DNA from: Perkinsus olseni
Lineage: Eukaryota
Length of the DNA: 64,000 nt
Assembly: GCA_013115125.1 (NCBI GenBank)
Contig: JABANN010000066.1
Coordinates: 1-64,000 of the forward strand
Direction: 5' to 3'
Shown here: positions 1 to 64,000 of the stretch, piece by piece
Layout of the letters: each line of letters starts with the position of its first letter
Numbering within the stretch: position 1 is the first letter of the stretch
Notes under the pieces: generated by a model
Database searches by the model: none
Seen by the model: only the letters and a program-made list of their open reading frames with translations
Told to the model about the DNA's origin: nothing
Made by a program: the position numbers and the translations under genes

Positions 1-816
1 CTGCGTATCAAGTCTCTGGTATTGATAACGACCCACTGCCGTTCGAGCCTGTCAACCATGCCTTCGCTGGCCGCAATGGCGGATCTTATCTCGATCATCG
101 CTACCCGTGGTGGGGGGCCTCTGAAGGACCCAGCCACGGGAGAAATCAACGCCGACCATCCGATGTTGCGATTGCTCTTCCCGAAGAAATGGCGCCACGA
201 GAATAAGTAGTGATATAACTGACTGCGAATACTCACCCATTCAGTCACGATATTTAATCCAGGGAGAAGATCGTCGAGGCCTTCGCTCGGGTTGACCGGG
301 AGGAACTGCCACCCGATGTCTCTAGCGAGCACAAGAAAGTCCCATTGACATCGCCGGCTGATGCTCTGAAGCAAATCATTGGCTTGCTTAACCATTCGGT
401 CGGCGAAGATGGAATCGAGAAATTTCACAAGACCCTCCGTGTAGGTGGCAAGTTGGGGTCGCCACAGGATCTCCCGTTCTTTGCGGCAGGGAACTGTCAG
501 ATTATCAGATCAATGTGGCTTCGACTTCGCCAGCTCAGTGCGTCGCTCGTGTATCTTGTTCGGTCCTTCGTCCTAGTCATTGATACATGCTCAGATGCCG
601 ATGTTGATAATATACGGTGGAAAGGACAAGTTGGTACCACCTGAGTCGTCGAGACGGATAGCTCGTCGCGCTGTACCTGAGCTCACGACTGTTGTGGAGC
701 TTCCCGAATCAGGACATGCTCTCATGCTGCAGTGCGAGGAGGAGTTGCACGCAATTCTGGAGGAGCACTTTCGGAAGATTGATGATTGTCTTGTAGCTGA
801 CGTGTCCAGGCTATGA
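1..816 (+). CDS. Alpha/beta-fold hydrolase, 3' part (spliced, runs off window start)
   Basis: Terminal exon PMLIIYGGKDKLVPPESSRRIA...VVELPESGHALMLQ carries the Asp and His catalytic-triad motifs; stop at 814-816. Confidence 0.75.
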
Positions 817-1041
817 CTTCGCAGTAGACCTCTACTGAACTACTTTTTTTATGTTGATATGAGATCTTTCACGTAGCTGGCTTTACTGAGTTATCAGTAT
901 TTTGGGGAGATAATGGTGTTGCTGGTCTTTAGTGGAGACACCAGAATTCGATTGCTTACAGAACTAACTCAACTCTAAGCAACAGTAGCACTTCTGCAAC
1001 ATCAACATCGGCCATCGTCATGTTACAACACGAGCGAGAAC

Positions 1042-2181
1042 TCATGTAAGAATGAACCCAATGGCTTTGTTATCGACGTCAAAGCGGATGGATCGGCCTC
1101 TAAAAATCGGCATGCCAAAGACCCAGCTTGGCCAGACCTTTGCTGAGATAAGGCATGTGTGGCCCGAGGGAGCTAGTACAGGGGCGACGAGGTGCCGCTT
1201 GGGGATAGTGAGGAGCATCGTACGAGCAAGTCCTGTATAAAAGCGGACCGACAGGTCAGGCACGTACTCGGTGTCATCACAGTCAATCAACAGGCCGTAT
1301 TCGTTCCTCTTATGGTCAGGATTCCCCCGGTGTGTCTTTCTCCAGTTTCTTGTGAATACTGAGAAGAGTTTATCCACAAAAAGCTGTGGCGCCGCTACAC
1401 CCGGAGATCCAGAGTCAATCAGGACCGACGAATTCACTCGGATGTTATGGGGAGACCGACCGACCGCGTGAATGAACACACGAGCAACCGAGACGTCCCA
1501 TTTCTGCGATTTATACGGTATGCTTGTTAGAGGCAAATAAACCAGCGAGCCGGTCTCTGTGGGGCTCCGTGGTTTTAAGGAGCCAATGACCAGCTTACCA
1601 CCACCATCGTTGTCAACAGTTATAGTAAAGCCAGTCTTATTAATAACCTTTGCCGCCAGAAGTTGCTCCAGGAAAGTGTCTGAGCCTCGACGAGGGAAGC
1701 CGAAGCCCAGCAAAGAGTGTACATCCTCCCCTCGGTTCTTTAGGAGACCTTCCGGTGTGATGTACCACGCATCAGTAACAACCCCAAACCTCATATTCAC
1801 AGCTGTCTGCGCGGCTGATGTGAAGGAAACATCACCTCTGACTGCGTAGATACGTTTCATCAACGAGTTAGAATAACCCTTATCTTCTAGCGTCCCGTTC
1901 TTCATCGCTCTGAGTTCCTGCGGACCAAGTCTGTAACACTCTTTGAAGTACGTTCTTCGGCATCGTTTTTCATAAAAGTTTTGACCAACACCATGGAAGC
2001 TGATGGTGCCAGTGTCGATCGCCAAATCCACGATCTGCGCGCTGATGTTGAGACGAGCGTACAGAAGTGATTCGCCATCCATCAACGGTAAGGTTATCAC
2101 ACCCATCGCATTACCCACGGCAGCACTGAAAGTGAGGAGACATGACCACCTCAGCATACTCTCGATAGCTTGGAGTGCCAA
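1042..2181 (-). CDS. Secreted pepsin-like (A1) aspartyl protease, intronless
   Basis: 379-aa ORF with hydrophobic N-terminus, two catalytic motifs (LAIDTGT, VLIDSGS) and C-terminal WVFGMPIFR...FDVDNKAIGF typical of A1 proteases. Confidence 0.88.
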   Translation of the reverse strand: MALQAIESMLRWSCLLTFSAAVGNAMGVITLPLMDGESLLYARLNISAQIVDLAIDTGTISFHGVGQNFYEKRCRRTYFKECYRLGPQELRAMKNGTLEDKGYSNSLMKRIYAVRGDVSFTSAAQTAVNMRFGVVTDAWYITPEGLLKNRGEDVHSLLGFGFPRRGSDTFLEQLLAAKVINKTGFTITVDNDGGGKLVIGSLKPRSPTETGSLVYLPLTSIPYKSQKWDVSVARVFIHAVGRSPHNIRVNSSVLIDSGSPGVAAPQLFVDKLFSVFTRNWRKTHRGNPDHKRNEYGLLIDCDDTEYVPDLSVRFYTGLARTMLLTIPKRHLVAPVLAPSGHTCLISAKVWPSWVFGMPIFRGRSIRFDVDNKAIGFILT

Positions 2182-2370
2182 TGCGATAAAGATTGTCGGA
2201 AATTCATTTTCGCGCGTTAACTACCCAATTCCGATCTTCGTGCAATTCTCATGCACCACACTCACTACCACTGACTCAACATGTGTCGAAGACGTATGAA
2301 ACGACCATTGTCATGCACTCTACGGCCATTACGATGGATATTGAGTCGACTACGTAAATAGACTTCAAAC

Positions 2371-3465
2371 TTAACGGTAGGTGCCCAATGGAGCATCATC
2401 ACATGTACTTGGATTGCACGGTTGATTCCCATGCTTACACACGGGCACTGTCAGCCACCACTTGCAGTAAGTAGGCAAATTACCCGACAACGCGGGGTTT
2501 TGGTCAGCACAATACATATCACACCTGACGTTTGGGCCGCTATGGCGATCACCATCGACCGGGGAGACCGTTGATGGCGTATCAATCGATATATACTCAG
2601 TAGTTGTAGCACACTCACCGACTCCGCAAGGCTGATCGCCGCCTTTACACACAGCAACGGCTTTCCACCACTTACAATACGAACCATCACCATTGAGACC
2701 GGAACAGTAGGCATCGCACTCCCTAGAAGGGCCAGGGTGTGCTCCAGGGGCCGGGGTAGGCGTCTTGGGCTCCGGCCAATCCTGTGACCTGCACTCGCCT
2801 ACATCACCACATGGTTGATCACCGCCATGACAAACTGGAGTGTCCATCCACCACTTGCAGTACGATAGAATGTTGTTCATGCTCTTGCACATATAATCAC
2901 ACTCAGGATGATGAAGGCCGTCAACCGCTGGTGTCGTAACGGTCTCATCACTAGGGCGGGTAGTGGGCGAAAAATGCGAGTCGCTGCTACAGAGATCGAG
3001 AGTCCCGCACGGCTGATTACCACCCTTACACACCGGCTCCTTGAACCACCACTTGCAGTAGGAGTTGGCGCCGTTAACAGTTTCACAATACGCATCGCAA
3101 GCATATCGGATGTCATTCGCGCCAGGGACAGTAGTCACAGTGGTGGTAGCAGCAGCGGTTGTGGTAGCAGCAGCGATTGTGGTAGACAACGGACTGATCG
3201 ATGTGGGTGACACCGTAGTCTGCACGGACTCGAGAGTGAGAGTAGTTGCTTCGACACCGACAGAAGGGACAGGACCATCACCGCAGGCTTGATCACCTCC
3301 TTGGCAAAGCATTGGCTCCAGCTCGTACTTGCAGTAGCTCTCCGGACCATTCTTGTACTTGCAGTAGTCGTCCCACTCGGGAATGTTCTCCGGCGGCGTC
3401 AAGGAGTTCGCAAACGGTGGATCTTGCCCAGCCACGCCCACAAGCAGGAAAGTGACACTACGCAT
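2371..3465 (-). CDS. Secreted Cys-rich repeat protein with Thr/Pro-rich linkers, intronless
   Basis: 364-aa ORF with short signal peptide and five copies of a module like CDxYCxxxNGxxSYCKWWxxxxVCxGGDQPC. Confidence 0.85.
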   Translation of the reverse strand: MRSVTFLLVGVAGQDPPFANSLTPPENIPEWDDYCKYKNGPESYCKYELEPMLCQGGDQACGDGPVPSVGVEATTLTLESVQTTVSPTSISPLSTTIAAATTTAAATTTVTTVPGANDIRYACDAYCETVNGANSYCKWWFKEPVCKGGNQPCGTLDLCSSDSHFSPTTRPSDETVTTPAVDGLHHPECDYMCKSMNNILSYCKWWMDTPVCHGGDQPCGDVGECRSQDWPEPKTPTPAPGAHPGPSRECDAYCSGLNGDGSYCKWWKAVAVCKGGDQPCGVGECATTTEYISIDTPSTVSPVDGDRHSGPNVRCDMYCADQNPALSGNLPTYCKWWLTVPVCKHGNQPCNPSTCDDAPLGTYR

Positions 3466-3903
3466 TGGGAAAGAGCTTCAAACCAGCTCGACGAGTAAGG
3501 TAACGAAGGAATCTAACCGTTACTGATCCGCCCCACGGGCGGGCGAGAAAAAGCCGCGTAACGGCCGTCAAATTCCACGGGAAAATGACTCCCCGTGTAC
3601 ACTCTTACCGAACCCATCTCGGAGCACAGAATAAGTTCGAATGCCCTATTCGCCTCTCCGTTATTGCAAGAACGCTTCCCCAACTGCCTTAAACGCTTCG
3701 AATGCAGTAATGGAAGCGTTCTTGAAATCAAGGAGAGTTCCATCGAGCGCCGCGAATCCACAGCCACGGACGCAAGGGAAGCGACCACAAGGCGTGCCCG
3801 TCCTCGGGAAAAGTCCCACTTCATCAACGCGGCACCGGGAGTGTTCGAGAATTGATACGTGGTGGTATAACGATTGGGCTCGGGAAACAGCAGAGAGCGG
3901 CAA

Positions 3904-4416
3904 TCAAGGGTCCTGCATCAACTCCTCAACCTTCCAATCCTCATACCTGATCATGCAGGAATCACCAACGCCCTCGGGATGAGCACTCCTACGTCCCGTC
4001 AGGCAGGAACCTCCGCACGATAAAGGGGATGACCTTGGCCACCAGCTCCTTCTCGGCGATGGCCATGGGGTCCGTCTCGCCCTCAGTGTCCACCATCACG
4101 GGAGCGTTCATAGAGATCTGCAGCGCCCTAGTGCCGATTATTCGAGCACGTTCGTATCTAAGGTCAAAGCTTGCGCTTCACGGGTTTTCCACACTATCTA
4201 CTTGGTCATATAAGGAGAGGTCCTCCTAGGCCCCTCAGCTTCACGCGCCACGAAATCATCGTCCTTTGGTTGGGTCGGCACTCGGCCGCTGGTAATGATA
4301 TCGCCGCTTCCGCTGCCGCCAGCCACTTCTTCGTCGGCGTTGAGGTCCGGCATCAAGTCGTCCTCATCGACCTCAAGATCCTCTTCGGGATGCGAGCCTC
4401 CGCCTAGATCTGCCAT
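3904..4416 (-). CDS. RPB6: RNA polymerase I/II/III common subunit RPB6 (3 exons)
   Basis: Spliced translation: acidic N-terminus, [31 protein letters not shown]...[10 protein letters not shown]...[22 protein letters not shown]; two GT-AG introns. Confidence 0.95.
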
Positions 4417-4684
4417 TACTATCAAATACCAACTTTTCCGCAACTCATTCCTCCCTTCCACTATTAACTGCCAACCCAATATAAAGCTCCTCTGTCCCTC
4501 TTCGCAGCCTAATACACTAAAGCCATTGCTGTTCGAGTGCATCCACGATTCTGACAGGAACGACATCAAAGTCACTGCGAACGCGTATCGATCGTCAGGG
4601 CGCACGCTAGATCGTCGCATCTGAATGAATTCGCCAAATTCACCAGAGATCATCGTCCACTGCTGCCGTGTAGTTGTTGCTAGT

Positions 4685-7176
4685 ATGGCTGCTGCTACTG
4701 GGTTGGTGAAGTCCATCCACAGTGATGTGGCCGTGTATGATTTGGCCGCGGGCAAGTCGACGCCGCAGTTCATGGAGGAGGCCCGGAAAACGAACAAGTC
4801 CCTGCGGTATGATAGTGAATATAGGAGGAGGCTTGAACTGTTACAGGACTTCGAGTTCCCTACCACAAGCACCACGTAGTATCCTTAGGCTGACCATGCA
4901 AGATACAAAATAGGTCAAGTTGTTGACACTTTCAGAGTCCGTGTGTCGCCTGATGGATCATGCATATTGGCCACTGGTGTATACCCTCCCGAGATCCGTC
5001 TCTATGAGACAGCCGAGCTCGGATTGAAGTGTGCCCGGCGGTTGGACCAGGAGGCCATCGACGCCATCTTCCTCGGAGATGACTACAAGAAGCTCGCCAT
5101 ACTAGGGTCGGACAGGACTATCGAATTCCACGCTCAATACGGCAAGCACCATACGCTAAGGGTAGTACTGGGATCTGCGCGCGGCCTTCGGTGGACAGTC
5201 TCGGAAAAATTCGACAAGCGGTGTATTTCTGATGGCTCTACTGCCTTGGCGTGTGGTAGAGAATTCGAATGGGCGACATGAGCTTTTACAGTAGTAGTCT
5301 AAGTTTTCCTATCACGGTGACAGCCAGTTCGTGATGAAGTTCTCGGAAAACCATGACTAATTTATAGTTGCATCTTAGAGTAGTGTAGCCCTTTAGGTTC
5401 CCAAGTTCGGCAGGAACCTGCAGTACGACCGGAACACCTGTTTGTTATACGTAACATCCTCGACCAATGAGATCTACCGACTTGACCTCGAGGAGGGTAT
5501 CTTTGCTGCACCCTTGCTTGCCAGGAACATGGACTTCGTGAGTAAGGCATGGATCGACCTAAGATACGCTCCAAGTCATCGCTCTATCAGATGCCTCAGC
5601 ATTGGCCCCTAATGGCGCGCCTCTCCTTCTCTTCGGTGGCTCGGATGGTCAAGTCCAAATCATGGACACTCGGGAGGGTCCCTCGGCCGTCGCCTCCGGC
5701 GTCCAAGCCCCCGCTGAGGTCCGCTCGGTGGCCTGGAGCCTTCCTGACTGCCTGCAAGTGGCGGCCGGGGACATTTCCGGGCGCGTGACGGTTTGGGACA
5801 TCCGATCGAGCCGGCCTCTAGCGGAGAGAGATCATCGGAATGGCGTCCCAGTGCACACGGTGCAGTGGCATTCAAGGGGCGTCTTATGTTCTTCTGATTC
5901 ACGCACGATCACCTTCTGGAAGCCCGACGCGCATCGATCGGAAATCGTCACTTCGATTCCCTCCAAGACAGCTATCAACAGCGTCGCCCTGTGGCCTGGG
6001 TCGGGTATTATTTTCGCGGCGCGTGACGAGCCCCGAATTGGAACGTATTTCGTGCCGGAGTTGGGAGTGGCTCCTGAGTGGTGTGGCTTCTTGGACGGTC
6101 TCACTGAGGAGATGGAGGAGACTACCACTGGTGCCGTCACTAGTGTCTATGACGATTATGTATTTGTTACTAAGAAGGATCTCCAGCAGCTCAGCGGGGC
6201 TGATAGCCTTATCGGCACTAGCCTGCTCAAGGCCTACATGCATGGTTACTGGATGGACAGACGTCTTCATGATAAGCTCGTAAAGGTAGTAGTGAGTGAC
6301 TTTATCAGTTCCCATGGGGCATGGCGTCCTTTTCTACTTTTCCATCTCTGCCCGCCCTCGCTTGTGCTACGTAGGAGGACTCATTGTGCCGGAAGTATCC
6401 TCGCTGTTCCTCACTGTAAAGTTTTTCGCGAGGCGCAGCAAGTGTCGAACGTCTTTTCCCCTGTCATTCTTGTCGGTTTTTTCCGGGCCGACTGATCGGC
6501 ATCGTCACTTTCTCTGTCGTTTTCTACAGGAATCGACCCTAGTCGATCTGGTTGATATCCTCTTCCCTCTCTCAGCTCTCCGATTCCTCCACGTTCTCAC
6601 TGGCCGAGCATGAGAAGGAGCGTATTCAGGAAGCAGTTGACGCGAAGCGACCCATGCGCCGGCCTGCTCCGAAACAAGTGGCAAAGCCTAAGGTAGTGGT
6701 AGAATATGGTGTGGCTTCCGGTGCCCAGGGGTATCTTAGGTTAACGCTCGTCTGTTGGAGAAGGCTACATCAGAGTCGGCCAAGCAGGTCTTGGAGGATG
6801 ATAGGTTCGCTAAGTTGTTCAGCAACAAGGACTTTGAGATTGAGGAAGTCAGGGAAGGTACTATTGGGTTCGAATTGGAGTATTCTCATGGCTGATTGTT
6901 CAACATATTCTCGCAGATGAAGTGGAAGCGGCGCTCCATGATGCTCCCGCGCCAACCGGTGTTATGTCGACAGAAGCTCTCTCCTCCACGGGGGAGGCAG
7001 CCGATGGCGAGCAGAGGCCAAGAGGGAAGGGCAAAGGAAAGGGGAAGGGCAGAGGCAAAGGAAAGGGAAAGGGAAAGGGAAAGGGAAAGGGAAAGGGAAA
7101 GGGAAAGGGAAAGGGAAAGGGAAAGGGAAAGGGAAAAGGGAAGGGAAAAGGAAAGGGGAGGCGAGGGGGATTCTAG
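4685..7176 (+). CDS. NOL10: Nucleolar protein 10 / Enp2 (WD40 + NUC153), multi-exon
   Basis: [84 protein letters not shown]153-like [17 protein letters not shown]; last exon ends in (GK)n-RRGGF. Confidence 0.93.
7024..7157 (+). repeat. (GGAAAG)n-type coding microsatellite giving a Gly-Lys dipeptide run
   Basis: Purine-rich hexamer tandem array directly visible, in frame with the last NOL10 exon. Confidence 0.95.
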
Positions 7177-7377
7177 AGCCCTTCAATACGTTAACAACAG
7201 TTGTCCATTAACCTTTACTACGTTTCTACTCGTAATTTCTGTGAACTGAGTAGGGGGTCGGAGAACTTTCTCATAGGGAAGGGCGGATTCGGATTCTTCG
7301 TTCGCTGTGCTTTTACCGTCTACTTCGTCCGTGGTGATGTTTTTTCCCGTGGGTTGAAGTTGGGCTTGTTGTCCTCG

Positions 7378-10300
7378 ATGGTGCATCAACACAAGTCAAG
7401 CTCCGGTTTACGGCAGACCAACAAGCCACATAGCAGTAAGAAGGTCCTGGGCAAGGGACGAAGGACTCCCGTGAAGGTCACTAAGGTCGGGAGTAAAGAT
7501 ATTAGCAAACAGGACAGGCGGAACCAAGCCCGGCAGCTGAGGGACAACAGAAGGCAATCGATAATAGCGAAAAGGAGGGTTGCTCAGGGGAAGGAGGGGG
7601 CGAAGGGGCCGCTGAACGTAGCGCTAATAGCGTTCCATGGTGATGTGGATATGCGTAGGGTTTGGGGGTGCTTTGCGAATGAGATGGTATGGAAGGAGGA
7701 CGGAGTTAATGTAGCTGACGTTGGAGGTGTGAGGATCATTGCCTCTCCTTTGAGGACGATACACAGCTGCTTGGATACGGTATTGGCCAGTGATGTGATG
7801 GTGGGCGTGTTTGTGTGTGATAGGCTGTGCGATCATGAGCATAGTGCTTTTGATGATCTGGGATACGACATACTTACCAATTTGAAAATGAATGTAAGTG
7901 AGTAATCGAAAGGTCCCTGGTTCGAATCCTGGTGGGTGTATCATTAGGGTATGCCTGGTGAAGTGATTGGTGTGACGGCTCCTTCCAAGAATACAGGAGG
8001 GGATTTACTTTCTGGGAGACAACTCGATCTCAGTCTTAAGACTGTTCAAAGGTAGTGAAGTTTTGTTCTCGTTTTCCGATCTGGGAAACTGAGGAATACT
8101 AAAATAGAGTACTAGTAGTAGTAATAAAAGGAGTACAAAAAAATCTGCATCTTATTGTGTGATCTCCGATGACTAGAATGGTTCATAGCACCGTTGGTAG
8201 TTGCCACTGACCGTGTCGGTAGTAGCGTGTGTCCCTGTCATCGCAGGTATCTCCGTTCGGAGCTGCCTCGGGCACAGGGTAAGGTTTATAACCTGCCGAA
8301 GGACTCGGACACGTTTGTGAAGGGACTGCAGGCATGTGTGGGGACGAATGATGAGGGCATGAAGTGGAGAGAGGAAAGGGTAGGGACATCTGCGGGAGGT
8401 CCCGAGTTCGAACCCTGGTCTCGTCATTATTCCAGGGTTATATGATAGTAGATCGTATCGAGCCAGAGGCAGGTCAGCCCAGTGGCCATTGGGCTGTATC
8501 GGGATGGGTGAAGGGGATGGGTTTCGCCTGCAACTACGGGGAGACTCCTGAGGACGGTGAAGGGGCTTGTGTGCACATCACTGGCTACGGGGACGCGGTG
8601 TTGGAGGGCATCACTGGCAGCGCGGGGGAACTGGTAATGGGGAATTTCGTGGTGCGTGACGGATGAGATGAGCTTGAGATGCTCTCGGTATTGCTGTGAA
8701 TGTCAGATTGACCGGCGTTTGTATGATGTGGCTCAGAGGCTGAGACCTTATGACCCGAGCGACGAGGAACAGACTTGGCCTACAGAGGAGGAGCTCAACG
8801 AAGCCAGCCGAAGAATGATTAAAATGCCTCAAGGTGTTAAGGGTTTGGTTCATCTTTTTGGAGGGCGTGGGTTCGATCCTTAGATGGTTCATTTTTATTC
8901 TCGTCAGATGCTGGTCTCAGCGAATTTGAGGTCGCCTGGCTAGGAGAGGAGGCTGACGAGGAGGGTGATGACCAAATGATGCTTGATGATAACGAGGTGG
9001 TAGTGGTTTCGAGGGTCGTGATGGGTGGAGGCGAGCTCGGAAGGATGTTATAAACACAGCGCAGTGGCATGAATTTTCGAGTCGTTATTCGAGGCGCGCA
9101 CGTCCCGTGATGGGTATAACCGCTTTTTGACTGACTGAGTGGTGGTGGTAATAGTATCAGTATTCCCGTGAGCGTCACGGTCGATAGCGCTAAGATTCCG
9201 ATGAGGTTGATATATATCGTGTGGCCAACAGTACTGCGGTTGTTGGTCTCAGGTCGCGGCAGCTGCGGACGGCAAGACTACCGAACAGCAGGTGGAAGCT
9301 AAGCATTCGATTGAGATGGAGATGCGATCGAAGGAGGAGATGGACTTCCCTGATGAGGTTGATACGCCTTGTGATAAGCCTGCTAGACAGAGGTGATGTC
9401 GGGTGCAGGGATCGATCCGGAGACCTCTATGACCAGCTCGCATGGTTTCTTGGCCGTGAATCGTCAAAGGGCTATGACATGCGAAGCGACGACTGAATGC
9501 TCGCTTGAGGACCACTTAGTCCTGAAAACGCCTTACCTTGCATAAGGTTTTCCTTTCCGCTCCGCAGGCCTTCTCTCGTGATTTGTTGTCTCATCGTGCC
9601 CTTGAGCATGAGGCACTCCGTACCGCCTCGTGCTAGGTTCCAAAAGTATCGTGGTATGCAGTCCCTTCGTACCAGCGCATGGGACCCTTATGAGAGCCTT
9701 CCCACAGAGTACAGTCGTATATGGGAGTTCGAGAGCTTCCAAGCTACGGCCAAGGCTGCTAAGACCGAGTACAAGAACGGCATCAAGGCAGAGGCGAAGG
9801 CGGGGCAGTAAGGAGGGAATGATAATTTCGTGGCGCGTGACGCTGATGGGAGTTCAATATATGCTCAACTCCTCGGATTCGCTCCTCAGTTACGTGACCC
9901 TGCACATTTCTGGTATGGAAGGTCTCTCCTTCGATAACCGCGTGCCCTTGGTGGTCTCATCCCTCTTCCGCCATGAAACCCGGGTGACCGTCATGCACGC
10001 CAGCCTTAGTCGGACGCCTGAGTAAGAGCAACTTTGACTAATTTCGTGGCGAGTGACGCTGTTGTTGGCAGGACGGATGATGTTGTTATGAAGTCGAAGG
10101 AGTTGGTGCTCTTGCGCTGCGGCTTCCGAAGTCTTCCCGCTAGGCCGACCTACGCCAGCGTGAGTTTAACATCATCGCCATGGAAGGGGAGTGAGGCAAT
10201 GGTTTCTCAGAATATCCGAGGTTCTGGTGGCCCGGGAGGTGGTGCTGACGAGAAGGGTAGGATGCTCAGGTTCTTCCAACCCAATGCTAAGTCCACGACT

Positions 10301-11117
10301 CTGGCGTGGTAAGCGGGAAGAGGCGGGCTGTTGTCTCTCGGTAGTTGAACAAAATGCTGTATTGCAGTAGCAGGCGGGTTTTTCTAGTGCAGAGGTGGGA
10401 AAGGTGTGCGATCTCGTGGCGCGGGAGAATAGTAGCGAGTGTCGTCCCTCTGGCATGGCGTTGTGGTTTCCCGCGCGCCACGAAAGTATATCGGGTGCCA
10501 GCAGGAGCCGACTCTCTGATCTTGCATTCATCGCTGCTGGTTCGTCGTATGCCGTGGTAACGATAATCTTTGAAAGGGGTTGATCGATGTCCCGGAGTGT
10601 CCTCTCCGTACAACTCACGCGAGCCGCAAAATTCCTGTTCCTTTGCCTTGTTAGTTTCTACGCTCCAGTGATGTTCCCTCCTGCGCCATGCCTGATGTAT
10701 ACACCAGATGGCCAACGTCTAACCGCCTGGGGGAGTATTGAGGGCTCTTTCCCGGCTAAGGTCCTTATTAAGAGGATTGTCCTCACAGGGTGAGCATCGA
10801 CTTGACCTATTTCGTATCTTGCAAGGTTGCGAGATAGATACCCCTACCGCGCACACAAGAGCAGGTCAGTCGTCCGCTTCATGTTCTTCAACCCTGATGA
10901 TATCAATTGGTTCAAGCCAGTCGAGCTGCAGTCAAAGAAGGGCCTCCGAGGGCACATCACTGAGGCCTTGGGAACTCACGGTTACATGAAGTGCCGTTTC
11001 AACGGTCAAGTGACGCAGGACGACACCATCATGATGCCTCTATATAAGAGGGCCTTCCCTAAGTGGTACCCACCGGCCTGGGGGATGGCGGACACGTACA
11101 AGCCCACTGACCAGTAG
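7378..11117 (+). CDS. TSR1: Pre-rRNA processing protein TSR1 (40S maturation factor), multi-exon
   Basis: N-terminal [63 protein letters not shown]-terminal [20 protein letters not shown]...[17 protein letters not shown]...LYKRAFPKW. Confidence 0.94.
7894..7947 (+). other. TSR1 intron containing a tRNA 3'-half-like fragment (Phe/Asn-like)
   Basis: 54-nt GT-AG intron containing AAAGGTCCCTGGTTCGAATCCTGG. Confidence 0.7.
8380..8435 (+). other. TSR1 intron containing a tRNA 3'-half-like fragment (Pro-like)
   Basis: 56-nt GT-AG intron containing TGCGGGAGGTCCCGAGTTCGAACCCTGG. Confidence 0.6.
8834..8907 (+). other. TSR1 intron containing a tRNA 3'-half-like fragment (Leu-like)
   Basis: 74-nt GT-AG intron containing TCTTTTTGGAGGGCGTGGGTTCGATCC. 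Confidence 0.6.
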
Positions 11118-11523
11118 CTGCTGCTGCTGCTGTTGTTGTATATTCCTACTACCAACGATGTTTCTTCTCTCGCTGAGGTCGGAGGGTTGGGTTTGTAGTG
11201 ACTCTGGGTTATGCATGAGCGGAGCGAAGCAAATATCGACGAAATCTTCAATAGACGGTATGGCTTACTACGCTCGGTAGGCCTTGGAATGCTGTCGGAG
11301 ATGTAAGCTCAACGGCATCAACGGTGCTCACTGTGGTACAAGTTAGCTGGGCATGTGCCTTGCTAGCACTCGATGGCCAGAGTGGGCATCTTAGGGGCAC
11401 CGATGCTTCATATCTACCTTGTTCTTGGCGTACCAGTCTTTAGCAGTTTCAGCGTGCTTCCGCTGCGACTGAAAGGAGGGACGGGGTTGATGGGGATGAA
11501 CTCAGAGTTTGCGGGGTTTGGAG

Positions 11524-12797
11524 ATGATGAACAGCCTGCCTAATGACACCGTCACCACGGTATATTCGAAAGTGATCGATCGGGCGATCAGTAGATTCCA
11601 GAGTGAACTCAGGCGGGAGGACGAGGAGGGCCGGGGCCGAGCCATACGTAAGCGTTGTTGGCCCTTAGTCGTTTGAGGTGACCTTCTCTACAGGTGCTGA
11701 TGTGCTCGGAGCCATCAAATCGCGGTGGATGCATCTCACACAGGAGTGCTACAAGAATGCAGGGAAGCTGCCCGCTGGTCTTAAGCGGCCGATGAGTGCT
11801 GGGTAATAGGACGCGGGCTGAGCTTTCTATACACGTCTTGGTAGGAGTCTTGTGGATCCTGTTCTACAGTGGAGCCAAGCCGTTATGCAAATCACTTCCT
11901 TTGAAACGACGCCCTCGTTTCGAAGAGTTCCTCAAAAGCCTTAGAGAGACGTACTGATAATAATATCATAGCTGCATGAATGATCATAAGAAAGTATGAT
12001 GCAATGTAGAATCGTACTATCCTGATTACCCCATGTTGTGGGGCTGATGGGCTCTTGGCAACGGGAGATGATCGTCCACTGGGAAGGATGCGCTCTCCTC
12101 ACAGCATGTCTATCAGGGTCGAGAATGGAGCAGAAGACGTGAAGAGACCGCGGATAGATCTCGAGGAGGCTGGGAAGGACGGCCAAGGCGGGGACGGGTC
12201 CGATGATGACGAAGATGACTTCGCCGACGAGTTTGATGATGCCGAGTTCGTCCATGCGACCGCGGCTGGCCAGAAGGCTTCAGCGGAAGAGCGTCAGCGA
12301 GCGGCTGCAGCCGAGGCTAGGGAGCACGAAAGGGAGGAGAGGCAGAAAGAGCTCGAACGGAAAGAGGTGACCGAGTGATCAAACTACTCCCTTGGGAGTT
12401 AATCTTGGCTCTTGCCTGTATAGTTCGAGGCGTGGTCTAAGATTGAGGGAGAGTTGATAGACGAGGAGAGGCTACTGGCGGAGGAAGATGCTTCCTGGAG
12501 ACATGTACGGGCTGTTCATGTGCATGTGTGCATACCAACTTTTTCGCAAAGATACCGATTCTGTGGTAGGTTCCAGATCCCGAAAAATGCCCAGTGAAAA
12601 TCTACGCCAATGTTGAGGTCACTGAAATGGGCTCCAATAAGCGGAGCAAGTGGAGCGTTTCGGCTGATCGAATACTCGTGGCTTCGGCAAGAGGAGAGTG
12701 GCTGGCGTCTAGTATGGAGGTGAGTTCAATGAGCCTCTACTTTACGAGGGAGATCTTCTGTGATGTTGACCGTATTGGAATACAGATAGTTACATAA
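11524..12797 (+). CDS. Probable TFIIA large (alpha/beta) subunit, divergent, multi-exon
   Basis: N-terminal NDTVTTVYSKVIDRAISRF...DVLGAIKSRW resembles the TFIIA-alpha helices; acidic central linker; C-terminal KIYANVEV...NKRSKWSVSADRILVASARGEWLASS resembles the TFIIA-beta strands. Confidence 0.55.
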
Positions 12798-12837
12798 GAG
12801 ATGAGAAGGGTTCTTTCTGGGACCTTTCATTCCGTAT

Positions 12838-13035
12838 CGTGGACGGGCTCGCTGTGATTCTTGAGGTCTTCTTCTTTCAGGGGTCCTTCCTTCATTTGGG
12901 AGCAGAGACTGCCGAGTGATGATGACGTTTCCTTGACACGATTGTTGAGATGAGTTTACCTGTCAATGGGGGCCACTACGCTGAGGTGCTTCTGCGGTAC
13001 CTGGAGTGGCTCTTGACGTAACTTAACCTGCGGGG
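12838..13035 (+). pseudogene. Decayed partial copy of the 5' region of the hypothetical gene at ~16.1 kb
   Basis: Aligns by eye with 16063-16260 (shared GTTGAGATGAGTTTACCTGTCAATG, TGGGAGCAGAG, CTGAGGTGCTTCT); contains in-frame stops. Confidence 0.6.
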
Positions 13036-14245
13036 TTTTTTGTGTAGAGCTAACATGTTGCGCGTAGCGTAGAAAACTGAGGCGTTCGGGAGTTGATCCT
13101 CACGCGTGCGATAATGCACACAACGGTTACGTCGACTGATTCGGGTGTCGCGTTCATGTGGCCAACGGACATTGTACTTGTGTTTCGCTTAGATTAGTGG
13201 CCTCCTGCCACGTCTCTTTTTCGAACCCGCCCTCTACCACCCGGCGAGAGCTTTCAATCGGTGTGCTGTACAACTCTCTACTCGTTTGCTCCACAAATTT
13301 ATGAGAGTTGAGCCCTTTCCATGTCGGCAATGCCGACGGGGCATCCGGTATTATACAGGCAGTATCTGCCCTGAGCATTGCCCTCCACAGAGAGCCCTTC
13401 CGAAAGCTTACAGTATGTCGGGAGGTCTGCGAACAGCCGCGTACTCCGCGCACTCACACGTGCACTTTACGACTGTTGAGTGTTGGAAAAACACCCGCAC
13501 GGAGTTATGATCCTCCTAATTTAGGAGTCCTAAAGCGGTGAGCCTTTTGGCAAGCTCGAATGTGCTGAGAAAGAAAGTGGTGGTTATAAGAGTAACGTCA
13601 CCTAAGGGCTGGCATTACACTTCAAATTCATTGTGTTTTACCAGGCGGGAAAGAGCCCGCCGGGACATGCGGAGGACCCTGAAGACCCACCGCCGCCGAG
13701 CCTTGCTGCCCTTCCTTGGGTGAGTCACTGGGTGAGCCACTGTGGCTTGAATCTGGGTCCCGGCCCTGGCAGTGCCGCCCTGCTCGGGTACGTTGACAGA
13801 GTCTCCGGCCTGGCAGCGAGGGCTGTTCGGGTTCCTCGCTTGGCTCCTTACACCGTAGCAATAATTATGGCCGGCGTCCCGCCAGCCAGCATCCACCTGC
13901 TATGAAGGGCGGCGAAGCATGCTACGCCAAACGTTCCATAGTGCTGTGCCGAATAATCCAGTTTTTTTACTCATTCATTTTACACGCATACGTTGTACTC
14001 CTTGTCGCACTTAGCGTTGCATGTAATCCCATGACATATTGCCCATGGTAGCGCACGCCTTGCTAAGACGAGACGCCGAGACTGGCTCTTTTTACATGGA
14101 AATTGCATTCCATTATGCTTTTGCTCCTCTTGTCTAAGAGCTACTACACCCCCTACTGACTTCCGAGTTCCCAAGTCGTCACAGTGCGCTACGCTGCAAA
14201 CGCTCCGATGTCGAACGGTCGAAGAGGCCGTGGAATCCACAGTCC

Positions 14246-14485
14246 TTGCGGCGATTCCTGGAGATGTGCGGCTATTATAGAAAATCCATAAAAGGGTACT
14301 CTCCGATTGCTTATCCGCTTACCGATCTTCTGAAGGGTGGACAACGATTCAGTTGGGGAAATCCGTACCTCGAACTAGTTCAGGCGTTGCTGGACGAATC
14401 AGTTCTCACGAGCCCGGATTGGTCGCATCCTTCCGAGTTGGAAGTGGATGCTTTCAGAGAGGACATCAGGGGAATACTCTCCTAG
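14246..14485 (+). mobile_element. Ty3/gypsy LTR-retrotransposon pol relic (RT C-terminus / RNase H junction)
   Basis: RRFLEMCGYYRKSIKGYSPIAYPLTDLLK...FSWG...LTSPDWSHPSELEVDA matches the conserved gypsy FLGxxxYYRRFIxxFSxIAxPLxxLL...LxxPDxxxPFxLxxDAS stretch; short and degenerate. Confidence 0.88.
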
Positions 14486-16064
14486 CCTGGGAGTTCCAGG
14501 GACTCCGAGGGCGTGTGAAAAGTTACGGAAGCCACCGGTTGACGGAAGGCATATAGTGTGATACTCGCCAGTTTCCTCTTCTCACCAAGACTCGTATTGT
14601 ACTACGGTCCCCGAGGGATCCCTTCGGAAGGACCGTTTTGTTCCGATAACAAGATGAATTCCAAACTCTTGAGGTACTGAGAATTATTAGTCGAAATTCG
14701 ACTTGAAAGTCGTTCCATGATGTGAATCTATCTGAGTGATCTATCAACAGTTGATAATCAATAATTGTACCTTCGAACCCGGTATTAATGGATAAATTGA
14801 ATTCAGTCTGAATTGTTCAGATATGGCCCAGAAGTGGTATTTGCCTCATTATCATCACCACGATCATCATCATCTCCATTGGATAGATATGTGGAATTCA
14901 CGTCTGTGAGAAGATCGTCAAGGATGGTGGAATGTCACGAACACAAGCCTTGAGGGTACAGGCTGTAGAATAAGGTAGATAAGTACGAAGGACAAGAAAG
15001 GCTGGACAGAGGAGAGCTGAGGGACACTAAGCCTAGCTTTGTGCTACTGCGCAAGATCCCCTGCGCAATAGTCTATGGTCTTGATAGTGCAATGGGTCGT
15101 AACTCTGCGTCGCAGAGTCTGCGATACCGTCCAGCGCTTCTGTGCAGGTACGTTGTGTTCCTACTAGTAACAGTAGACTTACTAGGTGTACGGGTTCTGT
15201 GAGACTTCTACTGTCGAACAGTAGCCGTCTACATGTTTACAATCATCATTTCGTACCTTCCTCTGTATCGCGTGTGCCCAAGTGAGAGCGAAGGGTTCGC
15301 GTGGCTTCAGCAAGAGGGCAGTGGTTGCCCGGCAACCACTATGAATTACAGTATATACCATATCGCATGTTACCCTCAGCGAATGTTGTGCCTTAGGAGG
15401 CCGGTTGGCCATTGGCGTTGATCATATTGAGGCAAAAGCTACGGTGTGAAAATTTCACGATGAGGCACGCAATGAGCAAGGAGGATACGCGCAGCTTCGC
15501 GCGCTCTCTTCAATTTGACAACTCCTGTAGAGTATTTCAAATTGCATGGAAAGTGAGATTTATTTTGCGTGACGTGAGTCTTTTAAATTCGCTAAATTAT
15601 CTAAAGTGGATGAAAGCTATTTTAAGATGAAACTCGGTTTCCCATATTCTTTTAAATCGAATGAAAATACATTTTATTTGCTCGGGAAAAGGTGTAGTAT
15701 GGAGGTGAGATCCATGAGCCTTCGTCTACTCTAGGAGGAATATATCCCATTTCTGCGGTGAAACACTTGAACGTACTACAAAAGCAGACGATCCGAGAAG
15801 TGCTGTTTCTGGAAACCTGTCGGCAAAGTGCGGTATCACAACACAAGAGAGTAGGGTAGAGTAGTAAGTGGTTGTTGGAAACCGTGAATTGACCTAAAAA
15901 TGGGATGATAGGAATGCTACGCGAGGAAAGAACATTGAGACTAGCTTGAACCAATCAAGCTAGAGTAGTGTGAGAAGAGACGCGGAATTATGAGAATTCG
16001 CCGAATTCAATTCGGAACTCAATTTGGGATCGGGTTACTGCAGAAGGCCTCTCGCGTAGACTCA

Positions 16065-17801
16065 TGTACGGGATCGCTTTGATTTTGGAGAGCTTCATTT
16101 AGTGGTCCTTCCTCCATCTGGGAGCAGAGGCCGCTGAATGATGACGGTGGTACCTTCAAACTATGGTTGAGATGAGTTTACCTGTCAATGCGGGCCACTG
16201 TGCCACTGAGGTGCTTCTCCGGTGGATGGAATGGCTCTCGATGTATCCGAACGTGCAGAGTTCTGCGGATAAGTTTGACTCGGACCCCGTCGGGCACATC
16301 ATCATGATTTTCCAGCTTGACACGACCCGCGAAAATCGACTCTTTGAACCCTTCCCTCATCACAAGGATTATGAATAGTATTTCCTAGCTCTAGTTTGCT
16401 CTGTCTGAGTCTACATCAGGCCGCGTTCAGAATCTCCACGCCGCTCTGAAGGCTCTGCTGCTTCCTATCCGTTCACTCACAGGAGCAGGGTTCATCACTC
16501 GTATTCGCCAGTCCCTGCCAGACGGCACGGTCGACCGTGTGATTGTCTCGGAAAGGAAGCTGCTCATGGGTGCGGAAGATGATGGCGGGCTCTCATGGGT
16601 CGCCCGAAAGCTCCATTTCCATCGTTCAACTGGTCAGTGATTTTCCACTAGCCAAGTTCTCCGAGATATACCCATATTCAAGTTGGGCAAAGTGAACGTT
16701 GAACGCGATCCTGGGCAGATTTCTGGACCCCTCCTGGTTCTCCAACTTCCCCTTTCTAACATATTTCATGCCCTCCCGCGGCAGTCTCGTGGTCGTCGCT
16801 TCTATCATCGTGGCTAGTGACAGCACTTTGCCGTGGTTCGTGAGACGCTTTAGCTCCCGCAATAAAGAGGCCACGCGGGTCGACGAGCTCAGGAGGCAGG
16901 GGGTAAGTGAGCTTCCATTGTGTTAACCATCTGGGAACTCAAGGCGATGGCTCAAGTGGAATCCTGAAATTCTGTCCGTGTCAAACTTCGCTGACTAAGT
17001 CACCCACTAGCGTCAAGCTTGGCTAGGGTTCCACAGTTGTGGGCTTGCACAACTACACATCGCTCACCTCTCTGGTCGGTCCAGTAGTAATCTTGATTTT
17101 TATGCTACTTTTGCATACTTAATCGATTTACGAGGGAGGAGATGTTTTCTTAGATACATTTCAGTGGAGTGATGTCAGGGTGCAAGATCATGCAGAGAGC
17201 TCCTCTGGAAGATATTGACTTTCGCATAACAATAAGTCCGAGAGGCCACCCTTCTCCCGGCACCGTCTTAGCCACGGCCTTGGACGATACCACCAGGGGC
17301 TATGCTTATAATTTGTGAGTTTGAGAAATCGAGACAACCGCGCCGACAGCTTTATGTTTCGCGATTTCTTTCAGCGATAATAGCTATGGGAGATTTTACG
17401 GAAGGGTGGGGGATGTGGAGATTCGAAGAGGGGACAAGGAAGTGATCTGGGAGGCGCTCAGAAGGGGCGGCTTCTTGCCGTTGGACCATCTTTCACCAAA
17501 GGCTCGTAAGGTTCTGCGAGAAAACGCTCCTCGGAATCGAACTGATTATGTAAGCGAGAAGGGTTGTCGCCGTATCACGGAGGCGATTATCGACGAGCAG
17601 CCGGCCGAGTACGAACAGTTTAAGGGCACTACTGGATGGATACCGTTGTTCCATAGAGATCGTAAATGGGGAATGGAGAAAGAAATGGCGAGGTTGAAGC
17701 AGCTTCAGGAGGACGAAGAGAGGAGGAAGGAGGCCAGAAGGAGCAGAAGACAGAAAACTGGCCTACGGCTGGGGTGGCCGCCCGGGCTGTTTTCAGACTA
17801 G
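16065..17801 (+). CDS. Hypothetical lineage-specific multi-exon gene (5' part possibly decayed)
   Basis: Exon-like blocks bounded by GT/AG (LTRPAKIDSLNPSLITRIMN|SRVQNLHAALKALL; GYAYNF|DNSYGRFYGRVGD) and a 131-aa terminal ORF ending at 17801; no recognisable domain. Confidence 0.45.
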
Positions 17802-18190
17802 ACCATCATCCTCTCTATTCTTTGTTTATTTTTATTATTAATGGTGTTCGTGTTAGCTGATGTTGTGTCAGATAGATGAACGGTTTTGCGTTCCAGTGAG
17901 TCCTAGCGTCCGATGGTATATGAGTTGGCTGGAAATGTGCAATCGTTAACTGCTTAGGAAAATCTGATTTCTTTGTCGGACATGAAACTTGATGGATACA
18001 GGTCTCTAATCCCATCTGGGAATAAAAGAGGGACTGAAGCGATTGGGCCCAGGAGGACGACATGTCCACTGCTCACAACGCTATGACAATTTAGGGCGAG
18101 CGCAACTTTTTATGCGCTGTTACACCCGCGCCCGCCCTGAAGTACGCCGAATCCAAAGAAAAATGATCTTCGTTCGTTCGGCGTGTTTAC

Positions 18191-21100
18191 ATGGCCACTG
18201 CAATCCTTTCATCGCCGTCGGCGGCGGGCCACAGTAGTCGGGCAAAGCGGATGACTCGTTTCCGACTGAAGGACCCGGAGAGCGCGCTCAGAGTTGCCGC
18301 TACACTGGGCGTCTTCCTACTCAGTGTAGGGCAGGCTTATAGGCTCGCCAGGGCGGCAAGGGAAATTAATACGACAACAACGAAGAAGAAGAGGAGCGAA
18401 ACGCAACGGTATTGTCCCTCTACGAGCGAACTTGCCCTTCAACTGCTTCTTCCTAGAACCACTCTGTCGGAGGAAGACACCCCAGGTAAGGCTGGCGAAC
18501 TCATTCTGCCCGACGCTGACCCCAATAGCAGCGGCTTGCTAACCCGCATGTTGGTAAGTTCTCGTCAAGCGGCTTTGATGAGGATGAGTGGCAGGTCCCC
18601 AACTCCATGGTTCAGCGTTTTACGGCGTTGCGTCGGCTACTGGACGCTTCTTGGGACGGTACTGCGGTTTTTGATAAGGTAAGGAGCATCCACCTCCCAG
18701 GCCACAACCATCATCAACAGCAGATAGTCACCTATGGCATCCTCGCTGGTGTACTCGGGACAAGCCTTGGGAAAGTCATAGGTAAGATAGAGTAATCCTA
18801 CAAGTTGTCTCACTTTCTCAAGAAAACATTTTTATATAGATTCTACTAAAATTTAATAGTCGGGCTTCGCTCGGCCGGATGCCGCTTTTGGCCCAGTTAG
18901 ACCTCGCCGAACTACTTAGTGATTATCCGTCCGCTTCGCTCCGCTAACATAATAATGTCATAACGGCTATTCTGTTCTCAAGCAAAGGACATGAGTTTCG
19001 CCCCCTCTTCCCGCGTAGATCGGATACAGGCCGCCTTGTTTAATACCCTGGTGGTGATTGGACTCAGGTCAACTTTACGTGTGGAAGTTAACGTCAACGA
19101 TCGATGCTATCATATTGCGGAAGAAGGATCCACCGCTATACAAACTCCTTTCCTGTGAGTATCTTGTCGCCATTCGTATCTTCCCAGGATCGACCTTAGA
19201 TATGCTGGCAATCGGAATACCTGTCGCCACGTTGCAGTGCTCCAGCGCCTACTTGGCTGGCCAGTTCTCCGTCAGGTTGAAGACGAAACTTGTCAAAAGG
19301 TCCGAATCATCACTCTATCGCAGTCAAAGTACAACCTGCCGTTACTCAGGCTTTTGCGCGAGATTATCTTTTCTTCTCACAACCTTGATGAACCTGTCTC
19401 CATGATAGACAAAGATACGCTCGCCCTTATACTCTCGCACATCAATAAGGTGCCATCAACGTCATCTCCTTTTCTACGTCAATTGCCCTTCCGCCTAGGT
19501 CTCGACGACGTTCGTGGAACTCTACTGGACTCGAACAATGAAGGCTGTGGATCTGGTCGTGTATGCGGGGGCTCTCATGGCACAGCATGGTGAGCAGAAA
19601 CCGAATACCATAACTTTGGTAACTCTCCAAATTCTAGACCTATCTTTACCTTCACTTCTACTCTTGTGAAATGAGTTTCAGCATGATTATGAGTATAATA
19701 AGCACTGCGACTTCTCCACTTCACGTGATCAACAGACTAAATACTGCCCACCTCCTGATGACGCGTAAGTGTCTGTCCGCGCAGGTCCATGGCCGGTGTT
19801 GGTGATGCTGCTCTATCTCTTCTCCACATTAAAAATAACCACAGAGCTCCAAGCTACTCGACAGGAGATGCTCATGGTGCACACAACTCGCTATCGTCCG
19901 TCAGTACCATCACTCGCAGGAATCAGCCCATCTCGAATCAACGGTAAACGAGGCCTTAACCCGAGCTGTGCGGCATCGCGAGAGTATATCGGCCTGGCAA
20001 GGGCGGGGCTACTTAGAGACAAAGCAAATATCCGCCCAACTGGTAACAGCATCCTGCCGGAGTCCTGTGCAACCTCCTCTCTTCACAGGATCTGTTGCAG
20101 CGTTCCAAATCCTCGCGTGCCTGGTTCGACCTGTTGCTTGGGTTCATGTCAACCCTTGGCAGCAAGTACATAGGTAAGCGTATCGCGAATTGTTTTCGGT
20201 TTTCAGTCAGCTCGGTGTTCAGGCACGGCCCTCGGGTTTTGGCTCACCTCCTATCCCTACATAGCCTCTCGTAATAGGAGATTCGCTCATATGTCGACGC
20301 GCCCTTCGGAGGTGGTGAAGACTGGAATGATTTTGTTTCGAGTGATCGATCTTTAGGATTACTTTGGGATAATATCTTACTTCTGGACGGCCAGGATTAT
20401 GATGAATTTATGTAGGTTAACCTATGGCTATCACGCATACTCCTAAGATTCCCCCGTTTTTCAAGTTATTCGCGATTTTCTTCTCATATTCATCGACCAT
20501 CTTCACAGGTACGGCCTTCGTTCAGTTTATGGATGACCGAGCGTCTCAGGAGGCTGGGGATAAGCTTTACGCCAAGGTGAGCATCGGGCCCGCATCTGCG
20601 TGTTGTGCTGCTGGTTCGTGCCACTTCTCGAGGCTTCGTTGAAGCAGATACATAAACTACACCAGCTGCTGGTCACTGCTCCGAGTACTCTACCCAAAGC
20701 CCATCGCAAATTCAAGGTTCGTATGACCAACGTCAGCTTAAAAGGCGTCACCGTAAGTGGATTCCGCTGGGATAACATCATCGTAGCTGTGTAGATTCAA
20801 AGCCCCTCTGGCCCTATACTTGTCCAGTCGCTCACCCTCGACCTCAATCCGGGATGCTGCATCGCTCTGTCGGGGCCTGGTACTATCAGTAAATTTATGA
20901 TACTTTCCTGTGTATAACCTCTCAGGCGGCAGCGGTAAATCGGCGCTCCTTCGCACACTCAACGGAACTTGGCCGATTTGTAAGTGACTAATAAATCAGT
21001 GAATCTCAACGGTCATTGAGGCAGGCGTTGGGGAGCTGGCCCGTCCAAAGCACGGTGTTATGCTGGTGCCACAGAAGCTGTATATGCTGAGAGAATCCAG

Positions 21101-22095
21101 CGCAAAGCAGCAGATCGCGTAGGCTATGGGTGCTCACTTCACCGACTCTGATACGCCTACGCTTCAGGAGAAGCTCGTGTCTTGGGCGATGATTTGGAGT
21201 TCGTGGTGGTCGAGTACCGCTGGAATCTTTCAGGTATCCAGATGGCCCTCCCGAGAGCTCAGCGGACGAGGACAGAGTCGCCCAATGCATGAGAATATGT
21301 GAGAAGTCTTCAACGTTCCCACATCGAGTTTTTGGTATCAGGTGAGCTCGACAGATTGTCCGGTCGCCATACGTTATCAGAGGCGGAACAGGAGAGGGTA
21401 GTCTTGGCCCGTCTCCTATACCACAAGCCAAAGTTCGCCCTTATTGACGACTGCCTGCGATGTAAGGATTCTGGGGGAAGCGTTCGTCTAATTTGACAGT
21501 GGAACACGCGAGTTGAATGCAACACAAGACGGTGGAAGACAAACATAGAATAACTGGTACTATGGTCAGTTCCAGTGAGGAGCTCGGCTTCTTCTATATT
21601 GATATCACCATTTAGGAAGAGGGACGATGAGGCTATCTCTTCGGAGTGGCCGTGCATCGATAATACTTACTTGATACTGTACTGCACTTCAGGAGGGGAA
21701 AATGCTTGAATGCTCATCTCCTGAGTCACTGTTCATGTGCTTCGACTCTGCGGATATTATGAAAATCATGTTTCATCTTTCGTAGGGACAACAGTAGATA
21801 ACAGTGTTCTTCCCATCAAGGTACCGACCCCAAACTAGTAGGCGAGGTGGTCTCCATACTACGACAAGACGCTGGCTGCGGCATTGTTATCGTTTGCCCT
21901 AAGCCCGACAAGGTGAACTCTAGTTTTCCGTCGTCGCCCATCATCTGCGGTCCTGCTCAGGTCGAGGCCCTCTCTCGTTACATACACTTTGATGGGATAC
22001 TCTCTCTCGATAACAAGACCACGCCGCCTCGGCACAGCTACAGCGCCTGCAGCGCTGTTCCCGTACCACTGGCTGACGTCAAGGCGAAGACTTGA
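18191..22095 (+). CDS. ABCD-family (peroxisomal-type) ABC half-transporter, multi-exon
   Basis: Hydrophobic TMD exons, spliced Walker A LSGP|GGSGKSALLRTLNGTWP, and ABCD-typical LARLLYHKPKFALIDDC. Confidence 0.85.
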
Positions 22096-22818
22096 ACTCA
22101 TCAATTCTGCTGATTTCGTTCCATTCTTTTCAACATTAGTGTAATTTTTCATGACTTTATGCAAGTTTCGATTACTGGGGGACTCCCTTTCTCAGTTGCG
22201 TTGTGAAAGTTGTTCAGCTAGCAACACTGGTCGAATGTGGACGCCGCGTAACGACATTAATTCATCTGCGGTGATCTCCTAGCGAGAAATCGGCGGGTAA
22301 AAGATTACTCTATGTGGGCCGTTGATGGCCGTGGGTGCACTCACTTTGGGACGAAATGAGGAGTGCGCGATCTGGGACAAGACGTTGTTTTATGATTGAT
22401 TCACCGTGGCTCGACGGATCTCAGACTCCAGGGCTCGAATAGAGTCGCATTCCGAGCATTCCGAGGTCGTGATTCTCAACAGCATCGCCGACTTAATGGA
22501 CCTTGTGCTTTACGCGTTTTAGAATAGAATGCGGATAGTGAGTTCTTCTGAGAGAACTTCTTGCAATTCTGGTATATACAAATTGTGCTGAAACCAGACG
22601 TGAAACTAAATAGGGATGATGCTCAGATAATAACACAGCTGATGGTGACACCGTGAAGAACATGTTAAGACATCGTACTTGATAACTATTGAATTACAAC
22701 ATGAAAAGAAGTTAATACCGAAAATGGCAGCCTGCAGGAATCCAGTAGGGAGACCACTTCACTGTATGATAATCAGCGTATAATCTGCCACGCCATGGCT
22801 TCTACTCTAAAATTAGAT

Positions 22819-23793
22819 TCAGCTCGATTCGGCCGGCGGGGTTCGATGCATGTAGATGAGGGTATACTTTTGCCGAGAACCTTCTATAACCAGTTTGTCA
22901 TTTTCGCACAGGTAAACCGTATACTCCGACTGTGTCGTTTTTCCTGGTCGCACGAGCTTGAAAACACCGGGATGATGGGCCGGGACTAGCAGCGCATTCA
23001 ATAGAAACAAGGACCCGTCTCTAACCTGCAAAGTGACGTAAGCCCTTCGCTGACCATCACTTTCGGTTTCGACCCGCATCTCAGCGGGCCCTTCACCAGA
23101 CTTATCCGCGTAGAATCCATCGTTGATCTTTTTGTACTCGGTCACTTTCATCTTTTTCCTCGGCGGTTGGACGCCATCGTCTGCGGAGCAGTATCGTCTG
23201 CGAGCAGACTCAGCTCCCTTCCTATTTACTTCGACGCTATCTCCGGCTGCTTCAGGCTCGAGATCCACCGGCAAGTTGAGGTACTGGTAGTATGGGGTTG
23301 TTGGCCGCCGGACAGCGTCCAAATATAACGTCAAAGCTGGCTTTTCCTTGGTAGAATTATTTTTTGTGCATAAGAGAATTCTCCTACAGCTCGTGCCTTC
23401 TCGCATGTCATTTTTCCCAGCGAGAAATTTGAGTATCTTTCGGGTGGTATGAAAATAATAGCATTTGGAAACGTCATGTTGGTCCTTCAATCTCCGCATG
23501 TTGCTTGTCAGTTCACAAATCCGCTGCTTAAATCTCGTGGTGCCATTTCGGTCACTGAAGCTGAGATCTGCCCAGCTACTATCCGAGTAATGGTTTATCT
23601 CAACACGAAACGACTCTAGCCCACCAACTTCGGGTGGCATCGAGAGGGCCGTGTACGTGCCGGAGGGGATATCATTTGGCGAGATGGCGCCACGCTCACG
23701 CCAATTCTCAGCAACAGAACCGAATGAGGTGGCCGAGAGTAGACCGAGCAGTAGAAGGGCTCTCCTCACAGTGCAGCGATGGGCGTCGGGCAT
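22819..23793 (-). CDS. Secreted lineage-specific hypothetical protein, intronless
   Basis: 324-aa ORF with signal peptide (RRALLLLGLLSATSFG); two segments starting IPSGTY / INDGFY; basic PPRKKMK motif in the linker. Confidence 0.7.
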   Translation of the reverse strand: MPDAHRCTVRRALLLLGLLSATSFGSVAENWRERGAISPNDIPSGTYTALSMPPEVGGLESFRVEINHYSDSSWADLSFSDRNGTTRFKQRICELTSNMRRLKDQHDVSKCYYFHTTRKILKFLAGKNDMREGTSCRRILLCTKNNSTKEKPALTLYLDAVRRPTTPYYQYLNLPVDLEPEAAGDSVEVNRKGAESARRRYCSADDGVQPPRKKMKVTEYKKINDGFYADKSGEGPAEMRVETESDGQRRAYVTLQVRDGSLFLLNALLVPAHHPGVFKLVRPGKTTQSEYTVYLCENDKLVIEGSRQKYTLIYMHRTPPAESS

Positions 23794-47528: not shown

Positions 47529-50095
47529 TCAGGAATCATGCAGCCATTGAGTGATGTTATCGACATCCGGCTGGAAGATACTCCCAGATGTGCTCGTGTT
47601 CCATAATAGTCCATAGAGCCCGTCAACGATACCGCGGATGGCAGCTTGGGGTATCTTTGCGAGCCAGGGTCTTAGCGGAGCGATGCTGAGGAGCTGGTCA
47701 CTTGTATGAGTATGAGATACGGCAGCTTGAAGTGCAGTGCAAGCATGAACACGAGGCTCAGGGCGAACTGCTCTGTCGTCGACATGTTGGCCAGCCGGGT
47801 GATCCCTAGTGGACAGAGCTGATGAGGGGCCGAAGGGGTGAGGGAGGTTCACATGGATGCCTCTCGCGCAAGGCGTGTTTGCTCTCTGCCTTCAACCTTT
47901 CGAGCTCTTCCCGGGACCTCAGGGAGACAACTATTAGTGACCCTCTAGCTTTCGCTATACTCCTCTTGCTTCGGCTGATCAATTTTGTTTCTCATCCACT
48001 GCGCGCATCCAGTCGCCTGATAGACGGGCAGCTCTAAGTCGCAGCAGCATTGGCCGTACACGCTACCGCGAGCATCAGTTCTTCGGATGCGGGAAAGGCG
48101 TTGTTCTCCTTGAGAGATTCGAACCTCCTGAGCTCCTCGGAAACCTGATAGAGCCCTCAAGACTGCCCATGGCTGCACATGGCCGAATAGTAGCGGCAGT
48201 CAGGAGCACAGCAGTCCAGAGTGTACTATTGGATCCTTGAGGTCGAGGCCAAACCTGTCCATGACCTCGCGGCAGACGGTATCATCTAATAGCTGACCGG
48301 TCTTCGAGAGACGTGATGTCTGAGGTGCCCAAGAAAGCGAAACACACAACTACAGGGTTTGACACTCACCATCATCTTTGTCGCCTCGCATGACCTCGAG
48401 TAAGCTCGCTGCTTCTTAAGGAGCTGAGAGGATACACTAGAGATGATCCGGTGGTCGCACGCCCATCGAGTCACCTGTTTGATGTAGGCCTCCATTCTGA
48501 CAGCCTTCTCCTTCTCACCTCCGCTCAGGTAGAGGTCCCTTAGCACCGCTCCGCTCGGATACTCTCCTCAAGAAGTTACCTCAGTAGTTGGGCATCCTTC
48601 AATCGCGACTGCACTGCTTCGTGCAGCTTCCCATCATCGGTCTCCTGAAAGCCGCAGTGATCGAAGCCTAGCAGAGTCGAGCCAAGCAGGGGTGTAGGAA
48701 GCCGATCTTAGGGGGTGAGAGAGGGGCGAGCTACATCACATCACCAGAGGGCCCGAATCGCTGCCAAGGTCGTCGCTGCCCTTCGACAGGGCGGTCTCAA
48801 GGGATAAAGAGCCGCGAGCTGACAGGTGTTGTTGCGATCCTTCAGGCCAGAGAATCGGCTGGGGTAAGACTACTGCACCATCCTGAGTAAGCCTTCTTCT
48901 CATCGCTCCGCTTCCTCGATCTCTCCGATTGCAGCCGACGCAGGAAGACGGCTACTTCCTGAGTAACCCTCTCGAGATAAGTTTCAGTTGGAACTCCTAT
49001 AAGATCACCGTGTTGTTAGGGTCGACCTCGCGAGCGCTGGCGAGGAGCTTGACAGCTTCATCAACCTCAGCATCACCGCTGGACGCTGGCTCCACCAGGC
49101 ACTTGGCCTTCCTGCCAGACAACAGACCCCACCGCGGCCATCCACATTGAGGCCTACCGGAACATTGCCTTCACATTAGTGCTATCTAGCTGCAGTATGA
49201 CGTCGCATGTACGGCAAGCCTCAGGCAGCATCTCCTTGCCTGGCCACGATCACGGAGGTCTCCACTAGCTGACTATTGCGGAAGAGAAAGATTTGAGGCC
49301 TACCCAACTTCATCTGGCACATAGCGATGTTGCTGTAGCACTGCACTCTGAGCTCTCGGATCGTTGCCTGCTCCTCCTCGCCTAAAGCACGAAGGCCATT
49401 CCCTATGCAAGACCGTACGGTAGTGAAATGGGATGCTTCACATCATTACAAGAATGACTATGATGATATCGTCACGTTAACAGCGATGGCTCGTTAAGAG
49501 CGGTAACTCCTACTTTGGCCTATGTCAGTGACGACCTCCAGGTAATCGTCATTGAGACCTTCGCGTCTCCAGTTAGCGTTCAAGATCCGGGCGTAGTAGA
49601 AGAGACCGGCCGCCTGGCTGTATCTGTGCAGCCCTCTCCCTCCAGCCATTCCCAGGGGTTCAGAAACAGGCACCTATTCATGGCCAGGAAGTACTCCCCT
49701 TCGGTGTAGTATTCAGTTGCCTCCTCCTTCAATCTGCCACAGCGCTGATAGCACCGACAGGTGTAGCCATTCGTACCGCCGTGCAGCCTTTAGCCTCTCT
49801 TGGTGGGGCAGGGCTCGGAGGTTGTCGAAGGAGTCCTCGTCGACAAACACAGGAGATTGATTCTCTGACCACCACCCTTACCCTCTCCAACCACACCGGC
49901 AGGCTCCCTACCCTGTTCATGCCCCATGAAGGCGGTGTACTGGAGAAGCACCGGCCAGGATTCGAACCTGGGGCCTCGAGTGCTGCACTGTTAGACTTGA
50001 GCTTTGCCATCGAACCTCTTCCGTTTAGCGCTGGACTGAGCCCCCTTTATCTTGGCAGCATCCGCTAGTATTCTGCTGAATGAAGTCTCGTCCAT
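47529..50095 (-). CDS. TPR-repeat protein, multi-exon
   Basis: Spliced ERLKAARRLKEEATEYYTEGEYFLAMNR and LRVQCYSNIAMCQMK are co-chaperone-type TPR helices; both ends approximate. Confidence 0.65.
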
Positions 50096-50480
50096 GACTT
50101 ATGGTATATCTCGCTCAGCTAAATCCCCACTATTCACTCGGCAGAACACCACAAGAAGCTTCCAACGCAAACAGCAGCAACAGCTTCAGTTCAAAGTGCT
50201 GGGAGGGCAGCACTACGCACCTATCATGCATTATCTGTCATCATCGGCGGCGAGACCGACGTTCGTTCCTTGTCTACTTGGGCGAGGCTCGTCTAGAGAG
50301 CGGTGATAGACAGCCACAGAGGCTCACTGACTACGGAGGGTTAGACCCTGAAATTTGCGATGGATAAGAACATACCCCCCTAAGTTGCAGTGCCGCACTC
50401 GTTCGAAGACAGTGCATGAATCGGAAAACCGAATATGCTTTTCCTTCGTGGAGGGGTGTGGTAGTGTCCATAGGCACCGA

Positions 50481-50752
50481 GACCACCTCTGCACCGTCCT
50501 GCATTTGCCTGGTTCGGGAGGTTATCGCATGACGGAGGGGAAGTGTCTTTACATTCCACTAACTGCTATCATCATCTTCCAATGGAACCATCCAAAGCCG
50601 ACCTCGTCCACCCAGTAGTTGAGCTGCCGTGGGGTAGTATTATGGTGGTAGGGGCCACGTCGTGTTGGGCCACCAGTGCCACCATCGTTATCGGAGAGCT
50701 CTGTCTCGATAGGACCATGCCATCGACGACGATCGGCCATTACCTAGCTATC
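50481..50752 (-). pseudogene. Orphan duplicate of exon 1, intron 1 and start of exon 2 of the MFS transporter
   Basis: Near-identical to 53537-53818 (MADRRRWHGPIETEL vs MADRGRWHAPIETEL); similarity stops after QMQDGAEVV. Confidence 0.85.
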
Positions 50753-51539
50753 TTCGATTTTATACCAGACCAAAAAGGTAACCGAAGATGAGACATAGAA
50801 GATACATCGTAGCAAGTGATGAACTATGAGAGACAAAATATAAGTCAAACCTGCATACTAGCCCTAGGTAACGTGTGTTAGAATGAGTGAAGGGTGGAGA
50901 CTAGGGGTGCTCGACACACCAAAATAAACACTCTCTGATAGTGGCCTAACTACTGTGTTTCGATAACTCTATGAACTCATTATTCCTCTTTGCTGGGCCT
51001 GCTTCCTGAGTCCATATCATGTGTACTTGCGTGCATATGGGTCACACTTCGCTATGCATTAGCGTGTTGTCTCCAGCGGCAACTCGGCCATCAGCACTCG
51101 CCGGTGAGCGACAACTATAAGCATTGGGAACTCTAGTAACCGTCGTTATCTCTAGGATTATCAACGCCGTCAGACCACATGTACGAGAGAGTACACTTCG
51201 AACGTTGTAGTGATCTCTAATGCGGAGACACGACGGTATCCGGAAGTACTCAGCTCAATGAACTCTTTTTTATCACCAATGGTAAATCTTACTCAGACGG
51301 CCTCCCACCCGCCACTAACCACTCTGAGAACACAACAGTACGCCTCGGATGCAACAACTATAGCACCATCCCCGAGTGCTGGGGTGATGCTCTGCCGGGA
51401 CTACGCACGTGTCATGCACAAACTGCCATTGGTGATGGGAATGAAATTCGTTCCCAGTAAAGCTAGGCGCCGGGAGTGAATAGAAGGGTAATGAGCAACG
51501 CTCATCGACTTAAAGCGGCGGAAGCCTGTAGATGATAAA

Positions 51540-53806
51540 TCATGCCGTCCGAGCGGCGGCATCTATCAGGGCCTTCTTCCCTTCAGAGGAGTCCTCGTCC
51601 TCCTCGTAGTCCACCCATTGCACTGCGCAGGCATCGAGGGACTTATTCCTTGCCTCATCCGGGAGGGGCATGGCGACAACTGAAACGATGGTCGTAAAAT
51701 TCGTTACACGAGGTATGGGGTGTATCATCCACTCACCCGTGCATACGGCAAAGAGGAACGCTAGAACAAGCGAGAAGGGCCACGTTCGGGTGTGGTTGGC
51801 AGGCGGCTGAGCCTCCATCACACCGTCACTCAGTCGGCCCAACCCCTCGAAGGCCAGGGGCACCTGATGTTAACCTCCACGCGCGTAGCGACCATGCGCC
51901 CTACCACTGCAGCACCAATTCTACCCCAGCTGACGCAGAAGCCGGAGCCTGTGGTCCGACAGAAGGTCGGGTAAATCTAGGGTGAGCATAGGATAACAAC
52001 AAGCCCATCGTGACATCGAGTGCCTTACGTGAGGGATGTAGACGTACACTGTGCTGAGAAAGGGCTGACTGAGTAGGTTGTAGAGGAAAGCTAGCAACAG
52101 ACCGATCACAGGTGCTGCTAGGTCCAGGGATATCATGCTCAGGCTCTGAGCGAGAATGACCAAGTCGCTTTCGGTGCCCAATAATACGGCGTCTCACCAA
52201 GAGCGCTGCGATGAAGGCGGAAACGGCTATGACTCCCTTCAAGCCAATAGGGAAGTTGTCGACCACCACAAGACAAGAGAGGGCATCACCGATGACCCCG
52301 GCTATGGTAATGAGATAGAGGGAGAGGGCTGGGCTCGGGCCCCCAACAGCATCCCAGCCTGAACACAATAATCAAGACCAAGGCGGAGCGACGCGAAGGC
52401 CTGTTGTACCCCGTTCGGCCATCTGGCGGAGAGCTATTGGCAGCATGTAGGCCACCCCGACGAAGGCGAAGTTGCCGGTGAAAGTGAGGAAACAGAGAGC
52501 TACTGTAGCCCAGCCGGTGCCTTAGAGAGAGGGCATTTAAGGGACCTCGGAGCTGCCAACTCACGCTTGGCGAATATCCCTGATATTCTCCCCGTAAAAG
52601 AATGCTTCTCGTCATCTATAGGGAGGTCTGCTGGCACAATCGAGGCCTGAGGAGAGGTGGTCCACAGCAGTAGAAGGAGACCGGCCCGACTTCACTGAGT
52701 TCCGCGAGCTTCTCTGCACTGCCATTGCTCCGGGCCATGTCCTTGAGGAGAGACACTAACTCGGCTATCCGATGGTGACACAGGAGGTAGTACGGTGATT
52801 CACGCAGGAGGCATCTGACAGGCATTACAAGGAGAAGCGGACGAGTAGAAGGGGGTAGTACATAGCGAAGGGCAGGCAGGCTATCGCCGGTAAGGTGGCA
52901 AGGGCACTGACCCAACGCCAGTTGTCACCATGAAGTCTCAAGTCCGGCATTAACCACCATAGGAGTGCCTGGGGCAGAGGGTGGTGGGGCAGTCAAGGTT
53001 ACGATGGGGCTCACCGTGACGAGCAGCTGGCCGGCTGAGAACATGCCGAGGATGAAGGCTATGACCAGATTACGCTTGTTCGAGGGAGTGCACTCCAGTA
53101 GCAGGGCGAGGGTGCTGGGAGTCACCACACCTGAGGGAACAAGCACTACTGGATACAGGGGCCTGAGAGGACCAGAGGACGGCTCACCGTAGGATAGACC
53201 GACGAATATCCTGGTGATCATGAGACCATTCACAGTGCCCACGAACGCTGATAGCACACCAGCCAGGACCATGACTATGTACCTAGCCATGGAGGGGTGG
53301 AAGTGGCGACAAGGGGAAGCTACTACGATATCAGTATGGCTGGCCGACGCCCAACGCCATCGGCAATGTGGCCCGCTATGAGACTGCCTAGCAGCACTCC
53401 GACAAAGGGGACGGAAACCTAGGGGAAGGACGATCTTTAGGAAGGCGAAGGGCGTGTGTAGTCCTACGAGAGAACCTCGGATCCAATTGGAGAAGCGCCA
53501 CTCTTCTTGGAGAGCTTGGAGTATACTAGACATCAGGACCACCTCTGCACCGTCCTGCATTTGCCTGATTCGGGTGACAGGTTATCGCTTGATGACGGAG
53601 GGGGGGAAGTGTCTTTACATTCCACTAACTGCTATCATCATCTTCCAATGAAACCATCCAAAGCCGACCTCGTCCACCCAGTAGTTGAGCTGTCGAGGGT
53701 TAGTATTATGGTGGTGGGGGCCCCGTCGTGTTGGGCCACCAGTGCCACCATCGTTATCGGACAGTTCTGTCTCGATAGGTGCGTGCCATCGACCACGATC
53801 GGCCAT
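51540..53806 (-). CDS. MFS transporter, SV2/SVOP-like, multi-exon
   Basis: VDEVGFGWFHWK, DGAEVVLMS, ITRIFVGLSYG, LLECTPSNKR, LRESPYYL, RATGSGFCVSWGRIGAA-type motifs. Confidence 0.85.
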
Positions 53807-55389
53807 TTCCTAGCTATCAACTGAGCGGTGCACCATGAGTAACCACCAGACCGCCTTCAAGAAGGCCACAAGTGGCTATCTACCTGCACACCTTCCCGAT
53901 CGTCCCAAGTGCTACGTCCTAGGCAAGCGGATGACGCATTGACAACGCAACTGAATACCGTAGCAGAGGAACCGTTTCCGTAGACTGCATGCGAGTAATC
54001 TGGTACCGAAAACGTATGCTGGCACTCAAGCCCTTGAGTGAGCGGAAACCATACTAGGAGCCAACCTAAGAGAAACTTTTCGCGCACCGCACCAGTTGAT
54101 TTGTCCCCCGTGCGAACTACTTTTAATCGCGAATTTCTCGATAGTCACAAGGCGTAGGTGAGCGTCGTCATGAACGCCAGTCGAAATACAAGGAGTTCAA
54201 ATTCATCTGCAGGCAATGATTCTCGCCAGGCCGGTATCGTTCGAGGTAACCAAGGATGAACGAACGCCTAACCGCATTGGCTGCAGCAGGGCCAACCGAT
54301 AGTCGACTAATGCCGCACTCTTCTGTGCCTTCCTCCCTTTTATTGCCATAATAAGCCAACGTTTTCCGGCCACGCATCGATGGCACGCTCGTCGACCTCT
54401 CCACAACCATCACGTAAAACCGGCCTACACCCAATGAGGTAACGGAGCCGATCGGTCTCGTGCGATAATCTGGGGCGTATATGCCATGGTAGACGATAGT
54501 GAGTGATGTGTTCGATGGTACTGCCGGAGTATGGCGATTCGTTTCTTATGCCAGTTCTCTGGTTCAGAGCCGAGGTATGGTTGCACGACGATTACCCGAC
54601 GAGAAAGATTCGCCTAGAGGAGTCATATTGAGACCAGAACCGTAGTTAAATGACACTGCAGGAAGGGTTGGCCCATACTCAGCAGCGAATACCGGAGCAC
54701 GGAGTAGTACGCTCGGAGCACTACGCTATGAAGTCACCAGCAATGTTACATAAGGCCTGGGAGAGGGCAAGAAGATCCAGTAGAAAGGAGAATTGAGGAC
54801 CCCCGACGCGCTCCCTTTGGATGTGGTACCGCGATAGGCGGGAGTTCCGTGCCTTTTGGCGGATTGCCTTAGAAACCACACTTAACGTGGGTCGAAGAAG
54901 GTACCTTCCTGCAAGGCGTTTCCAGCCAACCTGGTTTGCAGTAGCAGCAGGGAGTTGAAAAGTGCTGTACTCCTCATCAATGACTAACATAATATGACTG
55001 CACAAAGGTTGCGAGATAGCCCCAGTGCCTCGTGCTGCCTTCGATCGGAGCGTCCATAGTGTTCGCATTCCCAATGGCTGAACGATGCCCAAGCTACTCC
55101 GTCGAACAGTATGTAGTAGATGTCGACCGCCCCAACGCCCATCACAGCAGCAGCAGGGCATACATTTTCCTACGGCCAAGTTACGTGGAGTATCACCTAT
55201 ATCGCTCCGTCCATCTTCAGAAAAGAACATATCAGCTTACTTCCCTCTGGGCAGATTTCAGAGCCGCTTCTGAGAAGTCCTGACAGGATAGGGATTCCGG
55301 AACCGCTCAGTGTAGATCGATCAAGATGGCGAGCGCGGACGTCATTTTCACCGCCGCGGAAAAGCAGCATCAAACCATTCATCAGTAGT

Positions 55390-56671
55390 ATGACTTCAAT
55401 AATGACTACCGGACGGTGGGCCGATGAGGACCCCATCTCGCCCAGCAACAGGGATGTGCCGCCTAAGACAGAGACGGATATTGGTACGTGTTCGTGGCGC
55501 GCTGGAGGGATGCTGTTTGCGACTTCTTTTCGTGATAGACCAGAGTCAACCTAATATATTTTTATGATCGATGGTACTGCAGATCCTGAGACTGGGTTGA
55601 AGACGATAACTGAGTACGAAGAGAGGGATGGCGCCGTATATAAGATTACCAGAGTCGTCAAGGTTACCACGGTCAGAGTCACTTGCAGCAAGGCCGAGGC
55701 CGACAGGTAGTAGAAGCGCAGGGCTTCGTGTGGGGCTAAGGGGATGGGCATACTGTCAGACGGAGGCGTTGGACTCCCTTCGGTAAGGCAGTGGAAACGA
55801 AAAAGAACAATACCTTCGCCAACCGGACTGAGGACGAGATCAATCTGGAGCCCAGCAAGCTCACCGGCGCCAGTGCTGCTGCAGAGGACGAGACTGGTGA
55901 AGATCAGGAGAAGTTCTGGTCGGCTAGTGTGGACCAGGTAATAATGAAAGGGACTGAGGGGGTTGGGACGCGGATCCACCACCACGGCCGTAGGTCCTGG
56001 GTCTGAACAAGAAGAAGGTGAGCGTGTGGACTAAGTTCCGCGGGGAGAGCGAGGGAGAGGGTGATGGCGAGGGCGAGAAGGAGGCCATACCGGTAGGACC
56101 ACACCCAGCCATTCACGACGGGACTGATGTTGACCTGAGCAGCTCCGTGTCCATACCGCTGGACGCTACGTTCCACCGAACCAGCGTGGCCTTGGTGGCG
56201 GCGCTAGGCCCTTCGACCAGCAGAAGGACAGGGATGAGCACACTTTGCGGTAGTAGAAGTCCTATGGCTGTTGGGGTGTTGGTGAGTGCTTGCTGCCCAG
56301 AGTTTCGAATCTTTCCGAGGACGTCGGTGATGGTGACTTGCAGCAGCTCTTCTCCACCGCTGGCCGCGTGCAGAGGATCTACCTCGGTAAGCATCGATAC
56401 AGCGGTTTCACCGTGCTTTCACTTGGTTATCATTTCCTCAGCTCGGAACCCCGAGACTGGTCTTTCAAAGGGCTTCGCTTTCGTCACGTACTACAATAAG
56501 AGGGATGCTGAGAAGGCTCTTGAGAAGCTCAATGGTCATGGGTAGGCGTTCCCTGCCGTGGAGGTGCTTCGCTTCCATCACTGCGTGATCCTCAGTTACG
56601 ATAACCTCATTCTCAAGCTTGATTGGGCCAAGCCGGCCCAGCCAAGAGGAGACCGCCCGCTGCGTCACTAG
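55390..56671 (+). CDS. EIF3G: Translation initiation factor 3 subunit G, multi-exon
   Basis: RWADED, GLKTITEY, WTPFG, GRYVPP, RRM TLRVSNLSED...TGLSKGFAFVTY...KLNGHGYDNLILKLDWAKP. Confidence 0.95.
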
Positions 56672-56878
56672 TCAGCTCGTCGGCTGCTGCTGCTGCTGTT
56701 GGTCGGTGACGATGGATGCTTCACCTTGTTCGGAGGGGACTATGTCTCAGCTAACGTCGTCATACCGGTACAGCCACTTGAAGTACAGTTCCTTCTCCTT
56801 CACCTCCTCTATGTGTCGAGTCCGGAGTTCCCTCAATCGTGGGTGGTAGTGTGCTTGCTTCCCTTATCATATTACAAC

Positions 56879-59333
56879 ATGACAGCGCCCCAGCCCTCGA
56901 GTAGCGGTGATGGCGGTGTCTCTGCTGCTGCACCTGTTGTCACTCCGGATGCCAGTAAGATCGACAACAAGTGAGGTCATGCCGTCACCTGCCAGTCGTC
57001 GTCAGCCCCGTCGCCTGGGTTGAGCCCCGTTGGGAGGACCACTGCTCCCTTGGTGTCCTCCTCGACGAGCTCCCAGTCCGGTCCGTTGATGATCGGTATC
57101 GCTGGCGGCACAGCCAGCGGCAAGACCGAGATCGCCATGGAGATAGCATCACAGCTCAACCTACACGAGGACTTGGAGGTTAGTACTCTCTCCCCGCCTC
57201 TGCACTTAGCCAATGAGTATCAATAGTGGTTATCATTAGTGAATATGAATATGTATTCACGGGTGGCATATCGCGGAGATGAAGTTGTGGGAGAAGCGTG
57301 AAGTATACTATTGAATGTACATTATATTCATCCGTATTGGTATCTGGGCGCTCCTGGATCTCTTGCCGTTAGGTTATACACCAGTCCTCCTTCTACAAGG
57401 ATGCCAGGGCGTATCCTGAGGTCAACGATGAGAACTACAACTTCGATCATCCTGACGCGGTAGGCGCGGAGTGGTACGTCCTCGTGACGTCGACAGATGA
57501 TTTCAGTTCGATTATGATCTGATGATAAGGACCCTACTGGACCTGAAGAAGGGGAGAAATGTCTTCATCCCTCACTACGATATGCGATCGAGGCTCCGCA
57601 ACGACAAGTAGATCAGGCAGGTGTTCGTGCGCTGAATGGGGCATTGTCTTTACCGTAGGGCTCGGAAGGTGTCGGGCGTCCATGTGGTTATTTTCGAAGG
57701 CATCTTTGCCATATACTGGGAGGCCGTTAGGGACCTCCTCGACCTGCGGTACGCCACACGGATGGGCTGATTTATAGTGATGGTCGCTGAGTTTGTCTCA
57801 GGTTGTTTATACATTGCGATGATGATACTAGACTGGCGAGGCGCCTTGTCCGTGACGTCAGAGGGATGGGAGAGAGCGTCGACTCAGTCATATCCAAGTA
57901 GTGTTGATGCTCTCTTGCTAGGGATGAGGCCATCGCCTGCACTAACAGGTACCTCACTACCATCAAGCTGTCACACGAGCGTTACCTGAAGCCCTGTATG
58001 AAGTATGCTGATCTCATCATACCTGATGGCGTTGAGAACGTTATAGCCCTCCAGGCGATAGTACAGGTCATCCGACTACAGCTGATGGCCAGGGGGCTGC
58101 TCAGCTTCCACAGGACTCTCGCTGATGTGGTAATAGGAGGGGGGAGGAGCTGATCTCTGAGGCCATACTATCGGTATGGCAGGCATGATGCTGGGCTATG
58201 TGCTGGGGGTATGATGGGCAGTTATATTAGGGGAGTTCTCTACTCAGGGCCTCCGCGATGACGAGCCACAGCTGATGATACACGAGTTGAAGTCTAGCGA
58301 CGAAGTAGGGTATATCACTCGGGTACTGCGGAAGCCTCGAGAGCTCCGCCGAGAGTCCCTCCTCTTCTACTGTGACCGTCTGAGCTACCTCATAGTCCGC
58401 TATATCGATGGCATCATGTTTGCTGGGGAGCCTCCTGCACCTGACCACAGTGAGTCCGTGGTCTACGCCTCTCTTATAGGGTATGGTGATGTCATGGAGT
58501 CTGGTGTCAAGCAACACGACAGGTAGCCATCTTCGTGTACGAGAGTAAGCCCGCCACTTCCGCTGTGTCCTTGCAGGTTGTGTAGCTTCGGTAAGCTGAC
58601 AGTCCCTCGGGCCCAGCTTACGGCACGACGTCACTTCTTGGCTTCGGGTACTCTTGCTCCACACAGTATATCCCTGGGAGGAGCGTCACCTGCCTCTAGC
58701 GCTACAGCTGGTAGTGAGTGCAACCTACAGCTTGGAACGACTCCCAAGTTCGCTGGTAGTAATTGGATGAAGTGTGGGAAATGTGGTATGATGATATTCA
58801 GAGCCCGCGCCACTACAGCTACCGGGACCAGCTATGACGGGGTCTAGTCCCTGCTGTTCGCCAGTAAGAGGCAACGTCACTCTAGATGGCTCTAGCAGTA
58901 CGAGTTTCGCCTCGAGCCCGCCATTAGTGGAGGTGGTCTACTTGCCGACCAAGGCTCAGAACAGCGTAAGCAGACTGTGGTTGTAGTGGTTGGAGTGGTA
59001 TTGATGTCAGATCGTCGTGATTCTGATGGCTGTGCTGGCTGACCAGGAGCTTGCGATAGCTGCTGTGAGGGCACTGCAGGCTCAGGGAGTCTCTCCCTCC
59101 AGGATCATCATAGCCTGCATGTTCGCCGATGCCGAGATGTGCAAGAGCACACTAAGAGCGATCGGAGGCTCCGTGCAGGTGAGGGCCTCGCTTTGTTTAG
59201 GCGCGAGTTGTGTGGTCACAGTCTGACATCCGATCAGGTTGTCGTGGGTAGCCTTGAGGTCACTAATAACGTAGTCGAACTCCGAGGTCTCGAGCGTGAC
59301 TTATGCACACGTTACTTGGGCATGACAGATTGA
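56879..59333 (+). CDS. Uridine-cytidine kinase fused to a degenerate UPRT-like domain (UCKL1-type architecture), multi-exon
   Basis: IGIAGGTASGKT, YNFDHPDAFDYDL, VVIFEGI, DDDTRLARRLVRD, KYADLIIP, followed by UPRT-like FYCDRLSYLIV. Confidence 0.88.
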
Positions 59334-60134
59334 TCATCATCGTCATCCCACTACGTCACTCACGGAGGGAGGGGCCAGAAATCCGGATGGCCGGCAGCGA
59401 TCCAACTGAGATCAGCTTCACTCCACCTCCCGCGTTATTATAATAGTTTCTCCACCCGGAGATGGGCCTTGCGTCCATCGGGCGAGCTAGAGCTGAGGGT
59501 TTTATCTTAGTTGATTTCGCAGCCCGGAAGGCTGTGTTAACCCTGGCCGAATATGATGGCTGCGAACAGGCCCAAGGTCACACGAAATGTTACCGTGTGT
59601 ACTATGATGCCCCTGCGGCGGTGCATAGAAAATAACATGGGCGACATATCGCAGTGTGTGAAGGAGGTGGGCAGGAGGAGGGCCTCGGCCCGGCCCCGGC
59701 GGACGCTCCTGTTAGGTTAGAGATTTCGAGCGAACGTGCAACAAGCGGAAGCACTATGTGCATGACCGCGATGGTCTTGATGACTGCAGGAGTGGTCTCT
59801 ATGGCTCCAAGCAGACAGTTTGATAGCCGTGTCGGTGGCGGGCTCGTCATGCAACAGTTACTGCAGAAAGGAAGTGTTTTTGATGATGGTTGTGTTGCGT
59901 TGCTGAGTTATTTGAGCTCTAAGGTACCGAGGTACCTCGTTAATCGGAGAATGGCGGATGGCTCTGGGCCTCGGTAGTAGAAGCATCTCGTTGTATGTCC
60001 GCTGAGAGAGAAGCCAGGGAGCTGAGGCAGCTGCACACTTAGAGAACCTGCTTGATGTTTGCAACTCCAACGAACATTGCAGGTGGCTTGTCCTCATTCG
60101 CTTCTATTAGTTTGACCTTCACTATGGTACCGCG

Positions 60135-61433
60135 ATGAATCCGACCAGCGACACTCACTGTAGACGGGGCCTTTACCTGGCGGTCTATTTGGGCTCCCTT
60201 ATCGTTGGCTATCTTTACCTCTACTTCACCGAGGAGCAGTATATCCCCCTTGGCCTACCAGTCAACCATACTCACTCGTCATCAGAGTGTCTTAACTTGT
60301 CGCAGCACATACTGCGAGACGACGACTCAGTGTTCCAAAGGAAAGCGGGCAGGCCCTATGTCATTGACCTCGGCTTCGCACATGGACTAGGGCACAAGTT
60401 AGAACTGCAAATGCTGGCGATGGCCGCCGGTCTTCGCGGGAAGGGTCGTTTCGTCGGAGCACTATGGACAGCCGAGAGCGGCAGTGGCGAGCACACTGAT
60501 ATGATCACAGCCGCTCCTCTGCTGGGCAAGTTATGGGGAGGAAACTTCTCCGATGAGGCTGCTCCTGAGCTCGTGAGTGCGGCAAGATACTCCCCTCTGG
60601 AGGACGGCTCCTGTCCACGGCGGCAGGCGGGAAAGAGAGTGCAAGGCGAGTCCGGTGTCGCGGGGGCAACGCTTGACGAAATGGCATCCTTCCTAGGCGA
60701 GGGTCGTCTCGCTATCATCTGTCCCTGGTTCGATAAGAACGCCGGAGGGACTCCGTTACCGGGTGAAGAGCTAATGGTGCGAAAGTGGATGAGGTCACGG
60801 ATTGTGAAGGAGGGCAAGGGACAGTCGTTCTTTGTGGACGGTACTGATGATATCCTCATTGCTGTCCATATAAGACGCGGTGATCTGCTCAATCGGCAAC
60901 AGCATCGAATGACTCGGAACCACTTCTTCGTCAACGTGGTGGCGCATGTTTTGACAGAGCTAGCCGCTAAGAGGCCAGCACAGGTTGTCGTCGTGAGCGA
61001 GACCTGGAGGGACGGTGGCCATGAATGCAGCCGGGAGAAGAAGTTGTGCAACCACCTAGGCCAATCCGTAAACTTCGAAGCGTCTTTACGGAAGCAAGTC
61101 GCTGACCTTGGCCACCAATATGGCAGATGGCAAGTCAGAGTTCACCTGGATTCTGATACCGCCCGATCGTTCTTGACGCTAGTATCAGCAGATTTACTAG
61201 TTCTGTCGAGCAGTGGGTATAGCGCATGGGCAGGGCTCTTGAGTACCGGCATTGCCCTCTACCCCGCAGACGCCAAGTCTCAGAGCGTTATGCGTCGTAT
61301 GAGATCGCAGGCCGTCAGCTCTCTCCCGGTCCAGTCGGGTGATGGATGGAATCGAGAAGCCATTGCGCGTGAATGGTCACGATATGAAGAGTGTCCAGCA
61401 AGAAAGAGGATTCGTCTAGCCATCGTCCGATGA
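60135..61433 (+). CDS. Type II membrane glycosyltransferase-like protein (GT11/fucosyltransferase-like), intronless
   Basis: Single N-terminal TM segment, GLGHKL, IAVHIRRGD (GDP-fucose-binding HxRRGD motif), SSSGYSAWAGLL. Confidence 0.7.
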   Translation: MNPTSDTHCRRGLYLAVYLGSLIVGYLYLYFTEEQYIPLGLPVNHTHSSSECLNLSQHILRDDDSVFQRKAGRPYVIDLGFAHGLGHKLELQMLAMAAGLRGKGRFVGALWTAESGSGEHTDMITAAPLLGKLWGGNFSDEAAPELVSAARYSPLEDGSCPRRQAGKRVQGESGVAGATLDEMASFLGEGRLAIICPWFDKNAGGTPLPGEELMVRKWMRSRIVKEGKGQSFFVDGTDDILIAVHIRRGDLLNRQQHRMTRNHFFVNVVAHVLTELAAKRPAQVVVVSETWRDGGHECSREKKLCNHLGQSVNFEASLRKQVADLGHQYGRWQVRVHLDSDTARSFLTLVSADLLVLSSSGYSAWAGLLSTGIALYPADAKSQSVMRRMRSQAVSSLPVQSGDGWNREAIAREWSRYEECPARKRIRLAIVR

Positions 61434-61936
61434 TACTGATGAGCATGCCCACATGTACCATTCGACTGTCTCTATGATACTGATAATGGTCGATTAGTTT
61501 TGAGTTTTCTGAAGCGGGGTGGAAGGCATCCTCGACAGGCTGCTGCTCGTAAAAGCCCCCTCGCTTGTGTAGGCTCCATCGAGCGTGCCTCTGGGTCCAT
61601 TTGTGCGGTCATTTTGGTGTTGACTGCTACATGGATGGTTTGCTTTTGCTGCATACATTGATCCCGATCAGCAATCAGAACCAAGTACATGATGACAGTA
61701 CATCCTGGTTTGAGATGAAGACAACGTGACGTCTCGCGCAGTAGAGGAAGTGAACTGATCAGCTCTGTTGGCTAGCGGCCCGCATTCGCGCCTAGCCCGG
61801 GCCCCATCTTTACTTGGCCTCCCGACTTCTTACGTCGCATTCCGAAGACAGAACTGAGGCGGGACGACTACATGCATCCAGCTTTCGTCCGTACCTCTTG
61901 ACTTCATCAAAGCAGATTTTTTGTGCACCTCCGACC

Positions 61937-64000
61937 ATGGTTCCGAGTCTCCTGATTTGGCTCGCTTGCACCACCTCGGTCGTCCTAGCTGCCGAGAAGC
62001 CGAGGTCAGTCGGAGCCCCCAGATCCCTGGTTCGCTACTCTCAAGTACGTGGGAGGCCCTATAAAGTCTCCTACGACTCGAGAGCCTTTACGATCGACTA
62101 CAACCGCACCCTTCTCCTGGGAGGTTCCGTGCACTACCCTCGTCTTGCAATGGAAGACTGGGGACCTATGCTCAAGAACATGGCTCTGGATGGTTTGAAT
62201 CACGTTCAGCTGTATGTCTTCTGGAACGTCCACGAGCCTGAAGCGCCCCAGTATGATCCTGCCACTAAAACTTACAAGCACACGTACGACTTGGAAGGGC
62301 GTGCGGACTTGGCAAAATTTATAAAGTTGGCTGGTGACAATGATCTTTTTGTTGACGTTAGAATCGGCCCCTACGTCTTTGCCGAGTTCACTTTTGGAGG
62401 TATTCCGGTGTGGACCAAGGACATCCCCGGCATGTGTTACAGATCCATTTGTGGTTGGCACGCTGGGGCGCCTGAGACCTGCGAGCCTTGGAAGACCGGA
62501 AGCACTGCGGGTTGCGATCCATGGAGGCAGCAGATGGCCGACTTTGTACTTTTTATAACAGATCTTATAAACAAAAATGGACTTAGTGCTGAACAAGGTG
62601 GCCCTGTCATTATGGCACAGATTGAAAATGAGTTTCACTATAACGAACCAGTCGGACAAGCTTACGTGGCTTGGTGTGGCAAACTGGCAGCCAACAGCAA
62701 TTTGAATGTACCGTGGGTCATGTGTAATGGTATGTCGGCCAAGGAGACGCTTAACGTATGTAACGCAGATGATTGTGAAGGTTACGTCGCTTGGCACGAC
62801 AAGCAGTGGCCCGATCAGCCACTCGGATGGACCGAGGACGAGGGCTGGTTCATCACTTGGGATCCTTACTATTATCTGGCCAACTTCGACAGACCCCCGC
62901 AGGAGATGGCCTATGTTGTAGCGAAGTGGGTCGCCCTTGGTGGCAGTCATCACAACTACTACATGTGGTACGGTGGCAACCATATAGGGCAGTGGGGTGC
63001 AGCCTCTTTGACTAATGGCTACGCCCAAGGTGTCAATATCCTCATCAATGGCCTCCCTCATGAACCCAAGAAGTCTCACCTAGCAAGGCTTCACAAGGTC
63101 CTTGGCGCTCTCAACGGCGAGCTTATGAGCGTCGTGGACCGGCGTAGTATCAAACCACAGGACCTTGGGAATGACGTCCAGATGTATCAATGGACGGACA
63201 CCCTCGGGTTCATCCATCGTCCGGCGTGCTCGGGGTATCCGACTTATGTTTACTTTAAAAACCAGAGATATATGGTATCATGTCAAGAAGTCTTGATCGT
63301 CAATCCTCAGGATGGTACGGTGTATTACGCTTCAGCGGAAGTACTGCCTGGAGGGGCTATACAAACCAAGGTTGTGGCAAAGCTGAGCTCGTGGACGGCG
63401 GCACCGGAGAAGTTCCGTCGCGGCATGGGAGTTCGTAAGAGTACCTATCCCGTGGACCAGCTCAGCATCACTGGCCTCGACACCGACTACGTTCTGTATA
63501 AAACCTCGCTCAAGAGCCCAGCGGACAGGTCCGTGGAGCTCACCATTGCATCGAGCTGGTCACAAGCCTTTTATATTTCGATCAATGGTGGCAAGTCTTA
63601 TGAGACAACCATCATGAACATCAACAAGGGCGCTACCAAGTGGAAAGCCACAGCGACTCTGATGGGAGTGCAAGCTGGACCTTATACACCTACGACCTCC
63701 TTTATATTCTATCTGAGAGTCTTGGCGGCATTGAGAATGGCAACGTGGAGTCAGGACTGGCCTCCATGGAGCCTTCCCTCAACAAAGGGATAATCGGGAA
63801 TGTCACTGTGGACGGCGGCAGGTCCATCTATGAAGGCGAGTGGACCATGGTCAAAGGCCTTGACGGGGAGGAGGTCCCGAGAGCTCCCAGAGACGGGCCT
63901 ACTCAATTCATGAACACCAATCCCAAGGTCCCCACATGGTTCCACACCAAGTTCGATCTGCCTCGCTGGAAGAGAACGGAGTGGGGGGTGAGGTCGGTGT
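61937..64000 (+). CDS. Secreted GH35 beta-galactosidase, intronless, frameshift near 63690, runs off window end
   Basis: GSVHYPR, YVFWNVHEP, RIGPYVFAE, GGPVIMAQIENEF, WTEDEGWF, NYYMWYGG; homology continues in another frame after ~63690. Confidence 0.92.

Follow-up and report, generated by a model that had tools for sequence, protein, structure and literature searches.

Relics of tRNA-gene 3′ parts in short spliceosomal introns of Perkinsus olseni

Sequence comparison identifies the tRNA-like motifs in introns 1, 3 and 5 of a TSR1-like gene of Perkinsus olseni as 3′ parts of tRNA genes that were copied and have since decayed. About eight such copies were found in the window, i.e. the whole 64-kb stretch of DNA analysed, five of them in sense orientation in short spliceosomal introns of three genes, and the source types differ among copies, being Arg(tct)-type, Pro(tgg)-type and Glu(ctc)-type. 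The relics thus represent a dispersed class and not a TSR1-specific array, because copies also occur at 30391, at 49948–49983 and, in antisense, in TSR1 intron 7. They are best explained, with a probability of about 0.58, as 3′ parts of tRNA genes or pre-tRNAs that were inserted, have no function and now fill short introns as relics.

RESULTS

TSR1 introns 1, 3 and 5 are spliced out exactly

The TSR1-like gene (7378–11117, + strand), a ribosome-biogenesis gene, comprises 13 coding exons and 12 GT..AG introns and encodes 736 aa, as defined by RNA joints and the spliced frame. Its closest protein is P. olseni TSR1 (P0002, an NCBI model), to which the spliced model is identical at 716/736 residues, and the Pfam domains AARP2CN and RIBIOP_C were matched by single exons, with 116 bits for the last one. 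In RNA-derived contigs from four RNA-like runs of four studies, all 12 introns were among the 15 joints listed of 52, ten of them in all four runs and two in three. Introns 1, 3 and 5 were spliced out exactly at GT..AG joints, each in 4/4 runs: intron 1 (7894–7947, + strand, 54 nt; joint 7893/7948), intron 3 (8380–8435, + strand, 56 nt; joint 8378/8435, cut +1) and intron 5 (8834–8907, + strand, 74 nt; joint 8831/8906, cut +2), the P0002 donor of the last lying 9 nt downstream of the RNA-joint donor. Intron removal yielded the 736-aa open frame with the junctions ..LKMN/GMPG.., ..WREER/GYMI.. and ..KMPQ/DAGLS... The first-pass annotation had placed three tRNA-like motifs in three TSR1 introns whose removal restores the frame, and both the RNA joints and the spliced frame bear this out.

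The shortest intron seen measured 48 nt, and six of the eight TSR1 introns below 100 nt carry one of two recurrent sequence families. An intron predictor based on codon log-odds recovered 3/8 known short TSR1 introns among its 1340 + strand candidates. Using TSR1 exon 1 as query, 259 pattern stretches were matched in metagenome contigs, with 0 confirmed; the JGI TSR1 relatives were taken as intronless transcripts, because their contigs of ∼2.4 kb code for ∼790 aa.

The three TSR1 introns carry 3′ parts of different tRNA types

The motifs are AAAGGTCCCTGGTTCGA at 7909–7925, TGCGGGAGGTCCCGAGTTCGAACCC from 8391 and GGAGGGCGTGGGTTCGATCC from 8860. The tRNAs used for comparison were fetched with relic-derived patterns and are mostly prokaryotic or viral, with no Perkinsus tRNA genes among them, so the isotype labels given here are provisional and the identities partly arise by construction.

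Relic 1 (7903–7941, + strand), seen by alignment and blastn-short, is a tRNA-Arg(tct)-type 3′ part. It begins at the end of the anticodon loop, takes in the variable loop, the T arm and the acceptor 3′ strand, and closes with the discriminator A; TCA follows, not CCA. Its T stem contains one T:T mismatch. It was identical to tRNA-Arg(tct) at 35/39 positions by local alignment (L074) and at 31/32 by blastn-short (L202, 56.0 bits). The Rfam tRNA model gave a 5′-truncated match on intron 1 (model positions 33–71, 12.5 bits, E 1.8; gathering score 29).

Relic 2 (8391–8426, + strand; alignment and flank test) is a tRNA-Pro(tgg)-type 3′ part that starts near position 38 and extends as far as the T stem, and is identical at 25/28 positions to a tRNA-Pro(tgg) (L116), from which the acceptor-like 7 nt (TCTCGTC) and the A behind them differ. 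Its B box is impaired (AGTTCGAACC). Intron 3 was marginal in blastn-short, with 32.2 bits for the sense strand and 36.2 bits for the opposite strand against a null maximum of 34.2, and had a leave-one-out flank score of 15.3, a value reached by 0/285 controls. No Rfam tRNA match was obtained for it in the single-intron E-value search, and its acceptor pattern had 0 matches in viral contigs.

Relic 3 (8858–8893, + strand; flank test) is a decayed piece of variable loop and T arm followed by ATGGTTC-A-TTTTT, in which a 27-nt T-arm piece lies between 12-nt direct repeats (8846–8857 and 8885–8896). The flank score of intron 5 was 13.2, again with 0/285 controls as high. The best real tRNA agreed with relic 3 at just 16/28 non-core positions and no isotype is assignable; blastn-short against 730 real tRNAs gave a non-significant 28.2 bits, and the single-intron E-value search found no Rfam tRNA match. 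The motifs are tRNA 3′-part sequences and different copies resemble different tRNA types, as had been proposed. As to the Phe, Pro and Leu assignments made at the same time, Pro holds for intron 3, Phe yields to tRNA-Arg(tct) as the nearest tRNA in intron 1, and intron 5 supports no isotype.

A weak antisense copy with the core GGATCGA was located at the 5′ end of TSR1 intron 7 (9393–9636), at 9400–9432 on the − strand (nhmmer E 0.11). It was the top non-training site of a low-power flank-only scan for mutated-core copies, in which this best new site scored 11.5 bits; the null maxima were higher, averaging 13.7 and going up to 20.7.

Further copies occur elsewhere in the window

A 67-nt intron (26641–26707, + strand) of a PALP-domain gene was delimited by the end of an RNA contig piece at 26639 and an open spliced frame; PALP matches flank it on both sides, and its 3′ splice site is a predicted one. 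It hosts relic 4 (26650–26679, + strand; alignment and blastn-short), a 3′ part of the tRNA-Glu(ctc) type that includes the discriminator A as well as a TTTTT trailer and that matched a tRNA-Glu(ctc) (L230) at 29/30 positions, trailer included, with 48.1 bits in blastn-short. A pattern taken from this intron had 6 matches in viral contigs, 6/6 being tRNA-Glu(ctc), and the ATTT trailer is common to relic 4 and tRNA-Glu genes.

Relic 5 (about 30390–30425) sits in a 49-nt intron (30391–30439, + strand) of a hypothetical-protein gene (28.8–31.1 kb), whose exon ends at 30390 and 30440 were given by tblastn with three of four P. olseni proteins (P0122–P0124). It was found by nhmmer and alignment; its leave-one-out flank score was just 0.3, and its similarity to real tRNAs is not individually significant.

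Relic 6 (49948–49983, − strand; alignment and blastn-short) consists of a Pro/Arg-type T arm and 3′ acceptor strand, identical at 28/30 positions to tRNA-Pro(tgg) (L116) and at 27/28 to tRNA-Arg(tct) (48.1 bits). It has a perfect 5-bp T stem, ends 15 nt before an AG, and a neighbouring 5′ strand, GCACTCG, can form 6/7 base pairs with the acceptor strand, which gives an acceptor/T-arm minihelix. The site is upstream of a presumptive minus-strand gene and outside verified introns; when it was treated as an intron that follows the upstream ATG, the spliced frame soon met a stop (frame read by eye), and a protein search with the adjoining gene returned no match. One more weak copy, with the core GGTTCAA (27368–27395, − strand; nhmmer E 0.054), lies probably outside an intron, between RNA contig pieces ending at 27322 and starting at 27447, and its 30.2 bits in blastn-short are inside the null range.

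Similarity to tRNAs extends beyond the T-loop consensus

The exact pattern GGTTCGANYC occurs 8 times in the window versus 1.22 ± 1.00 expected, a count reached in 0/100 shuffles, which agrees with the earlier claim of a density above chance. When 730 real tRNAs were used as blastn-short queries, with eight dinucleotide shuffles as null (maxima 30.2–34.2 bits), intron 1 (56.0 bits), intron 26641 and copy 49948 (48.1 bits each) exceeded the highest null value. For these three the similarity is significant beyond the T-loop consensus, with identity through the acceptor strand; taken singly, it is not significant for intron 5 and the copies at 30391, 9416 and 27384. In the leave-one-out flank test with the GGTTCGA core masked, each of six copies scored above all 285 control TTCRA sites. 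Moreover, a 23-nt pattern common to intron 1 and copy 49948–49983 gave 233 matches in 229 fetched loci. For 210 of these matches, the site was the 3′ end of a tRNA called by ARAGORN, with tRNA-Arg accounting for 167.

The relics lack tRNA function and 5′ parts

ARAGORN detected 0 tRNA genes in the 64 kb, and Rfam gave 0 matches at the gathering score. Rfam E-value searches of five of the six host stretches (all except 30391) yielded scores far below the gathering ones: the tRNA family was matched in intron 1 alone, 26641 and 49940–49988 matched just the tRNA-like families mascRNA and tmRNA, and introns 3 and 5 showed nothing tRNA-like. For the mascRNA-menRNA family, copy 49948–49983 scored 15.5 bits (E 0.25) and intron 26641 10.1 bits, against 42.5 for gathering. 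When the six host sequences were folded, their z-scores ranged from −0.54 to +1.10, none being more stable than shuffles, and the T-arm hairpin was mostly missing from the minimum-energy folds; the T stem has 5/5 pairs in just two of six copies (26652, 49971) and mismatches in the other four. A structured-RNA reading was dropped, as the folds are no better than shuffles. The relics are therefore no tRNA genes and form no stable hairpins, and they are lost from the mRNA with the intron.

The significant blast matches all begin at a tRNA position of at least 37. No 5′-part tRNA relics were found, the 5′-part blast matches having E values of at least 0.003 per query (730 queries), and the A-box pattern showed no excess in the window (28 versus 26.7 expected). 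The three bases past the discriminator in seven copies are TCA, TTA, TTT, TTT, TAT, TCT and TCA, never CCA, and T-richness is the sole feature that the copies share in this region. Relic 1 occupies 39/54 nt of intron 1 and relic 5 about 36/49 nt of the intron at 30391, and in introns 1 and 3 the tRNA-like part begins after just 9–11 nt of intron. Across the copies the 5′ splice site lies 6–33 nt from the T stem, and the T stem 15–39 nt from the 3′ splice site.

Among four copies checked for direct repeats, a flanking repeat was present at intron 5 alone; the repeat at 26695–26724 does not flank relic 4. Introns 1 and 3 have neither a direct repeat nor an in-register target-site duplication (‘both’ values 1–2), and AGGGT at both ends of intron 3, considered as a target duplication, was discarded as one base out of register. 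The five verified intronic copies are all in sense orientation and one weak copy is antisense; adding the unverified sense copy 49948–49983 gives 6:1 (one-sided binomial 0.06, a small sample). The missing target duplication at introns 1 and 3 and a sense skew beyond random insertion count against reading the copies as insertions.

DISCUSSION

Probable insertion of tRNA 3′ parts as intron filler

The copies start at varying points from the anticodon loop to the variable loop and then run through the T arm, the 3′ acceptor strand and the discriminator into a T-rich trailer, and they may have arisen by insertion of 5′-truncated copies of tRNA genes or of primary pre-tRNA transcripts. Such an origin is indicated because CCA is absent and the trailer of relic 4 is common to tRNA-Glu genes. 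Retro-pseudogene formation of a SINE-like kind may have been the route, or else the templated filling of DNA breaks. The consensus suggested that all copies descend from one ancestor as one SINE-like family; this idea was abandoned once the copies matched different isotypes. Relics would survive in introns because these presumably hold much of the unconstrained DNA of the compact genome. Their present role would be that of intron filler alone, although the T-rich trailer may add to the pyrimidine tract that precedes the 3′ splice site, and the TSR1 cluster would be a local surplus of insertions in an intron-dense gene and not a former working tRNA array.

Since the relic takes up most of intron 1 and of the intron at 30391, both near the shortest length seen (48 nt), these introns can hardly have existed at their present size before the insertion. 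A simple landing in older introns would thus call for later deletions; otherwise the insertion made the intron. The latter version, in which insertions of a half-tRNA (the 3′ half of a tRNA gene or primary pre-tRNA transcript, from anticodon or variable loop to trailer, no CCA) themselves create new short spliceosomal introns in Perkinsus, is a tentative one that we consider possible and yet doubtful. A half-tRNA of 30–40 nt together with a few flanking bases supplying GT and AG would give the preferred intron of about 50 nt, and the T-run of the trailer would serve as the pyrimidine tract; this would explain why a relic fills up to ∼70% of near-minimum introns and why the sense orientation predominates.

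Function, a former tRNA array and chance

It is rather improbable that the copies are instead kept by function, be it as B-box-only TFIIIC sites (ETC/COC-like, with TSR1 as a multi-B-box platform) or as T-arm/minihelix signals in the pre-mRNA. The copies do hold the B-box consensus GGTTCGANNCC without an A box, in the perfect form GGTTCGAATCC in two of them (7919, 49958) and as GGTTCGAT(C/T)C in three more, further copies being one mismatch away from the consensus, and with no A-box excess the B box stands alone. Four copies are within 1.55 kb of TSR1, the sense orientation predominates, and copy 49948–49983 forms the minihelix (6/7 acceptor pairs, perfect T stem) and is the copy that comes closest in Rfam to a processed RNA of tRNA-like form (15.5 bits). 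However, the B-box core was the search key, so its conservation reflects ascertainment, and the key B-box G is lost in intron 3. The similarity reaches the acceptor strand and the trailer, well past the B box, which fits descent and not selection on a 10-nt site; also, 4/6 hairpins are mismatched, no fold beats shuffles and the Rfam scores are far below gathering. We know of nothing published on TFIIIC in Perkinsus.

Less probable still is the origin that the first-pass annotation had put forward, namely a functional tRNA array once nested in the TSR1 introns in the orientation of the gene, which decayed and lost its 5′ halves through intron shrinkage. The copies are gene-like (no CCA, T-rich trailer), differ in isotype and share one orientation over ∼1 kb, as in tRNA clusters. 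In addition, a short intron tolerates deletions in its 5′ part or middle more readily than close to its branch site and 3′ splice site, so a bias towards survival of the 3′ half is possible where the relic ends 7–9 nt before the 3′ splice site (introns 1 and 3). Yet equivalent relics lie in introns of two unrelated genes (26641, 30391), where they sit at the intron 5′ end, one is antisense (TSR1 intron 7) and two are outside verified introns. With about eight relics and 0 intact tRNA genes in 64 kb, the density is far above that expected of functional tRNA genes. Loss of exactly the 5′ half would have had to happen in three introns separately, and neither a match to such a half nor an A-box excess was seen. 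The introns, at 54–74 nt, come at best close to class I tRNAs (72–77 nt) in length, introns 1 and 3 being clearly shorter. Chance, i.e. GGTTCGA-like words arising at random in GC-balanced introns, is hardly credible as a general explanation. Two of the 8 exact GGTTCGANYC matches do fall in apparent coding sequence, one at 48116 (..LRRFESLK.. in an ORF of positive codon score) and one at 41396 inside an EamA ORF, and intron 5 and copy 30391 are individually non-significant against real tRNAs. Against these stand the excess of the pattern, the three blast scores above the null maximum and the flank test; chance is refuted for intron 1, intron 26641 and copy 49948, and is possible just for the weakest copies (9400–9432, 27368–27395).

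Comparison with known elements

tRNA-derived SINEs retain the complete tRNA-related head, in which an A box lies about 30–40 nt ahead of the B box, and continue with a body and tail; target duplications usually flank them. Like SINEs and tRNA retro-pseudogenes, the Perkinsus relics are dispersed, multi-copy, B-box-bearing and of several tRNA types, lie in non-coding DNA including introns, and show neutral decay. They differ in being the last 30–39 nt of a tRNA with the T-rich trailer directly after and no shared body, in having a flanking direct repeat in one of the four copies examined, and in the lack of an A-box excess. The ETC/COC sites of budding and fission yeast are B-box-only TFIIIC sites, mostly intergenic and defined by TFIIIC binding, some of which derive from former tRNA genes and are sometimes clustered. 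The Perkinsus copies resemble them in having a B-box consensus and no A box; they are, by contrast, intronic, mostly sense and tRNA-like far past the B box.

For Daphnia, intron gain has been proposed to proceed through DNA-break repair with filler DNA, which predicts short direct repeats at the intron borders. Such filling would likewise give short new introns of unrelated inserted DNA and would explain introns made mainly of a foreign fragment, but introns 1 and 3 are without in-register border repeats; we know of no report of tRNA fragments as break-repair filler. Copy 49948–49983 resembles mascRNA (Rfam RF01684) in having an acceptor stem and T arm without D and anticodon arms and in aligning to the whole model, whereas its score stays well below gathering (15.5 versus 42.5 bits), the other copies lack the 5′ acceptor strand, and any processing is purely hypothetical. 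Introners are intron-generating transposable elements described from Micromonas, Aureococcus, dinoflagellates and Amoebophrya, with families of near-identical copies, inverted and direct repeats and a fixed splice-site register (PMC7789003, PMC12130899). As with introners, recurrent families form most of the very short introns here, and this in an alveolate; unlike introners, the Perkinsus copies stem from different tRNAs, have a variable splice-site distance and lack terminal inverted repeats. The words tRNA, SINE and Perkinsus occur 0 times in the main text of PMC12130899, whose supplements could list such families.

Significance

In the literature searched, no account was found of tRNA-half relics in introns, nor of intron repeats in Perkinsus. 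The origin of new spliceosomal introns is a long-standing question, for which few concrete sources besides transposon-type introners have been described. P. olseni has short introns that consist for the most part of a recognisable back half of a tRNA gene, of several types and 89–97% identical to real tRNAs of the pattern-fetched set. For annotation, the lesson is that such motifs are no tRNA genes. Should the copies turn out to be conserved, they would give alveolates their first candidate B-box-only elements. If there are thousands of such copies genome-wide and relatives differ in their presence or absence, this would amount to a new route to intron sequence, perhaps to introns, and to an unusual process of half-tRNA copying in the sister lineage of dinoflagellates. 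If the insertions themselves create introns, they would be a new intron source, distinct from the transposon-type introners described so far.

TSR1-like gene structure and its introns

The window is eukaryotic sequence with 52% G+C and no N, and carries on its + strand a TSR1-like ribosome-biogenesis gene (7378-11117). Twelve GT..AG stretches of this gene were found skipped in RNA-like contigs from four public runs of four studies, with 10 of the 12 joints shared by every run and each of the other two seen in three runs; introns were taken from the joints listed (15 of 52) after correcting coordinates for the stated cut offsets. On the + strand they are intron 1 (7894-7947, 54 nt), 2 (8052-8246, 195 nt), 3 (8380-8435, 56 nt), 4 (8634-8706, 73 nt), 5 (8834-8907, 74 nt), 6 (8997-9252, 256 nt), 7 (9393-9636, 244 nt), 8 (9808-9889, 82 nt), 9 (10022-10071, 50 nt), 10 (10160-10210, 51 nt), 11 (10309-10654, 346 nt) and 12 (10790-10837, 48 nt), the last being the shortest intron seen. 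Splicing all 12 yields a 736-aa open frame that reproduces exactly the junction peptides quoted in the first-pass annotation, whose three tRNA-like motifs do lie in introns 1, 3 and 5.

Individual exons match Pfam AARP2CN and RIBIOP_C, and two Perkinsus olseni TSR1 entries match the final exon at 100% identity. Across the whole spliced model 716 of 736 residues are identical to P0002, one of these two entries, and judged by this identity the window is Perkinsus DNA, from an allele or strain ∼3% distant from P0002. P0002 carries three extra residues (GVK) exactly at the intron 5 donor (window 8834-8842), and its annotated donor is thus 9 nt downstream, whereas the upstream donor is backed by contigs from all four runs. 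Just before TSR1, the 3′ end of a NOL10-like gene holds a long (GGAAAG)n run (∼7030-7160), whose translation would give a tail of Lys-Gly repeats.

A T-arm word is enriched, and six copies form one dispersed class

Allowing one mismatch, GGTTCGANNCC occurs 35 times in the window versus 15.0 ± 4.3 expected, a count that includes some double counts, the core being palindromic. Exact GGTTCGANYC, the T-arm (B-box) word, occurs eight times versus 1.22 ± 1.00 expected, with at least eight in 0 of 100 shuffles, while the A-box pattern of the 5′ half is not enriched in the window (28 versus 26.7 expected; at least 28 in 38 of 100 shuffles). Four of the eight lie within introns (7919, 8870, 26655 and 30400) and one inside a copy at 49948-49983; those at 48116 (read ..LRRFESLK..) and 41396 (within an EamA ORF) fall in apparent coding sequence, and the remaining one is at 28739.

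Six sequences could be aligned over ∼38 nt (consensus GAGGnCCCnGGTTCGATCCCTGGnnGGTnCATTTTT), namely TSR1 introns 1, 3 and 5, 26641-26707, 30391-30439 and, on the minus strand, 49940-49988. Because the core had been the search key, GGTTCGA was masked and only the flanks were scored in a leave-one-out test, in which none of the window's 285 control TTCRA sites reached any of the six copies; for five copies the score was 11.9-15.3 bits, with control maxima no higher than 3.7, and for the copy at 30391 it was just 0.3, against −0.2. Profile search added two weak copies, one on the minus strand at 27368-27395 (E 0.054) and one at 9400-9432 (E 0.11), which is antisense, at the 5′ end of TSR1 intron 7, and has a near-intact core, GGATCGA. 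This antisense site was also the top new site of the flank-only scan, and since its score of 11.5 is under the null maximum, the scan is uninformative on copies with mutated cores.

Outside TSR1, the + strand intron at 26641-26707 interrupts a PALP-domain gene, with PALP matches on both sides, an RNA contig piece ending at 26639 and an open frame once spliced; its 3′ splice site is one that we infer. For the intron at 30391-30439, exon ends at 30390 and 30440 were given by tblastn of three of four P. olseni proteins, the fourth being in another frame. These four ‘hypothetical protein’ entries map to a + strand gene at 28782-31053 and show 88-96% identity to the query in the exon used, so either several diverged alleles or several paralogues are on record. 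Intron status is not verified for 49940-49988: spliced behind an upstream ATG, this stretch gives an apparent early stop in the frame read by eye. It may lie within the 5′ flank of a minus-strand gene, its copy ending 15 nt before an AG; a protein search for the adjoining gene gave no match.

The copies match 3′ parts of several tRNA genes

Metagenome and prokaryote-genome collections were scanned with a 23-nt pattern that intron 1 has in common with the copy at 49948; this gave at least 233 matches in 229 loci fetched, and 210 of them mark the 3′ end of a tRNA called by ARAGORN. Among these listed matches, tRNA-Arg accounted for 167 of 210 (tct 63, tcg 61, acg 24, ccg 10, gcg 5, cct 4), with Lys (20) and Ile (10) among the other isotypes. 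All six matches of the pattern from the intron at 26641, in viral contigs, were tRNA-Glu(ctc), and 14 of 17 matches of a looser intron 5 pattern were tRNA-Lys(ctt); the intron 3 acceptor pattern had none in viral contigs.

By local alignment, intron 1 matches a tRNA-Arg(tct) at 35/39 positions, from the last anticodon-loop bases to discriminator A and the next T, and the intron at 26641 a tRNA-Glu(ctc) at 29/30, ATTT trailer included. Intron 3 matches a tRNA-Pro(tgg) at 25/28 from position 38 to the T-stem 3′ strand, its acceptor-like bases being unlike those of that tRNA, and the copy at 49948 matches the same tRNA at 28/30, acceptor strand included. When 730 unique tRNAs were aligned to the window with blastn-short, intron 1 reached 56.0 bits (31/32), the copy at 49948 and the intron at 26641 48.1 bits each, and intron 3 36.2 and 32.2 bits, all else being at most 32.2, versus maxima of 30.2-34.2 bits across eight dinucleotide shuffles. 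For intron 5 and the copies at 30391, 9416 and 27384, the best tRNA agreed at no more than 17 of 28 non-core positions.

As the comparison tRNAs, mostly prokaryotic or viral, were fetched with patterns drawn from the copies themselves, these identities are partly by construction and the isotype labels provisional. Independent evidence comes from the patterns falling almost only in tRNA 3′ ends, and from identity beyond the specified positions (12/15 for intron 1, 8/8 for the intron at 26641).

Copies lack 5′ halves and show no sign of stable RNA

All significant blastn-short matches start at tRNA position 37 or later, and 5′ parts of tRNAs were matched in the window only at E ≥0.003 per query over 730 queries. 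The bases after the discriminator are TCA, TTA, TTT, TTT, TAT, TCT and TCA, with CCA in none, which points to a gene or primary transcript rather than a mature tRNA as the source. The distance of the relic from the 5′ splice site varies between 6 and 33 nt and that from the 3′ splice site between 15 and 39 nt, so the relics do not provide splice sites in a fixed register. No border duplication was found at introns 1 and 3; in intron 5 a 12-nt direct repeat (8846-8857, TGGTTCATCTTT; 8885-8896, TGGTTCATTTTT) brackets a 27-nt T-arm-like piece and may be a target duplication or local slippage.

ARAGORN called no tRNA gene in the window, and Rfam at gathering score had no match across it. When five of the six host stretches were searched singly, permitting truncated alignments, the tRNA family was matched by intron 1 alone (12.5 bits with gathering score 29; E 1.8; model positions 33-71); mascRNA was matched by the intron at 26641 (10.1 bits) and by 49940-49988 (15.5 bits), the tmRNA T arm also appeared among tRNA-like families, and introns 3 and 5 returned no tRNA-like family. 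Across the six host sequences folding z-scores ran from −0.54 to +1.10, their minimum-energy folds mostly lack a T-arm hairpin, and four of the six copies have a T-stem mismatch.

A second recurrent motif around TSR1

Another motif, TTTCGTGGCGCGTGA(CG), has nine sites with at most two mismatches versus 1.29 expected in the window. Eight (4241−, 5774+, 6012+, 8645+, 9826+, 10042+, 10412+ and 10471−) fall within 4241-10485, and the ninth, 9964 (two mismatches), is probably chance. The motif is confined to 6 kb with an unknown minus-strand gene, the NOL10-like gene and TSR1, with none in the other 58 kb, and may represent either a further repeat family carried by introns or a regulatory site common to neighbouring ribosome-biogenesis genes. 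TSR1 introns 4, 8, 9 and 11 hold it; in intron 11 two copies (10414-10429 and 10468-10483) pair as a 16-nt inverted repeat whose arms are 88% complementary and 38 nt apart, resembling the small hairpin/MITE-like unit described for introners of related alveolates. One of the two recurrent families occurs in six of eight short TSR1 introns (<100 nt), the tRNA relic in 1, 3 and 5 and the TTTCGTGGCGCG motif in 4, 8 and 9; only 10160-10210 (51 nt) and 10790-10837 (48 nt) have neither.

Origin of the relics

The first-pass annotation had proposed a decayed ancestral tRNA array nested in TSR1 introns, which we now consider very improbable, as it does not account for relics in genes other than TSR1, for the antisense one, for 5′ halves being missing throughout or for a density of ∼8 relics in 64 kb devoid of intact tRNA genes. 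A functional role, with the copies as candidate B-box-only TFIIIC sites or RNA signals, is somewhat less improbable, but it draws mainly on a core that had been selected for in the search. That insertions of tRNA 3′ parts create introns is unlikely, though ahead of both; we retain this reading because the small host introns, of which the relic takes 39 of 54 nt in intron 1 and ∼36 of 49 nt at 30391, and the excess of sense copies (five verified sense versus one weak antisense) strain a landing in old introns.

Full-text literature search found neither tRNA-half relics in spliceosomal introns nor intron repeats of Perkinsus described, and the main text of an introner survey of 8,716 genomes (PMC12130899) mentions tRNA, SINE and Perkinsus zero times each, while its supplements could list such families. 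The best-supported account (probability about 0.58) is that the relics, perhaps copied by 5′-truncating reverse transcription of primary pre-tRNA transcripts or by templated filling of DNA breaks, are decayed 3′ parts of genes for several tRNAs, form a dispersed class, are functionless today and are removed together with the introns they fill.
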